This document shows, piece by piece, positions 1 to 47,811 of a stretch of 47,811 nt of DNA. The notes beneath the pieces were generated by a model. The model did not search any database. It was not told where the DNA came from and saw only the letters and a list, made by a program, of their open reading frames with translations. Origin of the DNA: Candidatus Aenigmatarchaeota archaeon (GTDB lineage: Archaea > Aenigmatarchaeota > Aenigmatarchaeia > QMZP01); assembly GCA_030670085.1 (NCBI GenBank), contig DAOVCJ010000004.1:1-47811 (forward strand). The letters are read 5' to 3'. Position 1 is the stretch's first letter. Each line of letters opens with the position of its first letter. The position numbers and the translations under genes are program-made.

Positions 1-156
1 CCCCTGCAACGGTAAAAACAAAAACAGTAATTATTTGGCTTAAAACAATAAAAACACAATCGCATGTTTATCATATATTACCAAAACAATCTTTTTCAAA
101 AGAGATGTTTAAGATAACCAATTTAAAATACCAAACCAATAATTCGTAGTGATGTT

Positions 157-480
157 ATGAGAATCAATCCGAAACAGATGGAAAGAATGATGAAGCGCAT
201 GGGCATTCAGGCCGTCGAGATAGAGGCAGAGGAAGTGATAATAAAGACCCCTGAGAAGGACATAGTAATCAAGAACCCCCAGGTCTCCAAGGTCAATGCC
301 ATGGGCCAGGACACGTTCCAGATAACAGGGGATGTGGAGGAAAGAGCGAAAGAGGGATTTAACAGCGAGGATGTTGAAACAGTCATGAGCCAGGCAGGTG
401 TTTCAGAAGAAGACGCCAGAAGAGCTCTGGGCAAAACCCATGACCTGGCAGAGGCGATACTGAAACTGAAGAAGAAGTAA
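157..480 (+). CDS. nac: Archaeal nascent polypeptide-associated complex protein
   Basis: MMKRMGI...IEAEEVII...NPQVSKV...TFQITG NAC domain followed by a UBA-like C-terminus (DVETVMSQAGVSEEDARRAL...DLAEAILKL). Confidence 0.95.
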   Translation: MRINPKQMERMMKRMGIQAVEIEAEEVIIKTPEKDIVIKNPQVSKVNAMGQDTFQITGDVEERAKEGFNSEDVETVMSQAGVSEEDARRALGKTHDLAEAILKLKKK

Positions 481-531
481 TTCACTTTCGAATTCTAATC
501 TATATTAGGAAACCCAAACAATATTTATTAT

Positions 532-3240
532 ATGGAAGCAACCGAAACCAGTTCTCCCATGAATGGTTCCAGAAAATGGCATGAAATGTCTATGGGAAAT
601 GTTCTGAAGGACCTGGGAACTACAGAAAAGGGTCTGGCAGAATCAGAGGCAAAAACCAGACTGGGTAAATACGGGCTGAATGAAATCAAAAGAAAAAGAA
701 AGATAAGTAAGCTAAAGATACTCCTAAACCAGTTCACCTCCCCTCTGGTCATCATACTTATCATCGCAACCCTTCTTTCTGCCTTAATAGGGGAGATACT
801 AGACGCTATTGTGATACTTATCATACTTCTTTTCAATGCAGTGTTCGGCTTCTTTCAGGAGTACAAAGCGGAGAAGACAATAGAGGCGCTCAAAAAACTG
901 ACAGCGCCTGAGGCTATGGTGGTGAGGGAAGGGAAAACGAAGAGAATACCAAGCAACATGCTCGTTCCAGGAGACATCGTTATGCTTGAGCAGGGAACCA
1001 AGATCCCAGCTGATATGAGGATTACCAAGGGGGTTGAGCTCAAGATAGACGAATCCGCCCTTACTGGAGAATCCGTTTCTGTTTCAAAGTATGCAGAAGG
1101 CATCAAGTGCAAAACCCTAGCTGAGATGGCGAGCATGGCATTCATGGGAACCATAGTAACATACGGAAGGGGGTATGGGGTAGTTGTTAATACAGGAATG
1201 AAGACAGAGATAGGAAAGATTGCAAAGATGGTAGAGGAGGCAGGAGAGCAGGCAACCCCCCTACAAGAGAGATTAAAGGTTTTTGGAAAGAAGCTGGGCT
1301 TTATCGTAATTGCAATATCTATTATAGTAATAGCAATTGGCATCCTAAGGGGTCATGCCCTGATGGAGATGGTAACAACAGGTATCGCTTTAGCGGTTGC
1401 TGCGATACCAGAGGGCCTTCCTGCAGTGGTCACAATAACCCTGGCCGTTGGACTGAAGAGACTGGCCAAGCATAAGGCACTGGTAAAAAAGCTTCCGGCT
1501 GTTGAGTCCTTGGGAAGTACGTCGGTCATATGTGCAGACAAGACAGGAACCCTGACCAAGAATGAGATGACAGTGAGGAAGATATGGTACAAGGACAGAT
1601 TAATAGAGGTGACAGGAAAGGGGTTCGAACCCACTGGAGATTTCCTTTTCGATGAAAAAAGGATTGATCCCATAAAGGATAAAACCCTATCGCTTTTGTT
1701 AAAAACAGGAGCACTCTGCAACAACGCTCAGTTGGAGAATGACGAATCCTGGGAAATAGTGGGTGACCCAACAGAGGGGGCGCTGGTGGTGTTGTCAAAA
1801 AAGGCAGGACTTGACAAGGAGGCCCTGGAGAAGCAGAACCCGAGGTTACATGAGATACCCTTCGCTTCAGAGAGGAAGATGATGAGCACTGTTAACAAGA
1901 GTGAAAACAGGAACATCCTCTACGTTAAGGGAGCCCCTGAAACCATACTAGACCTGTGCACCAAGATTTATGAAAACGGAAGGATCAAGAAGCTAACCAA
2001 GAACGAAAAGAACATGATACTTGACCTGAACCAGAATCTCGCAAACGAGGCCTTGAGGGTCCTGGCATTTGCATACAGGGAAGTAAAGACAAAGAAGTTT
2101 GATGAGAAGCTTGAAAAGGACCTGGTTTTTGTTGGTCTGGCAGGGATGATAGATCCCCCAAGACCCGACGTAGAAGAGAGCATAAAACTTTGCAAGCAGG
2201 CAGGGATAAAGACCGTGATGATAACAGGAGACCACAAAAACACAGCCCTAGCGATTGCAAAGGAGATAGGGTTGTTCGAGGAAGGCAAGAAGAGCTTAAC
2301 AGGCGCAGAGCTGGATTCTATTTCAGATGAGAAACTTGAAGACATGATAGAGGATATTTCGGTTTATGCAAGAGTGGACCCCAAGCACAAGGTAAGGATA
2401 GTCAACGCATTCAAAAAGAAGGGTCATATAATTGCAATGACCGGTGACGGTGTTAATGACGCGCCCGCCCTTAAGAATGCAGACATAGGGATTGCAATGG
2501 GCATAAAGGGAACAGACGTCGCTAAAGAGGCGTCTGATATGATTCTCGCAGATGATGACTTCTCAAACATAGTCAGGGCGGTTGAAGGGGGGAGACATAT
2601 ATACGACAACATAAAGAAGTTCATCTACTACCTACTCTCAAGCAACATTGGTGAGGTCTCGGTTGTTTTCCTTGCCATGCTCCTATTCGTTGACCCATCA
2701 GGAAGCGCACTTCTACCTCTACTAGCCGTCCACCTGCTCTGGATAAACCTGGTAACAGACGGTCCGCCCGCATTGGCTTTGGGGATTGATCCCCCATCAC
2801 CCGACATTATGAACAGGCCACCCAGGAATCCAAAGGAAAAGATACTCTCCAAGGGAGCCATACGTTTCCTGATAATGATAGGTATTATAATGTGTATAGG
2901 AACGCTCGGGGTTTTCTACTGGGGCCTCGGCGTCAGTTTAGACAAGGCAAGGACACTAGCATTCACCACACTGGTTATATATGAAATGTTTAATGTGATA
3001 AACTGCCGATCGCTGAAATATTCAATGTTCAAGATTGGTGTTTTCTCGAACAGGAAACTGATTTATGCGATAGCGGCATCAATAATACTACAGCTGCTGG
3101 TCATATACGTGCCTGCCATACAGATAGGTTTCAAGACAGTCAGTCTTGGCCTTCTTGACTGGCTGGTGATAGTGGCGGTTTCAAGCACTGTGCTTATAAT
3201 AACTCAGCTAAAGCTAAAACTGTTTGGAGGATTTGAGTAG
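532..3240 (+). CDS. P-type IIA cation (Ca2+)-transporting ATPase
   Basis: TGES, PEGL, DKTGTLT, KGAPE, TGD and GDGVNDAPALK motifs; SSNIGE and INLVTDG Ca2+-site segments; about 10 TM helices. Confidence 0.95.
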   Translation: MEATETSSPMNGSRKWHEMSMGNVLKDLGTTEKGLAESEAKTRLGKYGLNEIKRKRKISKLKILLNQFTSPLVIILIIATLLSALIGEILDAIVILIILLFNAVFGFFQEYKAEKTIEALKKLTAPEAMVVREGKTKRIPSNMLVPGDIVMLEQGTKIPADMRITKGVELKIDESALTGESVSVSKYAEGIKCKTLAEMASMAFMGTIVTYGRGYGVVVNTGMKTEIGKIAKMVEEAGEQATPLQERLKVFGKKLGFIVIAISIIVIAIGILRGHALMEMVTTGIALAVAAIPEGLPAVVTITLAVGLKRLAKHKALVKKLPAVESLGSTSVICADKTGTLTKNEMTVRKIWYKDRLIEVTGKGFEPTGDFLFDEKRIDPIKDKTLSLLLKTGALCNNAQLENDESWEIVGDPTEGALVVLSKKAGLDKEALEKQNPRLHEIPFASERKMMSTVNKSENRNILYVKGAPETILDLCTKIYENGRIKKLTKNEKNMILDLNQNLANEALRVLAFAYREVKTKKFDEKLEKDLVFVGLAGMIDPPRPDVEESIKLCKQAGIKTVMITGDHKNTALAIAKEIGLFEEGKKSLTGAELDSISDEKLEDMIEDISVYARVDPKHKVRIVNAFKKKGHIIAMTGDGVNDAPALKNADIGIAMGIKGTDVAKEASDMILADDDFSNIVRAVEGGRHIYDNIKKFIYYLLSSNIGEVSVVFLAMLLFVDPSGSALLPLLAVHLLWINLVTDGPPALALGIDPPSPDIMNRPPRNPKEKILSKGAIRFLIMIGIIMCIGTLGVFYWGLGVSLDKARTLAFTTLVIYEMFNVINCRSLKYSMFKIGVFSNRKLIYAIAASIILQLLVIYVPAIQIGFKTVSLGLLDWLVIVAVSSTVLIITQLKLKLFGGFE

Positions 3241-3241
3241 C

Positions 3242-4192
3242 ATGTGGTACTACTTTTTGTTCTTTGCTGTAGGAGTGGCCCTTCTGATAAAGGGAGCGGA
3301 CATTGTGGTGAAATATGCCTCTCAGACAGCCCGTCTCCTTGGCGTGTCCAATTTCATGATCGGCCTAACCCTGGTGGCTTTCTCCACAACTCTACCAGAG
3401 CTGTCCGTTTCTATAATGTCCGCCTTCTCTGGTGTGGTTGACATAGCTACCGGAACAGTACTGGGCTCAATAATAGCAAATCCCGCACTTATACTTGCAC
3501 TTGCGGCCGTGTTCGTCCCACTTGCCACAAACAGGAATATAAAAAGGCTGAATTATATACTCATAGTATACCTTCTCATCTTCTCACTACTTCTTATTGA
3601 TGGACTTGTGTGGTACGAAGGACTGGCCTTGATCATTCTATTTGCCTTTTACATGGCAAACATGATCAAGAGGGGAAGAGGGATGGGATCAGAGACCAAG
3701 AAGAAAAAAACCAAAATAGAGTACAAAAGAAGAAGGATAGCGAAATACATCGTTTTCACGATATTTGGTGGAGGGCTTGTTGTTGCAGGCGCCAAGCTTC
3801 TTATAGACTCCACAATAAGCATATCAACTATTTGGGGTGTGCCTGAAATACTCATTGCGATTATAGCTGTTGCAATTGGAACATCCCTCCCTGAGCTAGC
3901 CGTGGTAATTACAGCAGCCTTCAAAAAAATGGTGGGGATATCCATAGGCGATATCCTTGGAGCGAACATGTTCAACGTCATGGTGCTTGGGGCAACTTCT
4001 TTAGTGTCCCCGATACCTGTCACAACAAAGATACTTACAATAGTAATACCAATAATACTCCTCGTTAACGTGCTCCTCCTGCTTTTCATGAGCACGAAAT
4101 GGTTCGTGTCAAAGAAATGGCAGCTATCCAGAGGCGAAGGACTCATACTGCTGCTTATTTACGTGATTTTTGTTTACCTGCAGTTTGTTTGA
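3242..4192 (+). CDS. Ca2+/Na+ antiporter (YrbG/CaCA family)
   Basis: Two alpha repeats (STTLPEL, GTSLPEL) with GSIIAN/GANMFN. The ATG at 3242, right after the ATPase stop, is preferred to the ORF-track start at 3224. Confidence 0.9.
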   Translation: MWYYFLFFAVGVALLIKGADIVVKYASQTARLLGVSNFMIGLTLVAFSTTLPELSVSIMSAFSGVVDIATGTVLGSIIANPALILALAAVFVPLATNRNIKRLNYILIVYLLIFSLLLIDGLVWYEGLALIILFAFYMANMIKRGRGMGSETKKKKTKIEYKRRRIAKYIVFTIFGGGLVVAGAKLLIDSTISISTIWGVPEILIAIIAVAIGTSLPELAVVITAAFKKMVGISIGDILGANMFNVMVLGATSLVSPIPVTTKILTIVIPIILLVNVLLLLFMSTKWFVSKKWQLSRGEGLILLLIYVIFVYLQFV

Positions 4193-5681
4193 TTACTCTT
4201 CCAAGGGTTTCAAATTTCTCACCTTCAAAAAGCCCTCTTAAAACACCCGGAAGTTTCTTTATCTTTACCCTTATCTGCTTCTGGTTGTCCCTATTACGAA
4301 TGGTAACGTCCTCCTTCTTTTTCGAATCATAGTCTATCGTTATGCAATAAGGCGTTCCTGCTTCGTCTTGTCTGTAGTAGAGCCTTCCTATAGACCCGGT
4401 TTCATCATAGAGAACCAAGAACCCACACCTTCGGAGCATCTCAAAGATACTCCTTGCTAACTTTGGCAGGCCATTCTTTCTGACCAACGGGAAAACTGCA
4501 ACCTGGTATGGGGAAACCCTTGGAGGGAACGCAAAATAGACCCTGTCCCTGTCCTCCCTGAGACACGATTCCATTACACAGAACAACGGCCTGTCAATAC
4601 CATATGCAACCTCAATAACACGTGGTATTATTTTCTCCCCATTCCAGTCTACTTTCATATCCTGCCTGCTCAAACCCATATGCCTCTTCAGGTCGTAATC
4701 CGTCCTGTCAGCGATTCCGACAAGCTCTATCCTGCCGTAATTATCCGAGAGGAATTCAACATCCCACGTATCCTTTGAATAGAAACACCTCTCCTCATCC
4801 TTATGCTGTCTTAGCCTGAGTTTTTTTGGATCAATACCCATCTGCATATATATCTGCCATGACCTTGCAAGGAAGTATGTAATGAATTCGCTGGCAAATT
4901 TCTTTTTAACCAGTTCACCAATCTTCATCATTCTCGGTTTTTGGGTTTTCTTCTGGTCCTGTTTTGTCAGGACAGGAACCTTTAGGTTTTTGACTTCACT
5001 GAACCTGGGATGATTATCCCTTTGTTTTGGGTGTATGAAGAACTGCACTTCTGCCTGTGAGAATTCCCTGAGCCTCACGAGACCCTTCCTCGGAGAGATT
5101 TCGTTTCTGAAGGATTTTCCGAACTGTATGATACCAAGGGGAAGCTTCCTCCTGCCCAGTTCATAAAGCCTCTTGAAAGGCATGTAGGTTGTCTGTGCAG
5201 TCTCTGGCCTCAAGTACCCAGATATCTTGTTTTTGCCAGGCCCTATGTATGTTTTAAACATAAGGTTGTAGTCATACACGTTTCCCAGAACACCAGAACA
5301 TTTCGGGCACGTTATTTTCTTATCCTTTATTATCTTCTGGATTTCACCCAGACCCAAACCTTCAACATCCTTTCCTATCTTCTCCTCGATTAGCTGGTCT
5401 GCTCTGTAGGCCTCACCACATTTCTGGCATTCAATTGTCATGTCAGTGAATGATTCTATATGGCCACTCGCCACCCACGGGTCCTCTGTTGTGAGTATGG
5501 GAGCCTCTATCAAAACGCACCCCTCCTGAATCATGTAATATTCCCTGATGAGGTTTTCTATTCTGAGCTTCATCAATGCTCCCAGGGGACCGTACGTGTA
5601 GAAGCCTGAGCATCCCTGATATATCTCAAAGGATGGCCAGAAGAAACCCCTTCTCTTGGCAATATCCAGAACATCAGCCAT
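4155..5681 (-). CDS. glyS: Glycine--tRNA ligase (alpha2 type)
   Basis: RRGFFWPSFEIY, LRPETAQ, GKSFRNEISPR, REFSQAE motifs and an anticodon-binding domain (GSIGRLYYRQDEAGTPYCITID). Its 3' end overlaps the antiporter by 38 nt. Confidence 0.95.
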   Translation of the reverse strand: MADVLDIAKRRGFFWPSFEIYQGCSGFYTYGPLGALMKLRIENLIREYYMIQEGCVLIEAPILTTEDPWVASGHIESFTDMTIECQKCGEAYRADQLIEEKIGKDVEGLGLGEIQKIIKDKKITCPKCSGVLGNVYDYNLMFKTYIGPGKNKISGYLRPETAQTTYMPFKRLYELGRRKLPLGIIQFGKSFRNEISPRKGLVRLREFSQAEVQFFIHPKQRDNHPRFSEVKNLKVPVLTKQDQKKTQKPRMMKIGELVKKKFASEFITYFLARSWQIYMQMGIDPKKLRLRQHKDEERCFYSKDTWDVEFLSDNYGRIELVGIADRTDYDLKRHMGLSRQDMKVDWNGEKIIPRVIEVAYGIDRPLFCVMESCLREDRDRVYFAFPPRVSPYQVAVFPLVRKNGLPKLARSIFEMLRRCGFLVLYDETGSIGRLYYRQDEAGTPYCITIDYDSKKKEDVTIRNRDNQKQIRVKIKKLPGVLRGLFEGEKFETLGRVIKQTAGKQKSRK

Positions 5682-5769
5682 ACGAAAACCCCAATAAATT
5701 AGTAATGGTTTGCGAGCTTAAAATGTTTTCATTTGAAGGCTATATATTTATTGAATTCACAATAAGCTC

Positions 5770-6435
5770 ATGAAGCGTCTGAAGGTGGACCTGCACATAC
5801 ACACAAAGTACTCAAAGGACGGTGAAATAAATCCAGAGGATCTGGTTAAGAAAGCAGTAGAACTCGGTTTTGACGCGATAGCGGTTACAGACCATGGAAC
5901 GATTAAAGGAGCCATAGAGACAAAGGAAATTGCGAGAAAAACCGCGAAAGACCTGATTGTTTTTGTTGGCCAGGAGATCAAGACAAAGCAGGGCGAAGTG
6001 TTGGTTTACAACATAAGAAATGAAATAAAAGAGGGACAGGATATTTTAAAGACCTGCCAGGAGGCAAAGAAAAACAAAGGATTTCTTGTGGTTCCCCACC
6101 CCTTTGATTTAATGAGGAGGGGGATAGGCGAAAACACAAAAAGCATTCTGGAATATGTAGATGCGGTAGAGGGTTTCAATGCGAGAACTGTCATAAACAG
6201 GTTTAATGAAAGGGCGATGGAGTTTGCAAAAGAAAACAGCAAACCAATGGTTGCGGGATCTGATGCGCATTTCTTGGACGAGTTCGGAAAAACCTACATG
6301 CTTATAGAAAGCGGGAAAGGCGAAAGGAACATCCTTAATGCAATAGAAAAAGGCAGACTTGAAATGGTTATGCAGAGACATGGCATGAAATCTGGTATGA
6401 AAAGGGGCCTGAGGAAGGTTAGAACCTATTTTTAA
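5770..6435 (+). CDS. PHP-domain metal-dependent phosphoesterase
   Basis: DLHIHT, AVTDH, GQE, PHPF and GSDAH motifs. Confidence 0.9.
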   Translation: MKRLKVDLHIHTKYSKDGEINPEDLVKKAVELGFDAIAVTDHGTIKGAIETKEIARKTAKDLIVFVGQEIKTKQGEVLVYNIRNEIKEGQDILKTCQEAKKNKGFLVVPHPFDLMRRGIGENTKSILEYVDAVEGFNARTVINRFNERAMEFAKENSKPMVAGSDAHFLDEFGKTYMLIESGKGERNILNAIEKGRLEMVMQRHGMKSGMKRGLRKVRTYF

Positions 6436-6461
6436 TATAGGACCTGGGATATACTATAAAT

Positions 6462-7460
6462 ATGGCTGACCCCAGACTTGTTGATTATATAAAACATGCT
6501 CTGAAATCTGGAACCCCAATAGATCATATTGAAAGGGCCCTAATTAATGAGGGATGGAGAAAACAGGATGTTGATGAGGCAATAGATACAATCATAGAAG
6601 AAAGAGAACAAGAGCCCGTTGTCCCCCAACAAGCACCTACAGCGTATACAACAAGGGTCCCAGAGCTTATGGGTGAAGAAAAATCCCCAGAACAGCCCCC
6701 AGGCCAGCCAGAAGCTCCTCCTGAACCCTCCACAGAATCCCCATACAAATCAATGGGAGTCTTCACCAAATTCAAAATGATTCTAAGACATCCAGGAAAG
6801 TTTTTTGAGGCAGTGAAGGCCGAGAAGGGATATGAGGCCCCGGTCAAATATTACCTGTTCTTACTGTTTATACAGATCATAATAGCAAACGCTGTCCTGT
6901 ACCTTTCTCTAACTATGGGAGCAGCGTTTTTCAATCCCTCATTGATTAACCCACTTATGAGTATGTTTACGATAACCACTGTATCCAATTTCTTGTTTGC
7001 AAACATTTCACTTGTACTGACTATCGTTATACTCTTTGTAACGGCATGGTTTTTCAACATATTCCTCAGGCTCTTTAAAGGAAAGGGAAGGATGGTTGAT
7101 ACATTCAAGGGAATAGTGTATGCTTACACACCAAACGTTATACTCACTATTATTTCAATACCAATCTCGTTGCTTATACTTTTTTCTATTCTCCCCTCAC
7201 TTTCTCCTGGGAACCTTCTACTCGAGCTCAATTTGGTAGAAATGTCTTTAGCAACACTGGTTTTCTCTCTGATGTCAATTGCATTTTTAATATGGACACT
7301 TTACCTCGAGCTCAAGGGACTGTCAATATTCCATGAGATTTCAATGCTGAGGGTTCTTGGTGCACTGATACTGGGTATAATAGTATTATATGTTATCATT
7401 GGCATTGTTCTCGGTCTGGTTATTGGTTTGTTTTTCTTAGGAGCGTTTGCTATCCCTTAA
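6462..7460 (+). CDS. Yip1-family membrane protein with N-terminal helical domain and Pro/Glu linker
   Basis: ILRHPGKFFE, FKGKG...TFKGIVYAYTP and GLSIFHEIS pattern with about 5 TM helices. Confidence 0.75.
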   Translation: MADPRLVDYIKHALKSGTPIDHIERALINEGWRKQDVDEAIDTIIEEREQEPVVPQQAPTAYTTRVPELMGEEKSPEQPPGQPEAPPEPSTESPYKSMGVFTKFKMILRHPGKFFEAVKAEKGYEAPVKYYLFLLFIQIIIANAVLYLSLTMGAAFFNPSLINPLMSMFTITTVSNFLFANISLVLTIVILFVTAWFFNIFLRLFKGKGRMVDTFKGIVYAYTPNVILTIISIPISLLILFSILPSLSPGNLLLELNLVEMSLATLVFSLMSIAFLIWTLYLELKGLSIFHEISMLRVLGALILGIIVLYVIIGIVLGLVIGLFFLGAFAIP

Positions 7461-7513
7461 CCCATGTAGTTTAGCAAGCAATAATTTTATTCTCAGACTC
7501 CAAATAATATACA

Positions 7514-8161
7514 ATGAAAGCGCAGTTTTTCCCTTATGCAGATGAAAACATTTCAAAAAAGACCCCTTACTTCACGTATGGCATTATATTGGTGAATGTT
7601 CTGACATTCATTTTCAGTTTTATTGACTTTGAAGGTATTGTGACAACATATGGTTTCATACCAGCAAACCCAAGCATTCTGGCGACGTTTACATCCATGT
7701 TCCTACATGCTGGAATCCTGCACATTTTCATAAACATGTGGTACCTCTACATATTCGGGGACAACCTAGAGTACGCTTTCGGAAGGGTGAAGTTTCTGCT
7801 TTTCTATCTCGCCTCAGGCATTTTCGCACTCTCTTTTCACTACATTACAGACTTCGGCTCAAGCCTGCCGGTTGTTGGTGCATCGGGCGCGGTTTCAGGG
7901 ATTCTGGGAGCGTACCTCGTTTTGCTGCCTCACATGAAAATAAAGGCAATAGGGTTTTATACCCTATGGAAGCTTCCTACGTATGTAATAATAGGGAGCT
8001 GGTTTGTCCTTCAGCTGGTACTCGCGTTCATCAGCGTTTTTACAGATTGGAGTAATGTCGCCTTCTGGGCGCACGTGGGGGGTTTTGTTTTCGGGGCAAT
8101 GATAGGTTTCATATACAATAAGCATCTTTGGGTCAAGTTAGTGAAGCGATACAGAAAATAG
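7514..8161 (+). CDS. Rhomboid intramembrane serine protease
   Basis: FLHAGILHIFINM, catalytic GASG and WAHVGG. Confidence 0.93.
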   Translation: MKAQFFPYADENISKKTPYFTYGIILVNVLTFIFSFIDFEGIVTTYGFIPANPSILATFTSMFLHAGILHIFINMWYLYIFGDNLEYAFGRVKFLLFYLASGIFALSFHYITDFGSSLPVVGASGAVSGILGAYLVLLPHMKIKAIGFYTLWKLPTYVIIGSWFVLQLVLAFISVFTDWSNVAFWAHVGGFVFGAMIGFIYNKHLWVKLVKRYRK

Positions 8162-8190
8162 ATTTAATATATCAACCCAATATAATTTTT

Positions 8191-9321
8191 ATGTGGGTAG
8201 CTGTATTCATTGTTTTCTTGACGTTTCTCTTTTGGGTTCTCGGTTACGAGGGAATAGTAAGACAAAATATGCGGAGACCCAAGCCAAATCCCAAAAATCT
8301 ACCACCAGTCTCTGTGATAATCCCTACATACAAAGCCGAGCGAACCATAGAGCAGACACTGAAATCAGTAAAAAACCTAGATTATCCGAAAAAGGAAATT
8401 ATTGTTATAAACGATTCTGACGATAAAACTCCACAGATATGCAAGAAATACGGGGTCAAGCTGATTCAGAACAAAAGGAGGATGGGAAAATCCATATCCT
8501 TGGACATGGCAACCAAAAAGGCGAAGAATGAAATTCTGCTCTTCCTAGATTCTGACACAGTGGTTGAGAAGGATGTTCTGAAGAAGATCATGCCATGGTT
8601 TTACAAACCAAAGGTAGCTGTGGTAATGCCAACCTTTACCGCAAAGAACAACAGGAGCATTGCAAAACTTGTTTCCGTAGAGAACATATTCACCCACTCC
8701 CATCTTAGGACCCACCTGTACTTCGGTTCCCTTATAGCCTTTAGGGGGTGCTGCTTTGCCATGAGAAAGAGCGTTATAAAAAAGACAGGTGGGTGGGGGA
8801 GAACCCTTACAGAAGACAATGACATGGGAGCAAGGGTTGCAAAGAACGGATATGTAATAGAGTGGGAGCCTAATGCAACTGCAAATACAAACGAGCCAGA
8901 AACAAGAGAAGAGTTGAAGAAGCAGAAGATAAGGTGGGGGGTGGGCTCTGCCTACACGTTCTTTCGCCACAGAAGGTATTATAGAAAATCCCCACAGTTC
9001 CTATCATATTTCCTCCCTTACATAATCCTGGGATTCTTGGTAGCGCTCCTTGTTCTCTGGCAGTTGTATCTTTTTGTATCCACACTCTCTCTAATCCCAA
9101 TCCTAAATCTTATAATAGAACTAGTAATCATAACAATAGCCACATACTTTCATATAACGGTTCTTGTTTACTCAGAGAGGGGCTTCATAAATCCGATACT
9201 GCTCCTGAAGTACATGCTCTATTACTTACCCATTGTTAATTTTTTCTACTTTAAGGGAATGGTAAAGGGAATAAGGGGTAAGAAGAACAAGAAGGATGAG
9301 CTTGACTTGGCCTTATGGTAG
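8191..9321 (+). CDS. Processive-type GT2 glycosyltransferase, membrane bound
   Basis: VSVIIP, DSD, TED and QKIRW (QxxRW) motifs with flanking TM helices. ATG at 8191 follows an AT-rich spacer. Confidence 0.88.
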   Translation: MWVAVFIVFLTFLFWVLGYEGIVRQNMRRPKPNPKNLPPVSVIIPTYKAERTIEQTLKSVKNLDYPKKEIIVINDSDDKTPQICKKYGVKLIQNKRRMGKSISLDMATKKAKNEILLFLDSDTVVEKDVLKKIMPWFYKPKVAVVMPTFTAKNNRSIAKLVSVENIFTHSHLRTHLYFGSLIAFRGCCFAMRKSVIKKTGGWGRTLTEDNDMGARVAKNGYVIEWEPNATANTNEPETREELKKQKIRWGVGSAYTFFRHRRYYRKSPQFLSYFLPYIILGFLVALLVLWQLYLFVSTLSLIPILNLIIELVIITIATYFHITVLVYSERGFINPILLLKYMLYYLPIVNFFYFKGMVKGIRGKKNKKDELDLALW

Positions 9322-10068
9322 CTATACCTTCCCCCCAACAATACCTAGAACCCTTCCCCAACGGTTGGCTAGAAGGTTATCATAATTCATCTTTACTATT
9401 CTTTTGTTTGCCGGCTGCTGAATGGATTTTTTCAATACTTTTCCATTCATCAACCATATAGGAGAAAAAAACCATCCAAACGAGAAAAGGAATTCTCCCC
9501 CAATGTTTTTATCTATCTTCAGTCCAGAATTCCTGACCCTGAACTCAAGCTCCTTTCTGGAAAACGGATACTCACCACCATGCATCCACACCCCCAATCT
9601 CTCTGAAAGGAGCTTTCCAACTCTGTACGGGGGGCATTTGGAATTCGGCGCTATTATCACAGCTTTGCCGTTTTTCTTCAATGCCCGGGAATGGGAATCG
9701 ATAATCTCCTGTCTTTCTCTTCCCAGAAAATGCTCTACAACACCCTCTGAGTGGACCAAATCAAACTCGTTTTCGAAACCATGATCCAGGGCATTGTCAT
9801 GAACAAGTTCCCCTTCTTGGGAAAATCTATCCAGGACATTCCTGGCAATTCCCAATGCTTCCTTGGAGGAATCAAGAAGCGTTACTTTCGCTCCCCTACA
9901 TGCCATAAGAATGGTGTTTATTCCTGTTCCACACCCAAGTTCAAGAACCCTTTTGCCCCTGAAATCATAATTTCCCAGAAGCATTTCGTAGAATTTCCAC
10001 ATGTAGGGTTCTCTTCCAAATTCTATATCACCCATTTCGTTCCAGACACCCCTCCACACACCTAACAT
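9322..10068 (-). CDS. Class I SAM-dependent methyltransferase
   Basis: VLELGCGTG, LD and FDLV...VVEH motifs. An alternative start at 10035 is possible. Confidence 0.88.
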   Translation of the reverse strand: MLGVWRGVWNEMGDIEFGREPYMWKFYEMLLGNYDFRGKRVLELGCGTGINTILMACRGAKVTLLDSSKEALGIARNVLDRFSQEGELVHDNALDHGFENEFDLVHSEGVVEHFLGRERQEIIDSHSRALKKNGKAVIIAPNSKCPPYRVGKLLSERLGVWMHGGEYPFSRKELEFRVRNSGLKIDKNIGGEFLFSFGWFFSPIWLMNGKVLKKSIQQPANKRIVKMNYDNLLANRWGRVLGIVGGKV

Positions 10069-10120
10069 GTCTTATTCTTCACCTCAAAAGTATAAATTCG
10101 TTGCACGTTTTAATAATATT

Positions 10121-10846
10121 ATGGACACATGTAATTTCTCTGTGATAGTCCCTACCCTACACGAGGAGAAGACAATCGGAGATTCTCTCTCCTCAATCCA
10201 TGAAGCGAGAAGAAAATCCAAGCACAACGTAGAGATAATCATAGTTGATGGGGGGAGCAGAGACAAAACCATTGATATTGCGAAGAAGTATACAGACAAG
10301 ATTCTTTTCCATAAAAAAAGAGGAATAGCAAGAGCAAGAAACTTTGGAGCCATGCATGCAAGAGGAGAGATATTCACCTTTCTTGATGCAGATGTGAGGG
10401 TACCTGAGAACTTCTTCAATGAACTTTATGACCAGTTTGTCATGAATGGTCTTTCGGGTGCTAACTGCAGAGTGATGCCCCATGAAGAGGTTGAGCCGTC
10501 CGGGTTCGAGAAAAGTTTCTACGTGTTATGGCACAACCTGAGAAGATTCTTCTACAATATAAAACCCTGTGGTACAGGGGACAATGGGATTATCGTCACT
10601 AAAGATGTTTTCCAAAAGGTAAACGGCTTTGATGAAACCCTCAATGTGATAGAGGACCTGGATTTCGTTTTCAGGGCTTCAAAACATGGAAAGTTTGCCT
10701 ACCTCAAGGACCTGACAATCCATGAGACCATAAGGAGGTTCAGGAACTTGGGAACACCGAGATTCGTGATGATATACCTGTCCAATTTTTTCCATTATCT
10801 TTTTTTCAGAAGCTCAAGGATCAAGCAATGGAAACCTGTTAGATAG
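10121..10846 (+). CDS. GT2 glycosyltransferase
   Basis: SVIVP, IIVDGGSRD, ARNFGA, FLDAD, GFDE and EDLDF motifs. ATG at 10121 is preferred to 10067. Confidence 0.9.
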   Translation: MDTCNFSVIVPTLHEEKTIGDSLSSIHEARRKSKHNVEIIIVDGGSRDKTIDIAKKYTDKILFHKKRGIARARNFGAMHARGEIFTFLDADVRVPENFFNELYDQFVMNGLSGANCRVMPHEEVEPSGFEKSFYVLWHNLRRFFYNIKPCGTGDNGIIVTKDVFQKVNGFDETLNVIEDLDFVFRASKHGKFAYLKDLTIHETIRRFRNLGTPRFVMIYLSNFFHYLFFRSSRIKQWKPVR

Positions 10847-10876
10847 ATAAAAAGGATAAATACCCAATATAATATC

Positions 10877-12136
10877 ATGAGTGGTTCTATGTATAAACTG
10901 ACTGAGGAAGGGAAAAACTATCTTGAGAATGGACTGCCTGAGGCAAACTTGGCGGAATCCCTAAGGGGACCAATGAAGATTGAGGATTTAAAGGCAAGGA
11001 TAGAAAACTTCGGAATAGCCCTACAGTGGGCCAAGAAGAAGAGATGGATCAGGCTCGAATCAGGGAAGCTCTTTCTGGTCAGGAAAACCAGACATATACC
11101 AGAACATGATGCGCTGAAAAGATTGTCTGAAGGAAAACAGGTTGACGGCAAGATGATAGACCTTTTACTCAAGAGAAAACTCATCTACATGGAGAGGGAG
11201 GATGTTGTCAAGAAGGCAGAGAAGATGCTGGGCAAGGAGATATTAAATCTTCCTCCGGAGTTGATAAAGACAGGAATGTGGAGGAGGGTGAAGATAAAGC
11301 CATACAATGTTAGGGTAACGGGAAAGAAGATTTATCCAGGCAAAAGGCAGCCATACAAACATTTCCTCTCAGAGGTCAGGCAAAGGCTGGTTGAACTTGG
11401 TTTCATGGAGATGATGGGCCCGATGATAGAAACAGAATTCTGGAATTTCGATGCCCTTTATCAGGCACAAAACCACCCATCAAGGGACTGGGCCCAGACG
11501 TACACTTTAAAGCATCCAAAGTACGGAAAACTCCCGGGCAGGGGGGTTGTGAGTAGAGTAAAGGCAGCGCATGAGAACGGGTGGAAAACTGGTTCCACAG
11601 GATGGGGATACAGGTGGGATATCAAAAAGGCCTCCCAGCTGATGCCCAGGGCCCATACGACTGCATCTTCTGCAAGAACCCTTGCAAACCTACCTGAAAT
11701 ACCTGGAAAGTACTTCGCAATATCAAGGTGCTTCAGACCTGATGTGATAGATGCAACCCACGGTGTTGAGTTCAACCAGATGGAAGGTATTGTGATAGAC
11801 AAATCCCTGACCTTTAGGGAGATGTTGGGGACCCTGAAGATGTTTGCCATGGAGATAGGGGGAGCGAAGAAGTTCAGGTTCTATGCAGACTACTATCCAT
11901 TCACAGAACCCTCGGTTCAGATATCAATAAAGCACCCTGAGATGGGATGGATTGAACTCGCTGGAGCAGGGATATTCAGACCAGAATTAACAGAGCCCCT
12001 TGGAGTCAAGGAACCGGTTATTGCATGGGGCCTTGGGATAGACAGGCTTGCCATGTTCAAGCTGAATATAAAAGACATAAGGGAGCTCTTCTCCAAGAAC
12101 CTGGATTGGTTGAGAAACCAAAGGATGTTGATATAG
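10877..12136 (+). CDS. pheS: Phenylalanine--tRNA ligase alpha subunit
   Basis: LTEEG..YL..GLPE, FWNFDAL..Q.HPSRD, FRPDVIDATH..EFNQ, YYPFTEPS and AWGLGIDRLAM. Confidence 0.96.
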   Translation: MSGSMYKLTEEGKNYLENGLPEANLAESLRGPMKIEDLKARIENFGIALQWAKKKRWIRLESGKLFLVRKTRHIPEHDALKRLSEGKQVDGKMIDLLLKRKLIYMEREDVVKKAEKMLGKEILNLPPELIKTGMWRRVKIKPYNVRVTGKKIYPGKRQPYKHFLSEVRQRLVELGFMEMMGPMIETEFWNFDALYQAQNHPSRDWAQTYTLKHPKYGKLPGRGVVSRVKAAHENGWKTGSTGWGYRWDIKKASQLMPRAHTTASSARTLANLPEIPGKYFAISRCFRPDVIDATHGVEFNQMEGIVIDKSLTFREMLGTLKMFAMEIGGAKKFRFYADYYPFTEPSVQISIKHPEMGWIELAGAGIFRPELTEPLGVKEPVIAWGLGIDRLAMFKLNIKDIRELFSKNLDWLRNQRMLI

Positions 12137-12144
12137 GAGGAAAA

Positions 12145-13803
12145 ATGCCAACGATTGAAGTTTCACACCAGGATCTCTGCAGGCTGGTGGGAAAAAGCAT
12201 ACCAATAAATAAACTGAAAGAAGAGGGTATCTTGTTCGCTAAGGGAGAGATCGATGAGGCCAAAGGAGACCTGCTCAAGATTGATATAAAGGACACGAAC
12301 AGACCAGATCTGTGGAGCACAGAAGGGATAGCAAGGGAGATAAAGGGAAGATACGTATCAGGCGGCCTGCCAAGATACAAAACAAAGAAATCAGGTATTG
12401 TTGTGAAGGTTGACAAGGGGTTAAAGGGCATAAGACCATTCACGGTCTGTGCTGTTGTTAAGAACCTGAAAATATATGACCATTCGCTTTCCCAACTGAT
12501 TCAACTACAGGAGAAAGTATCTGTAACATTTGGAAGAAACAGGAAAGAGGTAGCGATTGGCGTTTACGATCTGAACAGAATAAAACCACCGATAAGATTC
12601 ACAACAGTCAAGCCGGACGGAATAAAATTCATTCCCCTGGAGTTCAGAAAGGCATTGACTCCGAGACAAATTCTGAAAGAGCACCCAAAGGGGAGGGAGT
12701 TTGGATACCTACTCGAAGCTCTCCCAGAGTACCCGATGTTTATTGATTCCGCTGAAGAGGTTCTATCCATACCACCAATAATAAACTCAGAGTACACAGG
12801 CAAGGTCACAAAGGAGACGAAGGATGTTTTTATTGAATGTTCAGGTTTCAATCTCAAATTCCTTATACCTGCATTAAATGTGATGGTTGCTGCCCTCTCA
12901 GACAGGGGAGGCGATATAGAAAGGGTCAGGGTTGTCTACCCAGGAAGGGTACTGGAAACACCAGAGTTAGAACCAAAGGCGTTTGAACTGAACTTGGAAT
13001 ATCTGAACACGGTCTCCGGTCTGGACCTAAGTATAGAAAGGGCGTGCAGGCTTTTGAACCAGGCAAGGTATGAAGCGAAGCCCTCTGGAAAGAGAATAAA
13101 GCTCCTCTACCCAGCGTACAGGCAGGATATAATGCACCAGAGGGATGTTGTTGAAGACGTGCTAATATCCTATGGTTACAACAAAATAGAAGCAGTCATA
13201 CCAAAACTGGCCACAGTGGGAAGCCAGAATCCCATTGAATCCTTTTCCAGTACAGTGTCTGATATAATGGCAGGACTCGGTCTGCAGGAAGTTCTATCCT
13301 ACATACTTACAAACAAGAAAAACCTGTTTGAGAAGATGAACCTCAGGGAGGGGGGTTCGGTTGAGATAGAGAACATAGTTTCAGCGAATTGGTCTGTGTT
13401 CAGGACCTGGTTGCTCCCAAGCCTGCTCGAATTTCTCTCAAGAAATAAGCATGTCGAGTATCCCCAAGGAATATTCGAAATAGGCGATGTTGTGAACTTG
13501 GATAACAGAGAGGAGACGAAGACGAAGGATACAAGAAAGATGGCTGTTGCACTGACCGATAATGTGGTTGGTTATGAGGACATATCAAGCGTACTCGATT
13601 CCCTTCTCAGGAGCCTGGGAACCGAATACAAATTGAACAGGATAGAGCACCCGAGCTTCATAAGAGGCAGAGTGGCCGGGATATTTGTTAGGGGAAGAAA
13701 AATAGGTTTTGTAGGAGAGATAAACCCCTTAGTTCTAGAAAAATGGGATCTGGAGAAACCAGTGGTGGGGCTTGAATTAGACCTTCAGGGACTAGTGTCT
13801 TAG
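12145..13803 (+). CDS. pheT: Phenylalanine--tRNA ligase beta subunit (archaeal type)
   Basis: MPTIEV, NRPDLWS.EGIAR, PPIINS and YRQDIMH..DVVED. GGAGG SD precedes the ATG at 12145. Confidence 0.95.
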   Translation: MPTIEVSHQDLCRLVGKSIPINKLKEEGILFAKGEIDEAKGDLLKIDIKDTNRPDLWSTEGIAREIKGRYVSGGLPRYKTKKSGIVVKVDKGLKGIRPFTVCAVVKNLKIYDHSLSQLIQLQEKVSVTFGRNRKEVAIGVYDLNRIKPPIRFTTVKPDGIKFIPLEFRKALTPRQILKEHPKGREFGYLLEALPEYPMFIDSAEEVLSIPPIINSEYTGKVTKETKDVFIECSGFNLKFLIPALNVMVAALSDRGGDIERVRVVYPGRVLETPELEPKAFELNLEYLNTVSGLDLSIERACRLLNQARYEAKPSGKRIKLLYPAYRQDIMHQRDVVEDVLISYGYNKIEAVIPKLATVGSQNPIESFSSTVSDIMAGLGLQEVLSYILTNKKNLFEKMNLREGGSVEIENIVSANWSVFRTWLLPSLLEFLSRNKHVEYPQGIFEIGDVVNLDNREETKTKDTRKMAVALTDNVVGYEDISSVLDSLLRSLGTEYKLNRIEHPSFIRGRVAGIFVRGRKIGFVGEINPLVLEKWDLEKPVVGLELDLQGLVS

Positions 13804-14553
13804 CCATCCCCACATTCTGTAGAGAGTCGGCATTCTTACTTTATATTCCTCACCAGCGAGCTTTGCGGCTATCGCCATGAACTGCTGAGCAGATACGGAT
13901 CTTGGTGAATGCGCAACCACGGGTCTCTTCTCTGCTATCGCTTTTCTGACTTTATGGTCTTCATGAACCTTGCCCAGCAGGGGAGCATTCAGGAAGCCCT
14001 CTATATCACTCAAAGGAAACTCGTGTGATTCGTTCCTGACCCTGTTTACAACAATACCGATGTTTTCTGTCTCAAACCTCTTTGCCAGCTGTGCGAGCTT
14101 GAGGGCATCTGTTAAAGCCGTTAGCTCAGGATTGGTCACTATTATCATCTCATCCGCTGCCTTGATAGAGGCGGATGCCTCCTTTCCCAGGCCTGCAGCA
14201 GAATCAATCAGAACGAAGTCAGCATCACCCACCAGCTTGTAGAAAACGTCCAAGAGCCTGTGTGCGTCAGGGGACATGATCTTGTCCATTGAAACATCTG
14301 CAGGGACGACCTTAAAGCCATCATGATGATAGTATATAGCATCCCTTATGTTTGCATTGCCCCTCAAAACGTCTTGCAGGGTTATGGGATACATTGATAT
14401 TCCCAAATGCAGACCGAGGTTGGATGTTGTCAGGTTCCCGTCTATCGCAATGACAGATTTTCCTAAAGCAGCAAGGGCAGCTGAAAGATTTGAAACGACT
14501 GTGGTCTTCCCTACACCTCCTTTACCAGAAGCCACACAGATAACACGGGTCAT
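13792..14553 (-). CDS. minD: MinD-family ATPase
   Basis: Deviant Walker A SGKGGVGKTT, DSAAGL, TNPE...LTDA and a C-terminal amphipathic helix (LYRMWGWLRH). Confidence 0.85.
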   Translation of the reverse strand: MTRVICVASGKGGVGKTTVVSNLSAALAALGKSVIAIDGNLTTSNLGLHLGISMYPITLQDVLRGNANIRDAIYYHHDGFKVVPADVSMDKIMSPDAHRLLDVFYKLVGDADFVLIDSAAGLGKEASASIKAADEMIIVTNPELTALTDALKLAQLAKRFETENIGIVVNRVRNESHEFPLSDIEGFLNAPLLGKVHEDHKVRKAIAEKRPVVAHSPRSVSAQQFMAIAAKLAGEEYKVRMPTLYRMWGWLRH

Positions 14554-14591
14554 AGTTTATTATTTGCACCAAAAGGTTAAAAAGCTTGGAG

Positions 14592-14755
14592 CGGACCCGG
14601 AGGGAATTTCACGGGAAGGACGTTTTGGGTAAACCATTACATAACGTCAAACCATTTCGAACCCCCGACCCCTTGCTTAGGAGGCAAGTGCTCTACTGCT
14701 GACCTGAGCAGGCGAAACCTGCTTTATTCGAAGTTTCCAACTGAGCTACGGGCCC
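14592..14755 (-). tRNA. tRNA-Arg(CCU) with two non-canonical introns: D-loop 20/20a (14696-14735, 40 nt) and T-loop 59/60 (14606-14655, 50 nt)
   Basis: Spliced sequence GGGCCCG TA GCTC AGTTGGA|TA GAGC A CTTGC CT CCT AA GCAAG GGGTC GGGGG TTCGAA|T CCCTC CGGGTCC G folds as a full cloverleaf with Arg identity base A20. Both junctions form bulge-helix-bulge-type motifs. CCA is not encoded. Confidence 0.92.
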
Positions 14756-14763
14756 ACACTTTT

Positions 14764-14845
14764 GATAGATGGTTTGTTTAAATATATCCAAGCCATCGTG
14801 CGCTTCTTTCCGATAGATGGCTTATTCCAATCTAAACAAACCAAC
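14764..14845. repeat. Two degenerate 34-nt direct repeats (48-nt period), each a spaced palindrome GATGGYTTR-N12-CAARCCAWC
   Basis: gatagatggtttgtttaaatatatccaagccatc (14764) versus gatagatggcttattccaatctaaacaaaccaac (14812). Confidence 0.7.
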
Positions 14846-14882
14846 ACTCTTTATTTATTAGAGTTTAAATCAAAAATGTTTT

Positions 14883-15803
14883 ATGAAGCCTTATTTATTA
14901 ATGCTCATTGCAATTTTGATTATTTTTTCTGGCTGCACACAAACCGGGGAGATAATAGACAAAACGATTTCCGACGAAGGGGTTGAATTGAACGAAACAG
15001 AAACCACAGCATCTGAAAATATAACACCAGAACAGGAACCGAGTCCGGGAGAACTAGGAGAGGAGCCGGCAGATCTCTGCGCAGGAGTGGTGTGTGGGAA
15101 GACCATAACAACCTGCCCAGACGGATTTGTATCAACGTGCACGAACCCATGCGATACAGAAACAGGAGGGTGCTTATCCTGCAAGCCCGATTGCATCGGA
15201 CACGAAAAAACCGAACAAGAAGAATGTGATTTGGAGTGTGATTTCACAAAATGTGAGGTTCTGGATGAGGAAGAGTGCGAATGCAAGATAACACTATTCT
15301 GTGATGGCAATGGTATATGCGAGCCAGGGGAGTATCCAGATTCGAAAGACTGCCCTGAATGCGATGATGGGGATCCGTGCACACAGAATTCATACGATTA
15401 TGACCTGAGTTTCTGTGTTTACGAAACCATAATCCCATGCTGTGGGAACATGGAATGCGAGGACGGCGAGGATGAGGAGAGCTGCCCAGAGGACTGCCTA
15501 GAGGAGCAGGTTGGTGACGTGAGGATAACTGCATTGAATGAGACAGAAGAGTGGGTCGAGCTGGAGGGATACAACGTTATCATGAGCAACTGGACTCTTG
15601 GTGATTGGAAAGAAAAGCACGTGTATGTGTTTCCAGACTGGTTCATGATAAACGGAAAGGCTAAACTTCACAAGGGCTATGGGGAGGACAACGAAACCGA
15701 TTTGTTCTGGCAGAAAAACTATTATGTATGGAACAACGATGGAGACAACGCGACCCTAAGGGATGAGAACGGAGAAATAGTTGATTTTTACAATTATCCG
15801 TAG
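14883..15803 (+). CDS. Putative lipoprotein with Cys-rich acidic repeats and C-terminal lamin-tail-like domain
   Basis: Lipobox FSGC; CDGNGICE/CCGNMECE..E...SCPEDC repeats; EWVEL...WTLGD...YVFP...VWNNDGDNATLRDENGEIVD lamin-tail pattern. Confidence 0.8.
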   Translation: MKPYLLMLIAILIIFSGCTQTGEIIDKTISDEGVELNETETTASENITPEQEPSPGELGEEPADLCAGVVCGKTITTCPDGFVSTCTNPCDTETGGCLSCKPDCIGHEKTEQEECDLECDFTKCEVLDEEECECKITLFCDGNGICEPGEYPDSKDCPECDDGDPCTQNSYDYDLSFCVYETIIPCCGNMECEDGEDEESCPEDCLEEQVGDVRITALNETEEWVELEGYNVIMSNWTLGDWKEKHVYVFPDWFMINGKAKLHKGYGEDNETDLFWQKNYYVWNNDGDNATLRDENGEIVDFYNYP

Positions 15804-15809
15804 TTAACC

Positions 15810-16334
15810 CTACCTGCATTCTTCGCAAAGCCACCTACCACCAATATTTCTAAGATCATCGGAGTAGGCCTCACACCTCTCACAAATACCGGATATCACT
15901 TGATCGGGATTGGCAACAGCACCAACCCTCATCTTCAGTTTTTCTGAGAGGACATTTATCAGCTCAGGGGACACCAGCAATACCTCTTTGTCAGATACTA
16001 TACCAATGAGTTTACCATCCTTTATAACAGGAACCCTCTTGATCCCGGTCTTTACCATCCTTTTGGTTACCTTCAACACATCCTCATCAGGAGACGCTGT
16101 TACGAACCTGGTTTTCTTTTTCAGACCCCCTACCTTTACCTTTTTGGGATCCTTACCCATTGCAATGGTTCCAACTATGTCATCATCAGTTACAATACCT
16201 ATGGGCTTTGTTTTCTGCATAATGATTACAGAACCAATCCTGTTGTTGGTCATTATCTTTGCAACATCCGCAAGAGTAAGTTCCGGGTCAATTGTCACAA
16301 CGGATCTTTTCATTATCTCCCGTACCTTAATCAT
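15810..16334 (-). CDS. CBS-pair protein with C-terminal zinc ribbon
   Basis: KVREIM..SVVTI, IGSVII..GIVT and RVPVI..GIVS CBS motifs; CERC...CEEC. Start placed at MIKVREIM. Confidence 0.88.
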   Translation of the reverse strand: MIKVREIMKRSVVTIDPELTLADVAKIMTNNRIGSVIIMQKTKPIGIVTDDDIVGTIAMGKDPKKVKVGGLKKKTRFVTASPDEDVLKVTKRMVKTGIKRVPVIKDGKLIGIVSDKEVLLVSPELINVLSEKLKMRVGAVANPDQVISGICERCEAYSDDLRNIGGRWLCEECR

Positions 16335-16411
16335 AGCAACCCCTCTGGTTATATAATTAATGATTCTGTAGCTTATAAAATTAAACCCCAACCTTTCCAA
16401 TCATAAATAGC

Positions 16412-17089
16412 TTATTCCACGGGCTTGACAACAATCCCCTTGCTGGTTATTTCTATTGGATATATATCCTTCCCATGGTCTGTTCTTCTCATCTTCCTTA
16501 TTATCAGCGACCTGTCCAGACCGCCTGCTGCATACTCAAGGTAGTTGAGAACAATGATACCGTCAACCACGAACTCCTCAACACCGAATTTTGAAAGACC
16601 CCTCATCCCCTCAGGTATCTCCGAGGTTATCAATGCAGTACACTTGTTTTTCTTTATGACGTTGATTGTGTTGAACAGGAGCTTTCTTATCTGCGAGACC
16701 TCCTGCATGTTCAAACCGATAAGGGATGTTGAATCGATAACGAGTCTCTTTGCCTTGAGATTTTTTATCTCATCTATGATCATGGATCCAAGGTTGTTGA
16801 CCTGCGCGGGATCGTGGTATATAATTCTGAACAGACCCTTTTTCTCATACTTTGCAAGATCCCACTTGAATGCCCTTACATCCTCTTTTATATCCTCTGG
16901 ATCCTCCTCCAGTGTTATGAATATACAGGTTTCGCCCTTTTTCAAACCGTGCCACAGAAACTGGGAGCAGAGTATTGTCTTTCCTGTTCCTGTCTCACCG
17001 GTTACGAGAATCACGGAATCCTCTATTATACCACCACCCAACAACTTATCCAACCCAGGTATCCCAGATTCTACCCTGCTGAAATCCAT
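16412..17089 (-). CDS. Single-domain KaiC/RAD55-family ATPase
   Basis: SGIPGLDKLLGGG, GETGTGKT, LEE, RLVIDS, EEFVVDGII and RKMRRT. Confidence 0.9.
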   Translation of the reverse strand: MDFSRVESGIPGLDKLLGGGIIEDSVILVTGETGTGKTILCSQFLWHGLKKGETCIFITLEEDPEDIKEDVRAFKWDLAKYEKKGLFRIIYHDPAQVNNLGSMIIDEIKNLKAKRLVIDSTSLIGLNMQEVSQIRKLLFNTINVIKKNKCTALITSEIPEGMRGLSKFGVEEFVVDGIIVLNYLEYAAGGLDRSLIIRKMRRTDHGKDIYPIEITSKGIVVKPVE

Positions 17090-17161
17090 GAATTCTATTT
17101 CTTTTTCGGCTTAATAAGCTTTCAGTATCTATTTAAAACACTGGTTTTCAAAAAGAATAAA

Positions 17162-18226
17162 ATGGATGATATAATCAGGTTTCTTGAGAAGGAAAAACCC
17201 TTCATAGACTCCAAGATAAAGGAGCATTTTCCAGAAAAACTTGACGGTGATTACCTTGATGGGATTCTGGGAAAAACAAGATATGAATACGATCTGGATT
17301 CAATAAACAAATCCATAACAGAGCCCGTCTGGGATATTCTTAAAAGGGGAGGGAAGAGGTGGAGACCTGCACTGTTCCTCTTGATAGTCAAGGCAATGGG
17401 CGCAGATCTTGAAAAGATACAGGATTTTGTTATAATACCTGAAATCATTCACAACGGAACCCTGATGACTGATGATGTGGAGGATGATTCAGAGCTCAGG
17501 AGGGGGAAACCATGCATACATAAGATATACGGCGTGGATGTTGCAATAAATACAGGCAACTTCATGTACTACATACCCCTCACAATACTCATCAAGAACA
17601 AGGACAACCTCGATCCCAAGACCCTGCTCAGGGTTTATGGGGTGTACACCAAGGAGATGATAAACCTCTCAATAGGACAGGGACTGGACATATGGTGGCA
17701 CAAGGGAAAAGCGAATGACATCACTGAAAAACAGTATCTTCAGATGTGCTCCTGCAAGACAGGAACCCTCGCGAGAATGGCAGCAAAGCTCGCAGTCGCC
17801 CTCTCCAATGGAACCGAGGAGCAGGAGGAAAAGATTGGAAGGTTTGCCGAATCCATCGGGATCGCGTTCCAGATACATGACGACGTACTCAGTGCAAGCG
17901 GGGGGAAGTTTCAAGAGAAAAAGGGCTACGGAGACGACATAACCGAGGGAAAGAGGACCCTTATGGTTATATACACCCTTAAAAAAGCGAATGAGAAGGA
18001 CAGGATTCGTCTTTTGAAGATTCTGGATACGCACACAAGGGACAAAAAGCTCATAAAGGAGGCAATAGACATTCTGAAAAAATACGATTCCATTGATTAC
18101 GCAAAGAAGATTGCGAGGGAACTCGTATCCGATGCATGGAAGGAGATAGACCCGCTCCTGCCGGATTCCGACGCGAAGAGAAAGCTGAAGTCCTTTGCGG
18201 ATTTTCTGATTGAGAGAGATATTTAA
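17162..18226 (+). CDS. Trans-polyprenyl diphosphate synthase (GGPP synthase-like)
   Basis: GGKRWRP, DDVEDD..LRRG, GQGLD, KT, FQIHDD and DITEGK motifs. The ORF-track extension upstream of the ATG at 17162 overlaps the KaiC gene. Confidence 0.92.
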   Translation: MDDIIRFLEKEKPFIDSKIKEHFPEKLDGDYLDGILGKTRYEYDLDSINKSITEPVWDILKRGGKRWRPALFLLIVKAMGADLEKIQDFVIIPEIIHNGTLMTDDVEDDSELRRGKPCIHKIYGVDVAINTGNFMYYIPLTILIKNKDNLDPKTLLRVYGVYTKEMINLSIGQGLDIWWHKGKANDITEKQYLQMCSCKTGTLARMAAKLAVALSNGTEEQEEKIGRFAESIGIAFQIHDDVLSASGGKFQEKKGYGDDITEGKRTLMVIYTLKKANEKDRIRLLKILDTHTRDKKLIKEAIDILKKYDSIDYAKKIARELVSDAWKEIDPLLPDSDAKRKLKSFADFLIERDI

Positions 18227-18291
18227 AAGCAAGCACGATAAACATTAAAAAACATATGCTTATATAATATCCTTAACGAACAGGGATTGGT

Positions 18292-18465
18292 ATGAACATA
18301 AAGGAGAACATCAGGAAGTACAGAAGGGTTTTGCAGATATCAAGGAAGCCCGGGAAGGAGGAATTTCTTACATCTACTAAGATATGTGCCCTGGGCATCG
18401 CTCTGATAGGCTTCATAGGATTTGTGATATTCCTGCTATTTACTTTTTTGTTACCAGGTGCGTGA
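18292..18465 (+). CDS. secE: Protein translocase SecE/Sec61-gamma (57 aa, not in ORF track)
   Basis: MNIKENIRKYRRVLQISRKPGKEEFLTSTKICALGIALIGFIGFVIFLLFTFLLPGA, in the conserved position upstream of spt5. Confidence 0.93.
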   Translation: MNIKENIRKYRRVLQISRKPGKEEFLTSTKICALGIALIGFIGFVIFLLFTFLLPGA

Positions 18466-18469
18466 GAGA

Positions 18470-18937
18470 ATGATATATGCGGTTAGGACAACATCAGGAA
18501 GAGAGGATATAGTCATAGACATCATGACGAGCAACGTCAGGGCCCAATCCCTTCCAGTAAAGGCGATATTCCACCCCGCAGAGATAAAGGGATACGTGTT
18601 TGCAGAGGGAAGCTCTGGAGCAATACACAAGGCTGTGCAGGGACTGATGCATGTTAGGGGAATCATAGAGAAACCCATTAAGCTGGAAGAGATAAAGCAT
18701 TTCCTTGAACTCAAGAAGGACAGGATAAGGATAGATGAGGGGAACATTGTGGAGATTATAGGCGGGCCCTTCAGGGGCGAGAAGGGAAAAATTACGAGAG
18801 TTGACCCTGTCAAAGACGAAGTAACGATTGAGCTTCTTGAGGCCTCCATACCCATACCAGTCACGATTGCGACAGAGTTCATAAAGATTATAAAGAGGGA
18901 AGTGAAGGAAGAGGAGGAGGAAGAAGAGAAACTATAG
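18470..18937 (+). CDS. spt5: Transcription elongation factor Spt5 (NusG)
   Basis: IYAVRTTSGRE, KGYVFAE and KOW motif VEIIGGPFRGEKGKI. Confidence 0.95.
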   Translation: MIYAVRTTSGREDIVIDIMTSNVRAQSLPVKAIFHPAEIKGYVFAEGSSGAIHKAVQGLMHVRGIIEKPIKLEEIKHFLELKKDRIRIDEGNIVEIIGGPFRGEKGKITRVDPVKDEVTIELLEASIPIPVTIATEFIKIIKREVKEEEEEEEKL

Positions 18938-18946
18938 AGGGATACT

Positions 18947-19549
18947 ATGGCAAAGCAAACAATCGAAGCGATGGTTGAAGGAGGCAAGGCGTCAGCAGGT
19001 CCTCCTTTAGGACCAGCACTGGGACCACTCAAGGTTAATATTCCTGATGTTGTGACAGAGATAAATAAGAAGACCAAGGACCTGGCGGGGATGAAGGTCC
19101 CTGTGAAGGTAATAGTTGATACCGAAACACATAAATTCGAGATTGAGGTCGGTTCGCCACCGATTGCAGCCCTTGTGAAGAAAGAGCTTAGTCTCGACAA
19201 GGGTTCTGAGGAAGCAGGGAAGAAGAGGGTGGGAGACCTGACAGAGGAGCAGACAAAGAAGATCGCGAGGCAGAAATTCGGTTCTGATGCTGAATCATTT
19301 TTGAATCAAGTGAAGGGAACCTGCAGGAGCATGGGCATAACAATAGGCGAGGGAGCTGTCACAGAAGAGGAGATCCAGAGATACGAGGAAATGAAGAGAG
19401 CGGAGGAGGAAGCCAAGGCAGAAGCTCCAGCAGAAGAGGAAGCCAAGGAAGAGAAGCCAGAGGAAGCAGAAGAAGAAGCAAAGGAAGAGAAACCAGAAGA
19501 GGAAGCAGAAAAATCAAAGGAAGAGAAAAAAGAAGAAAAGAAAACCTAG
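18947..19549 (+). CDS. rpl11: 50S ribosomal protein L11 with acidic C-terminal extension
   Basis: VEGGKASAGPPLGPALGP, INKKTKD..GMKVPVKV and GTCRSMGITI. Confidence 0.95.
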   Translation: MAKQTIEAMVEGGKASAGPPLGPALGPLKVNIPDVVTEINKKTKDLAGMKVPVKVIVDTETHKFEIEVGSPPIAALVKKELSLDKGSEEAGKKRVGDLTEEQTKKIARQKFGSDAESFLNQVKGTCRSMGITIGEGAVTEEEIQRYEEMKRAEEEAKAEAPAEEEAKEEKPEEAEEEAKEEKPEEEAEKSKEEKKEEKKT

Positions 19550-19721
19550 ACTATCCAGAACTCATGTTCATCAATTTCTATAACATCACCACTTTTAATC
19601 TCGGTTTCCTTGTCTAGTGGGTATTCTGCTTCTCCCCTCTTGAGTACAGGGTATTGAAATTTCAGTCATGGCTTACTTTAGTGACCAAAAGCTTTAAAAG
19701 TTTTCACTATAAGATAACTAC

Positions 19722-20423
19722 ATGAATGGAGACAGCAGGTTCATGTATACGCTTGGAATGCACAGAAACAAGGTATTCTGGTTAGTGTTCATAATACTCG
19801 GAGCCGTACTGGTATCGGGAATCATGACAAGCGTCTTTTACATAGATGTATTGATGGGTCTCTTTCTGGTTATAATAGGCATTTACAAGCTCGGGGAGGA
19901 ATTCATCACAGACAACATAAAGAGGGAGCAGGAAAGGGTTTCAGAGGACATAGACAACGTGATGGAGTGGCTGAGCCACAGTTATGAGTTTACGAAGAGG
20001 ATGAAGGACACCCATGAGAACAGGCTTCACCACCTGGATAACAAGAGAGCTGACATGGACAGAAGGATAGAAAAGAACTACAGGGAGATTGTCAGAAAGA
20101 TAATAGAGGTGGAAAACAGACTGAACAAAACCTCAAAGGAATTAATAAGGGAAAAGAACCTTATAGACAGAATTGACAAACTTGCAAGACTTCTCCTCAG
20201 GGAGAGAAGGATGGTAGAGGGTAAGATATTTGATGTTTCCGATAGGCAGCTTAAAGCCATGAAAATGGTTAGAAAGAACGGAGAAATTACAGCAGGAGAT
20301 TACATGAAGAGATTCAGGGTGAGGGAGAAAACTGCCCTGAGAGAGATGAATGAACTTATCAAGAAGGGATTCCTTAAGAGAACCGGAAGGGGAAGAGCAA
20401 TTCACTACGTTCTTAGCTTTTAG
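19722..20423 (+). CDS. Membrane-anchored coiled-coil protein with C-terminal winged helix-turn-helix
   Basis: Two N-terminal TM helices, a long heptad region, and SDRQLKAM...GEIT..DY...VREKTALREMNELIKKGFLKRTGRGRAIHYVL wHTH. Confidence 0.7.
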   Translation: MNGDSRFMYTLGMHRNKVFWLVFIILGAVLVSGIMTSVFYIDVLMGLFLVIIGIYKLGEEFITDNIKREQERVSEDIDNVMEWLSHSYEFTKRMKDTHENRLHHLDNKRADMDRRIEKNYREIVRKIIEVENRLNKTSKELIREKNLIDRIDKLARLLLRERRMVEGKIFDVSDRQLKAMKMVRKNGEITAGDYMKRFRVREKTALREMNELIKKGFLKRTGRGRAIHYVLSF

Positions 20424-20440
20424 ATAAACATTTAAATACT
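20424..20440 (+). promoter_or_regulatory. BRE/TATA promoter of the rpl1-rpl10-rpl12 operon
   Basis: ATAAACA-TTTAAATA-CT. The identical 17-mer occurs at 32949-32965. Confidence 0.6.
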
Positions 20441-20520
20441 TTTAAAGAAACAATATAATCTAAATCATATTCAATCCGCAAAAACTTCGTTTGAAGTCAC
20501 TGCTTAGGCAGGAGGATAAA

Positions 20521-21159
20521 ATGAAAAAGATTCTTGATAAGGTAAAGGAAGCGAAGGAAAATTCAAGGCCCAGGAAATTCGTCCAAACATGGGATTTTTC
20601 TATAAACCTTAAAGGTCTTAATCTTAAGAAGCCTGAGAACAGGTTTAATTTTGAGTTCATGCTCCCAGAGGGCAGAGGAAAAGACCAGAAGGTCGCCTTC
20701 ATTGTGGATGCCCTGGAAACCGAGGCAAAGAAGCATGCTGACCTCGTTATCAAGAAATCAGAGATAGGGGGCCTGGTGAAGAACAAGAAGAAGCTCAAAA
20801 AAATCGCCAATGAGTACGACTGGTTTTTCGGAGAAGCTCCTCTTATGCCGCTCATAGGGAAGAGCTTTGGTGTTATACTCGGGCCAAGGGGAAAGGTCCC
20901 AAAACCCATTCCCTCGAAGGTAAATGTAGAGCCATTCGTTCAGAGGGCAAAGAGGTCTGTCAGGATATTCGTCAAGGATAGCCCTGTTGTTCATGTTCCT
21001 GTGGGAACGGATAAGATGGATGACGAGAAGATCTCAAAAAACATCGAGGCTGTTTACAACGCGGTCAGGGAAAAGCTTCCCAAGGGGAGGGCTAACATAA
21101 AATCCATGCTTATTAAACTGACCATGGGAAAGCCAGTCAAAATCGAGGTAGGAGGATGA
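20521..21159 (+). CDS. rpl1: 50S ribosomal protein L1
   Basis: RKFVQTWDFSINLK, LGPRGKVPKP and KLTMGKP. GGAGG SD precedes the ATG at 20521. Confidence 0.95.
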   Translation: MKKILDKVKEAKENSRPRKFVQTWDFSINLKGLNLKKPENRFNFEFMLPEGRGKDQKVAFIVDALETEAKKHADLVIKKSEIGGLVKNKKKLKKIANEYDWFFGEAPLMPLIGKSFGVILGPRGKVPKPIPSKVNVEPFVQRAKRSVRIFVKDSPVVHVPVGTDKMDDEKISKNIEAVYNAVREKLPKGRANIKSMLIKLTMGKPVKIEVGG

Positions 21160-21234
21160 TAATTGATAGACGAAATAATAGGGGTGAATAAATTCGTCTT
21201 TGAATCAAGAACCAATATAACCGAGGGGATTGTC

Positions 21235-22302
21235 GTGGTTTCGGAAAAAAAGAAGCAAAAGCTGAAGGAAGTTAGGGAAGACCTCAAGAAATATCCAGTC
21301 ATTGGAATAATCGATATGTTCAAGCTGCCTGGAAGGCAACTGCACGAGATCAGAAACAAGCTTAGAGACGAAGCTGTAATAAAGATGGTCAAGAAGAGGA
21401 TAATAAAGCTTGCTCTGAAGGATTGTGGTTTGAAGGGTATAGAGGAAATGGACAAATACGTCGAGGGCGAACCTGCCCTTTTGCTCAGCAACACAAATCC
21501 CTTCAAGCTGGCAAAAACCATAGACCAGTCCAAGTCCAAGGCATTTGCAAAGGCCGGTGATGTCGCTCCTGTGGATATAATCGTTAGGGCAGGACCAACC
21601 TCGCTTTCACCAGGGCCGGTTATAGGAGAGCTCCAGAGGGCAAAGATCCCTGCAGCAGTCGAAGGAGAAAAGATAACCGTAAGGGAGGACACGGTAGTTG
21701 CGAAGGAAGGCGAAGTGATAGACAAGATCCTTGCTGGCGTGCTGGCAAAGCTTGGTGTAGAGCCCATGGAGATCGGACTCAACCTGCTCGCTACCTGGGA
21801 GAATGGTTATGTTTACACAAAGGATATACTCTTCATACCAACTGAGAAATACATTGAGGACCTGCAAACGGCAAGTGCGCAGGCATTCAACCTTGCCTAC
21901 AACGTGAATTACTACACAAAGGATAATGTTTCTCTATTCCTTTCAAGGGCCCATCAAGAGGCTTTCAGTCTCGCGTTGAAGGCTGACATACTGACAGAAG
22001 ACACGGTCAAGCCTTTGCTCGCAAAGGCAAGGGCCCAGGCAGAAACCCTAAAGGGCATGGTAAAGGAAGAAGTGAAGGAGCCACCGAAAGAGGAAGCAAA
22101 GCCTGAAAAACCAAAGGAAGAACCGAAAGAAGAGAAGAAGGAAAAAGAAAGAAAGGAAACAAAAACAAAGGAAAAGAAACCAAAGAAAGAGCCAAAGCCT
22201 GAGAAAAAATCAAAGGAAAAAGAAAAGGCTAAAAAAGAAGAAAAACCAAAAGAAGTGAAAACCAAAAAGAAAGAGAAGAAGCATAATAAAAAGAAAAAAT
22301 AA
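21235..22302 (+). CDS. rpl10: 50S ribosomal protein L10 (P0) with Lys/Glu-rich tail
   Basis: QLHEIRNKLR, NPFKL, AKAGDVAP.DI.V.AGPT...PGP. GTG at 21235 after a GAGGGG SD is preferred to TTG at 21163. Confidence 0.93.
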   Translation: MVSEKKKQKLKEVREDLKKYPVIGIIDMFKLPGRQLHEIRNKLRDEAVIKMVKKRIIKLALKDCGLKGIEEMDKYVEGEPALLLSNTNPFKLAKTIDQSKSKAFAKAGDVAPVDIIVRAGPTSLSPGPVIGELQRAKIPAAVEGEKITVREDTVVAKEGEVIDKILAGVLAKLGVEPMEIGLNLLATWENGYVYTKDILFIPTEKYIEDLQTASAQAFNLAYNVNYYTKDNVSLFLSRAHQEAFSLALKADILTEDTVKPLLAKARAQAETLKGMVKEEVKEPPKEEAKPEKPKEEPKEEKKEKERKETKTKEKKPKKEPKPEKKSKEKEKAKKEEKPKEVKTKKKEKKHNKKKK

Positions 22303-22315
22303 TGGAGGTGTTTGA

Positions 22316-22624
22316 ATGGAAAGTGTATATGCAGCACTCCTCTTGCACTCGGCTGGAAAGAAGATAGATGAGGCAGGAATAAAGAAAGTCTTGGAGGCTG
22401 CCGGAGCAAAGGCCGAAGCCGCGAAAGTGAAAGCTCTGGTCTCGAGCCTTGAAGGCGTGAACATAGAAGATGCGATAAAGCAGACTGTTGCAGCAGCTGC
22501 AGCTCCACCAGCGCAGGCTCCAGCAGAGAAGCCAGAGGAGAAGAAAGAGGAGAAAAAGAAGGAAGAAAAACCAGAGAAAAAAGCAGAAGAAGCAGCAGAG
22601 GGATTGTCAAGCCTGTTCGGGTAA
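22316..22624 (+). CDS. rpl12: 50S ribosomal protein L12 (P1)
   Basis: [21 protein letters not shown] and C-terminal GLSSLFG. Confidence 0.96.
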
Positions 22625-22683
22625 ATTGTAGAAATATAGAGACTTGGTCCCTCTCAGAATTTTCTAGTTATTAGAATAGATTA

Positions 22684-25600
22684 TCATCTTTCTGCAGGAC
22701 AGTAAATACCTTTTATGCATCTACCTTTATCCTTCTCTCCAAATGCTCCACACTTGTCCTTAACTCTTTTACCAGTGCATTGGGTATCAGTCTGTGTAGG
22801 AGAGCCATCCTCAGGATAACAGCATCTACAGCCACTACCTTCTTTTTTCAAATCCCCACATTTAGGTTCTTTCTCCCCATCACCGTTGCCAAATCCACCC
22901 AAACCATTATCACCACCATTGCCTGCAAACATAAAGTAGTATGGAATAAAGTTAATCATGTTCTTAAAACCACTACTAGTTGGGAGAACAGCAGCATTAC
23001 CTAGTCCTGCTCCAGACCTCGAAGCCCCTGCACCCGCTGCAATCTCTGCAGTTACCTTAGGTACCTCAGCCGCAGCCTCCACTGCCTTTTCTGCCTTATT
23101 AAATGCGCCCAACATTCCTGCTATACACACTGCTAGAGCTACATAACCCAGGACTTTCCAGACACCATGTTTCATTGTCAACTCCGTCTGTGATAGTGAT
23201 CCCGGGGTTCTAGCAGAATTCAACGCCTCTATTTGTGCCTTTATCATGTCCATTTCATTCAGGGTTGGTATCAATACTTTAAGGATGAGGTATGATGCAA
23301 GACAACCATAATATGTCCAACAGTCTGCACAACTAAGCCATGGACAACATGGGGACCCCCCACATAATGGTAGGCACGTACAAAATAAACAAAAAGCAGC
23401 GAGTATTATAAGAACCGCATATACCATATTCCTAGTTCTTTTCAAAGCATTCATATCAGCATCTAGGTTTGCCAACTCAGCTTCCTTCGCCAGAAGCGCG
23501 TCTGATTTTATTTTTAGTATTTCGAATTTGTCCCCATCCGTAACGGTTGTGTGAAGCAGGCCAGTGGATTCGATTGACAAAGAGAATTTAACATTTTCAT
23601 CAATCGTGCCTGGTGATATCGTTGTATCAGATTCTATGTTCTCTGGTATGATGGAGCATTCATATTTATTCCATGGAGGATTATCGGTTGCTATAATGCA
23701 GCTCCACATCTCATATTTTTCTCCATCAATCTCGTAAGAAGCAGAAGTAAGGGAGTAGTTTGCTTCTGGCTCTACATGCAACTCAACATCCAATTGTTTA
23801 TAAAAGACACAGTCCTCCTCTTCCCATCCAATCTCGCATTCTATGGGCCGTGGGTCAAATTTATCTATAACAAGACTGATTTCACCCACCGATCTACATC
23901 TTCCATAACCACCATTGGCATCTATATCACAATACTTACCAGCAGGACATGGGCAATCACAGCAGCAGGTTGCAGAGCTCTCTCCCAGATGACTCTCACA
24001 CGCCAGCGTCCTGTTGTAGGGCATGCAGCGTTCAGTCTCAATTCCCAGGTACCCGTCACCGGTTCCGCAGCGCGGCTTCACATTTATGACTATATTGGAG
24101 AAGCTTGCACTCAGCTCCTTGCTCATCAGACCAGAGCCGTTGTTGAAGCTTACGGAGTAATTTATGGTATTGGGACCAATGACTATCTGTTTTGTGCTCG
24201 GATTGTAGAATGGGGATGTCTTGTAGTCTATCACAGGGATGGATAAATTACATTGGAGTATATGGGAACTAGGATCAGCCCCGAAGCGTTCACAATCCAT
24301 GTTGCAGTAAATGCTACTACCATCACCAAACATACATGAAGTTGAGCCAGTAAGGCTGCTTGGTGCATTCTCCACATGCGCCATAAGAATGGTATAGTGG
24401 GACCTATCAGAGTAGTCAAATACACTCACCTCCACACCGTCCACTACCAGTATTATCCCTTCTTCTGATCTGCACGAATCCCCTGCAGTTGGTGCACCTG
24501 CATTTGCAGTGTCGCAATAATAACCTCCCGGACATCCACAGTCATAACAGCATGTTAATTGGTTTTCATCAGGTGTGCATATATCATCTCCACACCAACT
24601 GGACCCAACAGAAATCGTGCTGAAAACACTGCTAAAGTTTTTGCTTATGTCTCCAAGCGAGCCGTTCTTGTAGGTTACGGACATGTTCAGGGTTGGTATC
24701 ATGGAGTAGTCTATTGTTTTGTTGTAATCACTTATTATGAAGGTCAAAAGGCAGCTTGCATTGAAAACATTCGGGTCAGAGGATGAGATTTCTGAGCAGG
24801 AGACATCACAGGAAGCAGAGCAGTCATAGTAGCAATCCATTTCACAGGAACTCTCAACGATATTCAAGCTTAGGGGAGCGTTACTTATCTGCAACAACAA
24901 ATCTACCCTGTCCCCAGATATGTTGTTATGCGTATAGAAATGGGTCGGGTCTGCTGTTATCTGGAGATCCCAAAGGCCTATGTCCTGCTTACAGATTCCT
25001 GTGTTCGGGTCTGCACCATCCGCTATGTCACAGTAACCTCCCGGACATCCACAGTCATAGCAGCAGTTATCAGAATTCTCCCCCAGTTCTGATTCACACC
25101 CGTTCTCACCACACCCAAAGGAAGCCACTATTATGTCAGGGAACTGAACAACCAGATCCTTGGTTTTCGGGTCAGAACCGTTGGTGTAGCTTATTGTGAA
25201 ATTAAGATAGTTCGGACTAATTCTGTACTCTCCCTCCTGGCAGTCAGGCATCGGAGGAACAGTTACAGGGCAGCGGTAAATATCAGAAAATATCTCATTA
25301 CACTGTGTTGAATAGGTCGTATCGTTCAGCTTGTATTCACTCCTAGTCAGGTCCATATCTGATGGAGCATAATTCACTTCTGCTGTTACATTTATTACAT
25401 GCTCTTCATTGCAGTTTGTTATCGTTGTGTTTGGTGTTTCATACAGACTCAGGGATATCAGACTTTCCAGTTTGCATATACCCTCTATCCCACCATCACA
25501 GTAATAGCCTTCAGAACACGGACAATCATAACAACAATTAGAAGAGGATTCTCCCTTGTCTGTTTCACATATATCATTGCCACATAAGAAACTCGGGTTC

Positions 25601-26442
25601 AGCCTCAGTGTTATGGAATTGACTATACCTTGACTCGTGTTGGGGAGAACAAAGGAGTAGTCCCTTGTGATATCATCCATTTCATTTGTTGCGTGATACT
25701 CTGTGTAGAAATTCGGGGACGACTGCTGTAGCTCTGAAGAGGATACACTGAGCTCATAAAGGGCATCTGCTCCCTGGAAAATCGCGCCAGAAACCCAGAC
25801 AGGATTGAAGGGTATTGTCAGGTACGTCTGAATGAAGTCTCTCACATGTGTTGCAAAACCATATTCTGCATCCAGGTCTATCTCATCAAGGCTGTACTCA
25901 AAGAGATATGGTGCAGCAAAGTTATAGGTTCTCCTTTCTATCTTGTTCCAGATACCAACCCATACGGTTTTCCCGTTATCATTTACTTTGAAAAGGAAGA
26001 AAAGGTTTGCAACCTCAAGGCAGGAGCTCGGAGAGGATGAGCAAGATGTCATAACATGGGAGATATCATTCCATAAGAGTTCCAGATCCAGATCATTGTT
26101 GATAATAGTGTGCATATCAGGTGTTTCTGTTTCCACACAATCAGTGGGAGAGAGACCCTTGCATTTGTATACGTGGACACTCTCCAGATCGCTCGTGCCA
26201 CCATTGCTGATATTTATAATAATCTTTGCGTTGGTCCAAGAGGGACCGCCTATGTTCTTGATTGATATGCTCTTATCAATGAGATTCTCAGGCTCTATGG
26301 TAACACCGTATTGTTTAATCTTGTTTCCACCACCAACATCGTAATAGATGTTGACCTGAACAGCTCCAATAATGGGAAGATCAAGTATTAATACCCCTGC
26401 CAATATCGCAAACACGCCTATCAATACGTTTTTGTAGTTCAT
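22684..26442 (-). CDS. Large Cys-rich secreted/membrane protein with four CG..C..E....CC.DC.C..G.YCD repeats and C-terminal TM segments
   Basis: Signal peptide; repeats starting near 25584, 25113, 24594 and 24069, each followed by a beta-rich domain; a coiled coil and hydrophobic segments near the C-terminus. Confidence 0.85.
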   Translation of the reverse strand: MNYKNVLIGVFAILAGVLILDLPIIGAVQVNIYYDVGGGNKIKQYGVTIEPENLIDKSISIKNIGGPSWTNAKIIINISNGGTSDLESVHVYKCKGLSPTDCVETETPDMHTIINNDLDLELLWNDISHVMTSCSSSPSSCLEVANLFFLFKVNDNGKTVWVGIWNKIERRTYNFAAPYLFEYSLDEIDLDAEYGFATHVRDFIQTYLTIPFNPVWVSGAIFQGADALYELSVSSSELQQSSPNFYTEYHATNEMDDITRDYSFVLPNTSQGIVNSITLRLNPSFLCGNDICETDKGESSSNCCYDCPCSEGYYCDGGIEGICKLESLISLSLYETPNTTITNCNEEHVINVTAEVNYAPSDMDLTRSEYKLNDTTYSTQCNEIFSDIYRCPVTVPPMPDCQEGEYRISPNYLNFTISYTNGSDPKTKDLVVQFPDIIVASFGCGENGCESELGENSDNCCYDCGCPGGYCDIADGADPNTGICKQDIGLWDLQITADPTHFYTHNNISGDRVDLLLQISNAPLSLNIVESSCEMDCYYDCSASCDVSCSEISSSDPNVFNASCLLTFIISDYNKTIDYSMIPTLNMSVTYKNGSLGDISKNFSSVFSTISVGSSWCGDDICTPDENQLTCCYDCGCPGGYYCDTANAGAPTAGDSCRSEEGIILVVDGVEVSVFDYSDRSHYTILMAHVENAPSSLTGSTSCMFGDGSSIYCNMDCERFGADPSSHILQCNLSIPVIDYKTSPFYNPSTKQIVIGPNTINYSVSFNNGSGLMSKELSASFSNIVINVKPRCGTGDGYLGIETERCMPYNRTLACESHLGESSATCCCDCPCPAGKYCDIDANGGYGRCRSVGEISLVIDKFDPRPIECEIGWEEEDCVFYKQLDVELHVEPEANYSLTSASYEIDGEKYEMWSCIIATDNPPWNKYECSIIPENIESDTTISPGTIDENVKFSLSIESTGLLHTTVTDGDKFEILKIKSDALLAKEAELANLDADMNALKRTRNMVYAVLIILAAFCLFCTCLPLCGGSPCCPWLSCADCWTYYGCLASYLILKVLIPTLNEMDMIKAQIEALNSARTPGSLSQTELTMKHGVWKVLGYVALAVCIAGMLGAFNKAEKAVEAAAEVPKVTAEIAAGAGASRSGAGLGNAAVLPTSSGFKNMINFIPYYFMFAGNGGDNGLGGFGNGDGEKEPKCGDLKKEGSGCRCCYPEDGSPTQTDTQCTGKRVKDKCGAFGEKDKGRCIKGIYCPAER

Positions 26443-28304
26443 ACTTGCCTCAAGAGTTCTATACTAGGACAATGTGTCTCTACCTTATTCTTAATGCAGT
26501 CTTTTTGCCACTGTTCTGGCGCACCCAGATTACTACCGAATTTCGGTATGCTTATATGCAATTCCTTGGTGTTTTCAGGCAGATTGAAATTATCCACCTC
26601 AAAATATCCCACAAGTCTATAATCTGCAGGATCTCTGAGCTCTGCAACCACATCATATTCACCTGCAGGTATGTTATCCACATCAACCCTGTGCAGCGTA
26701 CACCCTGAACACTCTGCTGGATTATCCTCTGCATAACTTAGATTTAAGCACGCCCCTGAGAAATTTTCAGGATCGCTGTTCATTATAGGATACGGCTCCC
26801 CTGTTTGAGTTGAGGTGAATATTACAATTACACACTTATCAGTAACAGGATTTGAACTGCAATCAGTCCACTGATAATCGAAAGGATCGGGACAGTCTGG
26901 AACGCATTGGTGACATGATACAGGATCATCGTATTCATGACCATGATCCACTATATCTACTTCATTCAAGTAAGCAGTGAACTCAGGCTTCTTACAAAGC
27001 ACATAAGTTCCATCTATGTTCGTGGAAGAAATGCTCTTAGAGTAATAACCATATTCGTCACTATAATAGATGTCCAGCTGATATGTACCACACAATATCT
27101 CCCCATTAATGTAACCATTTGAACCCGATTCGCCTACAAAACAGTCACCAAAGTACGCAACTGCCCCTTCCAAAGGGTTCCCGCTGCAGTCAACAACCCT
27201 TATGCTTGCGGAGCAGGGAAGTTCTGTACAGGCTTCCTCCCCAGGGATTGTGGTTATGACATCACAGTCACCAGGTTCCATCCCATCTACATTAACATAG
27301 ATAGCGAAGTTGAAATCGTAACCAGTCTCGGAATCCTTGGTTTTTATAACAAGGGGATAGGCAACAGAGTACTCTATGTTGTATGCTGTATGACAACGGG
27401 GAATAGGAATCGGGGTATAAGCCAACCACTTGTTATTTTTTATGCTTACACTTCCCGATGATTTTACATCAAAGCCCTGGGGTAGGAATAGTCCAGGACT
27501 CAAATCCAGATACTGCTTTCCGTTCACACGCTCCACTGCATAAGTTCTGGAGTCAGGCATTTGCTGCCACCAGAGAAAGTGTGTCATAGTGTAAGTGATT
27601 ATGTCATACAAACCATGTGAAATATCCTGGGGGGTGAGACGAATATATTCCCCACACTTTGTCAGAAAACCAAATGTAGGCAAGTATTTGGAGTGGTAAA
27701 GAGACGCAACAGTAAAGGTTTCGAAGAATCTACCACCCTGTGAGGGAGCTTTGTTTATCTCTGCTACAGTATCCTTTGCAAACTCAAACAATTCCTTGAA
27801 CTTGGTAGGAACGGATATTCTATAGGGCTGGCTTATAGGATAACCCCGGAACTTGGTTGGCATGTAAACAGAAACATCTATCTTGTTGTTCAGTATGTTC
27901 ACGTCAACCCTGGAAACATTGCTCAGTGAAAGGTTCTTTCCAAAGAAATCCTTGATGTCTTGTGCGTGGATGTTAACATAATATCCTATACTAATCTCAA
28001 ATCTCTCCTTAACTTCATCAAGATTAGGAGAGATATCGTTCTGGCATATCTGCCAGTAGGGAACCCCCATGTTCATAAACGCAACGCTCTCATTCGGTGG
28101 TATTAAATAACCACCCTGCAATTCGATTGCCCTTAGGGAGAGTTCTGTACCGCTTGTTATTATACCCTCAATCATCTCCTGAACCATCTTCTGTTCTTCC
28201 CCGACAACAGGGGGCGAAACAAAACCCTGGGATGCATAGTAAATAACAATTGCGATGACAAGAAGAATGCCGATTATGAGTATGAAGCTTGCCTGGGCTC
28301 TCAT
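26439..28304 (-). CDS. Secreted protein with pilin-like (class III) N-terminus and carboxypeptidase-regulatory-like Ig domain
   Basis: MRAQ-ASFILIIGILLVIAIVIYY; IRVVDCSGNPLEGAVA...GESGSNGY. Stop overlaps the next start (ATGA). Confidence 0.75.
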   Translation of the reverse strand: MRAQASFILIIGILLVIAIVIYYASQGFVSPPVVGEEQKMVQEMIEGIITSGTELSLRAIELQGGYLIPPNESVAFMNMGVPYWQICQNDISPNLDEVKERFEISIGYYVNIHAQDIKDFFGKNLSLSNVSRVDVNILNNKIDVSVYMPTKFRGYPISQPYRISVPTKFKELFEFAKDTVAEINKAPSQGGRFFETFTVASLYHSKYLPTFGFLTKCGEYIRLTPQDISHGLYDIITYTMTHFLWWQQMPDSRTYAVERVNGKQYLDLSPGLFLPQGFDVKSSGSVSIKNNKWLAYTPIPIPRCHTAYNIEYSVAYPLVIKTKDSETGYDFNFAIYVNVDGMEPGDCDVITTIPGEEACTELPCSASIRVVDCSGNPLEGAVAYFGDCFVGESGSNGYINGEILCGTYQLDIYYSDEYGYYSKSISSTNIDGTYVLCKKPEFTAYLNEVDIVDHGHEYDDPVSCHQCVPDCPDPFDYQWTDCSSNPVTDKCVIVIFTSTQTGEPYPIMNSDPENFSGACLNLSYAEDNPAECSGCTLHRVDVDNIPAGEYDVVAELRDPADYRLVGYFEVDNFNLPENTKELHISIPKFGSNLGAPEQWQKDCIKNKVETHCPSIELLRQV

Positions 28305-28373
28305 ATCACTCATATTATAATATTGTTTATACAATTATATTAATAGCTGGTAATTATAATTCCAAGTGGTTTT

Positions 28374-31298
28374 ATGTTCACAAAGGATTCCCTGAGAAAG
28401 GATTTCGCAAGGGACTGGAAGAAGCATTACCAGGTCAAACTCTTCAAGGAGATGAGTTTTCACAGAAAAACCTGTCACAAATGTGGGAAACATTTCTGGA
28501 CCTTGGATGAGAAGAGAAAAACATGTCCAGATCCACCATGCGAGAATTACGGATTCATAGGGAACCCCATAACAAAGCGAAAATGGGATTATATAGAGAC
28601 CTGGAAACAGTTTGAAAGGTTCTTCAAGAAGGAAGGTCACACCTCGATCCCTAGGTATCCTGTTATAGACAGATGGAGGCCTGACCTTTTCTTCACTATC
28701 GCTTCTATCCAGGATTTTCAGAGAATAGACCAGGGGAATATCGTGTTTGAATATCCAGCAGACCCACTGGTAGTTCCGCAGATGTGTATGAGATTTAACG
28801 ACATACCGAATGTTGGAATAACAGGACGTCATCATACATCCTTCATAATGCCTGGACAGCATTCTTTCGGGAAATATTGGAAGGACCGATGCATCGAACT
28901 GAATTTCAAATTTCTGAACAGGGTCATGGGGATACCGGAAAGGGAGATAACCTATGTTGAGGATGTATGGGCAATGCCAGACTTCTCTGCATTCGGTCCC
29001 TGTATAGAAACCTACTCCAGGGGTCTGGAACTCGTTAACTCTGTTTTCATGCAGTTCACCAAGGTTGAAAATAAATGGAAAGAGCTGCCGAAAAAAGTTG
29101 TGGATGTAGGCTGGGGACATGAGAGACTGGTTTGGTTTACGCAGGGGACCCCCACTGGGTACGATGCGGTTTTTGGTCCTGTTGTGAAGTGGGCAAAGAA
29201 AAAGGCAGGTCTGCACGATTCAGAACTCTTTGACAGATACTCAATCCTTTCTGGGGGGCTGGATTTTGATCAGGCCCACGATCTGAAAAAAATCAGGAAT
29301 AACATAGCGAGGAGACTTGGTGTGAAAGTTACGACTTTGAATGAGGTTGTGGAACCCATGCAGGTGCTCTATGCGATAGTGGATCATGTAAAAACCCTTC
29401 TCTTTGCCATAGCAGACGGTGGAATTCCTTCAAATGTCGGGGGTGGATACAACCTGAGGGTTTTGCTCAGGAGGGCCTTATCCTTCCTAAAGGAATTCGA
29501 ATTTGACATGGAACTTGAAAAGATTGCTGGACTGCATGCCAAACACCTACATCCAATGTTCCCTGAGATTACGAACGGAATCGACCCCTTCTCAAAAATC
29601 CTCTCCATAGAAAGGGAAAGATATGAGAAAACAATGGAGAAGGCAGGGCTGCTCATAAAGAGGGAACTGGAAAAGAGAAGAATAGATGAGAAAACCCTGA
29701 TAAAATTCTACATATCCCATGGGATTTCACCAGAGCTTGTTGAGAAGGTTGCAAGGGAAAAGAAGATCAAAGTTGACATGCCAGAGGATTTCTATGTTAA
29801 GATAACAGAGCAGCACATGGTAGGGGAGAAGGACGTTGAGAAGGAAAGGGTATGGGTTGATATTACAGGAATACCCAGAACAAAACTCCTTTACTACAGC
29901 AAGCCCTACAAGAAGAATTTCAAGGCAAAGGTCCTGAAAACAACCAAGTCAGGGAGCGATTTATGGGTAATCCTTGATAAAACGTTGTTCTACCCAGAGG
30001 GTGGGGGACAGCCAACCGATGTTGGGATACTGACAATAGGAGACAAGGAGTTCAAGGTCAAGGATGTCCAGAAGATAGGGAACGTTGTTGTGCACAATAT
30101 CGGGAAAGCAGGGGGATTGAAAAAGAACCAGTCTGTGAAGGGAAGGATAGACTGGGAGAGGAGACACCAGCTGATGAGGATGCACACAAGTACCCACATA
30201 GTTGCCGGAGCCGCTAGGAAGGTTGTTGGTTCGCACATATGGCAGGCCGGCGCACAAAAGGGGATGGATTCCTCAAGGATTGATCTGACCCACTACAAGG
30301 GTTTCACTGACGAGGAGATAGAGAAGATAGAGAAGATTGCGAATGATGCTGTTAGTAGAAATTTTGTTGTTGATAAGGAATTCCTACCAAGGAATATTGC
30401 GGAGAAGAAATATGGTTTTGTTCTCTACCAGGGAGGAGCCTCACCAGGGAAGATGGTAAGGGTGATAAACATAGGACATGGCTTTGATGCAGAAGCGTGC
30501 GGTGGGATGCATCTGGATAAGACAGGAGAAGCGGAAATGATAAAGATCATAAGAACAGAGAGAATCAAGGACGGTGTTAACAGAATAGAATTCACTTCAG
30601 GCAAAAGGGCGCATGAATTCGTCCAGGAGCAAGAGAGGATAGCCAGGGAGACTCTCAAAGTCTTGGAAGATCTTGGTCTTCAAGAAAGAATAACCGATAT
30701 TATGAGTAAGGATATGGATGTTCACAAAGAGCTTGAGAAGGCATCAAGGATTTTTTCAATAGAAACAAAGCAGCTGCCAAAAACCATTGAGAGGTTTTTC
30801 AGAGAGATCAAGGAAGACCATTCGCAAACAGAGGGAATGAAGAAGCAGCTCGAGATCCCAGGAGAGGAGATGGAATTGAAGGAAATCCTTGAAGAAAAGC
30901 TGAGACCAGTGGAGACGTTTGAGGATCTCTCAAAAATAATATTCGAATTCTGGAAGGACCAAAGGAAGGAGATTGAAAACCTCAGGAATGAGGTTGCGAG
31001 GGGTAAAGCGAAAGAGCTGCTTTTCAAGGCAAAGAAGGATAAGGTTTTCGAGGTTGTGAGCGGGGACAGAAAAGAGCTCATAGAGATCGCAAATGAGCTC
31101 CTTACCACGAACCCGGAGCTAACAGTTATACTTTCAAACGAAGCCGGAGATATAATAGGCATGAGCAGGACAAGGGATATGGGTAAGCTAATAGGGGAGA
31201 TATGTGAGAAATCAGGAGGGTCAGGCGGAGGAAACAAAGAGCTCGCGCAGGGCAGGGTTGAGCTCTCAAAACTGCTTAAAATAATGGGAAGCGTTTAG
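28374..31298 (+). CDS. alaS: Alanine--tRNA ligase (archaeal type)
   Basis: CHKCG.HFWT, RWRPDL.FTIASI.DFQ, VGITGRH, editing HTSTH/CGGMH motifs and C-terminal GGSGGG..AQG. Confidence 0.96.
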   Translation: MFTKDSLRKDFARDWKKHYQVKLFKEMSFHRKTCHKCGKHFWTLDEKRKTCPDPPCENYGFIGNPITKRKWDYIETWKQFERFFKKEGHTSIPRYPVIDRWRPDLFFTIASIQDFQRIDQGNIVFEYPADPLVVPQMCMRFNDIPNVGITGRHHTSFIMPGQHSFGKYWKDRCIELNFKFLNRVMGIPEREITYVEDVWAMPDFSAFGPCIETYSRGLELVNSVFMQFTKVENKWKELPKKVVDVGWGHERLVWFTQGTPTGYDAVFGPVVKWAKKKAGLHDSELFDRYSILSGGLDFDQAHDLKKIRNNIARRLGVKVTTLNEVVEPMQVLYAIVDHVKTLLFAIADGGIPSNVGGGYNLRVLLRRALSFLKEFEFDMELEKIAGLHAKHLHPMFPEITNGIDPFSKILSIERERYEKTMEKAGLLIKRELEKRRIDEKTLIKFYISHGISPELVEKVAREKKIKVDMPEDFYVKITEQHMVGEKDVEKERVWVDITGIPRTKLLYYSKPYKKNFKAKVLKTTKSGSDLWVILDKTLFYPEGGGQPTDVGILTIGDKEFKVKDVQKIGNVVVHNIGKAGGLKKNQSVKGRIDWERRHQLMRMHTSTHIVAGAARKVVGSHIWQAGAQKGMDSSRIDLTHYKGFTDEEIEKIEKIANDAVSRNFVVDKEFLPRNIAEKKYGFVLYQGGASPGKMVRVINIGHGFDAEACGGMHLDKTGEAEMIKIIRTERIKDGVNRIEFTSGKRAHEFVQEQERIARETLKVLEDLGLQERITDIMSKDMDVHKELEKASRIFSIETKQLPKTIERFFREIKEDHSQTEGMKKQLEIPGEEMELKEILEEKLRPVETFEDLSKIIFEFWKDQRKEIENLRNEVARGKAKELLFKAKKDKVFEVVSGDRKELIEIANELLTTNPELTVILSNEAGDIIGMSRTRDMGKLIGEICEKSGGSGGGNKELAQGRVELSKLLKIMGSV

Positions 31299-31738
31299 AT
31301 AAGGCACTCTATTGGCTGTGCCATTGCTATACCACAAAAAACCTCAAGGAGGTTTTTCTCAATTATGGTTTTGTTCTCAAGGTTCACAATCGCTCCACCG
31401 GCCCCAATCATCTTTAGCATGCTCTGGTTGGTTTGGTTTACAACAACCTCCTCCAGAACTACAAAGTCCTTGAACCTGTTCGCAAAGGATTCCAGTACCA
31501 TATTTTTCTCAAGACAATCTTCACAATCAATCGTATAGAAGTCCTCTATCAAAACCCTCCCGCTTCTCAGGATGAAAAGGGTTTCATCTGTTGTTAGCTG
31601 TCTCTTTACTATGTTCGGAATCTGAGGCGCCTCAGGACCGGTTGGTATGGTGGTGTTAATCAATGCGAATCCCGCAACAGAGACTATCATTATCAAACCA
31701 ATAAATATTGCCATGAACCTCTCTGTTCTCGTAGCCAT
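31295..31738 (-). CDS. Membrane-anchored hypothetical protein with thioredoxin-like CxxC
   Basis: N-terminal TM helix; FYTIDCEDC followed by a helix; two more Cys near the C-terminus. Confidence 0.6.
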   Translation of the reverse strand: MATRTERFMAIFIGLIMIVSVAGFALINTTIPTGPEAPQIPNIVKRQLTTDETLFILRSGRVLIEDFYTIDCEDCLEKNMVLESFANRFKDFVVLEEVVVNQTNQSMLKMIGAGGAIVNLENKTIIEKNLLEVFCGIAMAQPIECLI

Positions 31739-31742
31739 ATGC

Positions 31743-32267
31743 TCATCCCCACCTCTCCATGTGCAAAACTTCTTTTATGTCTCTTCTCTTTGGTTTTTTT
31801 GAAACCTCTGCCGGGTAACCCAATGTTATTATTGCCAAAGGTCTTATATTGGTTGGTAGGACAAGGATATCCCTGAGCGTGCTCTCATTAAAGGCCCCAA
31901 CCCAGCAGGAACCAACCTCCTTCTCCCACGCAGCCAGGAGAAGATTCTGGATGGCAGCTGATGTGTTTTGAATGGAGTAAAGGGTTTCTCCCCTTGTCCC
32001 GTAAGCAGCAGAGATTCTGTCAAGGTCAGAGCACACAACCAAAACCACAGGCGCCCTGGCAATGAAGTCCTGTTCCCACGCAGCTGCAGCAATCTTTGTT
32101 TTTGTTTCCAGGTTTCTGATAATGATAAACTCCCAGTCCTGAACATTCCCTGAAGAAGGTGCATGGGTTGCGGCCTCGATAATCTCTTTAACAATCTCCT
32201 CTGGTATGGGATCCGGTTTGTAATCCCTAACACTTCTCCTTTCCCTTATGCATTCCATGGTCTGCAT
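31743..32267 (-). CDS. Nitroreductase family protein
   Basis: RRSVRDY, APSSGNVQDWEF, AIQNLLLAA...GSCW and LGYP. Real start is MQTMECI; the ORF-track extension overlaps the next gene. Confidence 0.92.
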   Translation of the reverse strand: MQTMECIRERRSVRDYKPDPIPEEIVKEIIEAATHAPSSGNVQDWEFIIIRNLETKTKIAAAAWEQDFIARAPVVLVVCSDLDRISAAYGTRGETLYSIQNTSAAIQNLLLAAWEKEVGSCWVGAFNESTLRDILVLPTNIRPLAIITLGYPAEVSKKPKRRDIKEVLHMERWG

Positions 32268-32303
32268 GGTTTTAAATTTAATCCAGATTAATAAATACTT
32301 TGT

Positions 32304-32924
32304 ATGAAAAAATGGGAGAGGTTTGAAGGTTTTCTGACAAGGGGGGACTGGCATGTCCACACGAATTATGTTGAGGGTGAGAACTCGGTTCTTGAGATGT
32401 GCGAACAGGCAGAGAAAAACGGTCTGCAGCTGATAGCCTTTACAGAGCATGTCAGGAAGGAACTGGACTATGATTTTAACACCCTTGTGAGAGATATAGA
32501 GGGGGCCAGAAAGAAATTCCCGAAACTGAAAATCCTCACAGGGTGTGAGGCAAAGATTTTGGTTGGCGGGGGGATTGATGTTTCGGACGATGTTCTTGAG
32601 CTCTGTGACATTGTTATTGCAAGTTTCCACGGTTTCTATCATGGCAAAGAAGAACATGTGCAGGCTCTGGAAAAAACGCTGAAAAACCCCGAAGTGGATA
32701 TATGGGGGCACCCAGCAACCATGTTCAGAAACTGCGAGCTGGAAAGAAAGGAGATGGAGGATATAATTAAACTCTGCATGAAAAACAGTGTTCTGATAGA
32801 AAAAAACCTACGCCCAAAATATGAACCCCCACCGGGTTTTCTGGAACTGGTGGAGAAAACTGGTGCAAAAACAGTGATAAGTTCTGATGCTCACTCTGTA
32901 TGGGAACTGAGGAAGATAATATAA
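32304..32924 (+). CDS. PHP-family phosphatase (YcdX/HisPPase-like)
   Basis: DWHVHT, FTEH, GCEA, ASFH, WGHP and SSDAH motifs. Confidence 0.88.
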   Translation: MKKWERFEGFLTRGDWHVHTNYVEGENSVLEMCEQAEKNGLQLIAFTEHVRKELDYDFNTLVRDIEGARKKFPKLKILTGCEAKILVGGGIDVSDDVLELCDIVIASFHGFYHGKEEHVQALEKTLKNPEVDIWGHPATMFRNCELERKEMEDIIKLCMKNSVLIEKNLRPKYEPPPGFLELVEKTGAKTVISSDAHSVWELRKII

Positions 32925-32948
32925 TATATTACCACTATTCTATAGTAA

Positions 32949-32965
32949 ATAAACATTTAAATACT
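32949..32965 (+). promoter_or_regulatory. BRE/TATA promoter upstream of the structured leader and aglH-like operon
   Basis: ATAAACATTTAAATACT, identical to the putative rpl1 promoter. Confidence 0.6.
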
Positions 32966-33005
32966 GTATTTAACTAGAATTTATAACTAAATTTAATGGT
33001 ACCAA

Positions 33006-33099
33006 CACGAGACCCGACTTGGTCAGACTGAATTAAGTCGGGAGGTGAAAAAGCGAGACCCGCATTGGGTAGATTGAACAAATGCGGGAGGCGAAAACT
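33006..33099 (+). ncRNA. Candidate cis-regulatory structured RNA: tandem 46-nt hairpin repeats with compensatory substitutions
   Basis: Unit 1 cgagaCCCGACTTggtcagactgaattAAGTCGGGaggtgaaaaag; unit 2 cgagaCCCGCATTgggtagattgaacaAATGCGGGaggcgaaaact, followed directly by ATG 33100. Confidence 0.6.
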
Positions 33100-34110
33100 A
33101 TGCCTGTATACGAACTCTTAATATCAGGAATTGTGGCACTTTTGGTTACGCTTATCCTTACCCCAAGATGGATATCCCATGCTAGGAAGAGAAAACTCAT
33201 GGGAAAGGATATGAACAAAAGGGACAAACCAAAGGTAGCGGAATCAGGGGGCGTAACGGTTTTCCTGGGATTTATCGTAGGCCTCCTTGTCCTGTTTGGT
33301 TTTTACTATTTTCAACAGAGGTTTGACAGACTGGTTTATATCGCGCTTGCAATAACATCCCTGTCCATTGTTACTGGCATTGCCTTTTGGGATGATATAA
33401 CAGGATGGAAGAAGGGAATCGCGAGATGGAAAAAACCAATTCTCACTTTTATAGGAGCTGCTCCATTAATACCATTCCTGTTGAACAGGACAACCATAAG
33501 CATACTTGGTTATGTAATAGAACTGCCCTTGTTTTTCTATCCACTAATCATGGTTCCCATAGGATTTATAGCAGCAACCAACGCCGTAAACCTTTTGGGA
33601 GGATTCAATGGTCTTGAAACCGGCCTGGGGATAATCTGTAGCCTTACTCTGCTCTGGTTTACATACGGGACAGCGTTGTTCCCTATCGTTCTTATAGCGG
33701 TTGCCGCAATGCTGGCTTTCCTCTACTTCAACCGATACCCATCCAGGGTTTTCCCAGGTGATACGTTGACCTATTTCCTCGGGTGTCTCTTCGCGTTTGT
33801 TGCTGTTCTGGGATACTTCCAGACCATCCTAATCCTCATTATGCTTCCTTACATACTCGAAGGCATAATAAAGGCAAGGGAGATCCCATACATAATCAGA
33901 CACAAGAAAACCTTCAGGCCAGAATGCTTCGGAAGGGTTAGAAAGGATGGGAGTCTAGACCCCCCATATAAGGAGATATGGTCTTTAACCCACATTGCCA
34001 TAAAAATAATAAAGAGAATTAAAGGTCGTTGCTATGAAAACGATGTGACCCTTTTGATAATAGGCTTGCAGGCACTATGGTGCCTGCTCCTGATTCAAAT
34101 GCTCGGCTAG
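33100..34110 (+). CDS. MraY/GPT-family polyprenyl-phosphate N-acetylhexosamine-1-phosphate transferase (AglH-like)
   Basis: GKDMNK..KP.VAESGG, FWDD, TNAVNLLGGFNGLE, FNRYPSRVFPGD and multiple TM helices. An in-frame alternative ATG lies at 33082. Confidence 0.9.
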   Translation: MPVYELLISGIVALLVTLILTPRWISHARKRKLMGKDMNKRDKPKVAESGGVTVFLGFIVGLLVLFGFYYFQQRFDRLVYIALAITSLSIVTGIAFWDDITGWKKGIARWKKPILTFIGAAPLIPFLLNRTTISILGYVIELPLFFYPLIMVPIGFIAATNAVNLLGGFNGLETGLGIICSLTLLWFTYGTALFPIVLIAVAAMLAFLYFNRYPSRVFPGDTLTYFLGCLFAFVAVLGYFQTILILIMLPYILEGIIKAREIPYIIRHKKTFRPECFGRVRKDGSLDPPYKEIWSLTHIAIKIIKRIKGRCYENDVTLLIIGLQALWCLLLIQMLG

Positions 34111-34113
34111 GTG

Positions 34114-35052
34114 ATGGATATTAGGGTACTGGTAACCGGTGTTGGTGGTCCTGCAGGAACGAATGTTGTTAACCATAGCCCAAGCGATATTGAGATTGTG
34201 ACCTGCGATGCTGAATCAGGTGCAAAGAAAAAACTCGATGCCATTGGTAAGTCTGGTTTGAAGTTTTACCAGGTTCCCTATGCAAGGGATGAGAAAAGGT
34301 TTATGGAGGCGATAAATGATATCCTTTCGAAGGAGCGGATAGATTTGATAATCCCAACTGTGGATGAGGAGCTTCTGGTCTTTTCAAGAAACAGGGAAAG
34401 ATTCGATGTGGATGTTGTTGTCTCCCCATTCGAAACCGTCAATGTTTGTAATGACAAATACCTTTTTTACGAAAGGTTCAGGGAGTATGGATTCTCGCCA
34501 AGATACGTTGTGACGGATAGCAGAGAAGACCTGAAGATTTTCAGTAAGGGAAAAATATTCATGAAACCGAGGATTGGAAGAGGGAGCAGGGGAACAAGGA
34601 CCTTCAAAAGCGTAGATGATATACCTGGTGACGTCATAAACAAGAACAATGTTTTTTGCGAACACCTGCCTGGATACGAATACACATCGGATGTTTTGTG
34701 CGACCTTGACGGGAAGCCACTGGTTATAATGCCCAGGAAGAGACTGGAAGTCTACAAGGGCGTATGTGTCAGGGGAAAAATGGAAAAGAATGAAAAAATA
34801 ATCAAAAACATAGAAAAAATGTGCGAGGTTTTAAAGTTTATTGGCCCTATTAATATACAGTTTAAGATTGATTCCAACGGAAATCCCAAGCTCGTTGAGG
34901 CAAACCCAAGGTTTTCCGGTGGTCTGCCCATAAGCATAGGGGCAGGAGTGAACACTTTGAACCTACTCTATGACCTGTTGAGAGGCAAGAAAATAGACAA
35001 GGAAAAGCTTGTCTGGCAGGAGATAGAGTGTTCGCAAAAAATAGAAAGGTGA
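34114..35052 (+). CDS. ATP-grasp domain ligase (carbamoyl-phosphate-synthase-like)
   Basis: VLVTGVGG, IIPTVDEE, NDKY, KPRIGRGSRG, EYTSD and EANPRFSGG. Confidence 0.88.
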   Translation: MDIRVLVTGVGGPAGTNVVNHSPSDIEIVTCDAESGAKKKLDAIGKSGLKFYQVPYARDEKRFMEAINDILSKERIDLIIPTVDEELLVFSRNRERFDVDVVVSPFETVNVCNDKYLFYERFREYGFSPRYVVTDSREDLKIFSKGKIFMKPRIGRGSRGTRTFKSVDDIPGDVINKNNVFCEHLPGYEYTSDVLCDLDGKPLVIMPRKRLEVYKGVCVRGKMEKNEKIIKNIEKMCEVLKFIGPINIQFKIDSNGNPKLVEANPRFSGGLPISIGAGVNTLNLLYDLLRGKKIDKEKLVWQEIECSQKIER

Positions 35053-35057
35053 GATAA

Positions 35058-35666
35058 ATGAATGTGATTGCAATTGGCGCGCACCCAGACGACATAGAAT
35101 ACGGGTGTTACGGAACCATGATGAAGCATAGGAGAGAAGGGGACAAAGTAGTTTTTATAGTCATATCTCATGGGGAAAAGAGCGGCAGCAAGGGTGTCAG
35201 GAAAAAGGAGGCAATAGAGTCTGCAAAACGTGTTGGAGCCAAACTCTATCTGTTTAACTACCCTGATACCAATATTCCACAGACCCACGATGTTATAGAG
35301 AAACTTGAGAAAATCATAGAGGAGTTCAAGCCCCAGAGGATTTATACCCACTCCACAAAAGATACTCACCAGGATCACAGGGCTGTTGCATATGCAACCC
35401 TGGCAGCGGCAAGGTTCGTTCCTGAGATATTCTGCTACGAATCACCAAGCCTTTACCTGAACTTCCAGCCAAACTACTACGTGGACATAAGCAAATTCAT
35501 AGAAACCAAGCTAGAAGCGCTTAATACCTTTGCGACCCAAAATTCGAAAGACTACATGAAGATAGACGCTATAAAGGGTTTGGCGCAGTTCAGGGGTCTC
35601 GCGACTTCTGTGAAGTATGCAGAGGCATTCGAAGCGATAAAAATCCTGAAGATTTCTGGCACCTGA
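35058..35666 (+). CDS. PIG-L/LmbE-family N-acetylglucosaminyl deacetylase
   Basis: AHPDDIE, R..EA, HQDH and AEAF motifs. Confidence 0.92.
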   Translation: MNVIAIGAHPDDIEYGCYGTMMKHRREGDKVVFIVISHGEKSGSKGVRKKEAIESAKRVGAKLYLFNYPDTNIPQTHDVIEKLEKIIEEFKPQRIYTHSTKDTHQDHRAVAYATLAAARFVPEIFCYESPSLYLNFQPNYYVDISKFIETKLEALNTFATQNSKDYMKIDAIKGLAQFRGLATSVKYAEAFEAIKILKISGT

Positions 35667-35759
35667 TTCTGAAAGAATTGATTTATTGTCGAATCTAGCC
35701 TTTAAGGTTTAAAAACCTATACCTGTCCTAATTAAAAAATAGCTTAGAGAGGATAGTTC

Positions 35760-36797
35760 ATGAACATAGGTATAGTTGGATATGGCTGTTACATTCCCAG
35801 GCTCAGAATCTCTGTGGATGAGATCGCAAGGGTGTGGGGAACCGATGCAGAAAGCTTTAAGAGGGGACTGATGGTTGAGGAGAAGGCTGTCCCTGAGATG
35901 GATGAAGACACAATAACAATCTCGGTTGAGGCAGGGAGAAACGCCATTCTGAGGGCAGGGATAGACCCAAAGAAGATAGGCGCGATATATATCGGTTCTG
36001 AGTCGCACCCCTATGCAGTAAAGCCCAGCGGTACGGTTGTTGCGGAAGTGTTGAGGCTTGGCGAGAATATAATGGTTGCTGACTTCGAGTTCGCTTGCAA
36101 GGCAGGGACAGCTGCTATGCAGTGCTGCTATGGACTGGTGAAAGCGAAAGAGATAGAATACGGCCTTGCCATAGGGGCAGACACTTCACAGGGAAGACCT
36201 GGAGATGCCCTGGAATACACAGCAGCAGCCGCTGCTGGCGCGTTTGTTATAGGAAAAGACCCCCTCGCCACCCTTGAGGGCATGTGTTCTTTCACAACGG
36301 ATACAAGTGATTTCTGGAGGAGGGAGGGTGAGGATTATCCTTCTCACGGAGCAAGGTTTACAGGAAAGCCTGCCTACTTCAAGCACGTGGTATCTGCATC
36401 CAAGCTGCTGATGGAAAAACTATCCTTAAAACCAAGCGATTTCAATCATGTTGTCTTTCATATGCCCAATGGAAAGTTTCCCTTGACGGCGTCAAAAATG
36501 CTTGGCTTCTCAAAAGAGCAGATTGAGCAGGGATTCGTTGTCAATAGGATAGGCAACCCATATTCAGGTTCAAGCCCAGTAGGATTATGCTCTATTTTGG
36601 ATGTGGCAAAGCCAGGTGACAGGATACTGATGACATCATATGGTTCCGGAGCCGGGTCGGATTCGTTCTCTTTCATAGTTACAGATAATATCCTAGAGAG
36701 AAGGGACAAGGCAAAGAAGACAGAGGACTACATAAAAAACAAGAAAAACATCGATTACGGGCTCTATGTAAAGCTCAGGAGGAAGCTCAAGGCTTAA
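35760..36797 (+). CDS. Hydroxymethylglutaryl-CoA synthase (archaeal)
   Basis: [34 protein letters not shown] and SYGSGAGSD. Confidence 0.95.
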
Positions 36798-36813
36798 TGA
36801 TTTTGGTGATGTT

Positions 36814-37977
36814 ATGAGGGTGGCTGTTGTTGGTGCGGGGCAGACAAAATTTGATGAACACTGGGAGAAATCCCTCAGAGACCTCTCCACAGAGGCCGGA
36901 GCACTCGCTCTGAAGGATGCTCGAATAGACGGAAAGCACATACAATCCCTTTACATAGGAAATATGTCTGCTGGCAGGTTTATAGGACAGGAACATCTTG
37001 CTGCTCTTGCAGTTGACCAGGCTGGTTTGATTCCCATACCAGCAACCAGGTGTGAGGCAGCATGCGCATCAAGCGCATTGGCATTCAGAGAAGCATATTT
37101 TTCAATTCTGAGCGGACAGTATGACATTGTCATGGCAGCAGGGTCAGAGAAGATGACTGACCTGAAGGGAACCGATGCAATCGCTACTCTAATGGGTGCT
37201 GGGGACCAGGAATGGGAATCTGCAATAGGCCTGACATTCGTAAGCCTCTATGCCCTGATGGCAAGAAGGCATATGGAAAAATACGGAACAACAAGGGAGC
37301 AAATGGCAATGGTCAGCGTGAATAACCACAGGAACGGGGCACTGAATGAGCTTGCCCAATTTCCTAAGGAGATAACTATAGAACAGGTACTGAAATCACC
37401 CCTCATATCAGACCCCCTCAGGCTTCTGGACTGTTCACCAATAACCGATGGTGCGACTGCTGTCATTCTGGTTTCAGAAAGGGTCGCAAAGAGATTCGAA
37501 AACCCAATATGGATTCTTGGCTCTGGCCAGGCCTCGGATACCCTAGCTCTTCATCACAGGAAATCACTGACAGAACTTCTTTCCACAAAGGTTGCATCGA
37601 AGAAGGCCTATGAACAGGCTGGTTTGAAACCCAAGGACATTGACATAGCAGAGGTTCATGACTGCTTCTCAATAAACGAGATAATCGCAATAGAAGACCT
37701 TGGTTTCTGCGAAAAGGGCAAGGGAGGAAAGTTTGTGGAGGATGGAAAGATCGCGAGAGATGCTGAGAAACCCATAAACCCGACCGGTGGTTTGAAATCC
37801 ATAGGCCATCCTGTTGGAGCAACGGGAATAAGGCAGATATCTGATATTGTGAAGCAGCTTAGAGGAGACTATGGTAAACTGCAGGTAAATGGTGCAAAAA
37901 TCGGTTTGGCTTTGAACATAGGGGGTTCGGGCGCAACAGGTGTTGTGAATATATTCGGGAGAGATAAACCAAAATAG
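36814..37977 (+). CDS. Acetoacetyl-CoA thiolase (archaeal)
   Basis: EAACAS, DCSPITDGA, EVHDCF and GGLKSIGHPVGATG. Confidence 0.94.
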   Translation: MRVAVVGAGQTKFDEHWEKSLRDLSTEAGALALKDARIDGKHIQSLYIGNMSAGRFIGQEHLAALAVDQAGLIPIPATRCEAACASSALAFREAYFSILSGQYDIVMAAGSEKMTDLKGTDAIATLMGAGDQEWESAIGLTFVSLYALMARRHMEKYGTTREQMAMVSVNNHRNGALNELAQFPKEITIEQVLKSPLISDPLRLLDCSPITDGATAVILVSERVAKRFENPIWILGSGQASDTLALHHRKSLTELLSTKVASKKAYEQAGLKPKDIDIAEVHDCFSINEIIAIEDLGFCEKGKGGKFVEDGKIARDAEKPINPTGGLKSIGHPVGATGIRQISDIVKQLRGDYGKLQVNGAKIGLALNIGGSGATGVVNIFGRDKPK

Positions 37978-37986
37978 GAGATATTT

Positions 37987-38391
37987 ATGCCGTACAAATC
38001 ATCTGTTCCATTGTTCTGGAGGCTGAAGAAATCCAAGTATAACCTCATAGGAACAAAGTGCAACACATGCGACAAGGTCTTCTTTCCCAAGAGGAACCTC
38101 TGCCCTAACTGCAGAAGAAGGGGAAACCTGGATGATTTTCAGTTCAGTGGCAAGGGAAAGATAGTGTCCCATACGATAATCAGGGTTCCACCAGAAGGCT
38201 TTGAAAAATATGCCCCATACGCTGCAGCGATAATAGAGCTTGATGAAGGAGCAAGGATTTCAGGACAGATAGTGGGAGACATCAGCAAGGTAGAGACCGG
38301 AAAGCCGGTCAGGGCGGTTTTCAGGAAGATATACGAGGATGGAAGTGGTGGTCTGATTCATTATGGGATGAAGTGGGAGATGGCTGAGTAA
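37987..38391 (+). CDS. DUF35 Zn-ribbon/OB-fold scaffold of the thiolase/HMG-CoA synthase complex
   Basis: CNTC...FPKR..CPNC, G.G.I.S.T, PY..AIIELDEG and YG.K motifs; gene context. Confidence 0.92.
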   Translation: MPYKSSVPLFWRLKKSKYNLIGTKCNTCDKVFFPKRNLCPNCRRRGNLDDFQFSGKGKIVSHTIIRVPPEGFEKYAPYAAAIIELDEGARISGQIVGDISKVETGKPVRAVFRKIYEDGSGGLIHYGMKWEMAE

Positions 38392-38430
38392 CGAACGAAA
38401 GTATTTATATTTTAAAGACAATTTTCCTGT

Positions 38431-39177
38431 ATGGAAAAAATCATAGGCGTTGTTTCTGGTAAGGGGGGTGTAGGAAAAACAACATTTGTTGCGAATGTTG
38501 GACTATCCCTTATAGAGCTTGAAAAGGATGTTGTTGTGGTTGATGTTGACCTCTCAACCTCGAACCTTGGTCTTCAGCTGGGTTTTTACCAGTTCCCTAT
38601 GGGCCTTCAGGATGTTTTGGAGGGGAACATACCGATAACAAACGCAATATATACACACCCCTCGGGATTGAAGCTTATACCCGCGTCCATATCCCTTAAC
38701 TACCTAAACAGGGTCCCAACTCCCTACAGGCTTAAATCCCTGCTTAATGATCTGAGGGGATTGATCTTGGTCGATTCTCCTCCAGGTCTGAGGGACGATA
38801 GCATGCTCGTTCTGAAGGCGTCAGATGAGATACTTGTTCTTACAAACCCTGAGATACCAGCTGTCACTGACGCTCTAAAGGTTATAAAGATTGCAAGGGA
38901 GATGGGAAAGGAGCCAATGGGGATTGTTCTGAACAGGGTGAAGGACAAGTATGAACTAAAGCCTAAGGAGATTGAGGGTATGTGTGATGTTCCTGTTATA
39001 GGCGTGATACCCGAGGACAAGAATGTGAAAAAGAGCTTATTTGAAAAAACACCGATAATAAAATACAAACCATTCTCCCCAGCCTCCCTCGCTTTCCGAA
39101 AGGTTGCAGCAAACCTTATAGGTCAGGAATATTATTCACCAAGGTTCCCGAGACTCAGAAGATGGTTTGGAAAGTAA
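38431..39177 (+). CDS. minD: MinD-family ATPase (second paralogue)
   Basis: SGKGGVGKTT, DSPPGL, TNPEIPAVTDA and C-terminal RLRRWFGK. Confidence 0.85.
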   Translation: MEKIIGVVSGKGGVGKTTFVANVGLSLIELEKDVVVVDVDLSTSNLGLQLGFYQFPMGLQDVLEGNIPITNAIYTHPSGLKLIPASISLNYLNRVPTPYRLKSLLNDLRGLILVDSPPGLRDDSMLVLKASDEILVLTNPEIPAVTDALKVIKIAREMGKEPMGIVLNRVKDKYELKPKEIEGMCDVPVIGVIPEDKNVKKSLFEKTPIIKYKPFSPASLAFRKVAANLIGQEYYSPRFPRLRRWFGK

Positions 39178-39179
39178 AC

Positions 39180-39587
39180 TTACTTGGCAAGGGTTATGGT
39201 TTTTGAGGTGTTTCCAATAACTTCACCACTGTATATCAGTTCTGCTGTTAGATTGTATTCCCCGGGCGAGATTCCAGCACATCCATAGCATCTTGGCACA
39301 GTAACCAAAAATACAGTTTCATTCCCAGGCGAATTGATTCGAATGACTTTTTCTTCATTAATCCTGTATTTCCCGAACCTGTCTTCAATACCGTAAAACC
39401 TGACTATCGCAGAACCCAAGTCATTGCTACAAGCTGTAGAAACCCTTGCCTCCATATATTCTCCGGAGTGGTAGGTCTCGGTATCAGTCAGAATAGACAT
39501 ACTTATTTTCATCCCTTTTGGGATTTCGATTGCGATGTATCCGGTCATGTAGCTTGCTGCTGATAAAACAAATACCAGTAATACCAA
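39180..39587 (-). CDS. Small secreted Ig-like hypothetical protein
   Basis: Hydrophobic N-terminus; TDTETYHSGE...P.C.GC.GISPGEY.LTAEL beta-sandwich pattern. The start codon is uncertain (see findings). Confidence 0.65.
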   Translation of the reverse strand: MVLLVFVLSAASYMTGYIAIEIPKGMKISMSILTDTETYHSGEYMEARVSTACSNDLGSAIVRFYGIEDRFGKYRINEEKVIRINSPGNETVFLVTVPRCYGCAGISPGEYNLTAELIYSGEVIGNTSKTITLAK

Positions 39588-39693
39588 AAATAATATAAGT
39601 TTCTTTAGCGTTGTAAATATTTAAAAGATTTGATATAAAAACCTATCGACGGAAATAGACAGTTTAGCATGATATTGAAAATAGAAAATTGTT

Positions 39694-40161
39694 TCACTTC
39701 TTAGCAAGCTCGTAGAACTTCTGGCGTCGAACTGTCGTTCCCTTGACAGTCCCTCTTCTTTCCATATCCCTCAGATATTCGCTACATCTTGTCCTAGAAA
39801 GATTGATCAACCTGCTCAGTTGCGGGGTGGTAAGCTTTTTGTGCTCCCCGAGAAGTGACTTTATCATCCCCTTCACCTTCAAGGTTCTTACACTTTCTCC
39901 ATCAATCTGCTGGCTTCTTGTTGCAAGTTTTTCATACTCCAGAAACTCATAAATTCTGTCCCTCTTCACATCCTCTATCTTCTTTTCCATCTCCCTCAAT
40001 CTGAAGAGGATATCCTCCATCTTCTGCTCAACCCAGGGGGTTTTTATCTCCTCCCCCCTCTGAACCTTAATCCTTTCCTTCTGTAACTTGTTTTTAAGAA
40101 TAAGTAGGGAATCCAGCATCTCTTTCTTCTTCTTATCCACTCCCCTGCGAAACCCAATCAT
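39694..40161 (-). CDS. Coiled-coil plus C-terminal winged-helix transcriptional regulator
   Basis: LTTPQLSRLINLSRTRCSEYLRDMERRGTV.....RQKFYEL. Confidence 0.75.
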   Translation of the reverse strand: MIGFRRGVDKKKKEMLDSLLILKNKLQKERIKVQRGEEIKTPWVEQKMEDILFRLREMEKKIEDVKRDRIYEFLEYEKLATRSQQIDGESVRTLKVKGMIKSLLGEHKKLTTPQLSRLINLSRTRCSEYLRDMERRGTVKGTTVRRQKFYELAKK

Positions 40162-40170
40162 ACTATAGAT

Positions 40171-40184
40171 TTGTCGGTCGACAA
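40171..40184. promoter_or_regulatory. Palindrome TTGTCG-GT-CGACAA, candidate operator in a divergent promoter
   Basis: Perfect 6-bp inverted repeat abutting TTTAAA (40185-40190). A related GTCGACA at 40228 follows TTATATA. Confidence 0.45.
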
Positions 40185-40262
40185 TTTAAAGGTTTCGATT
40201 GGTTAGCTATCCAATTATATTATATACGTCGACACCTTGAGACTATATTGTGGGTATACCCT

Positions 40263-41084
40263 ATGCATAGTAAACGACTAATTTCTGGGAGAGAAGCCTT
40301 AGCCAAAGGCAGAAGGGAGTTGGGGCAGGTTCAGATTCTTGCAATATTCCTGTTCCTACTCCTCATACCCACAACCGTAATCATCGCGCAGAATTCGACT
40401 ATCAATTCAACCTTTACCGGAGATATTATAGAAGAAACCCCAGAAATTCCAATAATTAATGAAACCGAACCTTTACTGGATACAGAGAATGGTACAACAG
40501 ATACGATTGAAGAGAGTGTTGACGTTACGATAGAAGATAATACGACAGAGGTTAATGAAACTCAAGAAAACCCACCAGAAAATGTAACACAGGAAACAAA
40601 TGAAACAATAAATCAAACTCAGGAAAATGAAACAATTGAAATTCCATCCAATTACACAAACGAAACGGAAGCATCGGAGAATGTAACAATTCCTGACGAA
40701 TTAAACCAGACAGCAAACGAAACTGGGATTAATGAAACCCTTGAGCCAGAGCCAGTGATACCAGAAATAAATGAAACTATCAACGAAACAGAGAAAGCGA
40801 AAGCAATTCTAGATGTCGGGATAATCTCTCCTGACAAGGTAACGAGGGGCGAACCATTCGAGATAAGCGCTTATGCAATAAGCATGGGTTCTGCACTGGC
40901 GAAAGACGTTAGTATAGAATGGATTCTGCCAGATGGTTTTATCATATTATCAGGGAGCGGTAGCATTGATTGTCAAGAAGTTGCTCCACAAACCTCCTGC
41001 TGGAACAACATAACTGCTGCCGCTTCCCTTTCCTCCAATTTGGGCCTGAACGATATCAAGACCAGGGTGAGCTATAGTGAGTAG
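40263..41084 (+). CDS. Surface glycoprotein: membrane anchor, NxT-rich acidic stalk, C-terminal Ig/CARDB-like domain
   Basis: LGQVQILAIFLFLLL N-terminus; about 19 N-x-S/T sequons; SPDKVTRGE.F.I...W.LPDGF domain. Confidence 0.8.
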   Translation: MHSKRLISGREALAKGRRELGQVQILAIFLFLLLIPTTVIIAQNSTINSTFTGDIIEETPEIPIINETEPLLDTENGTTDTIEESVDVTIEDNTTEVNETQENPPENVTQETNETINQTQENETIEIPSNYTNETEASENVTIPDELNQTANETGINETLEPEPVIPEINETINETEKAKAILDVGIISPDKVTRGEPFEISAYAISMGSALAKDVSIEWILPDGFIILSGSGSIDCQEVAPQTSCWNNITAAASLSSNLGLNDIKTRVSYSE

Positions 41085-44000
41085 GAAATTCGGATTAAAA
41101 AGAATGAAATCTACGCTTGGTCAGTCAGAAATATTGGTTGCTGCACTTTTCATAGTTTTGGTCTCCGGCGCTGTGATTGCGCAGAACGCAACCAACATAA
41201 CCAACCTGACGGGAAATCTAGTGTTGGATTCCGAAGCGTTTGAAAATATAACCAATGATACCCTACAAAAAACTATCGAGATCACAAAAACGATAGAGAT
41301 ATATGCAAACTCACAAATGAATATCTTTGTAAATAATACAAACCCGTATCAGAACGAAACTATCTTTATCCAGGCTAGTCTGAATCTTGATAACGATTCT
41401 GCTCTCAGAAATCAAGACATAGAATTCTTCCTTGATGATGTTTTGATAGGATCAAGTCCAACCAACCCATTCGGCTTTGCAAACCTTGAATACGATTTAT
41501 CTGGTGAAACTCTTGGAGAAAAGACAATAAAAGCCGAGTTCCAGGGCCATGATTACATAAACCCATCCTCAGCTGAGAAAAAAATACATATCAAACATCT
41601 GAACAAAACAGAACCGGAAATTGAAATCAAGGAAATAGAATTTCCTGCTAAAGTAAATCAATCTGAATCATTTGAAGTGAAAGTAACAATTACCTCTCTT
41701 TACGCGACTTCGGAAAACGTAACCATCACATTAAGTTTACCTCACGGATTAGAGGGCGATAATCTGGTTAAATTTATACCTCGTATTGATTCAGATGAAT
41801 CTGTAGTCTTATCGTGGAAGGTTCAGGCCAGTTCTTGCGGAAATTTCAGTTTATTTCTTATTGTTGATACTGGAGAAGGTTCAAAATATCTAGAAAGTTT
41901 TCTCATATTTGTGAAATGCTCGCCCTCAGTTCAGACAAACCACATAACCTATGACCCAGAAACCGATACTATAACAATCGTAGGCAACGGTACATACTGC
42001 AGCGAATCAAATCCCTGCAGTTTGGAGGACATCTACAGAGCAGACCAGCAAAACGGTTGGAACAGGATAATCAAAATCGATCACTATTACAGCTTTAATC
42101 CAAGGATTGTTTTTGGTGACGGAACAAATGAAACCTGGGTCACATCCGAACTCGAACAGATGACAATCAAGAAACCCTGGATAATCAAAAATAATGCAAC
42201 CCTGAAGTTTGGTGAACTAATAGGAGGCATCCCCTTCAGAGGAGGTTTGCTTCAAACCAATATTTCCAGATCATACGAACTTGATAACAATACCGCACTG
42301 TTGGTCGAGCCCGGTGGAAACCTGATTCTTTATGATACAACCTATAAGGTTTTTGCCACTACTGCTGAAAACAATATCCGTATTGAAGAAGGCGCAAGAA
42401 CAGTACTTGAAAAGTTGGGAATCCAGAGAGCGTATAACGATTTCAAGACAACCAAGATTATATATCCTCCAAGCATAAAGGTCAATAATACTTTCTTGGG
42501 TTTTAATGTACTATCCGAATGTACAGACGACAGATGCCCAGATATTTTTAGAAGATTAAATAATGTATCTGGAAAAAAGCAAGGCATAATCATTCTTGAT
42601 GCGCACCGACAGCCAGAGGAGGGAGAGAACTGGACGGTCAGGTTCGTTACCAGCGGTACTGGGGACCTTGTAATTAATTTTCTAAACGAAAGCTCTTCTG
42701 AGCTTGAATTTCTTGAATTGAAATGTGGAGAAAGTGAAGCTGAGTATGTCTTCAATGGAGCATCAGTAATCGCAGAGGACTGGGGTTGCTCGGAAGAAGC
42801 GATGATATCAACAATGATCCTGAAAAAGGGTACGCACTTACTGGAATTTGAATACGCTGGTGATAAGAAGTATGCAAAAAATACAGACTACTCTCCCCCC
42901 TGTTTTACCTGGTCCTCAACTACATGGACAACCGCCATAGTAAACATTACAGGTAACAATGGGACCTGTTGTGATACTAGGAGTACTGCATGCAACTTCG
43001 TGGACTACGACGACAGCATGCCATCCTCCTTGAAGTTAACAAAGGTTGACAATTACATCTACAACATCCCAAGAACAAGAATAGGTAATGATGTAAACAT
43101 AACGTGGTTCGAGACTCACAACGAACTCATCAGATTAGACTTCTGGTTTGAAGTGCGTGAGAAGGGACATTTAATCTCAGGTGCATTTGTTGAGGGTGGT
43201 CCACAGCAAGGTAGTGTATGGAATACCTACAACAATTACAGCACGGAACAGATTTGCGATCAAGCCAAGATGTGTGCAAGGGATGATGGTTCAACTGATG
43301 GTGTCCCCGGTGGGTCATTATACTTTTATGATTCAAGATACCAAGTTTACTCCTCAACTGAAAGAAATAATATAGATGCTGGGTCAACTGCCACAGGCAT
43401 TGATGGAGGAGGAAACGGAACGCAATACGTAGAGATAAGAATGCTTACCGTTCAGAGAGCCTTTAAACATTATAACTATGTAATAGTATACCTCCCAGGA
43501 AATTCCAGTGTAAGTGATTATGCATTCTTCAACGGAAGGTATGGTGTAGAGATCAGTGGTGTGGCAGAGAAACCTTGGGATGTTTTAAATATACATGATG
43601 CCTGTGCTGGGATAAGGGTTTGCTATGCAAACGGAAAAGTCAAGAATTACGTGTCCTACAACAGCGACCTTGATATAAGAATAGGTTATCACAACCTGTA
43701 TGTAATAGACTCCCAAATTAATGAAAGTCTATTATACGGTAACTCCCAATGTCCAGATAGTTATCAAGATGCATGGGATACTTGTGGTTCAGGGGTTTCT
43801 CCAGGAGGAACGATTAACGATAGATGGATCATGCTCCAGAATACCTATAACGTTAAAATACTGGACATAACAGGACAACCAATTGAAAACGCCACTGTTA
43901 TTGGAAGGGATGTGAGAAGAGATTTGATATTTAATAATCTGACATATGCCAACGGTACTATTGACGAAAAGGTAATGAATTACAGAAAATATTGGAACGA

Positions 44001-47000
44001 TTCGACAACCAACCCATCAACGCCTGTATATCTGGAGAGGGCAACTTACACACCACACCAAATTGATTACAAGAAATACGGAAAAGTGTTTATCAAAAGT
44101 ATATCAATTTTCGATGAACCCAGAAGCCTTACCCAGCAACTTTTGGATAATAATTACATAAATATGACAGAGTCTGAAGCCAAAGCCCAGACAGGAATAA
44201 TCTACGCTCCACCCTTAAATATGAATTATAGTTCAAACGAAAGTGAAACCGTTTCCAGCGGTCAGATCACACTAGATAACAGTCCGATTCCCCAGTCAGA
44301 ATATCTTGCCTTGTTCGACGAGAGTTTGCCAATAGAAGACACTTATACGTATCAGGAATCCAAATTAATTTCCTCAACCAATTATACTGTGAATTATGAA
44401 ACCGGTGTTGTTAACATATCATCCGGGTATAACGGAAAGATGGTGAGAGCAGTCTATTACTATGGGGGAAACATCACCATCACAGAAAACAAAACATTAA
44501 GTAATATTTATGACTATATGCAGGCCAACCTGTCTGATACCTTTACCACAAGCACAGGCACAACCTATATCTCTTATGTTGATTTCATATTGGGTAATAG
44601 CAGTAACGAAGGGAGAGTAGTTGAAACCGATGACAGAACCTTAAACATTAAAGACGGATATGGATTCTCTGCAGCTTCCGGTAATGGTACCACAGTTAAC
44701 ATTCTGTCAGACACTTGGAACTTCACATGGTTCTCAGACAATGGAACATTCTTCAGAAAGTATACGCTTGATGTAACAGTTCAGGACCCGAACGGGGATC
44801 CGATAGAAAATGCCACGGTTAATCTAACCGATGTGAATGGAAACACAGTCTTTGTGATCAATACGTCATCTGATGGGACCATACCACAACAGGAAGTAAC
44901 TTATGCTCTGTACAACTACACAGGCAACGAAGCGTTCTCTCCATTCACACTAAGAGTAACCAAAGATCCATACACCCCATACAGTGCTCCACTTGATTTG
45001 GACAGAAAAACATCCTTGACTGTAACCATGTCTATACCCTGCAACCCCGATCTGAATTACGAATACGAAATCTTGTCCGGCCATGACGTCAACACGAACA
45101 GGAGTGCTACTGCCGGAAACTTAACAATGGTAGTTCTGGTTAAATATGGAGAAGGCTTTACACAGACAGATGATCAGGAACCAGGAGAAACCCAGAAAAA
45201 AGCACAAGGACCATCAGAAACTTTTAAAGAATTTTTTGATGGTTTTGAAGATGGTTTAACTTCCAACTGGACTGTTATTGGTGACCCGGGAACTTACAAC
45301 AGAACAACAGCAGAGACAAGCGCCTGCACAATGTCACCGCGAACTGACTCCTATTTCCTGAGGATGGATGTTGACACCGATAACAACCAAGAAACGAATA
45401 TTTTAAAGACAAACTATAGTTTCACAGGGGCAAGCAATATAATTCTGGATTTTTACCACGAAGAAACCGGTGATGAGAATACTGCTTGTTCTGACCACTC
45501 CGGAGATGATTCGGACTGTGATGGTTATTTCTTTACGTGTGATGGGAATTACTGGTATGCTTTGGGGAATCTGGTAGATCCCTCTGGTTGGACAAATGCG
45601 AATGTGAACATATCAGCAGACCCTGATTTTTGCAGCGAAGTCAACAGTTCCTTTGCAATTAAAATCACACAATATGATAACTATGCATGCACTAATGATG
45701 GTAGATACTTTGATGATATTAATATATCCTACATTCTCTCAACTCCAGGTGATACAGAGTCAACAACCGGTTGGACAACTTACAATGACACGAGTTCAGA
45801 GGAGATAAGCAACATCAAAAACATCACAGTCATAATTAACATCTCTGTCTACAACAACTCCGGGTCTGCAGCAGCAGGAAACAACGATCCTGATTTGCAG
45901 CTGGAAATATACAATGGCTCCACTTGGATTGAAATTGGAAACTTCAGTGTTAGTGGAACAGGCAACGTGAGTCTCTGGACAAACGAATCTACCATCTTAA
46001 CAGCTTGGGAAACCGCTGCAAACAGGGATTTGAGAATAAGGGGAGTAAATTTTGACTACTACAATGCAAGCAACATTGATGAAATCAACTGGACTGATGT
46101 TTGGGTGAATATAACTTATGGTGGTAATGCGGTTGAAGAAGGAAAATCAGTTAAACTATACATAACCAAAGTGGGCTCTGGAGCAGGCGCTACCTGGGAT
46201 TCTGGGAGGACTCTACAAACAAATGCTTCTGGTCATGTAAACTACAGCTTCTTCCCAACATGTGATAATCTATCAACACCATTAGTTGATGAGGAGTACG
46301 AGGTAGGAGATCACGATTGGTATACGGTAATAACAACAACAGAAGACCCGAATTTATGCCAAGATGACCAATCGGATACTTGGAACTTCACAGTCATCGG
46401 GACACTAAGCAACACAATAGACCTTCCGGATGGGAGTGAAAACTATACTGCAGCAGATACCATACTCGTACAGGGTGCTGTTGAAAACTACTGTGAGGAG
46501 CCAATCACACTAAACGAGACAACAGAAATAAGCTACAACCTATCAACAGGAGGTTATACTACAAACTGTACACCAATAGAAAGGCTTGGAGCAAACGTGT
46601 ACAAGTGCAACTGGAACCCTGATCAAACAACATCAGCAGGTTACTACAATGTGACAATGTGGTCAAACTACACGAATTATTATGAAAACACAACGGTAAA
46701 GGAAAACATATTCTACATGACAACAAGCCCAAGTCTTACCGAGGCGAATGTCACACCAAGACAGAACTCTTGGAATTTATTGCATAACTTCTCAGTAAGG
46801 GTGGCAGATAACCTTGGAGATATAGTCAATTTAACGCTTCAGGAACAGATACTGGGGCAAACATGGTATGATGTTGGATGGAAAACCTGCGAGAACTGCA
46901 GTAATACCACAGAAGGATATACGACACTGAATTTTAGCAAAACCTATCCTTGTTCTGGTTATGCAGGAGAATGGATGAAATTTAGATTCAGGGCAAACGA

Positions 47001-47811
47001 TACCGAGGGGAACCTTGTTTACACAGACAGCTTCCCTCAATATTATGGAGAGGATGATACTTTTGAATTGCAAAAAGCAGACATAAACGTCACATACATC
47101 TCAGGTAACAACTCACAAGCAACCCCAACATCTCCAGCAATCTTTGAGGTAAGGGTTTACGATCTAGACAACATAACAGAGAGCTTCTCAACAGGAGAAT
47201 ACCCGTTAGTCAAGTTCGACGTAGAGAATGCATCTGGTGATATGCAGTTCGTTAACCAGTCTTATACAAATGATACAGGATTTGCGAACGTGTCTTTCTA
47301 TGTAAGCCCAGACTTCTCTGGAGGAAACAAGACCTGGTACGCCTATGTCCCAGCATCAGACACCTGCTACCAGTACAACATAACCGAGAACCTAACAGTT
47401 GATATACAGGTCAACTGGCCACCTCTTTACAAGAACATGCTAGCAAGAGACAAACCATCCAGCGTATCAGCAGGATGGGGTGAAAACTGGAATTTCTCAG
47501 TCCAGGCCAAAGACTCCACAGGCGAATTTGATGATCTGAACATAACCCTGCAGATAGACACTGGCTCAGGGTGGACTGACATAGAAACCCAGGAATGCCA
47601 ATCATGCTCATCTTGGACATACATGAACTTCACCCACAACTTCACTTGCAATGACATAAACTCCTCTGCTTACTACAGGTTCAACCTAACAGACAACAGC
47701 TCCAACTCGAATCTAACCACATCCAAACCAATAGACATAGAGGAGGATGACGTAACCTTTAAAATCGTCTGGGGAGGATATGGAAACATTTCGAATCGGT
47801 CAGGTGCACAA
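41077..47811 (+). CDS. Giant multidomain surface protein, 3'-truncated by the window edge (at least 2,245 codons; not in ORF track)
   Basis: Frame 1 read codon by codon from GTG 41077 (or ATG 41104) to 47811 with no stop. LGQSEILVAALFIVLV N-terminus; Ig-like, beta-helix-like and jelly-roll modules; dense NxS/T sequons. Confidence 0.92.
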   Translation, partial: MSRKFGLKRMKSTLGQSEILVAALFIVLVSGAVIAQNATNITNLTGNLVLDSEAFENITNDTLQKTIEITKTIEIYANSQMNIFVNNTNPYQNETIFIQASLNLDNDSALRNQDIEFFLDDVLIGSSPTNPFGFANLEYDLSGETLGEKTIKAEFQGHDYINPSSAEKKIHIKHLNKTEPEIEIKEIEFPAKVNQSESFEVKVTITSLYATSENVTITLSLPHGLEGDNLVKFIPRIDSDESVVLSWKVQASSCGNFSLFLIVDTGEGSKYLESFLIFVKCSPSVQTNHITYDPETDTITIVGNGTYCSESNPCSLEDIYRADQQNGWNRIIKIDHYYSFNPRIVFGDGTNETWVTSELEQMTIKKPWIIKNNATLKFGELIGGIPFRGGLLQTNISRSYELDNNTALLVEPGGNLILYDTTYKVFATTAENNIRIEEGARTVLEKLGIQRAYNDFKTTKIIYPPSIKVNNTFLGFNVLSECTDDRCPDIFRRLNNVSGKKQGIIILDAHRQPEEGENWTVRFVTSGTGDLVINFLNESSSELEFLELKCGESEAEYVFNGASVIAEDWGCSEEAMISTMILKKGTHLLEFEYAGDKKYAKNTDYSPPCFTWSSTTWTTAIVNITGNNGTCCDTRSTACNFVDYDDSMPSSLKLTKVDNYIYNIPRTRIGNDVNITWFETHNELIRLDFWFEVREKGHLISGAFVEGGPQQGSVWNTYNNYSTEQICDQAKMCARDDGSTDGVPGGSLYFYDSRYQVYSSTERNNIDAGSTATGIDGGGNGTQYVEIRMLTVQRAFKHYNYVIVYLPGNSSVSDYAFFNGRYGVEISGVAEKPWDVLNIHDACAGIRVCYANGKVKNYVSYNSDLDIRIGYHNLYVIDSQINESLLYGNSQCPDSYQDAWDTCGSGVSPGGTINDRWIMLQNTYNVKILDITGQPIENATVIGRDVRRDLIFNNLTYANGTIDEKVMNYRKYWNDSTTNPSTPVYLERATYTPHQIDYKKYGKVFIKSISIFDEPRSLTQQLLDNNYINMTESEAKAQTGIIYAPPLNMNYSSNESETVSSGQITLDNSPIPQSEYLALFDESLPIEDTYTYQESKLISSTNYTVNYETGVVNISSGYNGKMVRAVYYYGGNITITENKTLSNIYDYMQANLSDTFTTSTGTTYISYVDFILGNSSNEGRVVETDDRTLNIKDGYGFSAASGNGTTVNILSDTWNFTWFSDNGTFFRKYTLDVTVQDPNGDPIENATVNLTDVNGNTVFVINTSSDGTIPQQEVTYALYNYTGNEAFSPFTLRVTKDPYTPYSAPLDLDRKTSLTVTMSIPCNPDLNYEYEILSGHDVNTNRSATAGNLTMVVLVKYGEGFTQTDDQEPGETQKKAQGPSETFKEFFDGFEDGLTSNWTVIGDPGTYNRTTAETSACTMSPRTDSYFLRMDVDTDNNQETNILKTNYSFTGASNIILDFYHEETGDENTACSDHSGDDSDCDGYFFTCDGNYWYALGNLVDPSGWTNANVNISADPDFCSEVNSSFAIKITQYDNYACTNDGRYFDDINISYILSTPGDTESTTGWTTYNDTSSEEISNIKNITVIINISVYNNSGSAAAGNNDPDLQLEIYNGSTWIEIGNFSVSGTGNVSLWTNESTILTAWETAANRDLRIRGVNFDYYNASNIDEINWTDVWVNITYGGNAVEEGKSVKLYITKVGSGAGATWDSGRTLQTNASGHVNYSFFPTCDNLSTPLVDEEYEVGDHDWYTVITTTEDPNLCQDDQSDTWNFTVIGTLSNTIDLPDGSENYTAADTILVQGAVENYCEEPITLNETTEISYNLSTGGYTTNCTPIERLGANVYKCNWNPDQTTSAGYYNVTMWSNYTNYYENTTVKENIFYMTTSPSLTEANVTPRQNSWNLLHNFSVRVADNLGDIVNLTLQEQILGQTWYDVGWKTCENCSNTTEGYTTLNFSKTYPCSGYAGEWMKFRFRANDTEGNLVYTDSFPQYYGEDDTFELQKADINVTYISGNNSQATPTSPAIFEVRVYDLDNITESFSTGEYPLVKFDVENASGDMQFVNQSYTNDTGFANVSFYVSPDFSGGNKTWYAYVPASDTCYQYNITENLTVDIQVNWPPLYKNMLARDKPSSVSAGWGENWNFSVQAKDSTGEFDDLNITLQIDTGSGWTDIETQECQSCSSWTYMNFTHNFTCNDINSSAYYRFNLTDNSSNSNLTTSKPIDIEEDDVTFKIVWGGYGNISNRSGAQ

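Follow-up and report, generated by a model that had tools for sequence, protein, structure and literature searches.

The window (the whole 47,811-nucleotide stretch of DNA analysed here) carries on its minus strand, from 14755 to 14592, a tRNA-Arg(CCU) gene built of three exons of 20, 40 and 14 nt, which are separated by one intron in the D-loop and another in the T-loop. As judged by sequence comparison the gene is real and very probably functional: the multi-intron tRNA put forward by the first-pass annotation is supported by the cloverleaf that splicing in silico restores, by a blind scan with its control and by a set of 16 orthologues. Our preferred reading, to which we would give a probability of about 0.9, is that of a functional tRNA-Arg(CCU) of an Aenigmatarchaeota (DPANN) archaeon, whose introns would be removed by an epsilon2-type EndA, whose exons would be joined by RtcB and whose CCA end would be added afterwards. 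The gene is of a kind already known from the disrupted tRNAs of the ARMAN-2 and Thermoproteales type; moderately new are the lineage that holds the epsilon2 enzyme and the seemingly fast turnover of introns in this one gene.

Anatomy of the gene and of its splice motifs

The span first assigned to the gene, 14592-14755, extends exactly from nucleotide 1 to the discriminator, and all of the features that follow lie on the minus strand. Exon 1 (14736..14755, mature nt 1-20) supplies the 5′ strand of the acceptor stem, the 5′ strand of the D-stem and the first 7 nt of the D-loop, and gave 100% matches to 5′ exons of relatives in a DNA search of related genomes. The 40-nt intron 1 (14696..14735) interrupts the D-loop after mature nt 20, that is at the Sprinzl position 20/20a, listed in the literature as 20/21. 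Exon 2 (14656..14695, mature nt 21-60) contains the end of the D-loop, the 3′ strand of the D-stem, the anticodon arm, the variable loop, the 5′ strand of the T-stem and the first 6 nt of the T-loop. Its anticodon, CCT (14679..14681), reads AGG and sits in a 7-nt loop closed by a 5-bp stem (CTTGC / CTCCTAA / GCAAG); the arm is continuous, so that no intron occupies the canonical 37/38 site, as had been claimed. The 50-nt intron 2 (14606..14655) lies in the T-loop at position 59/60, and exon 3 (14592..14605, mature nt 61-74) brings the last nucleotide of the T-loop, the 3′ strands of the T-stem and acceptor stem and the discriminator G. CCA is absent from the encoded 3′ end. A run of five T (14579..14583), read from the sequence 9 nt beyond the discriminator, is probably the transcription stop, and an A/T-rich, TATA-like stretch (14776..14787), at -32 to -21 from tRNA nt 1 and likewise read from the sequence, may be the promoter. 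A pattern scan for promoters and terminators of the bacterial type gave no hit, a hairpin-type terminator included, as one would expect in an archaeon.

In an archaeal bulge-helix-bulge (BHB) motif, the four exon bases that precede a two-base overhang pair with the 3′ end of the intron, and cleavage takes place in each 3-nt bulge behind its second base. Intron 1 conforms to this 3-4-3 scheme, with a central helix GTTG/CAGC, bulges GA|A and AG|T and a 4-bp inner helix ACTT/AGGT; its outer side is relaxed, owing to an A.A mismatch between the 3′ bulge and the D-stem, and a 6-bp hairpin (AGCAGG/CCTGCT) lies within it. The helices, the bulges, the relaxed outer side and the hairpin had all been named in the first-pass annotation and are present on the minus strand. 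Intron 2 is bounded by a strict 3-4-3 BHB, in which the T-stem itself, GGGGG/CCCTC (5 bp), serves as the outer helix, the central helix is TTCG/TGAA and the bulges are AA|A and AT|T. That much of the earlier description stands. The inner helix GACGTT/AACGTC which it placed at the bulges is indeed there, but as a further hairpin beyond an internal loop; the helix that adjoins the bulges is the 3-bp TGG/CCG.

Taken together, the cloverleaf and the two BHBs comprise 36 pairs, of which 36 are standard. A fold constrained to these pairs reaches -50.4 kcal/mol, as against -55.2 kcal/mol for the unconstrained minimum of the precursor, a gap of 4.8 kcal/mol. The unconstrained minimum draws neither of the two 4-bp central helices and its energy is not distinctive (z -1.28), an indistinctness which does not count against a motif that is recognised by a protein.

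From this anatomy a maturation pathway can be proposed. Transcription of the minus strand would yield a precursor of about 165-175 nt with two BHB introns, in which the two 4-bp central helices would be formed by D-loop nt 15-18 with the 3′-terminal part of intron 1, and by T-loop nt 54-57 with that of intron 2. An endonuclease, presumably the epsilon2 enzyme of the ARMAN-2 type described below, would cut after the second base of each 3-nt bulge, RtcB would be expected to ligate the three exons, and the CCA-adding enzyme would then complete the 3′ end. Because the central helices occupy precisely these D-loop and T-loop nucleotides, the D-loop/T-loop elbow could form only once both introns are out.

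Recovery of the gene by in silico splicing and by a blind scan

In the raw DNA of the window, ARAGORN reports no tRNA and Rfam cmscan gives no match at the gathering score. When the E threshold was raised to 10 over 14450-14900, cmscan returned no tRNA and no C/D-box family, only three chance-level miRNA and IMES matches over the hairpins upstream. The expectation that standard scanners would miss the gene thus holds for both programs, and the tRNA for the most used Arg codon is invisible to them. We then cut the introns out by coordinates in a script and gave the products to ARAGORN. Removal of both introns, with the cut after the second bulge base as had been predicted, yields a tRNA-Arg(cct) with a textbook cloverleaf, whose D-loop and T-loop are exactly those carried by the intron-less orthologues. 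With no intron removed, or intron 1 alone, there is no call, and removal of intron 2 alone gives a spurious call of 90 bases.

The same pair of introns was recovered without prior coordinates. In a scan conceived in the spirit of SPLITS, the 768,442-base assembly was searched for motifs in which all 4 central pairs and no fewer than 6 of the 8 flanking pairs are formed, which left 184,114 BHB candidates among the 4,818,265 sites with a full central helix; the candidates were stripped singly and in all 1,667,959 compatible pairs, and the products were passed to ARAGORN. Single removals gave 68 hits and pairs gave 40, and the latter include exactly 14696-14735 with 14606-14655. A 38-nt variant of intron 1, whose 77-nt product ARAGORN also passes, was rejected; the intron-less orthologues and a metagenome contig that skips the intron fit 40 nt.

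Could the cloverleaf be a chance resemblance, obtained from DNA holding no tRNA gene by two arbitrary deletions? Some false cloverleaves are to be expected from 1.67 million candidate pairs, and the control, the genome reversed without complementing (185,008 candidates, 1,679,858 pairs), did yield one pair hit, next to 0 single hits and 0 plain ARAGORN tRNAs. That hit, however, was an odd 86-nt call, as compared with the textbook cloverleaf obtained here. Furthermore, 15 other genomes have a tRNA-Arg(CCU) which, in a gapped alignment, shares 55-70 of the 74 mature positions with our exons, and what reads as the start of a MinD/ParA-type gene lies 3′ of the tRNA in most of the listed sequences. 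A chance origin has in our estimate hardly any probability left, and is refuted as far as sequence comparison reaches.

Conservation and covariation among relatives

The DNA search covered 61 genomes, our own and 60 relatives, and gave matches in 26. From the fetched loci and one region of a complete genome of the same genus, 16 tRNA-Arg(CCU) genes were identified, our gene included; matches to other tRNAs, namely Thr(CGU) in G058 and G060 and Arg(UCU) in G008, were left out, as were two loci with short exon-2-like matches only (L015, L020). Intron positions in the orthologues were taken from a gapped alignment to the spliced gene and are good to about 2 nt. On this basis, long insertions occur in the D-loop (after nt 19-21) in 8 genes, in the T-loop (nt 57-60) in 7, in the anticodon stem (nt 31) in 2 and at the canonical site (nt 37) in 1, while 4 genes have none; the introns of G048 and G004 failed the BHB thresholds of the automatic calling and were placed by the gapped alignment. 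A D-loop and a T-loop intron are combined in four genomes, G000 (our own), G048, G051 and G054. Within our own genus, three species carry three different sets: a D-loop intron of 40 nt with a T-loop intron of 50 nt, an anticodon-stem intron of 17 nt with a T-loop intron of 22 nt, and a T-loop intron of 46 nt only. In another relative (G045, locus L008), the 3′ trailer of tRNA-Arg(CCU) contains, outside the tRNA, a stretch that looks similar to the D-loop intron of G048 when compared by eye.

The D-loop intron is clearly homologous to the D-loop introns of tRNA-Thr(CGU) in two relatives, and eight aligned D-loop-intron sequences (six Arg, two Thr) could be examined for covariation over a structure made up of the D-stem, the central helix, three inner pairs and a 9-bp hairpin. 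Of 154 cells, 89% pair, against 32-40% when the partners are slid by 1-3 columns. Both sides change in 11 of the 20 pairs, including 8 of the 9 hairpin pairs, and the covariation score was reached by 0 of 500 shuffles, a comparison favoured by the fact that the structure was drawn from the same, related sequences. The central helix tracks the exon, a D-loop GCTG going with an intron CGGC. By these comparisons, the D-loop intron has persisted in two families of genomes, with compensatory changes in its helices.

Among the sequencing runs listed for 13000-16500 of the window, none was of RNA. Contigs from four metagenome runs of four different studies were compared with the locus over 14400-14950. 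Two long ones, of 6,983 and 2,465 nt, span 14400-14922 and differ from our sequence at the five positions 14503, 14763, 14773, 14800 and 14810; a 3,200-nt contig covers 14400-14746 with two, at 14512 and 14518; and the 237-nt contig X5 covers 14553-14789 with three, at 14763, at 14773 and at a third position that has no listed place. None of the differences with a listed place in these contigs falls inside 14592-14755. Many short contigs match only 14656-14695/6 and diverge exactly at the two borders of exon 2. In one contig, 14695 directly adjoins 14736, so that precisely the 40-nt intron is missing; as the shorter side of this contig has only 25 letters, aligned at 85% likeness, it is best read as the intron-less allele of a related organism.

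Splicing machinery

Introns at non-canonical sites need a splicing endonuclease of broad specificity, and the first-pass annotation had supposed that this lineage possesses such an EndA. The assembly (29 contigs, 44% G+C, 87.6% completeness) encodes proteins with PF01974/PF02778 on contigs C5 and C28, and a classification of its EndA subunits, which had been proposed as a check, gives one of the three-unit epsilon2 type (395 aa) and one of alpha type (176 aa). Residues 10-395 of the former align with residues 12-387 of the ARMAN-2 epsilon2 EndA (PDB 4FZ2) at an E of 1.1e-103, and Pfam recognises in it the N-domain and two stretches of the catalytic domain. Its K160, Y240, H254, R278 and K285 align to K161, Y236, H251, R275 and K282 of the ARMAN-2 enzyme, whose residue roles have been described, among them the catalytic Tyr-His-Lys and the ARMAN-specific loop lysine K161 (PMC3488258). 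A full-length homologue which keeps the key residues argues, by homology, that the supposed enzyme is present. RtcB is encoded on C11 (E 1.8e-154), and a CCA-adding enzyme domain is also encoded in the genome.

The epsilon-type protein is widely distributed. A scan of species genomes gave 147 loci that encode relatives of it; among the best 80 of these, the nearest, at 57-89% identity, are mostly titled Candidatus Aenigmatarchaeota, and those titled Micrarchaeota, but for a single one at 62%, stand mostly at 42-52%. In six families of the order, 60 relatives were sampled; by our reading of the match table, 57 of them have a strong match, with an E no higher than 1e-79, and the three relatives lacking one are 74-88% complete.

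The 176-aa alpha-type protein, which has both Pfam domains and whose gene (C28:2317-2790; L021:1477-2004, minus) accompanies that of the epsilon type, raises the question of whether it shares the cutting or handles a single one of the sites, be it by itself or within a mixed complex. A second, weaker match stands beside the epsilon gene in at least 30 of the 60 relatives, a count read by us from the match table and obtained with an epsilon query that is a poor probe for the alpha type. Moreover, the stretch between the catalytic Tyr and His, both in place, is rich in lysine, and an inserted loop in DPANN alpha4 enzymes goes together with disrupted tRNA genes (PMC5829648). However, an alanine (A153) stands at the position of the catalytic lysine, whereas triad and loop lysine are complete in the epsilon protein, and the ARMAN-2 enzyme needs no partner to cut both strict and relaxed BHBs in vitro, among them a T-loop 59/60 intron (PMC3239211, PMC3488258). 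A part for the alpha-type protein is therefore rather improbable, and we regard the epsilon2 EndA as the likely enzyme for both sites.

Need for the gene

The first-pass annotation had also called AGG codons frequent in the window, and this is borne out: AGG makes up 309 of the 12,466 codons, or 54% of Arg, in those ORFs of the contig that reach 200 aa. Genome-wide, in 470 ORFs of at least 200 aa, it is the commonest Arg codon, with 5,326 of 187,230 codons (28.5 per 1000, 57% of Arg). An intact tRNA-Arg(CCU) elsewhere in the genome, which had been named as a sign that the gene is a pseudogene, was not found in the 87.6%-complete assembly: neither ARAGORN nor the BHB scans nor an anticodon-arm scan gave a second credible CCU gene, though one could still lie outside the assembled part. 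The anticodon-arm scan found 29 perfect 5-bp stems around a YT-CCT-RN loop, and by eye only that of our gene is followed by a variable loop and a T-arm. A second tRNA-Arg(CCU) which ARAGORN offers on C24 after two removals was rejected, as its anticodon stem would hold a G.A pair. Codon usage alone is nevertheless no proof that a CCU gene is needed, because the tRNA-Arg(UCU) could in principle read AGG by wobble. The latter lies on C20 and is normal after removal of a 42-nt canonical intron; what ARAGORN calls a tRNA-SeC(tca) on C20 is this same gene, and the call was rejected.

The presence of tRNA-Arg(UCU) lends some room to a different history, in which a former tRNA-Arg(CCU) was broken by insertions of mobile hairpins, is no longer matured and has left AGG to the UCU tRNA. 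Hairpin repeats of a dispersed family do adjoin the gene and occur inside other tRNA genes. But at each insertion a BHB marks the borders in just the register needed to bring back all conserved tRNA positions, the contigs have no listed difference inside the gene while its flanks differ, and the D-loop intron has been kept with compensatory changes in two families of genomes; in addition AGG is the most used Arg codon and the splicing machinery is intact. We consider a dying gene very improbable and retain the reading of a functional, spliced tRNA-Arg(CCU).

Relation to known systems

The closest counterpart is Candidatus Micrarchaeum acidiphilum (ARMAN-2), which has two-intron tRNAs, introns at 59/60 and an epsilon2 enzyme (PMC3239211, PMC3488258, PMC12397907). 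Like the organism studied here, it is a small-genome DPANN with many non-canonical tRNA introns, 59/60 among them, some of its tRNAs having two, and gene finders miss them (PMC3239211); our endonuclease aligns with that of ARMAN-2 over its whole length, with triad and loop lysine kept. The two differ in that our lineage is labelled Aenigmatarchaeota and its genome has an additional alpha-type paralogue, and a tRNA-Arg(CCU) with D-loop and T-loop introns is not among the examples given in the relevant passages (PMC3239211, PMC3488258).

In the Thermoproteales, a gene can have up to three BHB introns (PMC8450103; PMC4090602 and PMC3239211, which cite Sugahara 2008 and Fujishima 2010), and 20/21 and 59/60 both figure in the list of non-canonical sites given in PMC4090602. 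These archaea are, however, hyperthermophiles with (alpha-beta)2 enzymes that bear a Crenarchaea-specific loop, whereas the enzyme here is of the epsilon type and our organism comes from sediment and cold-seep metagenomes. Similar introns in different tRNAs or at different positions have been read there as gain by transposition (PMC4090602, PMC3239211, PMC8450103). This trait is seen for other introns of our genome; the two introns of tRNA-Arg(CCU) have no close paralogue in the genome by blastn-short, and the D-loop intron resembles by eye that of tRNA-Ala(UGC) and is homologous to those of tRNA-Thr(CGU) in two relatives.

Kaneta et al. 2018 reported that DPANN tRNA sets are incomplete with standard tools and described DPANN alpha4 EndAs with an L3 loop, for which a co-evolution of tRNA disruption and endonuclease loop was proposed (PMC5829648). 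The DPANN affiliation, the incomplete tRNA sets and the idea of such co-evolution are common ground. According to that account, Ca. Micrarchaeum (ARMAN-1/2) and Mancarchaeum were the sole known holders of the epsilon2 type; here, in contrast, it spans an order (57 of 60 sampled relatives), with Aenigmatarchaeota-titled records as its nearest named ones. As far as its relevant passages go, PMC5829648 names Aenigmarchaeota only in spelling out DPANN, and a full-text literature search on Aenigm(at)archaeota with splicing endonuclease or tRNA intron gave, among the papers listed, none on the topic by title or abstract. The present gene adds a clean, comparatively supported case to the link between endonucleases of broad specificity and disrupted tRNA genes.

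Intron turnover and hairpin repeats

A more tentative proposal is that small mobile hairpin cassettes drive a very rapid turnover of introns, of which this gene shows a single moment. Three observations speak for it: three species of one genus carry three intron sets in tRNA-Arg(CCU); the D-loop intron is common to a different family of genomes and to tRNA-Thr; and members of a dispersed hairpin family occur immediately 5′ of tRNA genes as well as within T-loop introns and 3′ trailers. We hold this possible, and would put it at somewhat less than an even chance. Were it true, the order, in which the epsilon2 enzyme is apparently universal, would be a natural system for the gain and precise loss of tRNA introns at the DNA level, and the origin of that enzyme would either predate the divergence of the lineages now labelled Aenigmatarchaeota and Micrarchaeota or involve a transfer from one to the other. 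The differences in intron set within one genus provide dated material on the gain and loss of BHB introns.

A search for such introns in other tRNAs of the genome had been suggested as a check, and it was productive. With canonical introns allowed, ARAGORN reports no more than 15 tRNAs for the entire assembly, and at least one of these is mis-called. The BHB scan, whose hits on other tRNAs were grouped by eye and are uncurated, adds genes with a T-loop intron for Ile(GAT), Ser(GCT), Val(TAC), Lys(CTT), Asn(GTT) and Arg(TCG), as well as two-intron genes for Leu(TAG), Ala(TGC) and Gly(CCC); the T-loop introns of the genome number ten. The meagre yield of ARAGORN implies that judgements on DPANN that are based on tRNAs, such as those on completeness, codon capacity or a supposed dependence on a host, can be wrong. 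The tRNA-Ala(UGC) gene (C20:106900-107011, plus strand) has a D-loop and a T-loop intron, of 39 nt after nt 20 and of 35 nt, the former resembling by eye that of tRNA-Arg(CCU).

The T-loop introns of Ser-GCT, Val-TAC, Lys-CTT and Arg-TCG look alike by eye in a hairpin core of about 30 nt, three of them being matched by blastn-short, and further copies of this core are found elsewhere in the genome. A second intron family is formed by the tRNA-Asn T-loop intron and the intron at the canonical site of tRNA-Gly(CCC), to which, by eye, the T-loop introns of G048 and G051 also belong. In our genome the T-loop-intron families are spread over contigs C5, C13, C17, C20 and C21. Just upstream of tRNA-Arg(CCU), two 30-nt hairpin repeats (14768-14797 and 14816-14845, in plus-strand coordinates) stand in opposite orientation; they resemble the core of the T-loop intron family (21 nt at 90% by blastn-short), and the TATA-like stretch is part of the loop of the nearer one. 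On C20, the tRNA-Arg(UCU) gene comes after a hairpin and leader that are nearly identical to these. The neighbouring 306-aa ORF (14883-15800, plus strand) gives a weak match to the Lamin Tail Domain, at 33.6 bits against a Pfam cut-off of 34.3.

The C24 locus mentioned above (about 4031-4175, plus strand) appears to be an initiator tRNA-Met with three introns, one after nt 7, one in the anticodon stem and one after the anticodon loop; ARAGORN gives Lys or Arg readings there only when the wrong segments are removed. Judged by eye, its acceptor ends, and likewise an anticodon arm in which CAT is enclosed by three G-C pairs, agree with what we take to be the hallmarks of an initiator.
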